A stretch of DNA of 64,000 bases from Chloroflexota bacterium (GTDB lineage Bacteria > Chloroflexota > Limnocylindria > Limnocylindrales > CSP1-4). A program made the translations under genes and the position numbers. Below, one piece after another: positions 1-64,000 of the stretch (positions are counted from its first letter, which is position 1; each line of letters begins with the position of its first letter). The stretch covers positions 3,495-67,494 of the forward strand of contig VEOW01000115.1 in NCBI GenBank assembly GCA_012026785.1, read 5' to 3'. Below the pieces are notes generated by a model. The model saw nothing but the letters and a program-made list of their open reading frames with translations. It made no database searches and was not told the origin of the DNA.

Positions 1-850
1 CTCGAGAGTTGCGAGGTAGCGTCCGATCTTGTTGTGCTCGACGTGCGAGCGGCCCGCGATCGTCGGGTAGTCGGCAGGGCCGGCCGCCAGGGCGGCAAGC
101 AGGCTGAAGTATGTGGCCGGCGATTCGAGTTCCTGAGCGAGGACTGCGCGTCCCTCGTTGAACAGGCCTGCCAGGGGATCGAGTGTCGTCGCCGCCAGAC
201 TTGCCGCGGGGTCGGCCGAGCCCGCCATGACCGCCAGATACTTCGGCATCCCGCCCGCGAGCCCGAATGCCACGAGCTGGTTCTCGGGCGTCATGCCCTC
301 GAGGAGTTCCTGCGCGCGCCAGAAATCGAGTGGGCGGATCCGGAGCGGCTGAAGGCGGTCGTGCAGGGGCTGCCGTTCTGCCAGGAGCTCCTCCATGATT
401 CCAACGTGGCTGCCGGTCAGGATGAGCTTGAGCCGCGAGTTCGGCGACTCCTCCTCCATGATCTTGAGGAGCGTGGACGGCAGTGCCCGGTCGACGCGGA
501 GGAGATTCGGGAGTTCATCGATAACGGCGAGTCGCGGCTCGGTGTGAGCGCGGCGATAGAGGGTTCGAAAGAGCGTCTCCAGATCGGGAAGGTCCGGTCG
601 CTCGCCGTCCCGCTCGAGCGTGGCGGCGAACCCCGCGAGCTGGTCGGGCAGGGCGCGAGTGGTCCCGATCAGAACGTCCGCCTCGCGTCCGTGGGCGAAG
701 GCCTTGAAGAGCCACGATTTTCCGACCCGACGGCGGCCGTGTAGGACGAGCGCTCGTGGCTCACCGACCCGGTCGAACCAGCCCTTGATGGCATCGAGCT
801 CGGCGACTCGATCGCGAAATCGGTCGATGGCCTCGAACACATAGGGCATC
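1..850 (-). CDS. AAA-family ATP-binding protein (archaeal-ATPase/DUF234-like), 3' end truncated by window start
   Basis: Reverse-strand translation from ATG at 850 gives MPYVFEAIDRFRDRVAELDAIKGWFDRVGEPRALVLHGRRRVGKSWLFKAF... with a Walker-A-like GRRRVGKS and a DELP Walker-B-like motif. The plus-strand ORF 34..744 is its antisense frame. Confidence 0.6.
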
Positions 851-1005
851 TGTTTACTCCAGCGTAACTTACGACAGCGTAAGCAAAGCCTGCCTGGTTG
901 GTCAAGTCGCTGGCGCGGCTTCCACGGTCCTCCCGATCGCGAGAGAAGCGAGACACCGACAGTCTCGACGTGGCGGCCACGTCCACGTCCGTCAGCGGTG
1001 GCCTC

Positions 1006-1036
1006 TTGCAGCAACGACCGCAACGGCGGGTATAGT
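1006..1036 (+). promoter_or_regulatory. putative sigma70-type promoter for tRNA-Lys (TTGCAG, 19-nt spacer, TATAGT)
   Basis: Hexamers read directly about 45 nt upstream of the tRNA. The spacer is long for an ideal promoter. It shares the TATAGT -10 with the tRNA-fMet promoter. Confidence 0.35.
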
Positions 1037-1079
1037 CAATCGCCTCGCGAGCGGCGACGAGCGCGAGACCGATTCGGGC

Positions 1080-1154
1080 GGGCCCGTAGCTCAGCGGCAG
1101 AGCAGGGGACTTTTAATCCTCGTGTCCTGGGTTCGAATCCCAGCGGGCCCTCCA
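1080..1154 (+). tRNA. tRNA-Lys (anticodon UUU)
   Basis: Cloverleaf read by eye. Acceptor stem GGGCCCG/CGGGCCC, D-arm GTAGCTCAGCGGCAGAGC, anticodon loop CTTTTAA, T-arm CTGGGTTCGAATCCCAG, encoded CCA. Confidence 0.85.
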
Positions 1155-1189
1155 TGACCACCGGCCGCCGTCGTAGAGGGAGAGACGCA

Positions 1190-1489
1190 ATGGCTGAGGT
1201 CGTCTCGATCGTCACTGGCACGGTCTCCAGCGACGGCCTTCAGCAGGTCGCCGACGCCTACCGGTCCGGGCTGTCCGAGGGCCCGCCTCCCGAGATCGAG
1301 GAGACGTTCCTACTCGAGGCGGACGGTGGTCGCGTCGCGATCCTGTCGGTGTGGCATCGACGCTCCGGCCTGGAAGCCATGATTGCCTCCGGTGAAGAGC
1401 CCTTCGCCAGACGCGTGATCCGAGAGGCTGGCGGCAGTCCGGAGGTGACGGTCTATCGGATCGTCCAGCGTGCCGGGTCCGACGACTGA
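1190..1489 (+). CDS. small hypothetical protein (about 99 aa)
   Basis: ATG preceded by a GAGGGAG RBS. It lies downstream of the tRNA, so ORF 998..1489 was trimmed because it overlaps the tRNA. No confident family assignment. Confidence 0.45.
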   Translation: MAEVVSIVTGTVSSDGLQQVADAYRSGLSEGPPPEIEETFLLEADGGRVAILSVWHRRSGLEAMIASGEEPFARRVIREAGGSPEVTVYRIVQRAGSDD

Positions 1490-1528
1490 CTCGGAGACTG
1501 ACACGGGCTCGAACACAAGGATTCCAGA

Positions 1529-2227
1529 TCAGGCGCGGCGCCAGACGACGCAGCACATCCCGGGCTGGCGGGCGAGCTCGGCGCGGATGCCGGTGGCGCC
1601 CAGCCCCGCGATGACCCCATCCATCAGCGACAGGTTCATCCCACAGACGAGGGTCCGATGCGCCTGCGCGAGGGCGTCGAACGGGCAGTTGCGGAGGACG
1701 ACCAGGTCGCCGCTGCCCGCCGCAGGCTCGAACCCAGCCTCCGCCAGCACGGAGATCGCGGCCTCCACGAGGGCCCCCCGTCCACGCGAACGCCCGGCCC
1801 GACGTCGCGCCTCCTGCCCGAGCGCCCGGCCGTAGGATCGGGCGGCCTCGTCGAGCGCCGCCTGGGTGGAGGCGTCCGAGGCCACGCCCCTCGACAACGC
1901 GGCGGCGAACAGCCGCGCCGCCAGCTCGTAGCGGCGGGCCGGCAGCGAGACGCTGACCTCGCGGTCGGAGCGGGCGTACAGCTTCGACGGGCGACCGGCG
2001 CCTGGACCGGTTCGGCCGGTCAGGCGGCGGTACGACACGTCCAGCAGGCCGGCATCGCCGAGCCGGTCGAGGTGAAACGCCGCCAGCGCTCGGCTGATCC
2101 CCAGGGCGGTGGCGGCCGCGTCGCGGCCGACGGGCTCGCGGCTCGACGCGACGTGCTCGTAGAGCCGGCGACGTACCGGCTCGGCGAGAACGGCGACGTC
2201 GGCGACGGCGTCGCGGGGCATGTCCAT
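1529..2227 (-). CDS. winged helix-turn-helix transcriptional regulator
   Basis: N-terminal wHTH (VRRRLYEHVASSREPVGRDAAATALGISRALAAFHLDRLGDAGLL) with a C-terminal effector-like domain. It is divergent from folE. Confidence 0.7.
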   Translation of the reverse strand: MDMPRDAVADVAVLAEPVRRRLYEHVASSREPVGRDAAATALGISRALAAFHLDRLGDAGLLDVSYRRLTGRTGPGAGRPSKLYARSDREVSVSLPARRYELAARLFAAALSRGVASDASTQAALDEAARSYGRALGQEARRRAGRSRGRGALVEAAISVLAEAGFEPAAGSGDLVVLRNCPFDALAQAHRTLVCGMNLSLMDGVIAGLGATGIRAELARQPGMCCVVWRRA

Positions 2228-2292
2228 GTCTCGACTCTACGGCTGAGCTGCATCTAACGCAAGTGGTCTTTAGCGGAACCCTCGCCGGGTGG

Positions 2293-2321
2293 TTGACACT
2301 AATAATAGGACACGCTAGTTT
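2293..2321 (+). promoter_or_regulatory. putative promoter TTGACA-17-TAGTTT in an AT-rich divergent intergenic region upstream of folE
   Basis: Hexamers with 17-nt spacing read directly. The region stands out as AT-rich in a 72% GC background. Confidence 0.45.
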
Positions 2322-2357
2322 TAGAAGCACCAACAAACCAACCAGTCGAGGCGACCG

Positions 2358-3050
2358 ATGACTCCAGCTCCCCACCTCTCGCTGGCCCCAGACCTCGTCG
2401 AGGCCGAGCCGGTCCCGACCCCCGCCACCGCGCCCACCGGCCGGCGCATCGAGCCCGCGGACTGGCGGCGCTACGAGAGCTACCTCGGCGAGATCCTCGA
2501 GGCCCTTGGCCTTGACCTCTCGAGCGCGGCCACCGTGGCCACGCCGCGCCGGTTCCTGCAGGCCCTGTACGACGCGACCGACGGGTACGACGGCGATCCC
2601 AAGCTCCTGACGGCCTTCCCGACCGAGTGCCACGGCGACGCCAACTGCGAGCTGGCCCAGGTCATCGAGGGTCCCATCCGGTTCCACGCGCTGTGCGAGC
2701 ACCACGCGCTGCCGTTCAGCGGCGAGGCCTACGTCGGCTACGTCGCCCACGAGGGCATCATCGGCATCAGCAAGCTGACCCGCCTCGTCCGGGTCCTTAC
2801 CCGCCGCTTCGGCGTCCAGGAGCGGATGACCCACCAGATCGCCGACGAGCTCGATCGGCTCGTGGCGCCGCACGGGGTCGCGGTCTATCTGGAGGCGCAC
2901 CACCTGTGCACGCAGATGCGCGGCGTGCGTGAGAACGATGCCCTGACACGAACGACGGCCTACCGCGGCGTCTACGCCGAGAACGCCGCCCTTCGACGCG
3001 AGTTCTTCGAAGCCAGCGGCCTCGGGATGGTTCGAGGGGGTCGACGATGA
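2358..3050 (+). CDS. folE: GTP cyclohydrolase I
   Basis: Conserved FolE motifs: TPRRFLQAL, CEHHALPFSGEAYVGY, ISKLTRLVRVLTRRFGVQERMTHQIA. Confidence 0.9.
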   Translation: MTPAPHLSLAPDLVEAEPVPTPATAPTGRRIEPADWRRYESYLGEILEALGLDLSSAATVATPRRFLQALYDATDGYDGDPKLLTAFPTECHGDANCELAQVIEGPIRFHALCEHHALPFSGEAYVGYVAHEGIIGISKLTRLVRVLTRRFGVQERMTHQIADELDRLVAPHGVAVYLEAHHLCTQMRGVRENDALTRTTAYRGVYAENAALRREFFEASGLGMVRGGRR

Positions 3051-3955
3051 CGGTCACGCTCGCGCCCGAGACGCTCCAGCGCCTCGAGCTGCTGTGGGAG
3101 GCGCTCCCGGCCGACCGTGCCGAGATCCGGGGTGGCGGCCTGCCGCCCGAGCTGGCTCGGCGGTACGGCGGCCCGCTCCTCGTCGGCCTGCGCCCGGATC
3201 GTCCGACGGTTATCGCCAACCTCGTGTCGACGATCGACGGCATCGTCGCGCTCGGTCCGGGGGAGCTGAGCGGCGGTCGCGTCGTCAGCGGGTCCCACGA
3301 GCCCGATCGGTTCGTCATGGCCCTGCTCCGGGCGCTTGCTGACGTCGTGCTGGTTGGCGCAGGCACGCTCCGTCAATCGTCCAGCCAGCGCTGGACCGCC
3401 GAGCACCTGCAGCCGAAGCTCGCGCCGGCGTTCGAGGACTGGCGCCGCGCGATGGGGTTGGCGCCCCGACCCATGACCGTGATCGTGACCACCAGCGGGG
3501 ACATCCCGGTCGAGCACCCAGGCTTGACCAGCCCCGACATCCGGGTCGTCGTGGCCACGTCGCTCGATGGCGCGCGGAGGCTCGCCCACCGGGGCCTGAC
3601 GGACAACATCTCGCTCGAGGTCCTCGGAGGCGCAGGCGCCCTCGACGGAGCCAGCTCGCTCGATGCTGCCGCGATCGTCGAACTGGTCGGGCGGCTGGGC
3701 GCGCGGGTCGCCCTGGCCGAGGGTGGGCCGCACGCGCTCGGCGAGCTCGTTGGAGCCGATCTCGTGGACGAGCTGTTCCTGACCGTCTCGCCGCAGCTCG
3801 TCGGCCGAGCCGATCCCGCCCGCCTCGGCCTCGTCGAGGGCGTGGCCGTTCCGCCGGGCTCGCGCTGGCAGGAGCTGGCGAGCGTCCGACGCTCCACCGA
3901 CCACCTGTTCCTGCGATATCGCCGCGCTTCGATTGCGGCAGCCACGGAGGCCTGA
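3047..3955 (+). CDS. RibD C-terminal domain / dihydrofolate-reductase-family pyrimidine reductase
   Basis: Motifs VIANLVSTIDGIVA, LLRALADVVLVGAGTL and DELFLTVSPQLVG are typical of the bacterial deaminase-reductase C-terminal domain. ATGA overlap with folE. Confidence 0.7.
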   Translation: MTVTLAPETLQRLELLWEALPADRAEIRGGGLPPELARRYGGPLLVGLRPDRPTVIANLVSTIDGIVALGPGELSGGRVVSGSHEPDRFVMALLRALADVVLVGAGTLRQSSSQRWTAEHLQPKLAPAFEDWRRAMGLAPRPMTVIVTTSGDIPVEHPGLTSPDIRVVVATSLDGARRLAHRGLTDNISLEVLGGAGALDGASSLDAAAIVELVGRLGARVALAEGGPHALGELVGADLVDELFLTVSPQLVGRADPARLGLVEGVAVPPGSRWQELASVRRSTDHLFLRYRRASIAAATEA

Positions 3956-3956
3956 C

Positions 3957-5177
3957 ATGCCACAGCAGACCCACGTCATCGTCGGCGCCAGCCTCGCCGG
4001 AGCCAGTGCCGCCGCGGCCCTGCGCAAGCGCGGCTTCGACGGCCGGATCGTTCTGATCGGCGATGAGCCCCATCTCCCGTACGAGCGCCCGGAGCTGTCG
4101 AAGAAGTACCTCCGCGGCGAGGTCGAAACCCCGGTCATCGTGCACGACGAGGCGTTCTACGCGGACTCGGCCATCGAGCTCCTGCGGGGCCGCCGGGTCA
4201 CCGGCCTCGATCTCGATGCCCGCCGGGTGATCATCGATGCCGAGACGATCCGGTTCGACCGGCTGCTGGTCGGGACCGGCGCCTCGCCCCGGCCGCTGGG
4301 CGTGCCCGGCGAGGACCTCCCGGGCGTGCACCGGCTGCGGACCCTGGAGGACGCGGATGCGATTCGCGAGGCGGCCGCTCGCGCGAGCGGCGCCGTCGTC
4401 GTCGGTGGCGGCTGGATCGGCTCGGAGGTGGCTGCCTCGCTGCGCCAGCTCGGCCTCGATGTGGCCGTCGTATCGCTCACCCCAACGCCGCTGGAGCACG
4501 TCCTGGGCGCCGAGATCGGCGCGATCTACCGGGAGACGCACGAGGGGCACGGCGTGCGATTCGTCACGGGTTCGCGCGTTCGGAGAATCCTGGGCACGGA
4601 TCGAGCGACCGGGGTCGAGACGGATGACGGCCGGCGAATCGAGGCCGACCTCGTGATCGTCGGTGTGGGCGCGGATCCGCGGACCGACCTGGCCGTCGCT
4701 GCGGGCCTCGAGGTTCGGAACGGCATCGTCGTCGGCGCCAACCTCGAGACAGGCGCTCCCGGCGTGTTCGCGGCCGGTGACGTGGCGAACGCCTGGCACC
4801 CGTTCTACCGGCGCCACCTCCGGGTCGAGCACTGGGACAACGCCAAGCGCCAGGGCCGGGCGGCCGCGGCGAGCATGCTCGGCGAGCCGACGAGCTACGA
4901 TCGGATCCCGTACTTCTACTCCGACCAGTACGAGCTCGGGATGGAGTACACAGGGCACGCCCTCCACTGGGACGAGGTCGTCATCCGGGGCGACCGCGAG
5001 GCGCGCGAGCTCATCGCCTTCTGGCTCTCCGGTGGGCGCGTCGTGGCCGGCATGAACATGAACGTCTGGGACGTCGCGCCGGCGATCGAGCGGCTCGTCC
5101 GGTCTCGGTCGGCCATCGATCGCGACCGCCTGGCCGACCCGGACGCTCCGCTCGAGGCGCTCGCTCCCGCCGCGTGA
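3957..5177 (+). CDS. FAD/NAD(P)-dependent oxidoreductase, ferredoxin-reductase family
   Basis: Dinucleotide-binding VIVGASLAGASAAAALR and a second VVVGGGWIGSEVAASL. Putidaredoxin-reductase-like architecture. The ATG at 3957 is taken rather than the 3933 ORF start because it abuts the upstream stop. Confidence 0.8.
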   Translation: MPQQTHVIVGASLAGASAAAALRKRGFDGRIVLIGDEPHLPYERPELSKKYLRGEVETPVIVHDEAFYADSAIELLRGRRVTGLDLDARRVIIDAETIRFDRLLVGTGASPRPLGVPGEDLPGVHRLRTLEDADAIREAAARASGAVVVGGGWIGSEVAASLRQLGLDVAVVSLTPTPLEHVLGAEIGAIYRETHEGHGVRFVTGSRVRRILGTDRATGVETDDGRRIEADLVIVGVGADPRTDLAVAAGLEVRNGIVVGANLETGAPGVFAAGDVANAWHPFYRRHLRVEHWDNAKRQGRAAAASMLGEPTSYDRIPYFYSDQYELGMEYTGHALHWDEVVIRGDREARELIAFWLSGGRVVAGMNMNVWDVAPAIERLVRSRSAIDRDRLADPDAPLEALAPAA

Positions 5178-5455
5178 CCGGAGGCGGGGCCCGAAAAGGT
5201 TGCGCGGCCGGCGCGCGATGTCGTATCGTCCGGCCCTCATGCACGAGCCAACCGCCCACCACGAGGCGAAGAAGCTCTGGCGGCCCTGCCGGGAGGCACG
5301 GGCGCCAGGGCTCTGACGGCGCGTCGCACGAGCGACGAACCACCAGGAGCCACCCGGCGCGGAGGCTCCAGGGGCCGCGGACACCACCACCGGTGACCGC
5401 GGTCTTTTGTTTGCAGTCGGAGCCTCCGGAACGGAACAGCGGAGGAACCGACGCC
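5178..5455 (+). promoter_or_regulatory. long structured 5' leader of dapB: candidate riboswitch/attenuator (lysine L-box hypothesis)
   Basis: 278-nt non-coding gap in a gene-dense region. Contains the hairpin CCGCGG-A-CACC..GGTG-A-CCGCGG followed by TCTTTTGTTT. A 10-bp outer helix CGGAGGCTCC/GGAGCCTCCG sits on either side of it. The CCTCC segment in the outer helix can alternatively pair with the GGAGG RBS at about 5441. Confidence 0.4.
5375..5412 (+). terminator. intrinsic-terminator-like hairpin plus U-tract inside the dapB leader
   Basis: Stem CCGCGGACACC / GGTGACCGCGG followed by TCTTTTGTTT. A T-run is conspicuous in this GC-rich genome. Confidence 0.5.
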
Positions 5456-6262
5456 ATGACGACCTTCATCTTCGGAGACGGCCACCTCGGCCGGGCGATC
5501 GCCGCGGCCATCGCGGAACGCGGCGAGGCCGAGCCGATCGTCGTCGGGCGGCCGCCGGACGGCGAGCATCGGGCAACCCGGTTCGTCGGTGCCGACCTCG
5601 TCTTCGACGCCTCGGTTCCCGGCGCCGTCGCCGGGAACGTCGCGGCGGCGCTCGCGGCCGGCTGTCGACGGTTCGTCATCGCCGCGACCGGCTGGGAGGA
5701 TGCTCGAGACGCGGTCGACGAGGCGCTCCGCGCGCATGACGCGGCGGCGGGCGCGGCGCCGAACTACAGTCTCGGGGTCGCCGCACTGCTCCGGCTGACC
5801 GACCTCGCCGGGCAGCTGTTCGCCGCCCTCGACGGCTTCGACCCGTACGTCCTCGAATGGCACCGCCGCGGCAAGGCGGACCGGCCGTCCGGCACGGCCC
5901 GGGAGCTGGCCCGCCGTCTGCTGGCCGTCGATCCTCGAAAGCACACCATCGCCCCGACCGGCTCGTCAGCCCCGGCGCCCGACGAGCGCGAGGTGGCCAG
6001 CGTCCGGGCCGGCGCTTCGCCGGGCATGCACGTCGTGGGCTTCGATGCGGCGGGCGAGACGGTCGAGCTGCGCCTGACGGCGCGCGATCGCTCCGCCTAC
6101 GCGGCCGGGGCGCTCGTGGCGGCCGACTGGCTTCGGGCCGCGCCGCGTTCGCCGGGCATCCACTCGTTCGACGAGGTCGTCGAAGAGCGCATCGGTGTGG
6201 CCGCCAACGGGCCCGGCCCAGCGCTCGAGAAGCCTCGGGCGGTGACCGGCTCCACCGGCTGA
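5456..6262 (+). CDS. dapB: 4-hydroxy-tetrahydrodipicolinate reductase
   Basis: MTTFIFGDGHLGRAI N-terminus and the MHVVGFDAAGETVELRLTARDRSAYAAGAL DapB C-terminal domain. ATG with a GGAGG RBS. The ORF track start 5174 is an upstream in-frame extension. Confidence 0.9.
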   Translation: MTTFIFGDGHLGRAIAAAIAERGEAEPIVVGRPPDGEHRATRFVGADLVFDASVPGAVAGNVAAALAAGCRRFVIAATGWEDARDAVDEALRAHDAAAGAAPNYSLGVAALLRLTDLAGQLFAALDGFDPYVLEWHRRGKADRPSGTARELARRLLAVDPRKHTIAPTGSSAPAPDEREVASVRAGASPGMHVVGFDAAGETVELRLTARDRSAYAAGALVAADWLRAAPRSPGIHSFDEVVEERIGVAANGPGPALEKPRAVTGSTG

Positions 6263-6314
6263 CCGCCTCGCCGCCGTTCGACGCACCGCCAACGAAGCTC
6301 GAAGGAGACCCGAC

Positions 6315-7313
6315 ATGCCCCGCCTCGAACGTCACGCTCGAACCACCCGTCCGGTCCTGCGGGGCGCCCTGACCGCCATGGTCACGCCCTTCACCGCCGA
6401 CGGCGCCCTCGACGAGCCGACCCTGCGCGAGCTCGTCCTGCTCCAGGTCCTGGCCGGGATCGCCGGCCTCGTCCCGTGCGGCACGACCGGCGAGGCGCCG
6501 ACGCTGTCGGTCGCCGAGCGGGAGCGCGTCATCGCGCTGACCGTCGAGACCCTTGCGACGCGACCGTCGCAGCGACGGGTGCCGGTCGTCGCCGGAACGG
6601 GGACCAACGACACCGCCGCGACGATCGCGGCGACGCGCCGCGCCGCCGAACTCGGCGCCGACGCGGCCCTCGTCGTTGCGCCCTACTACAACCGGCCCGA
6701 CGGCCGGATGCTGGAGGCCCACTTCCGGGCGGTGGCCGACGAGGGCGACCTGCCGATCGTCGTCTACAACGTGCCATCGCGGACCGGGACGAACGTTCCG
6801 GCCGACGTCTTCCTGCGGCTGGCCGAGCATCCCCGCGTCATCGCCGTCAAGGAGGCGTCCGGCAACCTGGAGCAGATCGCGGTCATCTGCCGCGATCGGC
6901 CCCGTGACGTGGCCGTCCTGGCCGGTGACGATGCCTGGACCCTCGCGGTGCTCGCGATGGGTGGCGATGGCGTGGTCTCGGTGGCGAGCAACGAGATCCC
7001 GGGTGACATGGTCGGGCTGTGCGCGGCCGCGCTCGCCGGCGACTGGGACGCGGCCCGGCGGATTCACCGTCGCTGGCTGCCGCTGTTCCTCGCCAACTTC
7101 CGCGGCGGCCCGAATCCCGTCCCGGTCAAGGCCGCCCTCGCCGCGATGGGCGTGCTCAGGTCCGATGGCGTTCGGCGGCCGCTGCTCGGCCTCGCCGACG
7201 GCGATCGCGAGTCGCTGATGGCGCTGATGCGCGGGCTCGGCCTCCTGGAGGCGGGGGGCCGGATCGCGACGCGGCAGACGGCGGGCAGGGCGGCCACGGA
7301 GCTCGTCTCGTGA
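6315..7313 (+). CDS. dapA: 4-hydroxy-tetrahydrodipicolinate synthase
   Basis: TALVTPF, GTTGE and a catalytic-Lys region (RVIAVKEASGN), all typical of DapA. Confidence 0.9.
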   Translation: MPRLERHARTTRPVLRGALTAMVTPFTADGALDEPTLRELVLLQVLAGIAGLVPCGTTGEAPTLSVAERERVIALTVETLATRPSQRRVPVVAGTGTNDTAATIAATRRAAELGADAALVVAPYYNRPDGRMLEAHFRAVADEGDLPIVVYNVPSRTGTNVPADVFLRLAEHPRVIAVKEASGNLEQIAVICRDRPRDVAVLAGDDAWTLAVLAMGGDGVVSVASNEIPGDMVGLCAAALAGDWDAARRIHRRWLPLFLANFRGGPNPVPVKAALAAMGVLRSDGVRRPLLGLADGDRESLMALMRGLGLLEAGGRIATRQTAGRAATELVS

Positions 7314-8101
7314 CCGACATCCTGGCCGACCTCGACGCAGGCCGGCGCCGAGCGGCCTCACCGGATCGGGCGGCCACCGCCGGCTGGCGGGTCGACGCGA
7401 GCGTCAAGGCGGAGATCCTCGAGCTGTTCGACCGTGGTGGCGATCGGACCTTCGAGGTCGGCCCGCTGGCGTTCGCCGATCGCGCCTCACTGCCGCTCAA
7501 GCGCCTCCATGACGGCGTCGACGCCAGGGCCGCCCGGGATGCCGGGCGGCCCTGGCGGATCGTGCCCGGCGGGACGAGCCTCCGGGCCGGCGCGCATCTC
7601 GAGCCCGGCGGCGTCGTCATGCCGCCGTCGTTCGTGAACGTCGGCGCCTGGATCGGCGCCGGCACGATGATCGATTCCCACGTCCTGGTCGGCTCCTGCG
7701 CCCAGATCGGGGCGCGCGTCCACCTCGCCGCGGGCGTCGTGATCGGCGGCGTGCTCGAGCCGCCGGGGGCACGGCCGGTCATCGTCGAGGACGACGTCTT
7801 CGTCGGTGGCGGCTGCGGGCTGTACGAGGGCGTGCTGGTCGGACGGGGCGCCGTCCTCGCGGCCGGCGTGACCCTGACCGGGACGTCACGGCTGTTCGAC
7901 CTCGTCCGCGAGCGGGTCATCGAGGGGACAGCCGACGCGCCGCTGGTCGTGCCCGAGCGGGCCGTCGTCGTGCCCGGCACCCGCGCCGTCGACGGGAGCT
8001 TCGGCCGCGAGCACGGCCTCGGGGTCGCGACGGCCCTGATCGTCAAGGACCGCGACGCGGGCACCGATGCGCGGGTCGCGCTCGAGGCGGCGCTCCGGTG
8101 A
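7310..8101 (+). CDS. dapD: tetrahydrodipicolinate N-acyltransferase (DapD/DapH family, hexapeptide-repeat)
   Basis: GTG start overlapping the dapA stop (GTGA). Left-handed beta-helix hexapeptide repeats (VGAWIGAGTMIDSHVLVGSCAQIGARVHLAAGVVIGGVLEP). Confidence 0.8.
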   Translation: MTDILADLDAGRRRAASPDRAATAGWRVDASVKAEILELFDRGGDRTFEVGPLAFADRASLPLKRLHDGVDARAARDAGRPWRIVPGGTSLRAGAHLEPGGVVMPPSFVNVGAWIGAGTMIDSHVLVGSCAQIGARVHLAAGVVIGGVLEPPGARPVIVEDDVFVGGGCGLYEGVLVGRGAVLAAGVTLTGTSRLFDLVRERVIEGTADAPLVVPERAVVVPGTRAVDGSFGREHGLGVATALIVKDRDAGTDARVALEAALR

Positions 8102-9456
8102 GCGCCCTCCGTGCATCCGCGCCGGCAACCCGCGGCCGGCCGGCCGCCACCGACGCGCCGCGCCGGGGCCGTCCGCCGGCCCGCAACGAGATCCTGCGCG
8201 CAGGTCGCCTCGGCGGCCTGGAGCCGGAGAACCTGGCACGGCGTTTCGGGACGCCGCTGTACGCCTACGACCTCGGCGTCGTCGATCGGCAGGTCGCCGC
8301 GCTGCGGGCCGTCCTGCCGCCCGGCTTCGAGCTGGCCTACGCGGTCAAGGCCAACCCGGCGCTGGCGGTCGTGCGCCACCTCGCGCGCCGCGGCCTGGGT
8401 GCGGATGTCGCGTCGGGCGGGGAGATTGAGGCGGCGCTCCGCGCCGGGGTGTCGCCGGCGACGATCGTGATGACCGGGCCCGGCAAGCGCGATGACGAGC
8501 TGGTGCTCGCGGTCCGGACCGGGCTCCGGGCGATCACCGTCGAATCGCTCGGCGAGCTGGAACGGCTCGAGCGAGTCGCGGCCCGGGAGGGGCGGGTCGT
8601 GCCGATCCTGCTTCGAGCCGCCGTGTCGCCCGAGGTCGCGCTGGAGCGGGTCCGGCTCGTCGGCGACGACGGGGCCGGGAAGTTCGGCATGGCCGACGAC
8701 GATCTCCGGCTCGCTGCGCGGCGGGCCGCCCGGTCGGCCCACCTCGAGCCCCTTGGGATCCACGCCTTCGGTGCCTCGAACGTCGTCGACGCGGAGGCCC
8801 TGGCCCGCCATGTCGAGCGAACGGTCGAGCGGGCACGAGCGGTTGCCGCGGAGGCGGGGTTCACGCTTCGGCTCGTCGACGCGGGCGGCGGTCTCGGCAT
8901 TCCGTACGAGCCCGAGGATCGGGAGCTCGACCTCGCCGCGCTCGGCCGCCGGCTGCGCTCGATCAGGAACCGCCTGGAAGGGGATGCGACCACGCGGGAC
9001 GCCCGCGTGCTCCTCGAACCTGGCCGGTTCCTCGTCGGTCCGGCTGGCGCCTACCTGGCCCGGGTCGTCGATCGCAAGTCCGTCGACGGCGCCCACGTCG
9101 TGATCCTCGACGGCGGGATCCACCACCTGCTGCGCCCGGCCCTGGTCGGCCAGGAGCACCGCATCCGGACATTCGGATCGAACGGCGGACCGAGGCCGAA
9201 GGCCTTCCCGGTCACCGTCGCGGGGCCGCTCTGCTCCGGCCTCGACGTGCTCACGTCCCAGGCCGTGATGCCGCCGCCGGCGATCGGCGACTTGGTCGCA
9301 GCCCTCGACGTCGGCGCCTACGGCTTCACCGAATCGATGCCGTTTTTCCTATCGCACCCGACCCCCGCGGAGGTCGTCATCAGCGACGGCGAGGCCAGGC
9401 TGGCCCGGCGACGGATCGAGCCACGCGAATGGCTCGCGATGCAGGAGGTCCCGTGA
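8098..9456 (+). CDS. lysA: diaminopimelate decarboxylase
   Basis: PLP-fold motifs YAVKANP, GGGLGIPY and CSGLD. ATGA overlap with dapD. Confidence 0.9.
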   Translation: MSALRASAPATRGRPAATDAPRRGRPPARNEILRAGRLGGLEPENLARRFGTPLYAYDLGVVDRQVAALRAVLPPGFELAYAVKANPALAVVRHLARRGLGADVASGGEIEAALRAGVSPATIVMTGPGKRDDELVLAVRTGLRAITVESLGELERLERVAAREGRVVPILLRAAVSPEVALERVRLVGDDGAGKFGMADDDLRLAARRAARSAHLEPLGIHAFGASNVVDAEALARHVERTVERARAVAAEAGFTLRLVDAGGGLGIPYEPEDRELDLAALGRRLRSIRNRLEGDATTRDARVLLEPGRFLVGPAGAYLARVVDRKSVDGAHVVILDGGIHHLLRPALVGQEHRIRTFGSNGGPRPKAFPVTVAGPLCSGLDVLTSQAVMPPPAIGDLVAALDVGAYGFTESMPFFLSHPTPAEVVISDGEARLARRRIEPREWLAMQEVP

Positions 9457-9495
9457 CACCCGGAATCGCGGACGGGGAGCGCCTATCGTGACGGC

Positions 9496-11067
9496 ATGCA
9501 GGGTCGCGTGGAGAATCGGCGAGGCGAGGGCCGTCGCGAGCGTCGTGAGCGCCGCGCGGCGGCGGGGGTTCCCCGGCTGCCGTGGCGCCGGATCGTCAAC
9601 CCGTTCCCGCCGCTCGAGATCCTGAGCGTCGATCAGCTCGAGACGATCCACCAGGCGGGGCTCCGGATCCTGCGCGACATGGGCGTTGAGGTTCTCGGCG
9701 GGCGCGCTATCGATCACTTCGAGCGAGCCGGGGCGAGCGTCGAGCGAGAGGGCGACGTCGCCGGCCGCGGGGCGGCCGGGCTGGTCCGACTCGAGCCCGC
9801 CCACGTGGAGGAGCTGGTCGCCAGGGCGCCGTCGCGCTTCGAGCTGTTCGCCCGCAACCCCGATCGAAACCTCGTCTTCGGCGATCGCCACCTCGTCTTC
9901 GGAGCCGTCGGCGGCCCGGCCTTCGTGACCGACATCGACCGTGGCCGGCGGGCCGGCAACTTCGAGGATTTCGAAGCCTACGTCCGCCTGATCGGCGCGC
10001 TCGACGTCATTCACCAGGAGGCCGGCGGACCGCTCGAGCCGACCGACCTGCCGGTCGAGACGCGGCACCTCGACATGTACCGGACGCTGGCCACGACGCT
10101 CGACAAGACGTGGCAGTGCCTGGCCTACGGGCGCGAGACCGTGGACGATGCGATCGAGATCGCCTGCCTGGCGCGCGGGGTCAACCGCGAGCAGCTGGTG
10201 CGCGAGCCGAGCCTGATGACGATCGTGAACACCAACTCGCCGCTGCGCCTCGATGGCCCGATGTCCGAGGGGCTGATCGAGATGGCGACCTGGGGCCAGC
10301 CGGTCGTCGTGACCCCGTTCACGATCTCCGGCGCGATGGCGCCCGCCACGCTCGCCGGCGCCCTCGCCGAGCAGCACGCCGAGGCGCTGTTCGTCGTCGC
10401 CCTCGCCGAGATCGTCCGACCCGGGACGCCGATGATCTACGGCGGCTTCACCTCGAACGTCGACATGCGGACCGGCTCGCCGGCCTTCGGCACGCCCGAG
10501 TACGTGAAGGCGCAGCTCGCCAGCGGCCAGCTGGCCCGGCGGGTCGGGCTGCCGTTGCGCTCGTCGAACGTCACCGGCTCGGCGGTCGTCGATGCCCAGG
10601 CGGCGTACGAGAGCGAGATGTCGATCTGGGGGGCGATGCTGGCCGGCGCAAACCTGCTGTACCAGGGCGCGGGCTGGCTGGAAGGCGGCCTCACCGCGTC
10701 GTTCGAGAAGCTGATCCTCGACGCGGAGCTGCTCCAGCAGATGGCGCTGGTGCTCGAGCCGATCGCGGTCTCGGACGACGAGCTGGGGCTCGATGCGATC
10801 GCCGAGGTCGGCCCCGGCGGCCACTTCTTCGGGGCGGCCCACACGCTGGCGAGGTTCGAGACGGCCTTCTACCAGCCGATGCTCTCGGACTGGCGGAACT
10901 TCGAGACGTGGCGCGACGACGGCGCTCGGACTGCGACCGAGCGGGCGAACGCCATCTGGAAGCGACTCCTGGCCGAGTTCGAGCCGCCGCCGCTCGATCC
11001 GGGCACCGCCGAGGCCATCGACGCCTTCGTCGAGCGTCGGAAGCGCGAGATCGTGCCCGGCGGGTAA
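9496..11067 (+). CDS. MttB-superfamily (trimethylamine-methyltransferase-like) methyltransferase, non-pyrrolysine type
   Basis: 523 aa with an Arg-rich N-terminus, a GPGGHFFGAAHT motif near the C-terminus and overall MttB-family similarity. There is no in-frame TAG. Confidence 0.75.
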   Translation: MQGRVENRRGEGRRERRERRAAAGVPRLPWRRIVNPFPPLEILSVDQLETIHQAGLRILRDMGVEVLGGRAIDHFERAGASVEREGDVAGRGAAGLVRLEPAHVEELVARAPSRFELFARNPDRNLVFGDRHLVFGAVGGPAFVTDIDRGRRAGNFEDFEAYVRLIGALDVIHQEAGGPLEPTDLPVETRHLDMYRTLATTLDKTWQCLAYGRETVDDAIEIACLARGVNREQLVREPSLMTIVNTNSPLRLDGPMSEGLIEMATWGQPVVVTPFTISGAMAPATLAGALAEQHAEALFVVALAEIVRPGTPMIYGGFTSNVDMRTGSPAFGTPEYVKAQLASGQLARRVGLPLRSSNVTGSAVVDAQAAYESEMSIWGAMLAGANLLYQGAGWLEGGLTASFEKLILDAELLQQMALVLEPIAVSDDELGLDAIAEVGPGGHFFGAAHTLARFETAFYQPMLSDWRNFETWRDDGARTATERANAIWKRLLAEFEPPPLDPGTAEAIDAFVERRKREIVPGG

Positions 11068-11083
11068 TAGGCCGGGTGCGCGG

Positions 11084-11521
11084 TCACGCCTGGCGGCCGC
11101 TCGAGTCGGGGAGCGCGACGACTTCGACGCCGAGCGCGGCGGCAACCGCGGCGAGCCCGCGATCCGACGTGGCCAGGTCGGCGCCCAGCGCGACCGCGGT
11201 TGCGAGGCAGACCGCGTCCGCCCGCGAGATCGGGGCGCGCTCGCGATGGTAGTGACCGGCCCGGATCGAGGCCGCAGTTCGGGCGATGGACAGCCAGACA
11301 GGCTGGACTTCCAGGCCGGACGCGAGCAGCCAATCGATCCGATCTCGCACGTCCTGCTCATGGCGACCGCCGATGCGGATCATGTTCTCCATGGCCTCGG
11401 CGAGGTTGACGGCCGAGATCGACGGCGGCGGGCGCCGCCGGAGGATCGCCTCGACCTCGGGCCGACCGGGCTCGCCGGCCAGGAACGCGATCAGCGCGGA
11501 CGCGTCGAGAACGGTCGTCGC
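11084..11521 (-). CDS. vapC: PIN-domain toxin VapC (start codon unresolved)
   Basis: TVLDASALIAFLAGEPG...VNLAEAMENMIRIGG...DAVCLATAVALGADLATSDRGLAAV is a PIN fold. No canonical start near the TVLDAS N-terminus. The track ORF extends to 11695 via an in-frame upstream extension. Confidence 0.65.
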   Translation of the reverse strand, partial: ATTVLDASALIAFLAGEPGRPEVEAILRRRPPPSISAVNLAEAMENMIRIGGRHEQDVRDRIDWLLASGLEVQPVWLSIARTAASIRAGHYHRERAPISRADAVCLATAVALGADLATSDRGLAAVAAALGVEVVALPDSSGRQA

Positions 11522-11757
11522 AGCTTCCTCGCTTCGATCTCTTCCTCTTCCTCGCGCGCGATGCGTCGCATCTCGCCGCTCGTCGGGCCGGGCCCGGCAA
11601 GCGAGCCGGCCGCGGCGCCGATCGGGTCGTCTGGCAGCGGGCGGATTCTCAGCATGCTGCCCTCGTCGTCGAGGATGACGTTGCGCGTACCCCACCGCCG
11701 CCGGACCTCGGCCGGAACCTGGATCTGGCCGCCCTGTGAGATCTTCGTGATTCTCAT
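11491..11757 (-). CDS. vapB: AbrB/MazE/SpoVT-family antitoxin (VapB-like)
   Basis: MRITKISQGGQIQVPAEVRRRWG...VILDDEGSMLRIRPLPDDP swapped-hairpin motif. It overlaps the 5' region of vapC. Confidence 0.7.
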   Translation of the reverse strand: MRITKISQGGQIQVPAEVRRRWGTRNVILDDEGSMLRIRPLPDDPIGAAAGSLAGPGPTSGEMRRIAREEEEEIEARKLRRPFSTRPR

Positions 11758-11788
11758 GAGACTATCCTAGGTTTCATGAGCATGTCGG

Positions 11789-12850
11789 TCAACCGTTCGC
11801 AATGCCAGCGGCCGCCGTCGCCAGCGGTTCCTTCTCGGCGAGCCAGCACGCGGCAGATTGGCCACCGCCGACGTCGAAGAGTGGCGGCGGCTCGACCCGG
11901 CAGCGGTCGAAGGCCAGCGGGCAGCGGGTGTGGAACCGGCAGCCGGGCGGGATGGCGGCTGCGTCGGGCGTCTCGCCGCTGAGGACGACGCGCTTCGCGC
12001 GCTCCTCGGCCGTCATCGGCTCGGGCGACGGCGACACGGACACCTGCGCCTGGGTGTACGGATGGCGCGGCGCGGAGATGACTCGTGCGGCTGGACCGAT
12101 CTCCATGATCGCCCCGAGGTACATGACCGCGATGCGATCGGCGATCACCCATGCCAGCGACAGGTCGTGGGTGATGAACAGGTACGTCAGGCCGCGCTCC
12201 TTGCGAAGGTCCAGCATGAGGTGCAGCAGCTCGGTTCGAATCGAGACGTCCAGCATGCTGCCCGGCTCGTCGGCGACCACGAGCTCCGGCCCCAGCACGA
12301 GCGCGCCGGCGATGACCGCCCGCTGGCGCTGGCCGCCCGAAAGCTCGTGGGGATAGCGAGCCGCGAACTGGTCGGCCGGCCGCAGGCCAGCCGCGTCGAT
12401 CGCCTCGAGGACCCGCCGCTCGCGCTCGGCCGGCGTCCCGGCGAGGCCGTTGACCTGGAGCGGCTCGGCCACGAACTCGCGGATCGACTGCTTCGGGTCG
12501 AGCGTCTCGTACGGGTCCTGGAAGATGAGCTGGACGCGCCGCCGATAGCCGCGCAGGTGACGCTGGCCCCAGAGGTCCGAGACGTCCGCCCCGTCGAATT
12601 CGATGCGGCCACCGGTCTGGCGGGTGAGCTTGACGATGACCCGGCCGGTCGTCGTCTTGCCGGAGCCGGATTCACCGACCAGCCCGAGGACCTCGCCGCT
12701 GTCGATCGCCAGGTCGATCCCGTCGACGGCGCGGACGACCCCACCCGAGCGACCGAGGGCGATCTCGACCAGGCCACGCCGGATCGGGAAGTGGACCTGG
12801 AGGTTCGTCAGCCGGAGCAGCTCGGTCACCAGCGATCCCTCACGCCGCAT
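11789..12850 (-). CDS. peptide ABC transporter ATP-binding protein (DppF/OppF-like)
   Basis: Walker A GESGSGKTT, signature LSGGQRQR, Walker B LVVADEP and a C-terminal oligopeptide-transporter extension. Start placed at M31 (12850), adjacent to the upstream stop. Confidence 0.85.
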   Translation of the reverse strand: MRREGSLVTELLRLTNLQVHFPIRRGLVEIALGRSGGVVRAVDGIDLAIDSGEVLGLVGESGSGKTTTGRVIVKLTRQTGGRIEFDGADVSDLWGQRHLRGYRRRVQLIFQDPYETLDPKQSIREFVAEPLQVNGLAGTPAERERRVLEAIDAAGLRPADQFAARYPHELSGGQRQRAVIAGALVLGPELVVADEPGSMLDVSIRTELLHLMLDLRKERGLTYLFITHDLSLAWVIADRIAVMYLGAIMEIGPAARVISAPRHPYTQAQVSVSPSPEPMTAEERAKRVVLSGETPDAAAIPPGCRFHTRCPLAFDRCRVEPPPLFDVGGGQSAACWLAEKEPLATAAAGIANG

Positions 12851-13925
12851 CCTCGCCCGCGGCCGTCGGCGTCGCCGGCGACGCCCCACTGACCTCGTCC
12901 GACGACGGAAACAGATGGCAGGCGACCCGGACCCCGTCATCGAAGCGGACTTCGGGGGGATCGACCTCCGAGCAGACCGGCATCACGAACGGACAGCGCG
13001 GGGCGAACCGGCAGCCGGTCGGTGGATCGAGCAGGTCGGGCGGCTGGCCCGGGATGACCTCGAGCGTCCGGCGGTCGGCGTGGATGTTCGGAAAGGCGCC
13101 GAGCAGCTTGCGGGTGTAGGGATGGCGCGGCTCCCGGAAGACCCGTTCGACGGGCCCCTCCTCGGCGACCTTGCCGGCATACATGATCAGCACCCGGTCG
13201 CACGTCTCGGCGATGACCGAGAGGTCGTGGGTGATCAGGATCAACGACAGGCCGAGGTCACGCCGCAGCTGCTCGAGGAGCAGCAGGATCTGGGCCTGGA
13301 CCATGACGTCGAGCGCGGTCGTCGGTTCGTCGCCGATGACGATCGCCGGGTCGCAGGCCAGGGCCATCGCGATCATCGCCCGCTGGCGCATCCCTCCGGA
13401 GAGCTCGTGGGGGTAGGCGCCGAGGCGCTTGCGCGGGATGCCGACGAGGTCCAGCAGCTCGGCGGCTCGCCGCTTGGCGGCGGTGTCGCTCTGGCCGAGC
13501 CGGTGCCGGATCGGCTCGGCGATCTGGTCGGCCACGCGGATGACGGGATTGAGGGCGTTCATCGCGCCCTGGAAGACGATGCTGATCTCGCGCCAGCGGT
13601 AGCGCTGCATGGCCCGCTCCGACTTGGGCACGAGATCGATCCCGAACAGCTCGACGCTGCCGCCGCGGATCCGGCCGTTCGAGGGCAGCAAGCGAACGAG
13701 CGACAGCGCGGTCGTCGTCTTGCCGCAGCCGGATTCGCCGGCCAGGCCAAGGGCCTCGCCGTCGGCCAGCGAGAAAGACACGCCGTCGACCGCGCGGACC
13801 CAGCCGCGCTCCAGCCGGAAGTGCGTCTTCAGGTCGCGGACCTCGAGCAGCGGCGCGGCGGGGTCCGCGAGCTTCGGCAGCGGCCACTGGCGGCGGCCGC
13901 GGATCTCGTCGGGCGTCTGGGTCAT
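12840..13925 (-). CDS. peptide ABC transporter ATP-binding protein (DppD/OppD-like)
   Basis: GESGCGKTT, LSGGMRQR, IVIGDEPTTALD. Start at MTQTPDEI (13925), overlapping the permease stop. Confidence 0.85.
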   Translation of the reverse strand: MTQTPDEIRGRRQWPLPKLADPAAPLLEVRDLKTHFRLERGWVRAVDGVSFSLADGEALGLAGESGCGKTTTALSLVRLLPSNGRIRGGSVELFGIDLVPKSERAMQRYRWREISIVFQGAMNALNPVIRVADQIAEPIRHRLGQSDTAAKRRAAELLDLVGIPRKRLGAYPHELSGGMRQRAMIAMALACDPAIVIGDEPTTALDVMVQAQILLLLEQLRRDLGLSLILITHDLSVIAETCDRVLIMYAGKVAEEGPVERVFREPRHPYTRKLLGAFPNIHADRRTLEVIPGQPPDLLDPPTGCRFAPRCPFVMPVCSEVDPPEVRFDDGVRVACHLFPSSDEVSGASPATPTAAGEDAA

Positions 13926-14866
13926 CGGCGGCCCTGCAGCTTCGGATTCAGGATGTCGTCGAGAGCGTTGCCGAGGAGCGTGAAAGCGAACACGACGAGC
14001 ACGACCGCGGTGCCGGCAGGGACGAAGTACCACCACGCGCCGAGGCCCGGCGCGCCGGTGCTCCGGGCGGCTTCCAGCAGCTGGCCCCACGACGGCTGGA
14101 ACGGGTCGCCGAGGCCAACGAACGACAGCGTCGTCTCGGTCAGGATCGCCCCTGCGAAGGTCAGGACGGCGTTGGCCACGATGAGGTTCACGACGTTCGG
14201 GAGGATGTGGCGGCGCATGATGTGGCCGCTCGAGGCGCCGATCACGCGCGCCCGGTCGACGAACGCCCGCTCCTTGAGGGACAGCGTCTGGGCGCGGATG
14301 ATCCGGGCCGCCGACGACCAGCTGGTGATACCGATGACGACCACGATCACCAGCAGGCTGAGGCGGATGCCGAAGAGCTCGCGGCTGCCGGTGCCCAGGG
14401 CGTCGCGGATGATCGCGGTCAGGATGATCGCCAGGACGAAGGTTGGCAGGACGAGGAAGAAGTCGGCGACCCGCATCAGGACCGCGTCGAAGCGCCCGCC
14501 GACGTAGCCGCTGACGATGCCCAGGACCGCCCCGATGGCGACCGTGATGAACGTCGCCAGCAGCCCGATGACCATCGAGATCCGGGTCGCGTGGACGGTC
14601 AGGTTGAGGATCGAGCGGCCCAGCTGGTCGGTCCCGAACGGGAACTCGGTCGACGGCGGGGCGAGCCGCGGCCCCGTCGCGGTCACCGCGGTCTGGAGCG
14701 GGCCGACGAGGACGTCCGGCAGGATCGCTAGGATCGTGAAGACGGCCAGGATGCCGATCCCGAAAGCGCCGTTCGGGCGTCGCAGGATCTCGCGCAGGAA
14801 TGCCCCCCGCCGACGGCCGACCGGGCGGAGCGAGGTGTCGCTGACCGGTAGGGCAGGGGCGGTCAC
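13922..14866 (-). CDS. peptide ABC transporter permease (DppC/OppC-like)
   Basis: Multi-TM permease with EAA-like loop. GTG start at 14866 overlapping the upstream stop (GTGA). The 474-aa track ORF is an artefactual extension. Confidence 0.8.
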   Translation of the reverse strand: MTAPALPVSDTSLRPVGRRRGAFLREILRRPNGAFGIGILAVFTILAILPDVLVGPLQTAVTATGPRLAPPSTEFPFGTDQLGRSILNLTVHATRISMVIGLLATFITVAIGAVLGIVSGYVGGRFDAVLMRVADFFLVLPTFVLAIILTAIIRDALGTGSRELFGIRLSLLVIVVVIGITSWSSAARIIRAQTLSLKERAFVDRARVIGASSGHIMRRHILPNVVNLIVANAVLTFAGAILTETTLSFVGLGDPFQPSWGQLLEAARSTGAPGLGAWWYFVPAGTAVVLVVFAFTLLGNALDDILNPKLQGRR

Positions 14867-15840
14867 GTTCGAACCCGCGGGTCGAGGATGCCGTAGGTCA
14901 GGTCGGCGACGAGGTTCGCGAGGACCACGCCCACGCTGAGCAGCAGAAACACGCCCTGCAGGACGGGGAAGTCGCGGCTCGACAGGGCGTCGACCGTCAG
15001 CGTGCCGAGCCCTGGCCAGTTGAAGACGACCTCGACCGTGATCGCACCCGCCACGACGTAGCCGAGGTTGATCGCGATGAGCGTCACTGCCGGCAGCAGG
15101 GCGTTGGGGATGGCGTGGGTCCGCAGCACCCGGCCCTCGGTGAGGCCCTTCGCCCGGGCGGTCGTGATGTAGTCCTCGCTGAGCGTCTCGACGATCGACG
15201 AGCGCATCAGGATCGAGTACTGGCCGACGAGGCCGAGTGCCACCGTGGCCAGCGGCAGCGCGAGGTGGAAGCCGATGTCGGCGATCTGGTCGAGGGGTCC
15301 CGAGTACACGCGCCCGACCGTGTCGATCCCGAACGTCGGGAACCATCCCAGGCCGGTCGCGAAGATCAGCAGCAGGGCCATCCCGAGGAGGAAGTACGGC
15401 GTCGAGTACAGGATCAGCGACAGGCCGTTGCCGAGGTGGTCGAGGACGCCCCCTCGTCGCCAGCCCGAGTAGGCGCCGAGCGCCAGGCCGAGGACGATCG
15501 CGATGAGCTCGCCGAGCCCGAACAGCAGCAGCGTCGGCCCGAGCTTCTGCAGGAGTACGTCAGTCACCGGGCGACCACGGGCCCCGTACGAGAAGCCGAG
15601 GTCGCCCTGCGCCGTCGCGGCCAGGTAGGCCACGAACTGGTCCGGGAACAGCGGCTTGTCGAGGCCCCACCGCTCCCGGGTGGCCGCCACGACCTCGCCG
15701 CTCACGTTCGGGATCCGGCCGAGCAGGATGCGCTCCGGTGAGCCGGGCATCATCCGGAACAGCACGAAGTTCAGGATCACGATCAGCAGGATCGTGATCG
15801 CCGCGCTCGCGAGCCGCCGGGCGAGATACCGAAGGCTCAC
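14863..15840 (-). CDS. peptide ABC transporter permease (DppB/OppB-like)
   Basis: Typical BPD-transporter permease with 6 TM helices and the YITTARAKGL EAA motif. Confidence 0.85.
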   Translation of the reverse strand: MSLRYLARRLASAAITILLIVILNFVLFRMMPGSPERILLGRIPNVSGEVVAATRERWGLDKPLFPDQFVAYLAATAQGDLGFSYGARGRPVTDVLLQKLGPTLLLFGLGELIAIVLGLALGAYSGWRRGGVLDHLGNGLSLILYSTPYFLLGMALLLIFATGLGWFPTFGIDTVGRVYSGPLDQIADIGFHLALPLATVALGLVGQYSILMRSSIVETLSEDYITTARAKGLTEGRVLRTHAIPNALLPAVTLIAINLGYVVAGAITVEVVFNWPGLGTLTVDALSSRDFPVLQGVFLLLSVGVVLANLVADLTYGILDPRVRT

Positions 15841-15857
15841 GCGCTACCGCTCGGATG

Positions 15858-15880
15858 GGGTGGGCTGGGGGCGCCGAAGC
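15858..15880 (-). other. intercistronic GC hairpin (GGGGGCGC-cgaa-GCGCCCCC) between the substrate-binding protein and permease genes
   Basis: Perfect 8-bp stem read directly. Such hairpins between the binding-protein gene and the permease gene commonly stabilise the upstream mRNA segment. Confidence 0.4.
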
Positions 15881-15889
15881 GCCCCCGCG

Positions 15890-17800
15890 TCACTCTTCTT
15901 CCTCGGCCGGGCGCCGTCGGCGCATCAGCAGGAAGCCGCCGCCGACGACCGCGATGACCACGAGCGCCCCGACGAGCAGGACCGTCGAGTCGACCCCGCC
16001 GCCGGCGCCCGCTGGCGCCGCGCTCGGCGTCGGGCTGGTGCCAGGCGATTCGCCGGCCGTCGGCGCCGCCGTGGGCGGGCCCTCGGTCGGGACGGCGCTG
16101 GCGTCCTGGAGCAGCATGTAGCCGGGGTAGCCGAAGCCGAACAGCGGCACGCCGGTATCGGGCGGCTGGTTGGTCCAGCCGGTGAACTTGTCGGTCCGCA
16201 TCGCGTGCAGCTCGCTGTCGTAGTACAGGACGTGATAGCAGGCTGCGTCGTAGAACAGCTGCTGCATCTCGTCGACGTACTCCTTGCGGGTCGCCTCGTC
16301 GGTTGCCTGCTGCTGGAGCGTGTTCAGCTCGTCATAGCGAGGATCCGAGTAGAAGCAATCGTTGACCGCCTGGGGGATCTGGTCGGTCGTGAACAGCCCC
16401 AGCAGCGAGTTCGGGTCAGGGTCGCCGCCCCAGCCCCACATGTAGAAGTCCCAATCGGCGTTGTACCCGTCGTCGTACTCGGGCCCCGGCAGGAGTTCGA
16501 GGAGGGCGCCCTCCTCGGTCACCGCGGCGTCGACCCCGATGCCGATCTGCTCGAACCAGCCCTGGATGAACTGGGCGTCGGCGGAGTGGTCTTCCGAGTC
16601 CGGCCAGGTCAGCCGCAGGACGATCGGTTTGCCGTCCTTGTCGACCCGGCGTCCGTCGTCACCGCGCGCGTAGCCGGCGGCGTCGAGGCGCCGATTGGCC
16701 TCGGCGAGGTCGAAGGTTCGCGGGTTGTCGGGCTCGACGTGCCAGTCGACGTGGTACGGCGGGACGTGCGTCGTTCCGGGGACCCCGTGGCCGTTCAGAA
16801 CCCGATCCACCAGCGTCTGCCGATCGATGGCGTATCCAAGGGCGTCGCGGAAGGCCTGGTCCTCGAGAGCCGAGGTGGACCCGCCATAGCCGTCCTCGGT
16901 TGCCCGGGTGTTGAACGACAGGTAGGTATAGCCGTTGGCGTAGCCCTCGGCGACACGGATGTTCGGCTCGGTCGCGAGAGCATCGAACTGGTCGGCCCCG
17001 GTGCCTCGGACGTAGTCGAGCTCGCCCGACCGCAGCGCCTGGACCATGGTGTCCACGCTCTCGAACGTCTGGAAGACGATCTGGTCGGGGACGCCGGGCG
17101 TCCCCCAGTAGTTGGGATTGCGCTCCATCCGGATGGACTCGCCGGGGACCCACTCGACGGCGTGGTACGGCCCGGAGCCGACGACCGGCGGCTCGTTGGC
17201 GAAGTAGCCCTCGGCCGTGGCGTCGCTGATCTCCTGCTGGCTGTACTGCGACCAGATGTGCTCGGGCAGGATCGGGACGTAGGCCTGGGTGAGGAGAGTC
17301 GTTGGATATGAGGTGGTGGCGATCAGGTTCCCGGCGTCGTCGCACTCCACGCTCTCGAGCCCGGCACTGGAGAGATACGGCTCGAGATAGCCTGAGCCGA
17401 CGTAGCCGTCGTCGGACGCCAGCACGTCGAGGACGAACTGGTAGGTGTAGCGGGCGTCCTCGCAGGTCGCCGGCTCACCGTCCGACCACTTCATCCCCTC
17501 GCGGATGTGGAAGGTGTGCGTCTTGCTGTCCGCCGACGTCGACCAGCTGTCGGCGAATCCGGGCGCCGGCTCGAGGTTGATGTCGAAGCTCACCAGCAGC
17601 TCGTACTGGATGCTGAACATCTCGTAGTCGGCATACGTGATCGACTGCCAGGGATTGAGCGTCTCGAGCTTCTGGTCGGTCCCGACCCGCAGCACGAGCT
17701 GGTCCTGGGCCTTGGCCCCACCGGCCATGATCAGCGTTGGGGCGAGCAGCAGCATGGCGGCCAGCATGGGCCGCACGCGGCGAGTCAGTGGTGATCGCAT
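15890..17800 (-). CDS. family-5 (peptide/nickel) ABC substrate-binding protein with N-terminal signal peptide and C-terminal PT-rich linker plus TM anchor
   Basis: Start at MRSPLTRRVRPMLAAMLLLAPTLIMAGGAKA with a GGAGGAGG RBS. SBP_bac_5-like body. C-terminus PTEGPPTAAPTAGESPGTSPTPSAAPAGAGGG, then LLVGALVVIAVVGGGFLLM and RRRRPAEEEE. Confidence 0.85.
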   Translation of the reverse strand: MRSPLTRRVRPMLAAMLLLAPTLIMAGGAKAQDQLVLRVGTDQKLETLNPWQSITYADYEMFSIQYELLVSFDINLEPAPGFADSWSTSADSKTHTFHIREGMKWSDGEPATCEDARYTYQFVLDVLASDDGYVGSGYLEPYLSSAGLESVECDDAGNLIATTSYPTTLLTQAYVPILPEHIWSQYSQQEISDATAEGYFANEPPVVGSGPYHAVEWVPGESIRMERNPNYWGTPGVPDQIVFQTFESVDTMVQALRSGELDYVRGTGADQFDALATEPNIRVAEGYANGYTYLSFNTRATEDGYGGSTSALEDQAFRDALGYAIDRQTLVDRVLNGHGVPGTTHVPPYHVDWHVEPDNPRTFDLAEANRRLDAAGYARGDDGRRVDKDGKPIVLRLTWPDSEDHSADAQFIQGWFEQIGIGVDAAVTEEGALLELLPGPEYDDGYNADWDFYMWGWGGDPDPNSLLGLFTTDQIPQAVNDCFYSDPRYDELNTLQQQATDEATRKEYVDEMQQLFYDAACYHVLYYDSELHAMRTDKFTGWTNQPPDTGVPLFGFGYPGYMLLQDASAVPTEGPPTAAPTAGESPGTSPTPSAAPAGAGGGVDSTVLLVGALVVIAVVGGGFLLMRRRRPAEEEE

Positions 17801-17912
17801 CGATCCTCCTCCAGGGACGCCGGTGTGGGCGCGAGCCCGCAACACGCGCGTCGCGCGACGGCCGCTAGGTTCGCACGCTCGGGGGTGCGAATGCAACCAG
17901 ATCGCGCCGCCC

Positions 17913-19088
17913 TCAGCGGTCCGCGACGAGATTCGCAGTCGAAGCCGCCCGGAGGATCGGTCGATCGCAGCTGAAGAGGCCTTCGCCGGGCGTTTTCGCG
18001 CGTCTGTCGCCGAGGGCGAGGTCAGCGAGGATCCGGCCGAACAGGGCGGCGAACTTGTAGCCATGGGCCGCCCCGAGCGCGACCACCAGGCCCGGCATGC
18101 CCGGGACGCAATCGAGCACGAAGTCCCGGTCGGGCGTCAGGGTGTAGAGGCAGGTCTTCGTTCGAGTCGGGCCGAGGGCGGTCGGGAGGTGCTGCTCGAG
18201 GAAGCCGGCCACGCGGGCGAGACCGTCGGGGTCCGGTTCGAACGATCGTCCGTCGGCCGTCGTCTCGCGGCCGCCGATGTCCTGGCCGACCTTCGGCCCC
18301 CGGCCGCGGTGCGCCGGGAAGCCGTAGAACGACGGCTCGCCGAGCCAGATCCAGATCGGGAAGCGGTCGGGTTCGAAGGCCGCCCGGTCGGTGGCGTCGA
18401 ACCAGGTGACCTGCTCGCGGGTGACCCGCAGCGGGAGGGCGTGACCGAGTGGACCCAGGAGGTCGTTCGTCCAGGCATCGGTGGCCAGGACGACGGCCCC
18501 GGTTTCGAACCGCCGGCCATCGGCCGTCTCGACCGTCAGCTCCCCAGCGGCCTCCTCGCGGATCCCGGTCACCTTGACCCGTTCGAGGAGCTCGGCCCCG
18601 TGCTCGCGCGCCAGCCGCTGGTGGGCCGGGTTGCCGACGCTCGGATCGGCGATTCCGGCAGCCTCCTGGAGCAGCCCGCGAGTGCCGTCGTCGAGGCGCC
18701 ACTGGGGCCAGCGCCGGGCGATGGCGGCGGTATCCAGCCACTCGAACGCGACGCCCGCGGCGGTCATCGCGGCGGCGTAGTCCTCGATGGCCTCGGGCGC
18801 GTCGGGCGGCGCCAGGTCCAGCCCGCCGGTGATCGTCAGGATGCGGTCGCCGGACGCGGCCTCGACCTCGTGCCACGCCGCGAAGGCATCCTTCGCGAGC
18901 TCCACGTACTCGCGCCGGTGGTACGACAGCCGGATGATCCGCGACTCGTCCTGCGACGCGCCGCGGTCGTGACCGAGCTCGAACTGCTCCAGGCCCAGGA
19001 CGCGGGCTCCGCGCTGGGCCAGGCGGTAGGCCGCGGCGCTCCCGATTCCACCGAGACCGATGACGATTGCGTCATAGCTGGTGCTCAC
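17913..19088 (-). CDS. FAD-dependent monomeric sarcosine oxidase / N-methyltryptophan oxidase-like oxidoreductase
   Basis: GTG start with a GGGAG RBS. YDAIVIGLGGIGSAAAYRLA dinucleotide fold and DAO-family body. A Cys near the C-terminus (LFSCDRP) is in the position expected for a covalent flavin. Confidence 0.7.
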   Translation of the reverse strand: MSTSYDAIVIGLGGIGSAAAYRLAQRGARVLGLEQFELGHDRGASQDESRIIRLSYHRREYVELAKDAFAAWHEVEAASGDRILTITGGLDLAPPDAPEAIEDYAAAMTAAGVAFEWLDTAAIARRWPQWRLDDGTRGLLQEAAGIADPSVGNPAHQRLAREHGAELLERVKVTGIREEAAGELTVETADGRRFETGAVVLATDAWTNDLLGPLGHALPLRVTREQVTWFDATDRAAFEPDRFPIWIWLGEPSFYGFPAHRGRGPKVGQDIGGRETTADGRSFEPDPDGLARVAGFLEQHLPTALGPTRTKTCLYTLTPDRDFVLDCVPGMPGLVVALGAAHGYKFAALFGRILADLALGDRRAKTPGEGLFSCDRPILRAASTANLVADR

Positions 19089-19188
19089 GCTCCCGACGAT
19101 AGCCGAGCCGCCGTGCCGCTGCGCCCGGCCGTGAGGCCGCTCAGCCGCGTTGTCGGCGAACGACGACACCCCTCCGTAGACTGCGCTC

Positions 19189-21219
19189 GTGGAGGTTCGC
19201 CGGGATGTCGGCATCATCGCCCGCGACGGCGTGCGGCTGTCGGCCAACCTGTTCCTGCCGGACGCCGTTGCGGACGGCGCGGCCGGGCCCTGGCCGGCGG
19301 TGCTGAACACCGACCCGTACCGGAAGGACGACTGGTCGGCGGGCTGGGACCTGACCCTCGCCTCGTACCTCGCGGAGCGCGGCTATGCGTACTGCCGCAT
19401 GGACGTCCGCGGCACCGGCTCATCCGCGGGGGTCGCGCTCGACGAGTACACCGAGGCCGAGAGCCGCGACGGCTACGACGCGGTCGAATGGCTGGCGGCC
19501 CAGTCATGGTGCAGCGGCGCCGTCGGGATGTGGGGCCTGTCGTACGGCGGCTTCACCTCGCTCCAGGTGGCGACGCTGCGCCCGCCGCACCTCCGCGCGA
19601 TCGTGCCGATCCAGGCCACCGACGACCGCTACACCGACGACGTCCACTACGTCGGCGGGGCGATGACGGTCAGCGAGCTGTCCCAGTACGCGGTCTCGCA
19701 GGTCGCCACGAACGCGATGCCGCCCGATCCGTCGGCGTGGGGCGAGGGCTGGCGCGACCGCTGGCGCGAGCGCCTCGAGGGGACCCCACCGTGGCTCTTC
19801 GAGTGGGCCCGCCAGCAGCGCGACGGACCCTACTGGCGGCGTGGCTCCGTGGCACCCGACTACGGCCGGATCGAGGCCGCCGTGCTCCACTTCGCCGGCT
19901 GGATGGACGAGTACGTCGACGCCGCCCTGCGGATGCAGGCGAAGTGCGTCAACGCCGCGGCCCATCGGACGATCGTCGGGCCGTGGGTCCACGGGCTCCC
20001 GGACCACGCCTACCCGGCGCCGAACATCGACTGGCTCCACGAGCTCGTCCGGTGGTTCGACCGGTGGCTGAAGGGGATCGAGAACGGCGTCGAGGCCGAA
20101 CCCGCGCTGACGTGGTTCGAGCGCGAGTTCACCCGGCCCGCGCGGTTCCCGGCGCGGCTCAACGGGGCCTGGCGGGCGGTGTCCGGGTGGCCGGTGCCGC
20201 AGGACAACCTCGTGTTCGACCTCGAGGGCGGTGCCGAGCCCGGGCGCGGACAGCTGGTTCGCGGGGCGCCAACGGGCGACGGCGAGGACGTGTTCCAGCA
20301 CCAACCGGCGGCCGGAGTGCGGGCGGGCTCGCTGTGCTGGGGCGCCGGGCACCGACCGAACGGCCTGGCGGCCGATCTCCGGCTGGAGGAGCCGAACGGG
20401 CCGGTCTACACGAGCAAGCCGCTCACCGCGCCGCTGGCCGTCCTCGGCGTGCCGACCGCCGCGCTCCACGTGACCTCGTCCGAGCCGATTGCCCACCTCG
20501 TGCTCAGGCTCGGTGACGTCGCCCCGGATGGATCGGTCGAGCAGGTCAGCGAAGGGATCCTGAACCTGGCCCATCGCGAATCGCACGCCGAGCCGGCGCC
20601 GCTCGAGCCGGGCCGGCGCTACGAAGTCCAGGTCGCGTTGCGGGCCGCCGGCTACCGCTTCCTGCCCGGGCACCGGATCCGGCTCAGCGTCGCGAGCGCG
20701 CACTGGCCGGTCATCTGGCCCTCGCCGGGCGCCGCGACGCTCTCGATCGCCCGTGGGCCGGCGGCGCCGGCGCGGCTCGTCCTGCCGCTCGCGCCGACTG
20801 ACGATGCTGTCGTGGCCGCGCCGTCGTTCCGCGACCCGCCGACGGGCCTCCGCGAGTTCGGGAGCGAGGTCAGCGAGCCCGTGCAATGGGAGGTGGTCGA
20901 CGACCCGGTCGCCGCGACCGTGACCGTCCAAACCCGGGAGGCCGCGACGACCACGTTGCCCGACGGCCACTCGACGCTCTACCTCGCCGAGGCACTGACG
21001 ATGTCCGCCTCGGAGCGCGCTCCGGGCGAGGGCCGCTTCGAGAACCGCTGCGACTACCGGCTGCATCGCGACGGCCTCCACGTCGAAGTCACGGCGGATG
21101 GGACGACGATCGCGTCGGCGACCGCCTTCGACTGGCGCGGCGGTCTCCGCGTCGCCGTCGATGGCGAGCCGTTCTTCGAGCGGCAGTGGAACGAGACGAT
21201 CCCGCGCGACCTGCTCTGA
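19189..21219 (+). CDS. CocE/NonD-family hydrolase (X-Pro dipeptidyl-peptidase S15 family)
   Basis: GWSYGG-type nucleophile elbow (MWGLSYGGFTSL), catalytic-domain architecture and a C-terminal beta-sandwich domain. 676 aa. Confidence 0.8.
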   Translation: MEVRRDVGIIARDGVRLSANLFLPDAVADGAAGPWPAVLNTDPYRKDDWSAGWDLTLASYLAERGYAYCRMDVRGTGSSAGVALDEYTEAESRDGYDAVEWLAAQSWCSGAVGMWGLSYGGFTSLQVATLRPPHLRAIVPIQATDDRYTDDVHYVGGAMTVSELSQYAVSQVATNAMPPDPSAWGEGWRDRWRERLEGTPPWLFEWARQQRDGPYWRRGSVAPDYGRIEAAVLHFAGWMDEYVDAALRMQAKCVNAAAHRTIVGPWVHGLPDHAYPAPNIDWLHELVRWFDRWLKGIENGVEAEPALTWFEREFTRPARFPARLNGAWRAVSGWPVPQDNLVFDLEGGAEPGRGQLVRGAPTGDGEDVFQHQPAAGVRAGSLCWGAGHRPNGLAADLRLEEPNGPVYTSKPLTAPLAVLGVPTAALHVTSSEPIAHLVLRLGDVAPDGSVEQVSEGILNLAHRESHAEPAPLEPGRRYEVQVALRAAGYRFLPGHRIRLSVASAHWPVIWPSPGAATLSIARGPAAPARLVLPLAPTDDAVVAAPSFRDPPTGLREFGSEVSEPVQWEVVDDPVAATVTVQTREAATTTLPDGHSTLYLAEALTMSASERAPGEGRFENRCDYRLHRDGLHVEVTADGTTIASATAFDWRGGLRVAVDGEPFFERQWNETIPRDLL

Positions 21220-21477
21220 GCGCTCGCGGCGTGAGGTCCCGGTCACCCGGGAAGGCGCGTCCGGTACCGAGGCGCGGCCCCGCACCAGGCGACGAGCCCG
21301 CACCTGACGCCCGATTCTTCGGCCCAACCCGCTTGCCGTTGCTATCGGCCGACGACTCCAGCGTCCGATGACGCGTCTGTCGCCTGAAGCAGGCCCGTGA
21401 GGCCCGTCGAGGCTGGTCCAGTCGCGGCGCGCCCGTTTCAGGCCAAGAATCGTGCCTCAGATGCACGGTCGTGGGCT

Positions 21478-21515
21478 GGAGAACGAGGAAAACGAGGGGC
21501 CGAGGGGAACGAGGG
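21478..21515. repeat. short tandem repeat: four units of about 9 nt ending in ACGAGG / CCGAGG
   Basis: gaacgagg aaaacgagg ggccgagg ggaacgagg, read directly in the convergent intergenic region. Confidence 0.5.
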
Positions 21516-21520
21516 ATAAC

Positions 21521-23659
21521 TCAGGCGCGAAGGTAGCGGTCGAACCAGGCGAGGATGCGGGTCATCCGATCGATCCGGCGATCCGGCCGGCCCGAGGCCT
21601 GGTAGACGTGGAACTCCTCCGGATAGAGGACGTACTCGACCGTTCGACCCAGCCACCGCAGGGCCACGAACAGCTGCTCATTGTCGGCCGGCGGGCAGCG
21701 CAGGTCCGCCTCGCCCTGGAGGATGAGCAGCGGCGTCCTGACCCGGGCGACGTTGGACAGCGGGCTCTGGCGCCACAGCCGCTCCATGCCCTCGCGATCG
21801 AGCGGCTCGCCGAGCCTGGCGTCGCGCGAGTAGGGCGCGCCGGTGTCGCTGTTGGCCCACGCCGACACCTGGTTCACGACGCCGTTGTCGGTGACCGCCG
21901 CGGCGAAGCGATCGGAGGTGCCCACGAGCCAGTTGACGAGGAACCCGCCGTACGAGAGGCCGAGCAGGCCGACCCGGTCAGGGTCGACGAGGCCGAGCCC
22001 GATCGCGTGTTCGAGCACCGCGTGGACGTCGTCGGCATCCACGCCGCCCCAGTCGCCGAGCTGCGGCGCGATCCAGTCACGGCCGTAGCCGGCCGAGCCA
22101 CGGATGTTCGGCAGCAGCACCCGGTAGCCGGCGGCGCACAGCAGCACGACCTCGATCGATGGCGCCGGCGTCCAGCCACCCAGCGGTCCGCCGTGGATGT
22201 CGATCACCGTCGGTCGGGCGGCGTTCGGAGCGCCGGCGCCCGGGACGTCGGCGGGCGAGGCAATCCAGGTCTCGCTCGGGCCGCCGGGGCCAGGCGCCTC
22301 GACGACCCGCATGACCGGCCACGGGAACCGGTCCCGCCAGCGGCTGCCGAGTCGGGTTCGGACGCGAGGTGCCACCGCCGGCCGGGCCTCGCCAGCGAGC
22401 GGCACCGTGACCAGCTCCATCGGACGATCGCCCACGCATGCCAGCAGGGTGACCCTCGCGTCGGCCGGTGCGTCGGATCGACTCGCGAGCGCGAAGCTGT
22501 AGGTCGCGAGGTCCGTCCCGGTGAGGGGGGCCGGAGGACGGGATGCATGGCCCGTCGCGGGATCGATCTCGAACCGCCAGGGTCCCGACCGCCCGCGGTC
22601 CGTGACGACGGCGACGATCGACCGGTCGTCGAGCCAGGCGGGCGTCGTCCGCGATGAGGCGACCCAGCCGAACAGGTCCGTGTCGGTCCAGTTGCCGAGG
22701 GGCCGGTCGAGCTCGGGCGCGACCGCGCGGGCCGGGCCGCTCCCGTCGGCCGGGCCAACCACGAGACCGGGGCTGGTGTCGTCGAAGGCGTCGGCGTCCT
22801 CGATCCCGACCGCGGCCAGCCAGCGGCCGTCTGGCGACCAGGCGGGGTCATAGGCTCGCCCGCCGAGCGCGAGGACCTCCCTCGGTGGCTCGGGGACCGA
22901 AGCGTTCGCGCGGACCGTCCAGATGGAGGATCTCGGCCGGGTGTCCGCCTCGGGCCGGGGGTCGGCGACGAAGGCGATCCGGCTGCCGTCGGGCGACCAG
23001 GCGAGGCCCGAGACGCCCCAGTCGCCCTCGGTCAACCGAATGGCTGTGGCGCCGCGCCTCGCCTCCACGACGTGGAGGTGGTCCCAGCGGTCGACGTGAC
23101 CGACCTCGTCGAGGCGCCAGTCGATTCGGGTGATGCGCCGAGCGAGCGGCGCCTCGTCGCCGCGGGGCTCGGCGCCGGCGAGGAACCGCGGCGGGGCTGC
23201 CTCGAGGCCGAAGGCCAGCCGCCGAGCGGCGGGCGACCAGGCGATCTCGCCGACCGACCGGCCGCGCGGGGTTCGAACCGGCCACGGGCGGCCGGACCGG
23301 TGCGGCCCCGCCCCCTCGCGAAGCGGGAGCACGAAGACGCGGCTGTCATCGTTCCCGGGGCGCTTGCCGCCGCGCCCAGCGGCCGGCGCAACCACGCGGC
23401 GCCGAAACGCGACCGCCCGCCCGTCCGGCGCGACCCGCGGCCGCGTGTCGCGGACCGAACCGGACGTCAGCTGGATGGGGGCGCGGGGTCCGTCGAGGGG
23501 CACGAGCCACAGGTGGGAGCGGTAGCGGTTGCCATGGACGAACCGGCGGACGACGACCGCGAACGAGCCATCGGCAGCGACGTCGTGCTCCTCCAGCACG
23601 ACCTGGCCTCGAATGACGGCGGCGGGATCGACCCCGCCCGAACCCCTGCGGATCGGCAC
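21521..23659 (-). CDS. S9-family serine peptidase (acylaminoacyl-peptidase / prolyl-oligopeptidase family) with N-terminal beta-propeller
   Basis: GLSYGGFL nucleophile elbow, DNG and C-terminal His region. WD/beta-propeller-like N-terminal repeats (AWSPDG repeated three times). Confidence 0.8.
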   Translation of the reverse strand: MPIRRGSGGVDPAAVIRGQVVLEEHDVAADGSFAVVVRRFVHGNRYRSHLWLVPLDGPRAPIQLTSGSVRDTRPRVAPDGRAVAFRRRVVAPAAGRGGKRPGNDDSRVFVLPLREGAGPHRSGRPWPVRTPRGRSVGEIAWSPAARRLAFGLEAAPPRFLAGAEPRGDEAPLARRITRIDWRLDEVGHVDRWDHLHVVEARRGATAIRLTEGDWGVSGLAWSPDGSRIAFVADPRPEADTRPRSSIWTVRANASVPEPPREVLALGGRAYDPAWSPDGRWLAAVGIEDADAFDDTSPGLVVGPADGSGPARAVAPELDRPLGNWTDTDLFGWVASSRTTPAWLDDRSIVAVVTDRGRSGPWRFEIDPATGHASRPPAPLTGTDLATYSFALASRSDAPADARVTLLACVGDRPMELVTVPLAGEARPAVAPRVRTRLGSRWRDRFPWPVMRVVEAPGPGGPSETWIASPADVPGAGAPNAARPTVIDIHGGPLGGWTPAPSIEVVLLCAAGYRVLLPNIRGSAGYGRDWIAPQLGDWGGVDADDVHAVLEHAIGLGLVDPDRVGLLGLSYGGFLVNWLVGTSDRFAAAVTDNGVVNQVSAWANSDTGAPYSRDARLGEPLDREGMERLWRQSPLSNVARVRTPLLILQGEADLRCPPADNEQLFVALRWLGRTVEYVLYPEEFHVYQASGRPDRRIDRMTRILAWFDRYLRA

Positions 23660-23694
23660 GACGCGCAGGGTAGCCGCGGCGATAGGCTGCGGCC

Positions 23695-24540
23695 ATGGAG
23701 GTCCGGCGGTTCGAGTCGATCGAGGCCTTCCTGGGCCTCGCCGGGCCGTTCCTCGGCGCCCGCGAGGCCGAGCACAACCTCATCTTCGGCATCTGCTCGA
23801 ACGTCCAGGCGAACCCCGGCCTGTACGGGGAGGCGCCGCCCTATCTCGCGACGGTCCTCCATGGCTCGAACGTCGTCGCCGCTGCGGTTCGAACGCCACC
23901 GTGGCGGCTGGTGCTGTCGGAGATCGACCATCCGACGGCGGTCCAGCTGCTGGCGGCCGATCTCGAGGGCGAGCGCCTGCCCGGCGTCCAGGGGCCGGCC
24001 GGGGTCGCGGCCTCGTTTGCCAAGGCCTGGACGCGCCGGACCGGGACCCCCGCTCGGGCCCTCCGGAACCTGCGGGTCTTCCGGCTCACGAAGGTCCCGC
24101 CGCCGGTCCTCGCGCCGGGGCACATGGCCGACGCTTCGGCGGCCGACCGGGACCTCGTTGCGAGGTGGCTTCGGGCGTTCCACGACGAAGCGCTCTCGGA
24201 CAACCCCGAGCAGGACTACGACGACATGGCCGAGCGCTGGATCGCCGGCCAGGGACGGCGGCTCGTGCTGTGGATCGACGGCGGCCGGCCCGTCTCGCTG
24301 ACCGGGATCGGCGGACGCACGCCGAACGGCATCCGGATCGGCCCGGTCTACACGCCACCCGAGCTGCGCGGACGCGGCTACGCCAGCAACCTCGTCGCCG
24401 AGGCGTCTCAGGCCGAGCTCGACGCCGGGCGGCGCTTCGTGTTCCTGTTCACCGACCTGGCGAACCCGACGGCGAACCGGATCTACCAGGCGATCGGCTA
24501 CGAGCCGGTCGGCGACGTCGACGAGTTCGCATTCGACTGA
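23695..24540 (+). CDS. GNAT-family N-acetyltransferase
   Basis: C-terminal acyl-CoA N-acyltransferase motif RGRGYASNLV and FTDLANPTANRIYQAIGY. Confidence 0.65.
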   Translation: MEVRRFESIEAFLGLAGPFLGAREAEHNLIFGICSNVQANPGLYGEAPPYLATVLHGSNVVAAAVRTPPWRLVLSEIDHPTAVQLLAADLEGERLPGVQGPAGVAASFAKAWTRRTGTPARALRNLRVFRLTKVPPPVLAPGHMADASAADRDLVARWLRAFHDEALSDNPEQDYDDMAERWIAGQGRRLVLWIDGGRPVSLTGIGGRTPNGIRIGPVYTPPELRGRGYASNLVAEASQAELDAGRRFVFLFTDLANPTANRIYQAIGYEPVGDVDEFAFD

Positions 24541-24657
24541 CTGCCGGTCGCTACCGGATCGCAACCAACGCTCCACCGCGTCGCCGCCGACGCTGCGTCG
24601 TGCGTGGACCAGACTGCCCCCCAGCGTCCGTGACCTTGCCTCGGAAGGAGGCTCGCC

Positions 24658-24891
24658 ATGTCCCTCGACTTCTCGACGACTTCACTCGGCTCCCGCGCCG
24701 TCCGCGACGGCCAGGCCGCTCCGGTGACCTGTGGCTCCTGTGGCTGCCGCCTGGAGTACGCCGGCCCGAGCGGCACCGCGGCCTGGTTCCACTACGGCCG
24801 GATGGGCGGCCGGGATGCCCGCGGCTGTCGGGTCGCCTGCATCGATGCGCCCCACGACGCCCACGGGAGGCCGCCGGCCATCCCGGCCTGA
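24658..24891 (+). CDS. small Cys-rich hypothetical protein (77 aa)
   Basis: Strong RBS GGAAGGAGG 8 nt upstream of the ATG. Cys pattern C-x2-C-x-C ... C-x3-C. Confidence 0.35.
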   Translation: MSLDFSTTSLGSRAVRDGQAAPVTCGSCGCRLEYAGPSGTAAWFHYGRMGGRDARGCRVACIDAPHDAHGRPPAIPA

Positions 24892-24906
24892 CCTGGCGCG
24901 CCCGCG

Positions 24907-25638
24907 TCAGGTCTCCTCGTCGACCTCGATGCGATAGCCAACCCCGCGGATCGCGACGATCGCGGGGCCACCCGCGTCGTCGACCTTCCGGCGGAGCCGC
25001 GCGAGGTGCGGCTTCAGCCATAGCGGGTCTGGATCGGCCTCGGCCGGCCAGCCCGCGCGCGCGAGGCGGAGGTGGGGGACGAGGGCGCCGCCGGCGCGGA
25101 CGAGGACCTCCAGGAGGCGATACTCGGTCGGGGTCAGCGACAGCCGCCGGTCCTCGACGCGGGTTTCGTGGCGCCCGGGATCGAGCGCCAGGTTGCCGAT
25201 CTCGAGGAGGTTGCTCGTGGCCGAGGCTGGCGTCGCCGCCAGTCCACCGACGGCCCGCTCGGCCCGGCGCATGACGGCCCCGATTCGGGCCAGCAGCTCG
25301 GCTCGCCCGAACGGCTTGACGAGGTAGTCGTCGGCCCCGATGGCGAAGGCCCGGACCTTGGCCTCCTCGGCGCTCTCGCCGGTCACGACGACGATCGGGG
25401 CCTCGCCCTCGGCCCGGATCTGGCCGGCAACGGTGAAACCGTCGGGGCCGGGCATCGCAAGGTCGAGGAGGACGAGGTCGGGCCGCTCCTCTCGGAACCG
25501 ACGGACGGCCGTCAGGCCGTCGTAGGCGGTGATGACCTGGTGGCCCTCGGTGCCGACGAGGGCGGTGATGGCACCGACCATGGCCGGATCGTCGTCGACG
25601 ACGAGGATCCGCAGCGGGCGTGTGGCGACCACCCTCAC
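24907..25638 (-). CDS. OmpR-family response regulator
   Basis: Receiver domain (LVVDDDP, phospho-acceptor D in LVLLDLAMP) and a C-terminal winged-helix (IAIRGVGYRI). Confidence 0.85.
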   Translation of the reverse strand: MRVVATRPLRILVVDDDPAMVGAITALVGTEGHQVITAYDGLTAVRRFREERPDLVLLDLAMPGPDGFTVAGQIRAEGEAPIVVVTGESAEEAKVRAFAIGADDYLVKPFGRAELLARIGAVMRRAERAVGGLAATPASATSNLLEIGNLALDPGRHETRVEDRRLSLTPTEYRLLEVLVRAGGALVPHLRLARAGWPAEADPDPLWLKPHLARLRRKVDDAGGPAIVAIRGVGYRIEVDEET

Positions 25639-25648
25639 GCTCCCATCC

Positions 25649-26917
25649 TCACATCGCCGCCGCGGCCGGCAGTGACAGCACGAATCGCGCGCCGTGCCCG
25701 TTGGCCGGCTCGCACCACAGCCGCCCTCCGACCGAGTCGGAGAGACGCCGGGCAGCGTACAGCCCGATCCCGGATCCGCGGGCGGTCCGCGTCTCGCGAC
25801 GGGCGTACGGTTCGAAGATCCGTTCCCGCCACTCCTCGGGGATCCCCGGTCCCTCGTCGCTGACCGAGATCCGGATCGAGCCCTCGGCCATCCGCCAGTC
25901 GAGCGTGATCGTCGTCTCGGGCGGGGCGTACTTCACGGCGTTCTCGATGAGGTGCTCGAGGATCTGGCGGAGTCGGGCAGGGTCGGTCAGCGCGAAGTGG
26001 CGAATGCCGCCGCGGATGTCGACGCGATGCCGCGACGTGAGCGGCTCCAGCTCCGCGGCGGTCTCGGCGACGATCGCCCCGACGTCGGGCGGCTCGAGCT
26101 CGGCCGCCTGCTCGGGCGCGACCCGCACCGAGGCGAGAATCGAGTCGACCAGCCGATCCAGCCTCGAGACCTGGTCCATCGCGCCGCGATACCAGGCCGC
26201 TCGCCGCTCTCGGCGGTCCGGATCGCGTGACGAGCGGCCGTCGAGCGGCGGCTCCTCGGCCAGCAGGTCGGCGTAGGCGCGGACGACGGCGAGCGGCGTC
26301 CGCAGCGCGTGGGTCACGAGCGCGATGAGCTCGGCGCGAGCCTCGTCGAGGGCCTTCAGCTCTGCTGCCCGCGCCTCGGCCTCGCGCTGCAGGCGGCCCT
26401 TCTCGACGATCCCCGCGAGCAGGTCGGCGATCGCGCCGAGGTGGACGACGTCCGAATCGCTGAACTCGCGGTGGCGGTCGGTCTGGACGTTGAGCACGCC
26501 GACTGTTCGGTCGTTCCAGATCAGCGGCACCGACAGCATCGAGGCGATGAACCGCTTCTGGTCGATGCCACGGACCCACAGGAAGCGCTTGTCGCTCGGC
26601 ACGTCGTAGATCACGATCGGCTGCTTCGTCGCGGCGACCCGACCCGTCACGCCCTCGCCGAACGGCACCCGCGCGCGACCGATCTGGAAGCGGTCGAGCC
26701 CATTCGTGGCGGCCAGCGTGAGGTTCTTGCCGTCTCGGTCGACGAGGTACAGCGACGAGACGGTTGCCCGGAGCGCATCGCGGGTCTCGTCGACGACCGT
26801 TTCGAGCAGCTCCTCCCACGTCGTCGCGGTTGTCGCGAGGCGGGCGACGCGGTGGAGGAACCGCAGCTGGTCGAGCTGCTCCTCGGCGCGCGTGGGCGGA
26901 TCGAGCTGCTGGGTCAC
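25649..26917 (-). CDS. GAF-domain sensor histidine kinase (start uncertain)
   Basis: GAF region (LYLVDRDGKNLTLAATNG...GVTGRVAATKQPIVIYDV), HisKA H-box THALRTPLA and HATPase N/G boxes (ENAVKYA, DEGPGI, GSGIGL). GTG at 26917 (MTQQLDPP) chosen. The 977-aa track ORF runs antisense through gltB. Confidence 0.7.
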   Translation of the reverse strand: MTQQLDPPTRAEEQLDQLRFLHRVARLATTATTWEELLETVVDETRDALRATVSSLYLVDRDGKNLTLAATNGLDRFQIGRARVPFGEGVTGRVAATKQPIVIYDVPSDKRFLWVRGIDQKRFIASMLSVPLIWNDRTVGVLNVQTDRHREFSDSDVVHLGAIADLLAGIVEKGRLQREAEARAAELKALDEARAELIALVTHALRTPLAVVRAYADLLAEEPPLDGRSSRDPDRRERRAAWYRGAMDQVSRLDRLVDSILASVRVAPEQAAELEPPDVGAIVAETAAELEPLTSRHRVDIRGGIRHFALTDPARLRQILEHLIENAVKYAPPETTITLDWRMAEGSIRISVSDEGPGIPEEWRERIFEPYARRETRTARGSGIGLYAARRLSDSVGGRLWCEPANGHGARFVLSLPAAAAM

Positions 26918-27019
26918 CCATTCACGATAGCCGAGGGTGGCCTCGCAACCGAATCGCACCTCGAACGCCACCTCGCGGCCGTCGTCCGTTGGGACCCCGC
27001 CAATTGACACTGCGAAGGT

Positions 27020-31666
<4,647 letters not shown>

Positions 31667-31679
31667 GTGGCCGCGACGG

Positions 31680-32171
31680 CTACTGCCTGATGGGAGGAAG
31701 TCTGAGGATGTGCTTCGCCAGCACGCTGCCATCCTCGATCCGGCTGTGCACGACGACCTCGTCGCCGACGGCCAGGTCGTCGAGCTCGCCCCGGGTGCGC
31801 CCGAGCCGGACGGCCGTCTCGTCGCTCGTCTCGATCGTCACCGATGCCCCGTCGGCCTCCCCGATGACGACGGTCCCGTTGCCGATCGACTCGATCGTGC
31901 CGTGGTCGAGATGGTGCTCGACGATCTCGCCGGCGCGATCGATGGCGGTGACCTCGAGGTGGACGAGGTGGCGAGCCGCGGCCAGCCGAGCGAACGGACT
32001 GTGGCGGCCGAAGAGCGAGGCAGTAGCGCCAGGACGGTCATTCCCGGCGCCGGCCGCGGTGGCGTCGGCGGGCGGTTCGACCGAGCCAGCCGTGACAGCG
32101 GCAGCGCCGACGACGACCAGCGTCATGGTGGCGGCACCGGTCAGGACCAGGCGCCAGGGCGCAATGCGCAT
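31680..32171 (-). CDS. secreted hypothetical protein
   Basis: ATG at 32171 with a GGGAGGAG RBS. Signal-peptide-like MRIAPWRLVLTGAATMTLVVVGAAAVTAGS. The remainder is acidic and beta-rich. Confidence 0.5.
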   Translation of the reverse strand: MRIAPWRLVLTGAATMTLVVVGAAAVTAGSVEPPADATAAGAGNDRPGATASLFGRHSPFARLAAARHLVHLEVTAIDRAGEIVEHHLDHGTIESIGNGTVVIGEADGASVTIETSDETAVRLGRTRGELDDLAVGDEVVVHSRIEDGSVLAKHILRLPPIRQ

Positions 32172-32303
32172 CGTGGTCTCCTCCCACATGGACGGCCTTC
32201 GAATCAAGGCCAGCTGTGCGTGAGCGTGATGCCCGAACATGAGCTGAGCGCCCTTCATTCGTCAGGGCGACGTAAGGCGTTCGCCCACCGGTAGGCTCAT
32301 CCC

Positions 32304-35114
32304 ATGGTCAACCGTGCCGTCCGCGCCGAGCCCCGCGGCATCGGCTCCGCCCGCGCTCGCGATCAGCTCGGCCTCGAGGTTCGCCTGCTCGGCGCGCTCC
32401 TCGGACAGGTCATCGCGGAGCAGGCGGGCCCCGAGCTGTTCGAGCTCGTCGAACGGGTGCGGCGCCGGCTGGTCGGCCTGCGCCGGATGGACGATCCGGG
32501 CGAGCGGGGGCGCCTGGCGAGCGAGCTCGACGCCCTGGACCTGGACGCCAGCGAGGGTCTCGTGAAGGCCTTCTCGCTGTACTTCCGACTCGTCAACCTG
32601 GCCGAGGAACGGCAGCGCGTTCGGGCGCTCCGGCGGCGCGCACGCGCGGCGCGACATGGCGTCCTGGACGACTCGGTCGCCGAGGCCGTGACGAGGGCGG
32701 GTCCCACTCGCGCCGACCGCGAGCGGCTCGACGATCTCGTCGGCCGGCTCCACATCGAGCCCGTCCTGACGGCCCACCCGACCGAGGCCCGGCGCCGGAC
32801 CGTCCTGGTGGCGCTCCGGCGCGGCGCCGAGCTGCTGGAGCGACTGGACGATCCGCGCCTTACGCCCCACGAGGACGGCGAGCTCCGGCGGCGACTGCGC
32901 GAGGAGGTGACGATCCTGTGGCGGACCGCCGACGTGCGGGCCGAAACGCCGAGCCCGCTGGACGAGGTACGCAGCGCCATGGCCTTCTTCGACGCGACGC
33001 TGTTCGAGGTCGTGCCCCGGCTCTACCGAACGCTCGACGGTGCACTCGATCGGCCCGCGGGCTCCGGTGACCAGGCGTCCACCGGTCGGGGTTCGAACGG
33101 TCCCGCGGCCGCCAGCGGTCGAACGGGCACCCGGCCGCCCCGGTTCGACGCCTTCCTGCGGTTCGGCTCGTGGATCGGCGGCGATCGAGACGGCAACCCG
33201 TCCGTCACGGGCGCCGCGACCCTCGCGACCCTCCGGATCCACGCCGACCATGTGCTCCGCGGCTACGAGGCCGTGGCGCTCCGCCTCATGCAGACGATCT
33301 CGACCGCCACCGAGCTGTCGCCCGGGTCGGCGCTTGCCGCGCGTCTCGGGACCGACGCGGGGCTGCTGCCGGCGATGCACCGTCAGCTCGAACGGCGCTT
33401 TCCGAACGAGCCGTACCGGCGGCGCTTCGGGTACATCGCCGAGCGGCTGCGCCGGACCCGGGCGGGCCTCACCGGAGACGGACCCGAGCCCGGTTCGTAC
33501 GGGGCGCCGGCCGTGCTCGACGCGGAGCTGGTCGAGGTGCAGCGGGCCCTGGTTGCCGATCGCCTCGAGCGCGTCGCCTACGGCCCGGTCCAAGAGCTTC
33601 GCTGGCAGGTGGCGACGTTCGGTTTCCACCTCGCCTCGCTCGACATCCGTCAGCACGCCGGGGTCCATCGTGCGGCCCTTGCGGCCACCGAGCGCGGCGC
33701 AGCGCGGGACGAGGAGATCGCGCCCGGCGTGACGCTTGCCGAGGTCCTCGACACGTTCCGCGCGATCGGCGAGGCGCAGGCGAGGTTCGGCGAGGCGGCC
33801 TGCCACCGCGTCGTCGTCAGCTTCACGGCCGCACCGCGGGACGTCACCGACGTGCTGGAGCTTGCCCGGCGCTCGTCGGACGGGTCGTCGCACGCCGGTC
33901 GGGCCCTCGCGGACCGCCTCGACGTCGTGCCGCTGTTCGAGTCGGCCAATGCCCTGCGGCAGGCGGGGGCACTTCTGGCGGCGCTCCTCGACGATCCTGC
34001 CTACCTGGCCCACCTGGAACGGCGGGACCGGCGCCAGGAGGTCATGCTGGGCTACTCCGACTCGAACAAGGAGTCGGGCTTCCTCGCGGCCGGCTGGCTG
34101 CTGCACCAGGCCCAGGCGCGGCTCGCCGAGGTCGCCCGCGAAGCCGGCGTGGAGCTGACGCTGTTCCACGGCCGCGGCGGGGCGATCGGTCGCGGCGGCG
34201 GCCCGGCCAACCGGGCCATCCTTGGCCAGGCGCCGGGATCGATCGATGGCCGGATCCGGCTGACCGAGCAGGGCGAGGTCATCGCGGCCCACTACGCCAA
34301 CCCGGCGATCGCCCTTCGCCAGCTCGAGCAGCTGACGGCCGCCGTGATCGTCGCCTCGACACCGGCGCACACGGCGGCCCTTGCGGCGGCGATCGAACGG
34401 GGCGCCGTCCTCATGGACGAGCTGGCGGAGATCTCGCGCCGGGCCTACCGATCGCTCGTCCACGACGACCCCGGGTTCGCGGCCTTCTTCCGGGCTGTCA
34501 CCCCGATCTCCGAGATCTCGGAGATGCGGATCGGATCGCGGCCCGCGGCCCGGCAGCGAGGCGGCGGCGAGGTGCCCTCGATCGACGAGCTGCGGGCGAT
34601 CCCTTGGACGTTCGCCTGGGCCCAGTCGCGGATCGATCTGCCCGGGTGGTACGGCCTCGGGACCGCGTTGGCGTCCGTTCGAAAAGCCCATGGCGAGGGC
34701 ACGCTCGACCGGCTCGGCGGGCTGTACCGCTCGTGGCCGTTTCTTCGAAGCATCCTGGACAATGCCGAGCTGGCACTGGCGAAGGCCGACATGGGCATCG
34801 GACGCCGGTATGCAGACCTGGCATCCGGGAATGCCGACCGGCGGCGTTGGGCAGCTATCGAGGCGGAGCACGAGCGGTCAGCCGAACTGCTGCTTCGCGT
34901 GACCGGCCGCGCCCGGCTGCTCGACGGCGCGCCGGTCCTGCAGCGGGCCATCGCGCTGCGGAATCCCTACGTTGACGCGCTCTCGGAGATCCAGGTCCGG
35001 AGCCTGCCGCGACTTCGCTCCGCCGAGCTGGACCAGGCAGAACGAGCCCGGCTCCTGCGACTCGTCCAAGCGACCGTCAGCGGCGTCTCGGCCGGCCTCC
35101 AGGGCACTGGGTAG
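32304..35114 (+). CDS. ppc: phosphoenolpyruvate carboxylase
   Basis: PEPC signatures VLTAHPTE, GYSDSNKESGFLAAGW, FHGRGGAIGRGGGP and IPWTFAWAQSR. C-terminal QGTG in place of the usual NTG. Confidence 0.9.
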   Translation: MVNRAVRAEPRGIGSARARDQLGLEVRLLGALLGQVIAEQAGPELFELVERVRRRLVGLRRMDDPGERGRLASELDALDLDASEGLVKAFSLYFRLVNLAEERQRVRALRRRARAARHGVLDDSVAEAVTRAGPTRADRERLDDLVGRLHIEPVLTAHPTEARRRTVLVALRRGAELLERLDDPRLTPHEDGELRRRLREEVTILWRTADVRAETPSPLDEVRSAMAFFDATLFEVVPRLYRTLDGALDRPAGSGDQASTGRGSNGPAAASGRTGTRPPRFDAFLRFGSWIGGDRDGNPSVTGAATLATLRIHADHVLRGYEAVALRLMQTISTATELSPGSALAARLGTDAGLLPAMHRQLERRFPNEPYRRRFGYIAERLRRTRAGLTGDGPEPGSYGAPAVLDAELVEVQRALVADRLERVAYGPVQELRWQVATFGFHLASLDIRQHAGVHRAALAATERGAARDEEIAPGVTLAEVLDTFRAIGEAQARFGEAACHRVVVSFTAAPRDVTDVLELARRSSDGSSHAGRALADRLDVVPLFESANALRQAGALLAALLDDPAYLAHLERRDRRQEVMLGYSDSNKESGFLAAGWLLHQAQARLAEVAREAGVELTLFHGRGGAIGRGGGPANRAILGQAPGSIDGRIRLTEQGEVIAAHYANPAIALRQLEQLTAAVIVASTPAHTAALAAAIERGAVLMDELAEISRRAYRSLVHDDPGFAAFFRAVTPISEISEMRIGSRPAARQRGGGEVPSIDELRAIPWTFAWAQSRIDLPGWYGLGTALASVRKAHGEGTLDRLGGLYRSWPFLRSILDNAELALAKADMGIGRRYADLASGNADRRRWAAIEAEHERSAELLLRVTGRARLLDGAPVLQRAIALRNPYVDALSEIQVRSLPRLRSAELDQAERARLLRLVQATVSGVSAGLQGTG

Positions 35115-35123
35115 GGCCCTTCT

Positions 35124-35152
35124 TTGACTCGGGGGCGGCTTCCGGGTATAGT
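35124..35152 (+). promoter_or_regulatory. sigma70-type promoter TTGACT-17-TATAGT driving tRNA-fMet
   Basis: Near-consensus hexamers with 17-nt spacing. Predicted TSS about 3 nt before the mature tRNA 5' end. Confidence 0.6.
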
Positions 35153-35162
35153 TGATGGCCTT

Positions 35163-35237
35163 CGCGGGGTGGAGCAGCGGCAGCTCGTCGGGCTCATAAC
35201 CCGAAGGTCAGGGGTTCGAATCCCCTCCCCGCAACCA
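35163..35237 (+). tRNA. initiator tRNA-fMet (anticodon CAU)
   Basis: CGCGGGG...CTCATAA...CCCCGCAACCA. The C1:A72 mismatch and three G-C pairs in the anticodon stem are characteristic of bacterial initiator tRNA. Confidence 0.85.
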
Positions 35238-35252
35238 CCGAATTCCCCTCAG

Positions 35253-35290
35253 AACCCCGGGCCCCGACCACCCGGGGTTCTTCCTTTCGC
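35253..35290 (+). terminator. intrinsic terminator after tRNA-fMet
   Basis: AACCCCGGG-ccccgacca-CCCGGGGTT stem-loop followed by CTTCCTTTC. Confidence 0.55.
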
Positions 35291-35504
35291 GCGGCGTCCG
35301 CTCTTCCCTGCCGTGAGGCGGATTAGGGGATGGACACTCCCGAATGCGGCATGGATAATCGGTAATCGATTCTCGAGTTTCCATTGTCGAGCGCATGCGT
35401 GTCGGGCGGCGAAAGGCGTCGTACGAATGCCTGGCATCGCGCCTATTGACTAATGCGCAGCCGCGTACGAGCGCTCAGCGCGGCCGTCACGGGAGGGCGA
35501 TCTC

Positions 35505-36836
35505 ATGGATTCCAGGACTTCCCCGGGTGGCCGAGCGCATCGCGATTCGGAAGCCGATGACGACGCCGCCTCCCAGTCCGCGGGCCAGTCTCGGCGGAAC
35601 TTCCTGAAGGCTGCGGCAATGGCCGGGGCAGGTGCCGTCGTGGCCGGGGCCATCCCGGCGGCGGCGGCCGGCTCGTCGCCAACAAGCCGTCGCGACGCAT
35701 TGACGCCCAAGCCATTGACCGCACCGAAAGCCGCCCGCCCGGGCGTCGCCCGGATCGACACCGTTCTCGGCGAGGTCGATCCGAGCAGCATCGGCAAGGT
35801 CCTGGCTCACGAACACCTATACGTCGACTTCATGCTCTTCTTCGCGCTCGATCACCCCGGCTATCTGAAGCCGGTTGGTGGGTTCGACGCGGCGATTGAC
35901 GTCATCTCTGAGTACGTCATGGACGTGAAGGACCAGGGCGTCGAGTTGATCATCGATTGGGGCTGTATGGGCGTTGGCCGGAGTGCTGACACGGCTCGGA
36001 AGGTGGCACAGCGTACAGGCGTCAACGTGGCGATTCCGACCGGCATCTACAAGTGGCTGCTCGAGCCTCGGTTCGATGGCTGGTCGGTGGATCAGCTGAC
36101 GGACTTCATGATCGAGGAGTTCAAGCATGGGATCGACGACACCGGCATCAAGCCGGCGTTCGTCAAGCTCGGTGCCGACCCGGTCCCGACCGCGATTGAG
36201 ACCAAGATCCACCATGCTGCTACTCAGGCGGCCGCCGAGGTCAATGCAACCGTCGCCTGCCACTTGCCGTTCCCTCTTGACGCGAGAACGGACACGGAGA
36301 TCGCGCGGGCACGCCAGATCTGGAACATCGCCCGCTCCGCCGGGGTCAAGCCCGATCGATTCGTCTGGGGCCATGCGAACGGCGCCATCAAAGCCGACAA
36401 GGTCAGCTCTGCCCACCTGGACTCTGCCCGAGCGCAGTACTTCGAGTTGGCCGCAGAGGGCATCACACTGCAGTTCGACGCCGTTGGCTCGGACCCGACG
36501 AATGGCGCGGACCCATGGTTCGGCGGCCCGACGGACCCGGATGTCTTCCTGGACGTCCTCGAGAAGTTCGTCGCTCAGGGCTATGGCGACCGGGTGATGA
36601 TCTCCAACGATTGCTCCGTCTACGTCAACCCCGGCGGCGGGATCGGAGGCGAGCTTCTGGCTGACTACACGTCGGCGGGCCTACCGAACTGGCAGTATCC
36701 ACGTGACATCCGGTATCTATTCGGTACCTTCGAGGCGCTGCTCGTGGCCCGGATCGGGAGCGACGCAGCGACGCAGATCCTCAGCCAGACGCCGGCGCGG
36801 GTCTTCAGCCGGGTCCGCACCCCCAGCATCGACTGA
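35505..36836 (+). CDS. phosphotriesterase-family (PTE/PLL-like amidohydrolase) hydrolase with Tat signal peptide
   Basis: Twin-arginine motif SRRNFLKAAAMAGAGAVVAG, then LAHEHL metal-binding His pair and TIM-barrel PTE-family body. GGGAGGG RBS. Confidence 0.8.
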   Translation: MDSRTSPGGRAHRDSEADDDAASQSAGQSRRNFLKAAAMAGAGAVVAGAIPAAAAGSSPTSRRDALTPKPLTAPKAARPGVARIDTVLGEVDPSSIGKVLAHEHLYVDFMLFFALDHPGYLKPVGGFDAAIDVISEYVMDVKDQGVELIIDWGCMGVGRSADTARKVAQRTGVNVAIPTGIYKWLLEPRFDGWSVDQLTDFMIEEFKHGIDDTGIKPAFVKLGADPVPTAIETKIHHAATQAAAEVNATVACHLPFPLDARTDTEIARARQIWNIARSAGVKPDRFVWGHANGAIKADKVSSAHLDSARAQYFELAAEGITLQFDAVGSDPTNGADPWFGGPTDPDVFLDVLEKFVAQGYGDRVMISNDCSVYVNPGGGIGGELLADYTSAGLPNWQYPRDIRYLFGTFEALLVARIGSDAATQILSQTPARVFSRVRTPSID

Positions 36837-36874
36837 CGCTGGTCGCGCGAGCGCTCGGGCGGAGGATCTCGCAA

Positions 36875-37624
36875 CTACTCCCAGCGGAATAGGCGGGAGG
36901 CCGCGATGGCGGCGGCCAAGGCCCACGCGGCCAGCACGGCTGCGGAGGGCAGGGCTTGGCCCGAGCCGGCAAACGAGATTCGCAGCAGCTCGGCGAGGGC
37001 GGTCGCCGGCAGGACTGCCGCGAGGGGCTGGAGCACGGCCGGCAGGTGGTCGACCGGCAGGACGATCCCGCCGAGCATCAGGAACGCCAGGAGAAGGCCA
37101 TTGGCCAGGGCCAGCGTCGCCTCAGCTCGAAGGGTGCCCGCCATCAGCAGCCCCAAGCCGGCGAAGGCGGCGGTCCCGAGGGCGATCGCCGCAATGGCCA
37201 GCGGAGGCGACCAGACCGGTCCAGGCGCCCAGTCGAGGGCGACGACGGCGACCCCGAGAAGCACAACGACCTGCAGCACCACGATCACCAGGACAGCCAC
37301 CAGCTTCGCCCCGACGACGAGAGATGCATGGATCGGCGCGCCGCCAAGGCGCTTCAGGACGCCGTAGGCCCGTTCGAAGGCCGTCGAGATGCCCAGGCTC
37401 ACGAAGCTGCTGGCGATGATCGCGAGCGCGATGCTGCCGGGGAGGAGGAAATCGACCGGCCGGGCACCTGTGCCGGGGATGAGGCCCGTCGAGGCGAAGA
37501 ACAGCAGCACGGCGGGCGGCACGAGCATCGAGATGAGCACGTTCTCGTCGCGCCGCGCGGCGAGCCGGAGCTCCATGGCGGTGAGCGCCGCGAGGGCCCG
37601 ACTGGACGAGGCAGGCTGACTCAC
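36875..37624 (-). CDS. ABC-2-type transporter permease
   Basis: Six predicted TM helices of ABC-2 family topology. ATGA overlap with the upstream ATPase. Confidence 0.75.
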   Translation of the reverse strand: MSQPASSSRALAALTAMELRLAARRDENVLISMLVPPAVLLFFASTGLIPGTGARPVDFLLPGSIALAIIASSFVSLGISTAFERAYGVLKRLGGAPIHASLVVGAKLVAVLVIVVLQVVVLLGVAVVALDWAPGPVWSPPLAIAAIALGTAAFAGLGLLMAGTLRAEATLALANGLLLAFLMLGGIVLPVDHLPAVLQPLAAVLPATALAELLRISFAGSGQALPSAAVLAAWALAAAIAASRLFRWE

Positions 37625-38594
37625 GCCGAGTCTTCCACGCCGGTGTCGCCGGTCAGCTCCAGGTACCGTTCCTCGAGGCTCGCCGACCCGCTCCGGAGCT
37701 GCAGGATCAGGAGCCCCTCCCGAGCCGCCCAGCTGGCGACCGTGGCGATCGCGTCGGCCGCCTGGAGCCCCGGTGCGATGGAGAGCTCGTTCGTCCGGCC
37801 CTCATCCACGGCGACGGGTGCGGGCGATCCGGGAGCGAGGGCCCGGCCGAGCCGGGCGAGGGCCGCGGGCTCGGGCGCGGCGTGGAGCCGGACGCGAATG
37901 CCGGCCGTGCCCGCATCGGCCATGAGGGCGGCCGGCGCGCCCTCGGCCAGGATCCGACCCGACGCCAGGATCACGACCCGGTCGGCCAGCTCCTCGGCGT
38001 CGGCGAGGTCGTGCGTCGTCAGCAGGATTGCCCGCCCCTCGGCTCGAAGCCGCTCGATCAGCGCCCGGGCGCCGCGTCGCGCCTCGGGGTCGAGGCCGGC
38101 CGTCGGCTCGTCGAGAATCAGCACCTCGGGATTGCCGACGAGCGCGATGGCGAGCGCGAGGCGCTGACGCTCGCCGCCCGAGAGCCGCCGGATCGGACGA
38201 GCTGCGACGGTCTCGAGGCCGACCGAGGCCAGGAGCTCGTCGGGATCGTGGCCACCCTCGTGCAGTGCCGAGAAGAGCCGCAGCGATTCTCGCGCCGTTG
38301 CTCGCGGCTGGAGGCCCTCCCCGCCCTGCAGCATGAACCCGACGCGCGCCCGCAGCGCCGCCCCACCCGCTCGGGGCTCCCGGCCGCGCACGCGGACCGC
38401 CCCGCCGTCGGGGGTTCGATAGCCCTCGATGATCTCGACCTCGTCGTCTTGCCGGCACCGTTCGGACCGAGGAGGGCGACGAGCTCGCCAGGCCGGACCG
38501 CGAGATCGATCCCGTCGAGGACGGTCCTGCCGCCGTAGCGCTTGACGAGCCCCGCGACCTCGATGGCCGCGGGCGCGAGGGCCGCCTGGGTCAC
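37621..38594 (-). pseudogene. ABC transporter ATP-binding protein interrupted by a -1 frameshift (about 38445-38450)
   Basis: N-terminal part (GTG 38594; VKRYGG, Walker [10 protein letters not shown]) sits in one frame and the rest ([25 protein letters not shown]-loop TTHDL) in another. Restoring one C in acgacga(c)ggtcgag gives the continuous [26 protein letters not shown]. Confidence 0.7.
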
Positions 38595-39064
38595 GAATCG
38601 GGCGCGATCAGCGCGTACTGGCGCTCGAAGTCGGCGTCGGTGACCTCGCCGACCTGGATGGCTCGAAGGATCCCCGCCGGGTCGATGAAGTACGTCTGCG
38701 GCCGCGCGGCCACGCGGTACGCGCGCCGAATGGCGCCGTCGGGGTCGTCGACCGTCGGCCAGGTTGCGCCCATCTCGGCGATGAAGTCTCGAGCCGGCGC
38801 GACCGGGTCGAACGTCAGGATTCCGACGATCGCCAGGCCGTCCTCGGCATGCTCGGTGAGCTTCGACTTGAAGAGCGGGAACTCGTCCCGGCAGGGCACG
38901 CACGACGGGCCCCAGAAGTTGAGGATGACGGGACGACCGCGCAGCGACGCGAGATCGAATGAGTCGCCGTCGAGGGTCGTCCCGAGGACCGCCGGCGCGG
39001 CCTGGCCCTTGGCGATGAGCCCGGATTCCGAACTGCCCGGCCCACACGCCACGAGGGCGAGCAA
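38591..39064 (-). CDS. TlpA-family thiol-disulfide oxidoreductase (thioredoxin fold, CxxC), probable lipoprotein
   Basis: WGPSCVPC active site. Lipobox-like LVAC right after a TTG start. The in-frame upstream sequence encodes the rest of a signal peptide ([26 protein letters not shown]) but has no canonical start codon. Confidence 0.7.
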
Positions 39065-39168
39065 CGCCAGGACGGCGAACCCGAGTGGGCCGAGGGAGGC
39101 GGGCCGGCGGCGCCGGCGGAATGCGGAGGTCGTGGTGTGCCTGCCTGTGCGGCCCCGCGATGGCGGTG

Positions 39169-40251
39169 CTACCGGACGATCAGCGTCCCGGTCATCGCGG
39201 GGATCGGATGGACGGAGCAGATGAAGACGTATTCACCGGCTTCGAGCGGGGTGTACTGGTAGATCTGGGATTCTCCGCCCTCGGTGTGCGGCGTGTCCTG
39301 CAGCACCCCGCCGCCCCCGTCGCGGATGTCGATGTCGTGCGGGACCGACGGAGGGTCCTCGTTTCGAAGCTCGATCGCGAACGGCTCGCCGGCAGGGACC
39401 TCGATCTCGTGGGTGTCGAAGGCGATGTCCTTGGCGACGACGATGATCGTCCCGGGTGGCGCACTGGCCTGGCCGCTTGGCGCCGGCGAACCGCCGGGCC
39501 CGCCGGCCGCCTCGTCGGGGCCCTGGATCGGCAGGATTCCGAGCTGGAACAGGCCAACGAGCACGAACGCCACGGCGAACAGCTGCAGCCAGGTCGCCGG
39601 CCAGCGTTTCGGGGGCGGGTTCTCGAGGTGGCCGGTCGCGTCGGCCTCCTCGACCTTTCGATACTCGGCCGTGAAGTCGCCGAGCCAGCCGACGAGCGTC
39701 CAGGTGAGGAAGACCGCGGCCAGCACGAGGACCCAGCCGCCGAAGACGAGGCCGGCCATCAGGGCAAACGCCCCGAGGGAGGCGAGCAACGGGCGGATCG
39801 ATGGCCCGGGCATGTGGACGCCCGGTGGGGGTCCCTCGTGGACGACCGCCGGCAACGCCGTCGGGGACTCCAGGCGGTCGTATTCGCGAACCGCCTCCCG
39901 GCCCCAGACGAGCATCGTGGCGATGAGGAGGACAACGCCGATCCACAGGAATGCACCGCCGGCCACGAGCCCGAAGAACAGGGCCCCGGCGCCGAGGGCG
40001 ACGAGGATCGGGGACGCCGATGGACCGGGCATGTGGAGGTGCCTCGGCGTGACCGGCGTCACCCGCGCCGGCGCCCGGCGCGTCGGGCCGGCGGTCGCGA
40101 AGCGTCGGATGGTCCAGCCGAAGTACAGGAGCACCAGGAGCGCCAGCAGCAGCGGGATGCGGGCGACCAGCTCGCTCCAATCGGGGGTGATGAACGTTGC
40201 CGCGAGGTCGAGCAGCGTCTGCACCAGGTCCTTCGGCGCCTCGGTCTCCAT
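39169..40251 (-). CDS. polytopic membrane protein with internal tandem repeat and C-terminal type-1 copper (plastocyanin-like cupredoxin) domain
   Basis: Two repeats of about 55 aa (HMPGPS-x2-P-[IL]L[VA]-x-LGA-x-AL...GLV-x-GG...EY[DR][RK]), each with two TM helices. C-terminal domain has H (PHDIDI), C-x2-H-x4-M ([11 protein letters not shown]). Its end is identical to the CoxB C-terminal domain. Confidence 0.7.
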
Positions 40252-40281
40252 TCGCCCTGCCTGCCTGCCGCGCGGCCCGGC

Positions 40282-40479
40282 CTACTCGCCCGGCTCGGAC
40301 GGCCCGGTGTGCAGCACGAAGGCCATGATCCCGAGGGCCACGCCAAGGGCGAACAGCATCGTCACGCCGGCCCACTCAACGTGGTAGCCGAGGACCGGCG
40401 CGAATGCCGCGTAGGCGATCGCGATCAGGATCGTGCCACCTGCGATCAGGCCGGCGATGAGGTTCCTGCTCAGGAGCAT
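40282..40479 (-). CDS. small two-TM membrane protein, putative oxidase subunit IV
   Basis: 65 aa, two hydrophobic helices, located immediately after ctaE in the operon. Assignment by position only. Confidence 0.4.
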   Translation of the reverse strand: MLLSRNLIAGLIAGGTILIAIAYAAFAPVLGYHVEWAGVTMLFALGVALGIMAFVLHTGPSEPGE

Positions 40480-40492
40480 CCGAGCCTCGCGC

Positions 40493-41134
40493 TTACAGGA
40501 GGTAGAGGACCGAGAAGAGCACGATCCACACGACGTCGACGAAGTGCCAGTACAGCGAGACCGCCTCGACCGCGTCGTGATGGCGTGACGAGAACTGGCC
40601 GAGCATGCCGCGGTACAGGATGACGCCGAGCATCAGGACGCCGCCGAAGACGTGCGCGCCGTGGAAGCCGGTCAGCGTGAAGTAGGTCGTTCCAAACGCA
40701 CCGGAGCCCATCGTCAGGCCCTCAGAGAACAGGATCGAGTAGTCGACCGCCTGCAGGCCCAGGAAGATCACACCGAGTACGAAGGTGACGGTGATGTTGC
40801 GAATGAACCCGGTCCGGTCGCCGCGCCGGATCGACCACACCGCGAACTGGCAGGTGAACGAGCTGGCGACGAGGATGATCGTCGCCACCAGGATCAACGA
40901 CAACGGATCCAGCAGTCCCTGGAACTCGGCCGGCGGCCACGGCTGGTTGGCGGCCCGTGTCGCGAAGTAGGCGGCGAACAGGCCCGAGAAGAACATCACC
41001 TCCGAGGTGATGAACAGCAACATCCCGAGGACGGGATTGCTGATGCCCCGGCTCGCGGCGTGGCCGGCGACGGCCGTCCCGTGCGAGGCGCCGTGGGCCT
41101 CGCTCGCGGCGACCGCGCGACTCTCGGCGGTCAT
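40493..41134 (-). CDS. ctaE: cytochrome c oxidase subunit III
   Basis: Heme-copper oxidase subunit III motifs (FITSEVMFF, GFHGAHV, LYWHFVDVVW). ATGA overlap with ctaD. The 780-aa track ORF is an upstream artefact. Confidence 0.85.
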   Translation of the reverse strand: MTAESRAVAASEAHGASHGTAVAGHAASRGISNPVLGMLLFITSEVMFFSGLFAAYFATRAANQPWPPAEFQGLLDPLSLILVATIILVASSFTCQFAVWSIRRGDRTGFIRNITVTFVLGVIFLGLQAVDYSILFSEGLTMGSGAFGTTYFTLTGFHGAHVFGGVLMLGVILYRGMLGQFSSRHHDAVEAVSLYWHFVDVVWIVLFSVLYLL

Positions 41135-42894
41135 CGCTTCGTCTCCAGGTCCTCGCCGGTCGTCGTCTGCTCGCCGACGCCGGCCTCGTCGTCGGGGGCC
41201 GCCGGGACCTCGCCTGACGGCGCCGGCTGCTCCAGCAGGGCCGGCCCGGGCTCCGGCTCCCCGTGCCCGACGAGCCCATGGCGGGCGTCGAACAGCGGCC
41301 GTTCGGAGCGGATCTCCGGGAGGCGGTCGAAGTTGTAGGGCGGCGGCGGCGAGGTGGTGGCCCACTCGAGGGTGTTGCCCTCCCACGGGTCGTTGCCGGC
41401 GACCTTGCCGTTCCGGAGCGAGACGAAGACGTTCCAGATGAACGGCAGCATCGATAGCCCGATGAGGAAGCCACCGATCGTGGCGACCAGGTTCCAGTCG
41501 TTCCAGCCGGCCCCGCTCGCGTAGTCGGCAATCCGCCGCGGCATGCCCTTGACGCCAAGGATGTGCATCGGGAAGAAGGTCAGGTTGAAGCCGATGAACA
41601 TCAGCACGAACTGGACCTTGCCGAGGCCCTCGTCGAGCATTCGACCGGTCATCTTCGGGAACCAGTAGTAGATGCCGGCGAAGACCCCGAACGCCGAGCC
41701 GCCGAACAGCACGTAGTGGAGGTGCGCGACGACCCAGTAGGTGTCGTGGAGGGCGAAATCGACCGGCACCGAGGCGCTGAAGGCGCCGTTGATGCCGCCG
41801 ATCAGGAACATCGTCAGGAAGCCGACCGCGAACAGCAGCGGCGTCGAGAACGTCAGCTGGCCGCGGAACATCGTGAAGACCCAGTTGAACATCTTCACGC
41901 CGGTCGGGACCGCGATCAGGAACGTCATCAGGCTGAAGAACGGCAGGAAGACCGCGCCGGTCGTGAACATGTGGTGGGCCCAGACCGAGAAGCCGAGTGC
42001 CCCGATCCCGGCGGTGGCGAAGACGAACGCCTTGTAGCCGAACAGCGGCTTCCGGCTGAAGACCGGCAGGACCTCGCTGATCACGCCCATCGCCGGCAGG
42101 ACCATGACGTAGACCGCCGGGTGGGAGTAGAACCAGAACACGTTCTGGTACAGGACGGCGATGCCGCCGCTTTCGGGGTTGAAGAACGAGCCGCCGAGGT
42201 TGCGGTCGATGTACAGCATCACGATCGCGCTGGTGATCACCGGCGTCGCCATCACGACCAGGATGCTCGTGACCAGGACGGTCCAGACCATGATCGGCAT
42301 CCGGAACAGGGTCATCCCGGGGGCTCGCATCTTGAAGATCGTGACGAGGAAGTTGATGCCGCCGAGGATCGAGCTCGTGCCGATGAGGACCAGCGACGCG
42401 ATCCACAGGTCCTGCCCGGGGCCGGGGGACGCGAGGGGGCTGTTCCCGGCAAGCGGCGGATAGCTCGTCCAGCCCGCGGCGGCCGCGCCGCCGGGTGTCA
42501 GGAAGCCCATCAGCAGCAGGATCCCGCCGAGCGGCAGCATCCAGAACGACAGGGCGTTGATGCGCGGGAACGCCATGTCCGGCGCACCGATCATGAGCGG
42601 GACGGCGAAGTTCCCGAGCCCGGCCAGCATCGGGATGATGAACAGGAAGATCATCACCGTCGCGTGGATGGTGAACGACTCGTTGTAGACGTGCTCGTTC
42701 TGGAACAGCTGCAGTCCCGGTGCCGCCAGCTCGGCCCGGACGAGCAGTGCGAAGATCCCGCCAATCAGGAAGAACAAGAACGAGTTGATGACGTAGAGGA
42801 TCCCGATCTTCTTGTGGTCGGTCGTCGTCAGCCACTCGTAGAGGCCGCCGCGATACCCGGCGACGGCGGCGGGGCTCAGGGCGTGGGTGGCCAT
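41131..42894 (-). CDS. ctaD: cytochrome c oxidase subunit I
   Basis: 12-TM heme-copper oxidase I with DHKKIGILY, the GGFGN-region equivalent, HHMFT and VAHFHYV-like His ligands. Confidence 0.9.
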   Translation of the reverse strand: MATHALSPAAVAGYRGGLYEWLTTTDHKKIGILYVINSFLFFLIGGIFALLVRAELAAPGLQLFQNEHVYNESFTIHATVMIFLFIIPMLAGLGNFAVPLMIGAPDMAFPRINALSFWMLPLGGILLLMGFLTPGGAAAAGWTSYPPLAGNSPLASPGPGQDLWIASLVLIGTSSILGGINFLVTIFKMRAPGMTLFRMPIMVWTVLVTSILVVMATPVITSAIVMLYIDRNLGGSFFNPESGGIAVLYQNVFWFYSHPAVYVMVLPAMGVISEVLPVFSRKPLFGYKAFVFATAGIGALGFSVWAHHMFTTGAVFLPFFSLMTFLIAVPTGVKMFNWVFTMFRGQLTFSTPLLFAVGFLTMFLIGGINGAFSASVPVDFALHDTYWVVAHLHYVLFGGSAFGVFAGIYYWFPKMTGRMLDEGLGKVQFVLMFIGFNLTFFPMHILGVKGMPRRIADYASGAGWNDWNLVATIGGFLIGLSMLPFIWNVFVSLRNGKVAGNDPWEGNTLEWATTSPPPPYNFDRLPEIRSERPLFDARHGLVGHGEPEPGPALLEQPAPSGEVPAAPDDEAGVGEQTTTGEDLETKR

Positions 42895-42907
42895 GCGCGC
42901 GCCCTCC

Positions 42908-44017
42908 TCAGCGGACCGTCAGCGTCCCGGTCATCGCCGGGATGGGGTGGACGGAGCAGATGAACGTGTAGGTGCCCGCCGGGAGCGGGTCGTAGGTGTA
43001 GGTGGTGGAGGTTCCGCCGTCGATCGTCGGCTGGTCCTGGACGACGGTGGTGTTGTCGGTCTCGCGGATGTCGGCGTCATGCGGAACGCCGGGCGGGTCA
43101 TTGTTGGCGAACTGGATGGCGAACGGCGTGTCGGCCGGCACTTCCAGCTCGAGCGTGTCGTAGGCGATGTTTTCGGCCGAGAGGGTCAGCGTCGTCGCCC
43201 CGCTCGGCAGCGGCGGCGGGGTGGCGTTCGACTTCTCGATCAGCGCCGCCAGCCAGGCGTCGAAGTCGGCCTGGCTCAGCGCGAGGACGTCGAACAGCAT
43301 GACCCGATGTCCGGTCCCGCACAGCTCGGCGCACTGGCCGCGGTACGTCTGGCCGGCCTCGCTGGGGTCGAGGGTGAACTCGAAGTGGTTGGTCTGCCCG
43401 GGCACGACATCGCGCTTGAAGAGGAAGCGCGGGACGTACCAGGCGTGGATCACGTCGGGGCTGTCGAGGGTCACGTAGACCGTTCGCCCGACCGGGACGG
43501 CCATGCCGCCGCCCTGGTCGGCCACGGGGACGGACTGGGTGGCGAGAACCTGGCCGTTCGCGTCGAGGTACTCGAACTGCCACTGGAACTGGCCGGCCAC
43601 AGCGTGGACTCGAACGTCGGGATCGACGCTCACGGCTTCGATGTTGTTCAGCGTCTGCCACGAGATGACGAAGAGGTACAGGACGATGACCGTCGGGATC
43701 AGCGTCCACAGCACCTCGACGAAGTTGTTGCCGTGAGTCTGCGGCGGCAGGTCGGTGTCGGTCGGCTTCCGGCGGTAGCGGATGATGCTCCAGACGATCA
43801 GGCCCTCGACGGCGACGAAGATCGCGACGGCGATGGCGAAGACGATGTCGTAGAGCGAGGCGATCTCGCGAGCCTGGTCGGTCGCGGGCGCAGGCGGATA
43901 GAGGGCCGACCCGGCTCCGGTCAGGAACACCACGGCGACGACGGCGATCAGGAGCAGAACCACGGCACCCGCCACGAGCGCTTCGGAGGCGGGTTGTTTC
44001 CTGGGACTCGTCGACAT
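42908..44017 (-). CDS. ctaC: cytochrome c oxidase subunit II with C-terminal fused cupredoxin (blue-copper) domain
   Basis: Two N-terminal TM helices. CuA centre HAWYVPRF...CAELCGTGHRVM. Extra C-terminal domain has PHDADI...[18 protein letters not shown] (H, C-x2-H-x4-M) in the place where caa3 oxidases carry cytochrome c. Confidence 0.85.
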   Translation of the reverse strand: MSTSPRKQPASEALVAGAVVLLLIAVVAVVFLTGAGSALYPPAPATDQAREIASLYDIVFAIAVAIFVAVEGLIVWSIIRYRRKPTDTDLPPQTHGNNFVEVLWTLIPTVIVLYLFVISWQTLNNIEAVSVDPDVRVHAVAGQFQWQFEYLDANGQVLATQSVPVADQGGGMAVPVGRTVYVTLDSPDVIHAWYVPRFLFKRDVVPGQTNHFEFTLDPSEAGQTYRGQCAELCGTGHRVMLFDVLALSQADFDAWLAALIEKSNATPPPLPSGATTLTLSAENIAYDTLELEVPADTPFAIQFANNDPPGVPHDADIRETDNTTVVQDQPTIDGGTSTTYTYDPLPAGTYTFICSVHPIPAMTGTLTVR

Positions 44018-44123
44018 GACTCCTCGTGCGGTCGGTCAGGACAAGGGGTCCAACGGGCTGCGCTCGACACCCGCCGGAACAGGACGCGCGTGCTGGCCGA
44101 CCGCGACGGGTCAACCGACCCGC

Positions 44124-45233
44124 ATGATAGCGCGAGGCCGAGATCGCGCGCCGTGCCACCATGACGGGGTGATCTGCCTCTCCTCGTGCCCCGGCCGCGT
44201 CGTCCCCCGGCTCGTCGGGGGCGGCGTTGCCGTCCTCGCGCTGGCCGCGATCGCGGGCCCGGTGGCGGCCCACGGCGGCGCGCCCGACGAGGCGCCGACG
44301 CTGGCGTCGTTCGTGTTCGACTGGTCGTTCGAGCCGCTGGTCGCGATCCCGTTGGTCCTGGCTGCGCTGGTCTGGCTGACCCTCGTCGACCGCGCCGGCC
44401 GACTGCATCCCGGGCACCCGGTCTCGCCATGGCGCACGGCGGCGTTCTTCGGCGGGCTGGCGGCGGTCGCGATGGCCCTCATGTCCGGGGTGGAGGCGTA
44501 CGACACGACCCTCTTCTCGGTCCACATGGTCCAGCACATGCTGCTGACCTTCGCCGCCGCGCCGCTCCTCGTTCTCGCCGCGCCGGTCACCCAGCTGCTA
44601 CGGGCCGCCAGCCCGGAGGTCCGGCGCCGCTGGATCCTGCCGATCCTGCACTCTGGCCCGGTGGCCGTCCTCGGCCACCCGGTGGTCGCGTGGCTGACGT
44701 TCACGGTCGTCATGTGGGCGACCCACTTCTCGCCGCTGTTCGACATGGCGCTCGAGGACCCCTTCCTCCACGACATCGAGCACGCGCTGTTCCTCGGGTC
44801 CGCGCTGCTGTTCTGGTGGCCGGTCGTGGGGGCCGATCCCGGTCCGCGGCGAATGGGCTTCGCCGGGCGGGGCCTGTACCTACTCCTGCAGATGCCGCCG
44901 AACTCGTTCCTCGCGGTCGCGATCCTGATGGCCGGCGCGCCGCTGTACCCCCATTACGCGACACTCGGCTCGCCCTACGGCATCGACCCGCTGGCCGACC
45001 AGCAGCTCGCCGCCGGGCTGATGTGGGTCGTCTCCGACTTCGTGTTCATCGGCGCGATCCTGCTCGTGGTCGCGGCCTGGATGCGCCAGGAGGAGCGGGA
45101 CGCCCCGGCGGTCGAGCGGCGGGTGGAGCGGGAGCGGCAGCGGATCAGCCAGCGGGCGGAGGAGCTCGCTGCCCGGACCGGTCAGCCCGGCGAGCCGTCC
45201 TCGGGCGGCGGCCAGGCGAGCAGGGTTCGGTAG
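44124..45233 (+). CDS. CtaG/caa3-type cytochrome oxidase assembly factor-like membrane protein
   Basis: Signal/TM N-terminus, 7 TM helices, conserved HMVQHML and H-rich loops. Divergent from ctaC. The ATG at 44124 is chosen from several candidates. Confidence 0.6.
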   Translation: MIARGRDRAPCHHDGVICLSSCPGRVVPRLVGGGVAVLALAAIAGPVAAHGGAPDEAPTLASFVFDWSFEPLVAIPLVLAALVWLTLVDRAGRLHPGHPVSPWRTAAFFGGLAAVAMALMSGVEAYDTTLFSVHMVQHMLLTFAAAPLLVLAAPVTQLLRAASPEVRRRWILPILHSGPVAVLGHPVVAWLTFTVVMWATHFSPLFDMALEDPFLHDIEHALFLGSALLFWWPVVGADPGPRRMGFAGRGLYLLLQMPPNSFLAVAILMAGAPLYPHYATLGSPYGIDPLADQQLAAGLMWVVSDFVFIGAILLVVAAWMRQEERDAPAVERRVERERQRISQRAEELAARTGQPGEPSSGGGQASRVR

Positions 45234-46186
45234 CGTTCGGGATCCACGTTCCCACCGCTGACCACGGCAACGATGGTCCCACGGGCGTCCGCCAGGTTGG
45301 CCTCGGCGAGGTGGTAGCAGGCCGCTGCCGCGGCCAGTGCGCCCGACGGCTCGGCGACAAGGCGGCTCTCCTCGGCAATCCGGCGCACGGCCGCCGCGAT
45401 CTCCGCCTCGGTCACGGTCACGATCGCGTCGAGCAAACGCGAGAGGTGGGCGAAGTTGCGCTCGCCGATCGATTGCGTTCGGGTGCCATCGGCGATCGTG
45501 CGGCTCGTCAGGGCCCCGTCCCAGCGGACCCGGCGACCCTCCCGCAGCGACGCCGCCGCGTCAGCGGCCAGCTCCGGCTCCACGCCGATCACCCGAGCGG
45601 CCGGGCACAGGGCAGCGACGGCGACCGCGACGCCCGACGCCAGCCCACCGCCCCCCACCGGCACCAGCACCGCCTCGAGATCGGGGACGTCCTCGGCGAT
45701 CTCGAGCCCGACCGTGCCCTGGCCGGCGATGATCCGGTCGTCGTCGTAGGGCGGGATCGGGACGAGCCCGCGCTCGCTGGCCAGCCGTTCGGCCATCGCC
45801 TCGCGCTCGCCGCTGGCCGTCCCGACGGTCACGATCTCGGCGCCGTCCGCCTCGACCCGGCGGCGCTTCACGGCCGGGGCATCCGAGGGCATCACGATCG
45901 TCGCCCGGACGCCGAGCAGGCGGGCCGCCCGGGCGACGCCCTGGGCATGGTTGCCCGACGAATGGGTCACGACCCCGCGCGCCCGCTGCTCGGAGGTGAG
46001 CGAGGCGATGGCGTGGTAGGCGCCGCGGATCTTGAATGCCCCGATGGGCTGGAGCGACTCGGCCTTCAGGAGGACCCGCGGCGGGCCGGGCAGGAACGGC
46101 ACGAGAGGCGTTCGGATGGCCACTCCCGCGAGATTCGCCGCGGCCGCCCGGACCTCGTCGATGGTGACGAGGCCCGCCTCGTTCAC
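45182..46186 (-). CDS. PLP-dependent threonine/serine dehydratase (IlvA/TdcB-like, no ACT domain)
   Basis: SLQPIGAFKIRGA with the PLP Lys, HSSGNHAQGVA and GGGGL glycine loop. GTG at 46186 overlaps the DksA-like stop (GTGA). Confidence 0.75.
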   Translation of the reverse strand: MNEAGLVTIDEVRAAAANLAGVAIRTPLVPFLPGPPRVLLKAESLQPIGAFKIRGAYHAIASLTSEQRARGVVTHSSGNHAQGVARAARLLGVRATIVMPSDAPAVKRRRVEADGAEIVTVGTASGEREAMAERLASERGLVPIPPYDDDRIIAGQGTVGLEIAEDVPDLEAVLVPVGGGGLASGVAVAVAALCPAARVIGVEPELAADAAASLREGRRVRWDGALTSRTIADGTRTQSIGERNFAHLSRLLDAIVTVTEAEIAAAVRRIAEESRLVAEPSGALAAAAACYHLAEANLADARGTIVAVVSGGNVDPERYRTLLAWPPPEDGSPG

Positions 46187-46524
46187 CTTGGCCGCTTCCT
46201 CGCGTCGTCGATGCACAGCGAGACCCACGGGATGGCCTCCAGCCGCTCCGGCGCGATCGGCCGGCCGCATTCCACGCAGGTCCCGTAGTCGCCTCGATCC
46301 AGCGCCTCAAGGGCCCAGCGGACGTTGGCCAGCTCGGAGCGCGCCTGGTCTCGGAGGGCGAGATCCCGCTGCTGCTCGAAGACGTGGGTGGCGGCCGCGG
46401 CCTGGGAGCCGTAGGTCATCTGGCCGGGCCCCTCGATCGGCTCCCCGAGCAGCTCGAGCAGACGCCGTTGCTCGGCTTGGAGCCGCGCACGGATGACCGC
46501 CAGATCGAGTCCCGTTTCCGTCAT
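46183..46524 (-). CDS. DksA/TraR-family C4 zinc-finger regulator
   Basis: Coiled-coil N-terminus and C-terminal CVECGRPI...C zinc finger. Start at MTETGLD (46524). Confidence 0.7.
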   Translation of the reverse strand: MTETGLDLAVIRARLQAEQRRLLELLGEPIEGPGQMTYGSQAAAATHVFEQQRDLALRDQARSELANVRWALEALDRGDYGTCVECGRPIAPERLEAIPWVSLCIDDARKRPR

Positions 46525-46616
46525 CGATCGATCGTACCAGCGCCCAATCCAGCTTCGAGGGCCCACTGAGCACCGATCGCGGGGCCGATCGGCCCCATCG
46601 CGCCGGGCGCTCGAAC

Positions 46617-47420
46617 CTACAGCCGCGCCCCGGCGGTCTCGGCCCCGCTGATTCGTGTCGCCAACCAGACCGGGATGATGCTGACCAGGATCAGCACGAA
46701 TGCCAGGACGTTGACGACCGGCAGCTCGTTGGGCCGCTGGATCGCGGCGAAGATGAACATTGGAATCGTCTGCGTTCCCGGCCCGGACGTGAACAGCGTC
46801 ACGATGATCTCGTCGAACGACAGCGCGAACGACAGCAGTCCCCCGGACATGAGGGCCGTGCCGAGCCGTGGGCCCGTGACTCGGCGGAACGTCGTCCACA
46901 TATCGCCGCCAAGATCAGCCGAGGCTTCCTCCGGTGAGCGCGGGAGGCGTCGCAGTCGCGCGATGACGTTGTTGTAGACAACCACGACGCAGAAGGTGGC
47001 GTGCCCGATCACGACCGTCAGCAGCCCGAAATCGATGCCGACGGTGATGAACGTCCGCTGCAGGGCGACGCCCGTCACAACGCCGGGGAGGGCGATCGGA
47101 AGCACGAGGAGGAACGAGATGGTCTGTCGCCCGAAGAAGCTGTACCGGTGGACCGCGATCGCGGCCAGCGTCCCGAGGACGAGGGCGACCCCAGTGGCGA
47201 ACGAGCCCGCCAGCAGCGAGTTCACCACGGCCCGGGTCACGGCCGGGTTGTTGAGGGCCTCCTCGAACCAGTGGAGGGTGAGATCCGCCGGTGGCCACGC
47301 CTGCAGGCGGCTGCTGTTGAAGGCATAGATCGCGACGACGATCAATGGCAGGTACAGGAACGCGAGCACGGCACTGCTGGCGATCCGCAGCAGCCACTTC
47401 ACGGGACGGGACTCAACCAT
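46617..47420 (-). CDS. polyamine-type ABC transporter permease (PotC-like)
   Basis: 6-TM BPD permease with an EAA-loop region (EEASADLGGDMWTTFRRVTGP). Confidence 0.8.
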   Translation of the reverse strand: MVESRPVKWLLRIASSAVLAFLYLPLIVVAIYAFNSSRLQAWPPADLTLHWFEEALNNPAVTRAVVNSLLAGSFATGVALVLGTLAAIAVHRYSFFGRQTISFLLVLPIALPGVVTGVALQRTFITVGIDFGLLTVVIGHATFCVVVVYNNVIARLRRLPRSPEEASADLGGDMWTTFRRVTGPRLGTALMSGGLLSFALSFDEIIVTLFTSGPGTQTIPMFIFAAIQRPNELPVVNVLAFVLILVSIIPVWLATRISGAETAGARL

Positions 47421-47426
47421 CGGCGA

Positions 47427-48356
47427 TCACAGCGATTCGAAGGCGCCGAGCCGCCGCGCGACCGCCAGGTAGACGACCATGATCGTGATCGGCACCAGGG
47501 AATAGGCGGCGGCGAGCGGCGGGCTGCCGAGGCTCGAGTTGTCGTAGATGACATTGCCGATGAACTTCGCGTCCGACACGAGGTCGGGCGTGATGTAGTC
47601 ACCGAGCGTCAGCGAGAACGTGAAGATCGAGCCGGCGACGAGGGCCGGGAACACGAGCGGCAGGATGACCCGCCGGAACGTCGTCCGCGCCCGGCCGCCC
47701 AGGTCCGCCGACGCCTCCAGCAACGACGCGGGAATGCGCTCGAGGCCGGCGTACAGGGGCAGGATCATGTACGGCAGCCACAGGTAGCTCAGCACGAGCC
47801 ACGTGTTGGCGAGCTCCTTCAGGCCCTGCCACGGCTGGCCGAGGCCGAAGGGCTCCAGGACCCATTCGAGCAGTCCGTTGCCCTGGAGGATCGTCCGCCA
47901 GGCGTACACCTTCACCAGGTAGGCCGCCCAGAGCGGCATGAGCACGGCGATCACCAGCGCGTTCCGAACGCGCGGCGAGGCGACTCGGGCCATGTAGTAG
48001 GCGATCGGGAAGGCCAGCAGCGCGTCGGTTACCGTCACCAGCGCGGCGATCCCGATGGTCCGGATGGCGACCGTCCGGTAGACCTCACCGTTGATGAGGC
48101 TCTCGAACGCCGCCAGCGACCAGGCGAACGGCTCCACGTTGCCGGTGAAGGTGTCCTTCTCCCAGAACGCGCTCAGCAGCAGCACGAACAGCGAACCGAG
48201 ATAGACGAGGACCAGCCAGCCCAGGGGGGTGGCGAGCAGCAGCCCGAGCTGCAGCCGGCGGCGAGGGAACAGCCAGATCGCTAGCCGTCGGGGCAGGCTG
48301 CGGGGTGGGCGCTCGTCGTGGGTCGCGTGGATCGATGTGGCAGTCATGTCGACCAA
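47427..48356 (-). CDS. polyamine-type ABC transporter permease (PotB-like)
   Basis: BPD permease with EAA loop (LEASADLGGRARTTFRRVILP). Confidence 0.8.
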   Translation of the reverse strand: MVDMTATSIHATHDERPPRSLPRRLAIWLFPRRRLQLGLLLATPLGWLVLVYLGSLFVLLLSAFWEKDTFTGNVEPFAWSLAAFESLINGEVYRTVAIRTIGIAALVTVTDALLAFPIAYYMARVASPRVRNALVIAVLMPLWAAYLVKVYAWRTILQGNGLLEWVLEPFGLGQPWQGLKELANTWLVLSYLWLPYMILPLYAGLERIPASLLEASADLGGRARTTFRRVILPLVFPALVAGSIFTFSLTLGDYITPDLVSDAKFIGNVIYDNSSLGSPPLAAAYSLVPITIMVVYLAVARRLGAFESL

Positions 48357-48413
48357 ACCATGATGAAGGGCTCCCCGCGGCGCGGGGAGCCCTTATCACG
48401 CTGCTTCTCCGGA

Positions 48414-49634
48414 TCAGCCGCCGCGGAGCTGCGTCCAGGCCGCGACCCAGTCGTCCTGCGTCTTGCAGGTCGTGGCCGCGTCCTCGTCGGCACAATCCTG
48501 TTGCGGCGTCGCCCAGTACCAGACCTTCGAGTAGTAGGCCTCGTCGGTCGCGTGGGTGACCTCGCAGTGGCCGGGCGAGATCGTCTCGGCGTAGTCGCAC
48601 GCCGCCTGGCTCGTGGCCGCCTCGCCGAAGTAGACCGTTGCCTGGCCGTTGGCCTCGGCCGACATCATGTGGTCCATCCACATGAGCATGCAGTTTGGAT
48701 GGGCCGCGTTGGCGTGGATCATCCAGGTGTCGGACCAGCCGGTGGAGCCCTCCTCGGGCAGGATGCCCTCGACGGCCACGCCGTCGGCCTTGAGCAGCGC
48801 GACCTGGAGCGGCCAGGTCGTGCCGATGACGACATCACCGGCGGCGTACGACGCCATCTGGTCCGTGTAGACCGACCAGTACAGGGAACCCGCATCCCGC
48901 TGCGCCGCCAGGAGGTCGACCGCGGCGTTGAACTGCTCCTCGTTGAGCTGGTAGGGGTTGGTGACGCCGAGGTCCGGCTGCGTGGCCATCAGGTGGAGGG
49001 CCGCGTCGGCGATGTAGATCGACGAGTCGTAGATGCTGATCTTGCCAGCGTAGTCGGCGGCGTTCTCCCACACGCCGTCCCAGGTCGTGGGCGCCGGTGT
49101 GACCGCCTCGGTGTTGTACATGAGCAGGTTCGCGCCGCGGCCGTGGGGGACGCCGTAGTTCACGCCGTCCACGGTGTTGTGCGGCAGGTCCTTGAGGCCG
49201 TCGAACACGTTCGCGTAGTTCTCGAAGATCGACGTGTCGACCGGGGCGACGATGCCGCCCTGGATCAGGCGGGTCGTGGCGTCACCGGAGGCCGAGATGC
49301 CGTCGTACTGGCCGGACTGCATGAGGGCGACGCCGTTGTTCGAGTCGGTCATGTCGGTCGTGTTGACCTTGCAGCCGGTTCGTTCCTCGAACGGCGTCAC
49401 CCAGTCGAACTCCGGATACGTGGCACCGCGCTCGGCGTAGCCGGCCCAGATGATCAGGTTCAGCTCGCCCTCGCCTGGCCCGATGCCGCTCATCGACGGC
49501 GCGGCCGTCGGTCCCGCGGTGGCGGGTGTGTCGGTCGGTGTGCTCGTGGGCGCCGTGGTGGCGGCCGGTCCGGAGCACGCCGCTGCGACGAGCGCGAGCA
49601 CCGTCAATGCCCCCATAGCCTTTCGTGAATTCAC
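48414..49634 (-). CDS. polyamine/solute-binding lipoprotein (PotD/PotF-like, SBP_bac_1/8)
   Basis: Lipoprotein signal ...LTVLALVAAAC. A GTG start with a GGAGG RBS (49634) is preferred over the internal ATG. PotD-like fold. Confidence 0.75.
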   Translation of the reverse strand: MNSRKAMGALTVLALVAAACSGPAATTAPTSTPTDTPATAGPTAAPSMSGIGPGEGELNLIIWAGYAERGATYPEFDWVTPFEERTGCKVNTTDMTDSNNGVALMQSGQYDGISASGDATTRLIQGGIVAPVDTSIFENYANVFDGLKDLPHNTVDGVNYGVPHGRGANLLMYNTEAVTPAPTTWDGVWENAADYAGKISIYDSSIYIADAALHLMATQPDLGVTNPYQLNEEQFNAAVDLLAAQRDAGSLYWSVYTDQMASYAAGDVVIGTTWPLQVALLKADGVAVEGILPEEGSTGWSDTWMIHANAAHPNCMLMWMDHMMSAEANGQATVYFGEAATSQAACDYAETISPGHCEVTHATDEAYYSKVWYWATPQQDCADEDAATTCKTQDDWVAAWTQLRGG

Positions 49635-49705
49635 TGCTCCTCCTCGAGCTCCCGTATTGCGGGAGCGCCCTTCCTCCGTCCGCCGCACGCGCGGCGGATC
49701 GACGG

Positions 49706-50842
49706 TCAACCCTCGGCCACCGGCAGGTTGTGCTGACGCTTCCAGGTGAGCTGGACCGCCCGCCCCTTCGCCGCCAACGCCTCCATGGACGAGGTCGCCA
49801 GGTTCTGCTCGGTGACCACGAGCTCCGGTCCCGCCTCCAGCGAGACGAGATATCGCGTATCGGGCCCGAGGTACACGACCTCGCGGACGTGCCCCGCGGC
49901 CCCGACCTCATCCGGCCCGGGCTCGGCCTCGGGTGCGCGGATGTGGATCTTCTCGGGCCGGACGGTGAACGTTCCGTCCGCCCCCAGGATCGTGCGCGCT
50001 GCTTCGCCGCTGATCAGGTTCGAGTGGCCGACGAAGCCGGCCACGAAACGGGTCGCGGGACGCTCGTAGATCTCGGCCGGCGAGCCGAGCTGCTCGATCC
50101 GGCCGCGATTGAAGACCGCGAGGCGGTCGCTCATCGTGAGCGCCTCCTCCTGGTCGTGGGTGACGTAGATGAAGGTGATGCCGACCTCCTGCTGGATGGC
50201 CTTGAGCTCGAGCTGCATCTCCTCGCGGAGCTTCAGGTCCAGGGCGCCCAGGGGCTCGTCGAGCAGCAGCACCCGGGGGCGGTTGACCAGCGCCCGCGCC
50301 AGTGCGACGCGCTGGCGTTGGCCACCCGACAGCTGCGAGGGCTTGCGCCGCTCGTAGCCCGACAGCCGAACCATCGCCAGGGCGTCCCCGGCACGCCGCA
50401 GCCGCTCGGCCCTGGGAACCTTGCGGATCACGAGGCCGTAGCCGACGTTGTCCCCCACGCTCATGTGGGGGAACAGGGCGTAGTCCTGGAAGACGGTGTT
50501 GACGTCCCGTTCGAATGGCGGGCGGGTCGTCACGTCCTCGCCATGCAGCCAGACGCGGCCCGAGGTCGGCGATTCGAACCCGGCGATCAGCCGCAGGGTC
50601 GTCGTCTTGCCCGAGCCCGACGGGCCGAGCATCGAGAAGAACTCGCCGTCACCGATCTCCAGGCTGACGTCGTCGACCGCGACCACGGCCGACGAATCGG
50701 CCGCGCCCTCGGCGGTCCCGGCGCCTCGGCCGCGGGCGGCCTCGCCGCCGAACCGCTTCACGACGTGCTCGAGGCGGACGGCCGGGATCATCGCATCGGC
50801 GCGCGCATCGCCCGTTGCGGCCGAGCGGGTCATCGTGGCCAA
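49706..50842 (-). CDS. polyamine-type ABC transporter ATP-binding protein (PotA-like)
   Basis: [35 protein letters not shown] and a C-terminal TOBE-like domain. Confidence 0.85.
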
Positions 50843-51071
50843 GCGGCTCCTTCGTGCGGGTCGCGTCGATCGTGCGCCAATCTGCGGCGTGATTCGTCGC
50901 TCGAGCCTCTCCCTCCCGCGAGGTTCGAACGACTGGCCGGGCGGCGGATGCGCGGACTATCCGGGCCGCGGGGCGCCGTGTCAAGACGGCGCCTTCGCGA
51001 TCGGGCCGGTGCTACCCTGACGAGGCCCGTCGGGGACAGGCGTCCAGCACGAGAGGAGTCGATTTCCCGCC

Positions 51072-51359
51072 ATGACCTACGTCATCGCCGAGCCGTGCAT
51101 TGACGTGCTCGACCTTGCCTGTGTCTCGGTCTGCCCGGTCGACTGCATCCACTACGAGGAAGGCGTCGATCGCAAGCTGTTCATCGCCCCCAACGAGTGC
51201 ATCGACTGCGGGGCCTGCGAGCCCGAGTGCCCGGTGAACGCCATCTTCCCCGAGGACCAGGTACCGGCCGAATGGGCCGAGTACACCCAGATGGACGCGG
51301 TCTGGTTCAACGACCGCGACGCCGCGCGCCAGATGGTGGACGCCGCCAAACCTCGCTGA
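51072..51359 (+). CDS. fdxA: 7Fe ferredoxin (FdxA-type, one [3Fe-4S] and one [4Fe-4S] cluster)
   Basis: MTYVIAEPCIDVLDLACVSVCPVDCI...CIDCGACEPECPVNAI. Confidence 0.85.
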   Translation: MTYVIAEPCIDVLDLACVSVCPVDCIHYEEGVDRKLFIAPNECIDCGACEPECPVNAIFPEDQVPAEWAEYTQMDAVWFNDRDAARQMVDAAKPR

Positions 51360-51419
51360 GCGCCGCCACGCGCCGCGCCGCTCACGGAGGCGGCCAGGAC
51401 GCGTGGCATACTCGGCCCG

Positions 51420-52304
51420 ATGTCGCCACTCGCTGAGCGCCGCATCGCGACCGTCGGCTCCGGCGTCATGGCCGAGGCGATCATCGCCGGCCTGCTCCGC
51501 GGCCAGCTCGTGGCGCCCGGGCAGATCGTCGCCAGCCATCCCCGGGCAGACCGCCGCGAGGCCCTCGAGAGCCATCACGGGATCCGGACGACCGACTCCA
51601 ACGCCGGGGCCGTCGAAGGTGCTGACATCGTTCTGCTTGCGATCAAGCCGCAGATGCTCGCCCGCGTCGGGCGTGAGCTGCGCGGCGCGCTCCGGCCGGG
51701 GCAACTGGTCATTTCGATTCTCGCCGGCGCCACGACCCGCGCGCTGACCGGCCACCTCGGCCACGCCGAGGTCGTCCGAAGCATGCCCAACACTCCGGCC
51801 CAGCTCGGCCGCGGGATGACCGTCTGGTACGCGACCCCCGAGACGACCGAGGAGCAACGCGCCCAGGCGGCGGCCCTCCTCGGCGCGCTCGGTGTCCAGA
51901 TCGAGGTCGATGACGAGAAGCTCGTGGCGATGGCGACCGCGGTCTCAGGGACCGGCCCGACGTATGTGTTCCTGGTCATGGAGGCCCTCATCGACGCCGC
52001 GGTCCACCTCGGCTTCGCCCGCCACGTGGCCCACGACCTCGTCGTCGAGACGCTCGAGGGCAGCACCCTCTTCGCCAAGCAGTCGGGGATGCACCCGGCG
52101 GAGCTCCGCAACATGGTCACCTCGCCCGGCGGCACCAGCGCCGCCGCGCTCCACCAGCTCGAATCCGGACGTCTTCGAACGGTCCTCTCGGACGCCGTCT
52201 GGGCGGCCTACAAGCGGACGGTCGAGCTGGGCGAGCAACTCGAAGTGGGCGTCCCCGCCCCCGACGCGAAGCCGGCGCCGGCGGAGGTTCGCGAACGGGC
52301 TTGA
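51420..52304 (+). CDS. proC: pyrroline-5-carboxylate reductase
   Basis: N-terminal Rossmann IATVGSGVMAEAIIAGL and a C-terminal P5CR dimerisation domain (SPGGTSAAAL). Confidence 0.9.
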   Translation: MSPLAERRIATVGSGVMAEAIIAGLLRGQLVAPGQIVASHPRADRREALESHHGIRTTDSNAGAVEGADIVLLAIKPQMLARVGRELRGALRPGQLVISILAGATTRALTGHLGHAEVVRSMPNTPAQLGRGMTVWYATPETTEEQRAQAAALLGALGVQIEVDDEKLVAMATAVSGTGPTYVFLVMEALIDAAVHLGFARHVAHDLVVETLEGSTLFAKQSGMHPAELRNMVTSPGGTSAAALHQLESGRLRTVLSDAVWAAYKRTVELGEQLEVGVPAPDAKPAPAEVRERA

Positions 52305-52359
52305 TGGCCAGGACGGCGTGACCCTCCGGTCGCGGATCGGCGCCGTGGTCGAGCGCGTC

Positions 52360-53298
52360 ATGCGCTCGTTCCTGCTGACGATCTCGCACTGGCGCTGGCT
52401 CGGCCGACTCGCGGTCCGCTTGCCGTTCACCCGGCCGATGGTGTCGCGGTTCGTCGCCGGCCAGAGCGTGGCCGGGGCGGTCCCGGCCCTCGAGCGCGCC
52501 CGGGATGCCGGCTTTCGGACGACCGTCGACATCCTCGGCGAGTCGGTGACCCATGCCGAGGCCGCCCGTGCTGCCGCGGACGGGTACGTCGCTGCCCTCG
52601 GCACGCTGGCCGAGCACCGCCTCGACATGAACGTCAGCCTCAAGCTGAGCCAGATGGGCCTCGGCCTGGGAACCGCCGTGGCGCGCGAGAACCTGGCCCG
52701 CGTCCTCGTCGCGGCCTCGAGCCACGAGGCGTTCGTCCGGATCGACATGGAGGACCATACGACGACCGATGCGACGCTCGAATTGTGGCGGGGCCTTCGA
52801 CCGGCGATGGCCGGCTCCGGCGACGTCGGGGTCGTCCTCCAGTCGGCGCTGCGGCGGACGGACGCCGACCTCGAGGCGTTGATCGCCGAGGGCGCTCGAA
52901 TCCGGCTCTGCAAGGGCGCCTACAAGGAGCCCGCGACGGTCGCCTACCAGGACAAGGCCGACGTCGACGCGGCCTACGTGCGGCAGATGGAGCGGCTGCT
53001 CCTCGATGCGCCATATCCGGCGATCGCGACCCACGACGACCGGATCATCGACCACGCGATCGCCTTCGCCCGCGAGCACGGCATCGGGCCTGAGCGCTTC
53101 GAGTTCCAGATGCTGTACGGCGTCCGACGCGACCTGCAGGAGCGCCTCCGCCGCGACGGCTGGACGGTCCGGATCTACGTACCGTCAGGCCGTGAGTGGT
53201 ATCCGTACTTCATGCGCCGCCTCGCCGAGCGGCCGGCCAACGTCGTGTTCCTCGTCACCAGCCTGTGGCGCGAGCGCCGCGGCAAGGGCGCCGCGTGA
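52360..53298 (+). CDS. proline dehydrogenase
   Basis: MRSFLLTISHWRWLGRLAV N-terminus and ProDH barrel motifs (RIDMEDH, LYGVRRDLQERL, VRIYVPSG). ATG at 52360, which is the internal M157 of ORF 51892. Confidence 0.85.
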   Translation: MRSFLLTISHWRWLGRLAVRLPFTRPMVSRFVAGQSVAGAVPALERARDAGFRTTVDILGESVTHAEAARAAADGYVAALGTLAEHRLDMNVSLKLSQMGLGLGTAVARENLARVLVAASSHEAFVRIDMEDHTTTDATLELWRGLRPAMAGSGDVGVVLQSALRRTDADLEALIAEGARIRLCKGAYKEPATVAYQDKADVDAAYVRQMERLLLDAPYPAIATHDDRIIDHAIAFAREHGIGPERFEFQMLYGVRRDLQERLRRDGWTVRIYVPSGREWYPYFMRRLAERPANVVFLVTSLWRERRGKGAA

Positions 53299-53305
53299 GG
53301 CTGGC

Positions 53306-53812
53306 TTAGCCGTCGGAGACCGCGAGGGCCTCGCGCAGCTGCGTGACGTGACCCTCCAGGTGGCCGACCTGGAACCGCTCCACGATCTCGGTCACGGCCA
53401 GCGGCCCTCGTGTTGGGTGGAGTCCTTCCCGCTGTCCCTCTGCGGCCGAGAGCTCGCGCAGCCGGCCGGCCACTCGATTCGCATCCGCGGCGATGCGTGA
53501 CAGCAACTCCCGGGCGGGCATCGTCCGGTCGCGGCCGATGATCGCGACGCGGACGGGATCCGCCTCCGTTCGACCGAATGGCACCGGCTCGCCATCGGCG
53601 CCATCGAGGATTCGTTCGATCTCACCCATCCAGTAGGGGAGCATCTCGGCCACGTGGGCGAGGACCTCGCGGGGCCCCCAGGCCGACTCGGGACCGGGCC
53701 CGTAGACGTCGGTCAAGGCCCACGGCGCGCCCGCCTCGATTCGAGTTCGAAGGCCTTCCAGTTCGGCGGCCGCCTGCTCCAGGCGGGCGGCCTGCTGCGT
53801 GAGTGTCGACAT
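53306..53812 (-). CDS. DinB/YfiT-like (mycothiol-maleylpyruvate-isomerase N-terminal-domain family) protein
   Basis: Four-helix-bundle DinB_2-like pattern with conserved His (LAHVAEMLPYW...VGHLEGHVTQL). Start at M53 of the track ORF. Confidence 0.55.
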   Translation of the reverse strand: MSTLTQQAARLEQAAAELEGLRTRIEAGAPWALTDVYGPGPESAWGPREVLAHVAEMLPYWMGEIERILDGADGEPVPFGRTEADPVRVAIIGRDRTMPARELLSRIAADANRVAGRLRELSAAEGQREGLHPTRGPLAVTEIVERFQVGHLEGHVTQLREALAVSDG

Positions 53813-53882
53813 GGCGGCAGTGTCGCATGGCGCCGCCCGCATCGCCCCCCATCCCCCCAAGAATCCTCCCATCGCCCCCTCT

Positions 53883-54045
53883 TTGCGTCCCAGGCAACAA
53901 GCGTCGGTTGGACGGCTGGATTCGGTGCCGCGACGTCCGCCAGCCGTCCAGGCTTGCGCCACGTGCAACGTCTCGCGGTTGGATGAGCTGAATCGCGGTC
54001 GGCCGTCCCGTCAACCGTTCCTTGTTGCGCACCGCGCAAACGGCC
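53883..54045. repeat. repeat element copy A: three CAAC-N8-GTTG palindromes (53895-53910, 53966-53981, 54012-54027) in the hppD leader
   Basis: Read directly. The flanking 28 nt (ttgcgtcccaggcaacaagcgtcggttg) matches the reverse complement of 63258-63292 at 28/29. Confidence 0.6.
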
Positions 54046-54211
54046 GGGCCGGATGAGCGATGAGCAGCCCGTGGCCCGGGAGTGTCGCACCGGCGTTGCG
54101 CGACGACCGCCACCGCGGGCGCGGCCTCGAGGGACCGAGGACTACCATGACCGCAACTTGCTCCGGCGGGGCCATCGAGCCCCGGCACTGCAGCACAGGA
54201 GCCCGCGTCCC

Positions 54212-55381
54212 ATGACCGACACGATGACCCGGGGAGCCGCCAACCAGGCCGGCGCCCACATCAACAAGGACGCCTACGCGGAGGCGGCGGACTTCCTGCC
54301 GCTCAACGGCGTCGACCACGTGGAGTTCTGGGTCGGCAACGCGCGCCAGGCGGCCCACTACTACCGCGCCCTGTGGGGCTTCACGCCGATCGCCTACGCC
54401 GGGCTGGAGACGGGCGTCCGCGACCGGACGAGCTATGTCATGCGCCAGAACGACATCACCCTCGTCCTGACCGGGGCGCTGTCCCCCGAGGGCGAGATCG
54501 CCGAGCACGTCAAGCGCCACGGCGACGGCGTCCACGACATCGCCTTCAGCGTCGATGACGCGAGCGCGTCGTGGCGCGAGACCACGACGCGTGGCGCCCG
54601 CTCGGTCCTCGAACCGACGGAGCTCGACGGCGGCGAGGACGGCGTCCTCCGCAGGAGCTCGGTCGGGACGTACGGCGAGGTCGTCCACTCGTTCGTCGAC
54701 CGCCGCGACTATCACGGCGTCTTCGCGCCGGGCTATCGGAAGGTCAAGAAGCCGGCCCGCGCCGCGACCGGCATGAACCTCCTCGAGATCGACCACTGCG
54801 TCGGCAACGTCGAGCTGGGCGACATGAACCGCTTCGTCGACTACTACCGCGACGTCTTCGGCTTCGCGCAGCTGATCCACTACGACGACAAGGTCATTCA
54901 CACCGACTATTCGGCCCTCATGTCGAAGGTCATGACCAATGGCAACGGCCGGATCAAGTTCCCGATCAACGAGCCGGCCACGGGCAAGAAGAAGAGCCAG
55001 ATCCAGGAGTTCCTCGACTACTACCTCGACGCCGGGACGCAGCACATCGCGCTCCGGACCGAGGACATCGTCGGGACGGTTCGAACGCTCCGCGAGAACG
55101 GGGTCGAGTTCCTCGGCATGCCGCACGCCTACTACGAGCAGCTGCCGGATCGGGTCGGCGACGTCGGCGTCTCGATCGAGACGCTCGAGGAGCTCGGCAT
55201 CGAGGCCGACCGCGACGAGGAGGGCTACCTCCTCCAGATCTTCACGCGGCCGATCCAGGACCGCCCGACGTTCTTTTTCGAGATCATCGAACGTCATGGC
55301 TCGCGCGGCTTTGGCGTCGGCAACTTCAAGGCCCTCTTCGAGGCCATCGAGATCGAACAGGCCCGCCGCGGAAACCTGTAG
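54212..55381 (+). CDS. hppD: 4-hydroxyphenylpyruvate dioxygenase
   Basis: Two VOC domains and HPPD iron-ligand regions (HIAL..., FFEIIERHG, GFGVGNFKALFE). ATG at 54212. Confidence 0.9.
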   Translation: MTDTMTRGAANQAGAHINKDAYAEAADFLPLNGVDHVEFWVGNARQAAHYYRALWGFTPIAYAGLETGVRDRTSYVMRQNDITLVLTGALSPEGEIAEHVKRHGDGVHDIAFSVDDASASWRETTTRGARSVLEPTELDGGEDGVLRRSSVGTYGEVVHSFVDRRDYHGVFAPGYRKVKKPARAATGMNLLEIDHCVGNVELGDMNRFVDYYRDVFGFAQLIHYDDKVIHTDYSALMSKVMTNGNGRIKFPINEPATGKKKSQIQEFLDYYLDAGTQHIALRTEDIVGTVRTLRENGVEFLGMPHAYYEQLPDRVGDVGVSIETLEELGIEADRDEEGYLLQIFTRPIQDRPTFFFEIIERHGSRGFGVGNFKALFEAIEIEQARRGNL

Positions 55382-55403
55382 AGCGCCACCCCCGGACCCT
55401 CGG

Positions 55404-55679
55404 TCAGGGCCGCAATCGGTAGGTACTCTCGGACCGCCGGGCGACGCGGAGGATTACGACGGACCTCGTCGACGGGTCGACGGTATAGACGACGCGCAGC
55501 GGGCCGACGCGGATCCTCCATGCGTCGCTGCTCACGATCTTCTCGCAGCCCGGTGGCCGAGGATCCAGACCCAGGGAGGCGATCGGCCCGGCCAGGCGGG
55601 CGGCGGCGTCAACCGGCAATCGCCTGAGCTCGCGCTCCGCCGGCCGGGTCATGACGACCCGCCAGGGACGGTCGCTCAC
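55404..55679 (-). CDS. RelE/ParE-family toxin
   Basis: About 90 aa with RelE-like fold motifs (AERELRRLP, WRIRVGPLRVVYTVD...VVILRVARR). GTG overlaps the antitoxin stop. Confidence 0.7.
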   Translation of the reverse strand: MSDRPWRVVMTRPAERELRRLPVDAAARLAGPIASLGLDPRPPGCEKIVSSDAWRIRVGPLRVVYTVDPSTRSVVILRVARRSESTYRLRP

Positions 55680-55936
55680 TCCTCGTCGGTGCCATAGCGT
55701 GCCCGTGTCTCGGCGGCCAGCTCGTGGAACACCTCGGCCGCGTCGCGGCCGCCGTAGCGACGGTAGTCATCCAGGGCGGCCTTGGCCGCGGCTGCGTCTT
55801 CGTCGTCCTCGAGCGCGCGCAGCCACTGGCCGAGCGCCTCTTCGACGATGTCGCGCACGGAACGATCGCGCCGCGCCGCCTCGACTTTGATGGCCCGATA
55901 CAGCTCCGGGTCCGAGAGATCAAGCGTAACCTTCAT
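55676..55936 (-). CDS. ribbon-helix-helix (CopG/Phd-like) antitoxin
   Basis: MKVTLDLSDPELYRAIKVEAARRDRSVRDIVEEAL RHH motif. Start at the internal ATG 55936. Confidence 0.65.
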   Translation of the reverse strand: MKVTLDLSDPELYRAIKVEAARRDRSVRDIVEEALGQWLRALEDDEDAAAAKAALDDYRRYGGRDAAEVFHELAAETRARYGTDEE

Positions 55937-56039
55937 GGCGCCAGCATACCAGTATGCTGGGTTGCCAGCTTGGTCCCGTCGCACCGCCGCCGGCGATGCC
56001 GGCGGCGGTGAACGTGCGGGTCGAGCGTCTGCCCCGCGC

Positions 56040-56954
56040 CTACTGGCTGAACTGGAAGCTCTCGACGATCGGCATCCCTTCGGCGAGAAATGGCTCGAAT
56101 TCGGCCGAGGTCGTCGAGTACATGAAGATGACGAGCACGCCGCGACCGGGGACGTCGAGAAGAATGCCCCGCATGCGCTCGTCCTCGGGATCGACCCCCT
56201 CAGGAAGGTCCGAGTCGCCCGGGCAGGTGCCTGTCCAGTCGGGACTGCGCCACACGTCGAACTGTTTGCCGGTCAGGCCGCCGATCGTGACGTCCACCAC
56301 CCCGGACACCGCCAGGACTTCGTTGGCCGTCATGGCGGCCACCTTCTCGGCCGCCGTCGCGCCAGAGTTGCTCTCTGCCGATTCGCAGCTGAACCACGGG
56401 CTCGGATGCACGCCCATGAAGATTGACTGGGCCAGTTCATCGGAGCGTGCGTGCTGGGCCTGGTTGGCGGGCGTGTCCGGGAACAGCGCGAAGTAGTTCG
56501 ACTCGTCGTAGGTGTTGACCCAGCCCTCCGGGACGCTGAAGCGGAACCCCGGCGTGAAGGACGCGGTCTCGTGCGTGCCGGCAGCCATGATCCCGGCGCC
56601 GTTGGCGTCAGCGACGGCAGCGGGCGGATACCACGCCGGATACCGGGCGCTCGACGATGGGGCCGCGGATGGCGAGGCCGCTGGCGTCGGCGTGGGCTGG
56701 CCAGCGACATTGGCCGGGCTGGCGGGCAGGAACTGCCAGATCGCGAAGGCGGCGATGATCACCGCGGCGGCCGCCGCGAGGTAGGTGAAGATCCGATTCA
56801 CGGGTGCGGTCCTCCCAACGAGGTGCACCACGCGACGCTGGCGGTTGACGGAGATGCGTGCGGCGACGGTGTCGACGACCCGGTCGGGCATGGAGTCCGG
56901 CCCGTCCTCGAACCAGTGCCGCAGGACACGCCCGATGTCGGAGCGCTCGTTCAT
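56040..56954 (-). CDS. putative membrane-spanning anti-sigma factor
   Basis: Immediately downstream of, and overlapping (ATGA), an ECF sigma gene. Single TM helix (IFTYLAAAAAVIIAAFAIWQFL) and a Pro/Ala-rich periplasmic region. Confidence 0.5.
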   Translation of the reverse strand: MNERSDIGRVLRHWFEDGPDSMPDRVVDTVAARISVNRQRRVVHLVGRTAPVNRIFTYLAAAAAVIIAAFAIWQFLPASPANVAGQPTPTPAASPSAAPSSSARYPAWYPPAAVADANGAGIMAAGTHETASFTPGFRFSVPEGWVNTYDESNYFALFPDTPANQAQHARSDELAQSIFMGVHPSPWFSCESAESNSGATAAEKVAAMTANEVLAVSGVVDVTIGGLTGKQFDVWRSPDWTGTCPGDSDLPEGVDPEDERMRGILLDVPGRGVLVIFMYSTTSAEFEPFLAEGMPIVESFQFSQ

Positions 56955-57514
56955 GCCGAATACCCTCCGACGGCCGGGGCGCGGGCCTCTGCGTCAAGCG
57001 CTGCTCGCATGGCGCGGTGGGCGTGGTGGAGTCGTGAGCGGACGGACCCCGCCGGCATGCCGAGGAGCTCGGCGATCTCGGACGGGGCGTAGCCCACGAA
57101 GTGATGCAGGACGAGGACCGCGCGCTCGTCGGGCTTGAGCCGCCTGAACCCGCGGTCGAGCTGGTCGCGATCGGCCACGCGGAGGAGGTCGTCCGGAGCG
57201 GCCGGGCCCTCGAGCGGCAGAGCGCGAAGCTGGGCATAGCGGCGGCGCTCACGCGTCGCCTGGGCGATGCAGACGTTCGTCAGCAGCCGATGGGTCCACG
57301 CATCGAACCGGTCCGGATCGCGAAGGCCCGGGAGGTCACGCCAGGCGATCACCAGCGCGTCCTGCAGGGCATCCTCGGCCCGGTCGACGTCACGGAGGAT
57401 CCGGTGGGCGATCGCGAAGAGACGGTCGCCGCGAAGGCGAACCAGGTCCATGAAGGCCTCCTGGTCGCCTCGCCGTGCCCGCTCCACGAGGTCGCGATCC
57501 ACCGACACCACCAC
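56951..57514 (-). CDS. ECF-type RNA polymerase sigma-70 factor
   Basis: Region 2 (DALQDALVIAWRDLPGL...FDAWTHRLLTN) and region 4 (ERAVLVLHHFVGYAPSEIAELLGMPAGSVRSRL). Confidence 0.85.
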   Translation of the reverse strand: MVVSVDRDLVERARRGDQEAFMDLVRLRGDRLFAIAHRILRDVDRAEDALQDALVIAWRDLPGLRDPDRFDAWTHRLLTNVCIAQATRERRRYAQLRALPLEGPAAPDDLLRVADRDQLDRGFRRLKPDERAVLVLHHFVGYAPSEIAELLGMPAGSVRSRLHHAHRAMRAALDAEARAPAVGGYSA

Positions 57515-57699
57515 TGTTGACGCTCATCGGGAGCGTCGTCCGCCAGTATTGGTTCAGGATGCCGCCAGGGCGTTGGAAATTCGCGTCACGAGGTCCAGCT
57601 TCCGCCCGCTCGGGGAGTGACGGCTGTCCCGTGACGGCGGGACCGGCATGGTGCGAGACTCTCGGCAACAGGGATCGGCTCGAAGGGAGGAGGGAGCTC

Positions 57700-58203
57700 G
57701 TGGACCTGACACCGTACGTGCGCTGGATCGTGTTCCTGCACGTCCTTGGCGCGTTCGCGTTTGCCGCCGGCCACGGCGTCTCGATGGTCGTGGCGTTCAA
57801 GCTTCGCCGGGAGACCGACCGGGGCCGAATGGCGGCGCTCCTCGACGTGTCGGCGACCTCGCTGAACCTGGCCGGGATCGGCCTGCTCGTGCTGCTCGTG
57901 GCCGGCATCCTCGCCGGGATCGTCCTCGGCTCCTTCGGCCGCGCCTGGATCTGGATCGCGCTCGTGCTCTTCATCGTCGTTGGCGGCGCGATGACGCCGT
58001 TCGGCGCGATCTACTTCAACAAGATCCGCCTGGCGATCGGGATGCGGCCGCGGAATCTCAAGCCGGAGGACCCCGATCCCGTCCCGGCCTCCGACGCCGA
58101 GCTGGCAGTGTTGCTCGCGACACGCCGGCCGGAAGCGCTCCTGCTCATCGGCGCCGGCGGCTTCCTCGTCATCCTGTACTTCATGTACTTCCGGCCGTTC
58201 TGA
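57700..58203 (+). CDS. integral membrane protein (4 TM, DUF-like)
   Basis: GTG with a strong GGGAGGAGGGAG RBS. Four hydrophobic helices. Confidence 0.5.
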   Translation: MDLTPYVRWIVFLHVLGAFAFAAGHGVSMVVAFKLRRETDRGRMAALLDVSATSLNLAGIGLLVLLVAGILAGIVLGSFGRAWIWIALVLFIVVGGAMTPFGAIYFNKIRLAIGMRPRNLKPEDPDPVPASDAELAVLLATRRPEALLLIGAGGFLVILYFMYFRPF

Positions 58204-58216
58204 GCGACCCGATCAG

Positions 58217-58609
58217 ATGGCCCGCCGAACGGTCGACGAGCTGCTCGAGGAGGCGCGCTCCGGTCTCCACCGGCTCCAGCCGGCAGCCGCGCTCGCGGCC
58301 ATGGAGGCCGGGGCCCTGCTCGTCGACACGCGCTGCGAGGACCTGCGCGAGGCCGATGGGGTCGTGCCCGGCTCGGTCCACGTGCCGCTGTCGGTCCTCT
58401 ACTGGCGCCTCGATCCGTCGTCCGGCCACGACGATCCGGCGCTGTCCGACCTCGACCGCCAGGTCATCCTGCTGTGCGCCCATGGCTACAGCTCCAGCCT
58501 CGCTGCGGCGACCCTGCGAGCGCTGGGCTTCGAACAGGCCACCGACGTCATCGGGGGGTTCGAGGCGTGGCGAGATGCCAACCTGCCGTTCGACGGGGGT
58601 TCGAGCTAG
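58217..58609 (+). CDS. rhodanese-domain sulfurtransferase
   Basis: Active-site loop LLCAHGYSS with the catalytic Cys. Single rhodanese domain. Confidence 0.8.
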   Translation: MARRTVDELLEEARSGLHRLQPAAALAAMEAGALLVDTRCEDLREADGVVPGSVHVPLSVLYWRLDPSSGHDDPALSDLDRQVILLCAHGYSSSLAAATLRALGFEQATDVIGGFEAWRDANLPFDGGSS

Positions 58610-58662
58610 CGGTCAGTGCCCTCGAACCGCCGTTCGCCGAGCCGTGGCACGATGGCCGGGAC

Positions 58663-59238
58663 ATGGCGCGCGCGGACCAGCCAAGGCTCGTGATCGGCCT
58701 CGGGGCCGCCGTCGTCGCCATCTCGCTCGCGGCCTGCAACGCCGCAGAACCAACGGAGACCGACATGCGTAGCCCCGAATCGACCGCGGGCGTCCAGTTC
58801 GCCCTGACCAGCCCCGAATTCCCCGAGGGCGGCGCGATCCCGAGCCGCTACACCTGCGATGGCGACGACGTCTCTCCGCCACTCGAGTGGAGCGGCGCCC
58901 CCGAGTCTGCCGCCTCGCTGGCCCTCGTCATCGACGATCCCGACGCCCGCGGCTTCGTCCACTGGGTCGTCTACAACATCGACCCCTCCGCCTCCGGAGG
59001 CCTGCCGGCCGGCTGGTCGGAGGACGCCGAGTTCCAGGGCTCCAACGACTTCGGTCGAATGGGCTACGGCGGGCCCTGTCCGCCATCAGGTGCCCATCGA
59101 TATCGCTTCCGGTTGCTGGCGCTGGACACGATGCTCGACCTGACCGGTGCCCCAACGGCCCAGCGGCTCACGGACGCCGCCGCCGGTCACGTCCTCGCCG
59201 AGGCCCAGCTCAACGCCAGCTACCGGCGCGCGCGGTGA
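58663..59238 (+). CDS. YbhB/YbcL (PEBP/RKIP-family) lipoprotein
   Basis: Lipobox AISLAAC, then PEBP motifs (LALVIDDPDA...GFVHWVVYNI, HRYRFRLLALD). Confidence 0.8.
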   Translation: MARADQPRLVIGLGAAVVAISLAACNAAEPTETDMRSPESTAGVQFALTSPEFPEGGAIPSRYTCDGDDVSPPLEWSGAPESAASLALVIDDPDARGFVHWVVYNIDPSASGGLPAGWSEDAEFQGSNDFGRMGYGGPCPPSGAHRYRFRLLALDTMLDLTGAPTAQRLTDAAAGHVLAEAQLNASYRRAR

Positions 59239-60272
59239 AGGGCGGCCACGTCCGCGAGACGCACGCTCCGGCCGGGGCGCCGTGGCGGCTGGCCGCGGCG
59301 CGACGCTGGGACGCCGGCGAGTGGCTCGACCTGGAGGTCGTGCGGCGCCGGCTCGTGTCCGCCGATCCCCGGCGAGCCCACAACTCGATCCTCTTTCGAC
59401 AGCCGCTGACGACGCTCGACGACCTGCTCGTTCGGGGGCTTCGAATCGAGGTCCTGGCCGAGCTCGTCGAGGGCTTCGAACCCCGCGGGGCGCCCGAGGA
59501 CGATGACGCGGTCCTCGACCCAGCCGACCTCGTCTTCGGCCGGCCGATCCTGCAGCCGCCGGCGTTCCGCGACTTCTATGCGTTCGAACGGCATGTCCGG
59601 ACGATGTGGGAACGCCGCGGCGGCGAGATCCCCGAGGCCTGGTACCGCCTGCCGATCTTCTACATCTCGAACACCTCGGAGCTGCGCGGGCCGGGTGAGC
59701 CGGTCTGGGCGCCGCGTGGCAGCCAGGAGCTGGACTTCGAGCTGGAGGTCGGCGCCATCGTCGACACACCCGCGGTCGACCTGGCCGAGGAGCACGCCGA
59801 GGCCGTCATCGGCGGCTACTTCGTCCTGAACGACTGGTCGGCGCGAGACCTGCAGCGCGACGAGACGACCGTCCGGCTCGGGCCAGCCAAGGGCAAGGAC
59901 TTCGCGGCCTCGATCGGGCCTTGGATCGTGACGCCCGACGAGCTCGCCGATGCCCGGGTGGAGGGCTCAACTGGCCCGGACCTCGCGATGTCCGCGTCCG
60001 TCCAGGACGCGGCCGGCAGCGTGACGGCGATCTCGCGGGGCACGTGGGCGAGCGCCCAGCACTCGTTCGGGGCGATGCTCGCCCGGGCCTCGGCCGACGT
60101 CCACCTTCGGGCCGGCGAGATCGTCGGCAGCGGCACGGTCGGCGGCGGCTGCCTGCTCGAGGTGAAGGACGAGACGCTGGGCCGGTGGCTGGCGCCGGGC
60201 GACGTCGTGCGCCTGTCGATCGAGCGCCTCGGCGTCCTCGAGAGTCCGGTCATCGAGCGCCCCGGACGCTGA
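59235..60272 (+). CDS. fumarylacetoacetate-hydrolase (FAH) family protein
   Basis: GTG overlapping the PEBP stop. FAH-fold motifs (GYFVLNDWSARDLQ, GPAKGKDF, GEIVGSGTVGGG). Confidence 0.75.
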   Translation: MKGGHVRETHAPAGAPWRLAAARRWDAGEWLDLEVVRRRLVSADPRRAHNSILFRQPLTTLDDLLVRGLRIEVLAELVEGFEPRGAPEDDDAVLDPADLVFGRPILQPPAFRDFYAFERHVRTMWERRGGEIPEAWYRLPIFYISNTSELRGPGEPVWAPRGSQELDFELEVGAIVDTPAVDLAEEHAEAVIGGYFVLNDWSARDLQRDETTVRLGPAKGKDFAASIGPWIVTPDELADARVEGSTGPDLAMSASVQDAAGSVTAISRGTWASAQHSFGAMLARASADVHLRAGEIVGSGTVGGGCLLEVKDETLGRWLAPGDVVRLSIERLGVLESPVIERPGR

Positions 60273-60336
60273 GCGGCGGCGCCCGGGCCGTCCGCGGCGC
60301 CGTGGTCCGTCGCCGCGTCCCCTTGCCCCGCCCCAG

Positions 60337-60510
60337 CCGCGTCCCCTGTCAGGTGACGGATTCGATGGGGGTTGGTCACGTTGTCCCCTGGAGGGGGACG
60401 AAACGACGGTTTCGGGCCCTCTGGAGGTCCGCAGGTGGTCGTTGTCTCCCCTCCACAGGTGACAGAGCGTCGGTGCGCCGTCGCCACTGACCCCTCTCAG
60501 GGGACACGCC
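60337..60510. repeat. four degenerate tandem imperfect palindromes (GTCCCCT...AGGGGAC type) in the tauE leader
   Basis: gtcccctgtcaggtgac, gtcccctggagggggac, tctcccctccacaggtgac and gacccctctcaggggac spaced about 42-64 nt. Flanking ggtc(ac)gttgtc(t)cccct is also repeated. Confidence 0.5.
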
Positions 60511-60637
60511 TCGCGATTGACAAGCCGGCACCATTACGCCACTATCCAGACTATTCCCACTGATTCAGTGGAAACACTTGGATAGTCGTGATCCGAGGCT
60601 CGTCCCCGCCCCGACCAAGCGCCTGGAGGATCCGTCC

Positions 60638-61579
60638 ATGCCGATGCTCATCGCGATCGCCTGTGCCGGCTTCGTCGCCCAGCTCGTGGACGGGTCGCTG
60701 GGCATGGGCTACGGCGTCACGTCGACCAGCCTGCTGCTGACGATCGGCCTGACACCGGCCCTGGCATCCGCGTCGGTCCACCTCGCCGAGATCGGGACGT
60801 CGGGCATCTCCGGCTTCTCCCACTGGCGCCTCGGGAACGTCAACGGGCGCGTTCTGCTGCTGATGGGCATCCCGGGTGGGATCGGCGCCTTCCTCGGCGC
60901 CGTGGTGCTCTCGAATCTCACGCTCGACGCGGCGCGGCCCATGGTCTCGCTGGTGCTGCTGGCCCTGGGTGGCGCGATCCTGTTTCGCTTCCTCCACGGC
61001 CGCCGGGTCGCTGCCCAGATCGCGGAGGCGACGGCGCTCGCCGACAGGGGCATCGCGCCTGCCGCCAAGCCCGAGCGACGGGCGCGCAGCTGGATGCTCG
61101 TCCCGCTCGGCCTCGTTGGCGGCTTCATGGACGCCAGCGGCGGCGGTGGCTGGGGCCCGGTTACGACCTCGACGATGCTGGCCGCCAGCCGGATGCGGCC
61201 ACGGACGATCATCGGCACGGTCAGCGGCTCGGAGTTCATCGTCTCGATCGCGGCGTCGACGGGCTTCCTGTTCGCCCTCGGTTCGGCGGGCATCGATCCC
61301 GCGATCGTCGCGATGCTGCTGCTCAGCGGCGCCGTGGCGGCGCCGCTCTCGGCGTTCCTCGTCAGCCGCTTCGACGATCGGTCGCTCGGCACCGCGGTGG
61401 GCGCCCTGATCATCTTCCTGAACGTCGACCGCGTGCTGCCGCTGTTCGGCCTCGATCCGGCGATCGGATTCGCGATCAGGCTGGGCGTCGGCGTGGCGGC
61501 GTTCGTCGTGGTCGGCGGCCTGGTGCTTCGGGCGCGGGCGAGGCGGGCGGCGGCCGGCTCGGCCGCCTCCGCCGCCTGA
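60638..61579 (+). CDS. sulfite-exporter TauE/SafE-family membrane protein
   Basis: Two TauE half-repeats of four TM helices each, with a Gly-rich MDASGGGGWGP loop. Start at MPMLIAIACAGF. Confidence 0.8.
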   Translation: MPMLIAIACAGFVAQLVDGSLGMGYGVTSTSLLLTIGLTPALASASVHLAEIGTSGISGFSHWRLGNVNGRVLLLMGIPGGIGAFLGAVVLSNLTLDAARPMVSLVLLALGGAILFRFLHGRRVAAQIAEATALADRGIAPAAKPERRARSWMLVPLGLVGGFMDASGGGGWGPVTTSTMLAASRMRPRTIIGTVSGSEFIVSIAASTGFLFALGSAGIDPAIVAMLLLSGAVAAPLSAFLVSRFDDRSLGTAVGALIIFLNVDRVLPLFGLDPAIGFAIRLGVGVAAFVVVGGLVLRARARRAAAGSAASAA

Positions 61580-61609
61580 GGCTCGGAGGCCGCCACTACA
61601 CTCGCCGGC

Positions 61610-62068
61610 GTGAGGGTTTCGGCCAGGGCCGACTACGCGATCCGGGCGCTCGTCGAGCTCGCCGCGTCCGCGGGCGAGGCACCCATCCGGGGCGAGGCCC
61701 TCGCGCGCGCCCAGGCCATCCCGGCCAAGTATCTCGAGAACCTGCTGGCGGACCTGCGTCGCGCTCGCCTCGTCGCCAGCCAGCGCGGCAGCGAGGGCGG
61801 CTATCGACTGGCCAGGCCGGCCGGCGATATCAGCCTGGCCGACGTCATCCGGGCCATCGATGGCCCCCTGGCCGGCGTTCGAGGAGAAGCGCCCGAGGAC
61901 GTCGAGTACCCCGGTGCGGCGGCGTCGCTACGGGACGTCTGGATCGCGCTGCGGGCGGGGATGCGGGCCGTGCTCGAGTCGGTCACGGTCGCCGACGTCG
62001 CCGCCGGACGCCTGCCGGCCACGGTGACGAGCCTGCTGTCGGAACCGGGGGCGTGGGCCCGCCGCTGA
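61610..62068 (+). CDS. Rrf2-family transcriptional regulator
   Basis: MRVSARADYAIRALVELA wHTH. It lacks the three-Cys Fe-S ligand set of IscR/NsrR. Confidence 0.8.
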   Translation: MRVSARADYAIRALVELAASAGEAPIRGEALARAQAIPAKYLENLLADLRRARLVASQRGSEGGYRLARPAGDISLADVIRAIDGPLAGVRGEAPEDVEYPGAAASLRDVWIALRAGMRAVLESVTVADVAAGRLPATVTSLLSEPGAWARR

Positions 62069-62093
62069 CGGCGGTCTGCGGGCGGCAGCCCGA

Positions 62094-62642
62094 CTAGTCT
62101 TCCTGCTCCGCCCGGTGCTTCTTCATCGACGCGTACTCGGGTGGGAAGGCGCGCTGGAGCCGGCGCAGCAATCCGTGGAGCTCGTCCTTCTCGTCGTCCG
62201 ACAGGGCCGATGCGATGAGCGCCTCGCGGCGGGCCTGGGCGCCGGTGCAGCGCTCCCAGGCTGCGTGGCCTTCCTCGGTCGGCTCGATCAGCGTCCCGCG
62301 CCGGTCGCTCGGGTCGGGTAGCCGACGGATGAGCCCCGCTTCCTCGAGCCGATCGAGGCGATTGGTCATCGCCCCGCTGGACAGTCGAAGCTCCTCCGCC
62401 AGTTGACCGGGGGTGCTTCGGTAGGGTGGACCCTGGTAGCGCAGGTGTCCGATCAGCCAGTAGGCCCGGCGATCGAGGCCGATCTCCGCGAGCGTCTCGT
62501 CCATCGAGCGGTCGAAGTAGTGCGCGAGGATCTGGATCCGTTCGACGATGCCCTCGGTCGGGACGTCGAGCCCGGGGATCTCGCGCTTCCAGACCTTCAG
62601 CTTCTCGTCGAGGCGATCGAGCTGCTCGACGGATGTTTTCAT
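62094..62642 (-). CDS. MarR-family transcriptional regulator
   Basis: MarR wHTH (LIGHLRYQGPPYRSTPGQLAEELRLSSGAMTNRLDRLEEAGLIRRLPDPSDRRGTLIEPT). ATG at 62642. The 357-aa track ORF is an artefact. Confidence 0.8.
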   Translation of the reverse strand: MKTSVEQLDRLDEKLKVWKREIPGLDVPTEGIVERIQILAHYFDRSMDETLAEIGLDRRAYWLIGHLRYQGPPYRSTPGQLAEELRLSSGAMTNRLDRLEEAGLIRRLPDPSDRRGTLIEPTEEGHAAWERCTGAQARREALIASALSDDEKDELHGLLRRLQRAFPPEYASMKKHRAEQED

Positions 62643-62670
62643 GCCGACATTATTCACCTCGAATATCTTT

Positions 62671-62689
62671 ATGTCAAGCCTCTTGACAT
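62671..62689. promoter_or_regulatory. perfect palindrome ATGTCAAG-cct-CTTGACAT, probable MarR operator overlapping a TTGACA-16-TAGAGT promoter
   Basis: Read directly in the AT-rich MarR-divergent intergenic region. The -35 of the plus-strand promoter is the right half-site. Confidence 0.5.
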
Positions 62690-62782
62690 CGTTCGATTCC
62701 GGTGCTAGAGTTCCCCCAGATAGTTCGAGATCAAGAGTCTTTGACTCGAATATCACAAGTATGAGGGAAAGCGAGGACAGAC

Positions 62783-63003
62783 ATGAACGGAATGGACCTG
62801 ATGCGAGTGCCCGGGCTTGGCCTGGCCGCCGCAACCCCCAACGAGCTGATGACCGAGCCGCGCACCGATCGCCACCTCTCCGACGAGGTGACGCCGAGCC
62901 CGACCTTCCAGCTCCATCGACTGCTCGAGGTGTTCCGACCGACCGCCCGCGAGACCGCCGCGCCCGTCGAGCGCCTGCCTGCCTCTCCTTCCGGCAAGGA
63001 CCT
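62783..63003 (+). CDS. small hypothetical protein (73 aa) divergent from MarR
   Basis: GAGGGAAAGCGAGGA RBS-like sequence upstream and a promoter at 62684-62711. No recognisable domain. Confidence 0.3.
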
Positions 63004-63104
63004 CGCCCGCGCCTGAGCTCTCGCTCGAGGGCCGGACATCCGGCCCGAACCCTCGCTAGCCCACGACTGGCCTCCGCCGACGCGGAGGCCAGTTCGATTC
63101 GCCC

Positions 63105-63292
63105 TCCGCCGCTCGGTTTGCACACGCTGCAACAACCGACGGTTGGACGTCCGACTGCAGGCCCCAAAGGCCTGTCGGGTGCCTCAAACCGTCATCCGTT
63201 GCGCCTGGAGCAACGACATACGGTTGGGCGGCGGTGGAGTGGGGTCGCCCCGGAGCTCAACCGTCGCTTGTTGCCTGGGACGCAAGACAAGG
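63105..63292. repeat. repeat element copy B (inverted relative to copy A): CAAC-N8-GTTG palindromes at 63130-63145, 63211-63226 and 63258-63273
   Basis: Same three-palindrome architecture and spacing (81/47 nt versus 71/46 nt in copy A). The terminal 28-33 nt are about 80-97% identical to the reverse complement of copy A ends. Confidence 0.6.
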
Positions 63293-64000
63293 CGGTGCTC
63301 ATCCCCCGTGTGTACGAGACGGACAACCTCGGACATCGAAGCCATCGCAGCGGCACCGGTCAGCCCGCTCCCTGGCCGGACGTCGCACCGGATCTCATCG
63401 AACCCGAGTTCCCCATAAGCCAGCAGGCGTGCCGCGAGCGCCGCGACCTCGTCGGACCCGACCGGCGCCGTGAACGAGAACAGGTCGACGGATCGCCGGA
63501 GCGTGGCCGGGTCGCGACCGATCTCCTGGCAGGCTGCATCGACCTCACGCGTCAGCGCCTCGAGCCGCTCCCGGCCGCCTTCGGCGTCCGATTCGACCCA
63601 CCAGTTCCATTCGTCGGCGTACCGTGCTGCCAGCCGAATGGCCTTCGGCTTGCCCGCGGCGATGACGATCGGGATACCGGAAGGCCGAGGGCCGCGCAGC
63701 ACGAGCTCCGCGTCGGGCACGCGGTAGTACTCGCCATCCAGGGATGCCCGCCCCTCCCGCAGCAGGCCGTGGATCACGGCGATCGCCTCCGCGAAGCGGG
63801 AATAGCGGTGGTCGGCGTCGATGCCGAACGGGGGATAGTCGTCCGGCGTATTGCCGAGTCCGATGCCGAGGCGGTATCGGCCGCCCGAGATCTCGTCCAG
63901 GGTGACGGCAGAGCGCGCGACGAGGGTCGGATGGCGGTACGGGTTGTTGATCACGGCGTGGCCGATGCCGATCGTCGTTGTCGAGGCGGCGATCGCGGCG
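63184..64000 (-). CDS. luciferase-like (LLM-class, flavin/F420-dependent) oxidoreductase, 5' end beyond window
   Basis: TIM-barrel LLM motifs (GRYRLGIGLG, IPIVIAAGKP). The ORF has no start inside the window. The C-terminal about 35 codons overlap repeat copy B. Confidence 0.65.
   Translation of the reverse strand, partial: AAIAASTTTIGIGHAVINNPYRHPTLVARSAVTLDEISGGRYRLGIGLGNTPDDYPPFGIDADHRYSRFAEAIAVIHGLLREGRASLDGEYYRVPDAELVLRGPRPSGIPIVIAAGKPKAIRLAARYADEWNWWVESDAEGGRERLEALTREVDAACQEIGRDPATLRRSVDLFSFTAPVGSDEVAALAARLLAYGELGFDEIRCDVRPGSGLTGAAAMASMSEVVRLVHTGDEHRLVLRPRQQATVELRGDPTPPPPNRMSLLQAQRMTV

Follow-up and report, generated by a model that had tools for sequence, protein, structure and literature searches.

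A predicted tauE-rrf2 promoter with a candidate Rrf2 operator, probably unrelated to a strain-specific palindrome array upstream, in a Chloroflexota bacterium

The 365-nt intergenic region between a FAH-family gene and tauE (60273-60637) in the 64-kb window, which here means the whole stretch of DNA analysed, is best explained as two unrelated parts, a distal part of 244 nt (60273-60516) and a proximal part of 121 nt (60517-60637). The proximal part would carry a conserved promoter and an Rrf2-type operator, while the GTCCCCT-type palindromes upstream of them would be an unrelated, strain-specific duplicated array. Taken as a whole, this explanation is considered probable, though well short of certain.

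Results

Layout of the intergenic region

The features flanking and dividing the region are as follows.

59235-60272, plus strand: FAH-family (fumarylacetoacetate hydrolase) gene (Pfam PF01557)
60257-60300, plus strand: GC-rich hairpin across the FAH stop codon (inverted repeat I5, arms 60257-68 and 60289-300, 92 % complementary)
60273-60516, unstranded: strain-specific spacer of 244 nt from the FAH stop to the -35 box, holding the palindrome array (defined by comparison with relatives)
60517-60522, plus strand: -35 box TTGACA of the predicted tauE-rrf2 promoter
60540-60545, plus strand: predicted -10 box CACTAT, separated from the -35 box by 17 nt
60541-60587, unstranded: outer arms ACTATCCA and TGGATAGT extending the operator palindrome in this strain and overlapping the -10 box
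60550-60578, unstranded: 14-1-14 palindromic operator, a candidate Rrf2 site, ACTATTCCCACTGA-T-TCAGTGGAAACACT, centre 60564
60625-60630, plus strand: Shine-Dalgarno sequence GGAGGA, 7 nt before the ATG (60638)
60638-61579, plus strand: tauE/safE-family membrane protein gene, 313 aa (Pfam PF01925, E 2.8e-36)
61610-62068, plus strand: rrf2-family regulator gene, 152 aa (Pfam PF02082), 30 nt after tauE

The FAH gene closes a rhodanese-PEBP-FAH cluster and lies upstream of tauE in most relatives; its gene call in Logan contig L081, which is identical, is 345 aa long. The FAH stop codon is also spanned by a small C-run/G-run hairpin in the relatives, and the hairpin at 60257-60300 lacks a T-tract. 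The tauE start codon is common to the homologues, which carry GGAGG-like motifs at the position equivalent to the Shine-Dalgarno sequence, and tauE and rrf2 are presumably co-transcribed. The GC content of the window is 72 %. Since the leader sequence was 100 % identical in the three independent Logan assemblies covering it, it is no assembly artefact. ARAGORN gave no match on 59000-64000. Searched with Rfam at the gathering score, the whole window contained two tRNAs and otherwise noise.

A conserved predicted promoter in the proximal part

The upstream DNA was compared among 19 Chloroflexota relatives (Limnocylindria-like) in which it was readable, and 15 loci with 65-87 % TauE identity were aligned (alignment A3). 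TTGAC of the -35 box was invariant in all 15 and also present in L165, L166, L211 and L212, while A2 and T6 of the -10 box were invariant in the alignment. The distance between the two boxes was 17-18 nt across all relatives. This conservation points to TTGACA-17 nt-CACTAT as a sigma-70-like promoter, with a predicted tauE transcription start at about 60552. A stricter consensus promoter scan did not report it, because CACTAT fits TATAAT at just three of six positions. From the predicted start the leader would be about 86 nt long, and the segment 60552-60655 folded like its shuffles (z -0.38).

A candidate 29-bp operator over the predicted start

The nested palindrome that the original prediction had placed just before the ribosome binding site is present at 60541-60587 and its inner part is conserved in relatives. 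That inner part, the 29-bp operator, is symmetric at 11 of 14 positions (inner arms 60554-63 and 60565-74) and was kept in all 19 relatives. It begins 4 nt after the -10 box and so would cover the predicted start; the distance is constant in 14 of the 15 aligned loci, the site of L003 lying about 9-10 nt further downstream. The core C-AC...GT-G was invariant in alignment A3 with variable flanks, positions +/-5 and +/-7 were invariant among 16 aligned sites, and the consensus was ACTATTCCCACTAAATTAGTGGGAATAGT. A model built on the operator found a single site in the 64-kb window (42 bits) and one site per Limnocylindria-like relative locus, and where measured among relatives the operator centre lay 32-75 nt upstream of the tauE start. 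The outer arms were not conserved as such.

In this strain the segment 60538-60592 folds stably (dG -18.9, z -4.3). The operator was read as a DNA site and not as an RNA hairpin, because its mismatches (19 G.T against 20 A.C) carry no RNA-strand bias and the bases themselves are conserved, beyond pairing.

Probable link between the operator and Rrf2

Among 164 fetched loci, rrf2 adjoined tauE in 27, spanning Chloroflexota and Actinobacteria, and the operator occurred together with an adjacent rrf2 in 12; in some others the contig ended first. The operator travels with the tauE-rrf2 pair, and in one sub-clade (L006, L007, L088 and L090) it is present where an adjacent rrf2 is absent. In Brachybacterium (L011) the palindrome TCCGACC-N5-GGTCGGA lies between rrf2 and tauE and has the same 7-5-7 core geometry. 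Adjacency and site architecture suggest that 60550-60578 is probably the Rrf2 binding site.

The Rrf2 protein belongs to the Rrf2 superfamily by NCBIfam, where the best subfamily model was CymR at 90.7 bits, below the cut-off of 195. It contains no cysteine, as do 11 of 12 Limnocylindria-like and actinobacterial orthologues, and the read-through Rrf2 of L004 has one cysteine beyond the conserved domain. Sensing by an Fe-S cluster or a thiol switch is thus impossible for this protein.

The original prediction had offered, as one of two readings, an operator array for a local regulator. This idea probably holds, for one site only, the nested palindrome at 60550-60578, on account of its conservation, size, symmetry and promoter position. 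It fails for the GTCCCCT palindromes as a multi-site Rrf2 array, since all four scored below 12 bits on the operator model, against 42 for the 60550-60578 site, and were absent in relatives.

The GTCCCCT palindromes of the distal part

As had been predicted, the segment 60341-60505 contains four imperfect palindromes with GTCCCCT/AGGGGAC-type arms in a 7-N3/4-7 arrangement, here named P1 to P4. The elements of the array are given below with their RNA folding values.

60317-60323, plus strand: lone GTCCCCT half-motif inside a 12-nt direct repeat GCCGCGTCCCCT (60312 and 60336)
60341-60357, unstranded: P1, GTCCCCT-gtc-AGGTGAC, one arm mismatch (dG -7.3, z -0.46)
60378-60467, unstranded: long imperfect hairpin in which the P2 side pairs with the P3 side (inverted repeat I6)
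60383-60399, unstranded: P2, the best of the four, GTCCCCT-gga-GGGGGAC (dG -13.7, z -3.13)
60399-60414, unstranded: small palindrome CGAAAC-gacg-GTTTCG (dG -4.9, z -0.27)
60446-60463, unstranded: P3, CTCCCCT-ccac-AGGTGAC, two mismatches (z -0.68)
60489-60505, unstranded: P4, GACCCCT-ctc-AGGGGAC, one mismatch (z -1.17), ending 12 nt before the -35 box

The remaining details of the original prediction were largely found as described. The perfect palindrome it reported at about 60382 corresponds to P2 at 60383, which also reads GTCCCC-tggag-GGGGAC, with a loop of 5 nt and not 4. The duplicated GGTC(AC)GTTGTC(T)CCCCT, given as about 63 nt apart, occurs at 60374 and 60436 with a separation of 62 nt, and CGAAAC-gacg-GTTTCG is in place. 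A CRISPR array, which the original prediction had already dismissed on the irregular spacing, was rejected: in place of direct repeats 24-48 nt long that alternate evenly with spacers of comparable length, the units are 17-18-nt palindromes at irregular spacings of about 42, 63 and 43 nt, and Tandem Repeats Finder detected no array in the region.

GTCCCCT/AGGGGAC occurs seven times in the 64 kb, four of them inside 183 nt, and was the sole rare 7-mer clustered so tightly in the window; among 150 windows simulated with an order-3 Markov model, 4 (about 3 %) contained any such 7-mer cluster. Other candidate clusters from this test, at 25276-25443 and 26196-26291, fall in minus-strand coding sequence. 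Blastn-short of the leader against the window found no second copy of any part, and no further cluster of rare-motif palindromes was found there. Palindromes of the same design with up to two arm mismatches occurred seven times elsewhere in 1.2 Mb of DNA, all of them scattered and with two mismatches, and none of the GTCCCCT type was found in the relatives. A scan of viral contigs for GTCCCCTNNNAGGGGAC gave 44 single, scattered and uninformative matches.

In single-palindrome folds P2 alone was more stable than shuffles, P1, P3 and P4 reaching z -0.5 to -1.2. The 90-nt hairpin joining P2 and P3 gave dG -48.1 and z -2.4 (fold of 60374-60470). Taken whole, the 365-nt region folded more stably than its shuffles whichever strand was used (z -3.3 and -3.8), and by generic hairpin density it was no outlier in the 72 % GC window.

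The distal spacer in relatives and the origin of the array

The spacer from the FAH stop to the -35 box measured 7-49 nt in 12 of 15 relatives. In L085 (83-87 %) the FAH stop codon is followed by 10 nt and then TTGACA, the spacer of L165 (88 %) is 14 nt, and that of L211, read separately, is about 36 nt. A 98 %-identical relative (P0001), with the same tauE start codon, has an intergenic region of 148 nt by its gene coordinates, 217 nt shorter than the 365 nt here. Long spacers exist in L009 and L166: the distal segment has no similarity to the first (score 22; shuffles 24.5 +/- 6.5), and the second, as seen by reading without alignment, holds no GTCCCCT palindromes. The array was missing from every relative, including those at 83-88 %, which is the outcome that the original prediction had itself named as counting against a functional leader. 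The GTCCCCT array is thus, from these comparisons, most likely a strain-specific expansion of a short FAH-stop/-35 spacer. The compared loci also show that the stretch separating the FAH terminator from the tauE promoter is a hot spot that gathers unrelated GC-rich inserts across lineages.

Relatives have a single C-run/G-run hairpin ending in GGGG beside TTGACA. The array most likely arose by local duplication of such a small, terminator-like hairpin at the FAH end, with one older event that doubled about 106 nt ([P1 P2][P3 P4]) and shorter ones besides. This proposal has modest support: the alignment of the two halves, 60330-60435 and 60436-60516, outscored 494 of the 500 shuffles made (p about 0.01). 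Direct repeats of 12 nt and 10-11 nt are also present in the distal segment. Pairwise repeat scores within the segment fell in the shuffle range; the operator palindrome, outside it, was the one exception in this test. At most the array would serve the upstream rhodanese-PEBP-FAH transcript through its many hairpins, as a terminator, a 3'-end protector or an insulator; equally it may be neutral.

Discussion

Proposed regulation of tauE-rrf2

We propose that a dimer of the cysteine-less Rrf2 binds the operator downstream of the -10 box and would thereby block RNA polymerase at the start site, giving autoregulation of the tauE-rrf2 operon, and that a signal, presumably sulfur-related, would release it. 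The pair amounts to a regulatory prediction for an uncultured lineage, with the promoter and the 29-bp operator conserved across soil Chloroflexota. A full-text literature search combining Rrf2 and TauE turned up no publication that treats the two as a pair, so the pair could help to reveal the substrate of this large TauE subfamily and the signal of a cluster-less, thiol-less Rrf2. The palindrome array, inserted or duplicated at strain level ahead of the promoter, is of little importance by itself and shows no sign of selection.

Other explanations of the array

A different origin would be the insertion of a small mobile or dispersed palindromic element, such as a REP/BIME-like cluster or a decayed MITE, which would make up a segment of 217-244 nt in the hot spot that follows the FAH terminator hairpin and precedes the tauE promoter. 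Imperfect palindromes sharing one motif do cluster just 3' of a stop codon, the segment would be present in one and absent in the other of two near-identical strains (365 against 148 nt), and L009 and L166 have long inserts of unrelated sequence at this same position. The outermost motifs, CGCGTCCCCT (60314-23) and AGGGGACACG (60499-508), could form a 10-nt terminal inverted repeat (I12), which is the GTCCCCT motif itself. An inserted element is nonetheless unlikely, given that neither the 64-kb window, which is the part of this genome covered, nor 1.2 Mb of DNA including relatives holds a second copy and that the window has no further cluster of this kind. No target-site duplication was definable, the 7-nt arms are short and three of the four palindromes are not stable hairpins.

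It is also unlikely that selection in this strain has favoured the array as a working factor-independent terminator, as a 3'-end stabiliser or as an insulator of the rhodanese-PEBP-FAH transcript. It does lie directly 3' of the FAH stop, where the relatives have a smaller hairpin, stable hairpins form at P2 (dG -13.7) and over 90 nt (dG -48), and the region overall reaches z -3.3. No T/U tract follows any of the hairpins, however, and a terminator scan of 60100-60800 returned 0 sites. In addition, 7-49 nt suffices in the relatives, and the array is dispensable since the 98 %-identical relative, by its gene coordinates, does without it.

Two broader possibilities would give the array a role of its own, and together they are considered improbable. 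It could be a recently acquired, helically phased platform of four sites for a regulator that reads G-tracts, or the first sighting of a family of small palindromic mobile elements in Limnocylindria-like Chloroflexota. The platform would add a second input to tauE, and the element family would target the gaps between terminators and promoters. From one palindrome centre to the next the distances are 42, 63.5 and 42.5 bp, or 4, 6 and 4 helical turns as noticed post hoc, a spacing that would suit proteins on one DNA face.

A specific form of the platform, in which P1-P4 are phased binding sites for a regulator encoded elsewhere, for example a persulfide or metal sensor of the CsoR/CstR family, and form a recently acquired second control of tauE, is highly improbable. 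CstR controls the S. aureus cst locus, which contains tauE, and the C4-N5-G4 pseudopalindromes resemble the type-2 CsoR consensus and the S. mitis cst operator; the spacing in whole helical turns and the end of P4 just short of the -35 box would also fit. But the required TAC/GTA dyad is replaced by GTC/GAC, spanning 11 nt, and the centre is longer by 2 bp. The promoter is near-consensus and needs no activator, three of the four sites are some 100-200 bp upstream of it, and the phasing was spotted only post hoc. The sites are absent in all relatives and hence give no regulon signal. The window yielded no DUF156-like ORF: three family members used as tblastn queries gave a best E of 0.16, and none of the small ORFs with coding-like composition had a DUF156 signature.

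The second reading of the original prediction, that the whole 365 nt forms a structured, possibly ligand-sensing tauE 5' UTR (riboswitch), is close to refuted. In its favour are the overall fold (z -3.3 and -3.8) and the fact that no riboswitch is known for sulfite or sulfoacetate. Against it, the conserved promoter 121 nt before the ATG lies downstream of the palindromes and, because the array is upstream of the -35 box, the array is outside the tauE 5' UTR and the mRNA from the predicted promoter. Relatives lack the distal 244 nt or have unrelated sequence there, the Rfam scan proposed as a check (run at E up to 10) found no match (best E = 0.18 for the region and 3.6 for the palindrome segment), the leader past the predicted start has no unusual structure, the only element both conserved and able to form a hairpin has the properties of a DNA dyad, and the distance from its centre to the start codon varies among relatives.

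Comparison with known systems

The explanation by a conserved promoter and an Rrf2-type operator can be set against described Rrf2 systems. In the literature, Rrf2 homodimers bind operators that are dyads of 23-29 bp, and the HypR site is a 12-3-12 dyad overlapping the -10 box (PMC9338935; PMC6067689). Compared with those of HypR of S. aureus (autoregulated hypR-merA operon), IscR (29-bp site) and NsrR (23-bp site), the predicted operator is likewise a dyad, of 29 bp (14-1-14), positioned over the core promoter and predicted start of an operon that contains rrf2, and conserved across orthologous promoters. Its sequence (the consensus above) is unrelated to the HypR site, and the regulated gene here encodes a TauE/SafE-family membrane protein. 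A further difference is that the regulator is cysteine-free, and its binding to the operator is predicted.

In Bacillus and Staphylococcus, cysteine and sulfur metabolism is controlled by the Rrf2 protein CymR. CymR is described as having no iron-sulfur cluster, and it senses via a surface cysteine in S. aureus and via a partner enzyme in B. subtilis (PMC9338935). The Rrf2 protein here is likewise cluster-less and presumably tied to sulfur metabolism, with CymR as its best NCBIfam subfamily model, but with a score far under the cut-off (90.7 against 195 bits) it is not an equivalog, and it lacks cysteine. Whereas CymR governs a global regulon, tauE-rrf2 would be a local autoregulated pair, as judged from one window.

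For the array, the nearest operators are those of the CsoR/CstR family. The type-2 CsoR consensus is ATATACCCCTNAGGGGTATAT, with a 5'-TAC-X9-GTA-3' dyad needed for binding (PMC3902906), and the S. mitis cst operator is ATATACCCTTATGGGGTATAT (PMC8643695). P1-P4 are similar to them in being C4/G4-tract pseudopalindromes (CCCCT-N3-AGGGG) of similar length, and differ in the missing TAC/GTA flanks and the spacer longer by 2 bp. They also differ in being four sites, mostly far upstream of the promoter, unconserved, and without a cognate gene in the window.

REP/BIME sequences of enterobacteria and MITEs are clustered imperfect palindromes with irregular spacing that are present or absent between strains. 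By this general description the array resembles both classes, also in occupying a co-directional intergenic region just past a stop codon, and it departs from them in its 7-nt arms and in having no other copy in the 64 kb. It further differs in that neither terminal repeats nor a target duplication could be defined, and there is instead evidence of internal tandem duplication.

Gene order of the tauE locus

The tauE gene lies downstream of a FAH-family hydrolase gene in a window of about 72% GC. Genes were assigned by Pfam, with the boundaries of the plus-strand genes taken from the Logan contig L081, which is identical to the window.

Genes and elements of the tauE locus (window coordinates)
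58217-58609, +, rhodanese gene
58663-59238, +, PEBP gene
59235-60272, +, FAH-family hydrolase gene
365 nt, FAH-tauE gap
60341-60357, palindrome P1
60383-60399, palindrome P2, GTCCCC-tggag-GGGGAC (loop of 5 nt)
60399-60414, CGAAAC-gacg-GTTTCG
60446-60463, palindrome P3
60489-60505, palindrome P4
60517-60522, -35 box
60540-60545, -10 hexamer
60541-60587, nested palindrome
60550-60578, candidate operator palindrome
60638-61579, +, TauE/SafE gene
61610-62068, +, Rrf2 gene, 30 nt after tauE
62094-62642, -, MarR gene, after the Rrf2 gene

Orthologous loci (L numbers) were drawn from genome contigs, metagenome contigs and exact-protein look-ups. The nearest public TauE relatives are MAGs of Chloroflexota or Candidatus Limnocylindrales, and FAH stands immediately 5' of tauE in most Limnocylindria-like relatives.

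Upstream of the MarR gene, positions 62600-62800 form an AT-rich island (GC 0.44-0.48 against 72% for the window) with two copies of CTCGAATAT (62659 and 62746) and TTGACA-like boxes; this is probably the MarR promoter/operator region. A tRNA was located at 1080-1151. The rare 7-mers ATTCGGG (262, 505, 1072; within 1-1528) and TCACGCA (53340, 53494, 53796; within 52305-53986) each occur three times in stretches outside the coverage of a crude GC3 filter.

A conserved predicted promoter and candidate operator precede tauE

Relatives share a single intergenic block, consisting of TTGAC(A/G), 17-18 variable nt, the -10 hexamer CAyyaT with invariant A2 and T6, 4 nt and a palindrome of about 29 bp. 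The positions of this block in the window place the predicted transcription start at about 60552, with a leader of about 86 nt. A position-weight operator model built from 16 sites (consensus ACTATTCCCACTAAATTAGTGGGAATAGT) gave a single site for the whole 64 kb, at 42 bits, and one per Limnocylindria-like relative locus; the centres that were measured lie 32-75 nt before the tauE start. We regard the region as a promoter-operator module of an ordinary kind. Since G.T and A.C half-site mismatches were balanced over the 16 sites (19 versus 20) and particular bases were invariant beyond mere pairing, the pattern is what a DNA dyad bound by a protein should show; an RNA hairpin under selection on a single strand would not be expected to show it.

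Two further features were observed around the module. An inverted repeat of 14 nt (60500-60513 and 60594-60607, 86% complementary) flanks promoter and operator on both sides; taken alone it is inside the chance range, and the two equivalent places of the relative locus L009 read CACGGGCCC and GGGCCCGTG. Between operator and Shine-Dalgarno, the window (60595-60616) and its closest relatives share C-rich sequence matching GGCyCGTCCCsGCCCG, seen in the 5' leaders of L009, L085, L165 and L212.

A strain-specific spacer lies in front of the module

The elements described by the original prediction were all found in the sequence with minor corrections, the copies of the flanking duplication being 62 nt apart. 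The leader is identical in the three independent Logan assemblies covering it, so the palindromes are not an assembly artefact. Of the 7 copies of GTCCCCT/AGGGGAC in the 64 kb, 4 fall inside 183 nt; no other rare 7-mer of the window clusters so, a comparable cluster arose in 4 of 150 Markov simulations, and the clustering is unlikely to be chance. The other fetched DNA, 1.2 Mb in all, has essentially no palindromes of the P1-P4 design. The repeat signal of the array is modest: its pairwise repeats fall inside the shuffle range, no tandem array was found in the P1-P4 region, and P2 is the only one of the four that forms a stable hairpin by itself.

The array had been placed within the tauE leader and read, together with the nested palindrome, as a multi-site operator or a structured, possibly ligand-sensing 5' UTR. 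This interpretation was partly supported: for the nested palindrome alone the operator reading found support, and for the GTCCCCT array neither did, as it precedes the conserved -35 box (and is therefore not in the tauE mRNA from this promoter), is absent in all relatives examined and scores below 12 bits on the operator model. The suggested Rfam scan gave no match to the array, the leader that follows the predicted start is no more stable than shuffles (z -0.38), and the riboswitch reading is nearly refuted.

What lies in front of the module is a strain-specific, palindrome-rich spacer. In 12 of the 15 loci measured, 7-49 nt separate the FAH stop from the -35 box; the distance is 10 nt in L085 (83-87% identity), 14 nt in L165 (88%) and about 36 nt in L211 (85%). 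The most telling case is a relative whose TauE is 98% identical and shares the start codon. Its contig has the FAH end at 212 and the tauE start at 361; by these coordinates its intergenic region of 148 nt is 217 nt shorter than the 365 nt of the window, which would leave about 27 nt from stop codon to -35 box. GC-rich inserts unrelated to one another occur in this gap, which seems to be a hot spot for them. Between FAH stop and -35 box, L009 carries 159 GC-rich nt (about 3713-3871) and L166 about 260 (about 397-655), each with its own short repeats; the former has no significant similarity to the window's spacer, and the latter differs by reading and is without the palindromes.

Origin of the palindrome array

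In relatives there is usually a single small C-run/G-run hairpin across the FAH stop with its GGGG end next to TTGACA, as in L085 (GCCCCGGGGC) and similarly in L087, L002, L004 and L001. Because of this single hairpin, because the halves [P1 P2] and [P3 P4] align better than 494 of 500 shuffles, and because shorter direct repeats also occur in the array, we read it as most likely a recent local amplification of a terminator-like hairpin in the hot-spot gap. If the array has a function, it would be at the 3' end of the FAH transcript, but none of the hairpins has a T tract after it.

The position of the array and its presence/absence polymorphism would also suit a REP/BIME- or MITE-like insertion, but the 64 kb contain no second copy. 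Another reading, a phased binding array, draws on the spacing of the palindromes: their centres (60349, 60391, 60454.5 and 60497) are 42, 63.5 and 42.5 bp apart, that is 4, 6 and 4 B-DNA turns, which would put all four on one helix side, a post hoc observation. P1-P4 also resemble the G-tract operators of CsoR/CstR; however, the TAC/GTA dyad required there is missing, the window has no DUF156-like gene, and the sites are not conserved.

Rrf2 as candidate regulator

The rrf2 gene adjoins tauE in 27 of 164 fetched loci, including actinobacteria, where the order is rrf2-tauE or divergent. The rrf2-tauE gap of Brachybacterium (L011) contains TCCGACC-N5-GGTCGGA, and the window TCCCACT-N5-AGTGGGA, both with a 7-5-7 core. 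One sub-clade (L006, L007, L088, L090) keeps the operator with no rrf2 next to it; in the L088 stretch 2900-4146, tauE is followed by a long ORF whose sequence, by eye only, looks like a homogentisate dioxygenase type.

NCBIfam assigned the window Rrf2 to the superfamily only, the best subfamily, CymR, being below cut-off. The TauE-linked Rrf2 proteins (window, L001-L005, L010, L085, L087, L166, L011, L014, L017) have a C-terminal D/EPxAW motif in common. Cysteine is lacking in the window Rrf2 and in 11 of 12 Limnocylindria-like and actinobacterial orthologues, so these proteins are neither Fe-S nor thiol-switch sensors; in L004, where the translation reads through to 200 aa, a single cysteine follows the conserved domain.

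Two further loci were noted. L023, an Anaerolineales MAG, has the same operator-like palindrome, GTAAATTCTACTAAATCAGTAGATTTTAT, between rrf2 and tauE (3913-3941), and its Rrf2, only 39% identical, has 4 cysteines, unlike the cysteine-free protein of the window. In L008 (TauE 70% identity) neither FAH nor Rrf2 is a neighbour, and a different palindrome, ATGTCCA-N10-TGGACAT, comes after a TTGACA-17-GATTAT promoter (3950-3990), which suggests a regulator swap.

A full-text literature search found no paper on the Rrf2 and TauE pair, which is apparently undescribed and modestly interesting. That Rrf2 binds the operator is inferred, as are the transcription start and the inducing signal. Published Rrf2 regulators act as homodimers on dyads of 23-29 bp, and HypR binds a 12-3-12 repeat that overlaps the -10 box of the operon encoding HypR itself (PMC9338935, PMC6067689). 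The window operator is likewise a dyad, arranged as 14-1-14 instead of the 12-3-12 of HypR.
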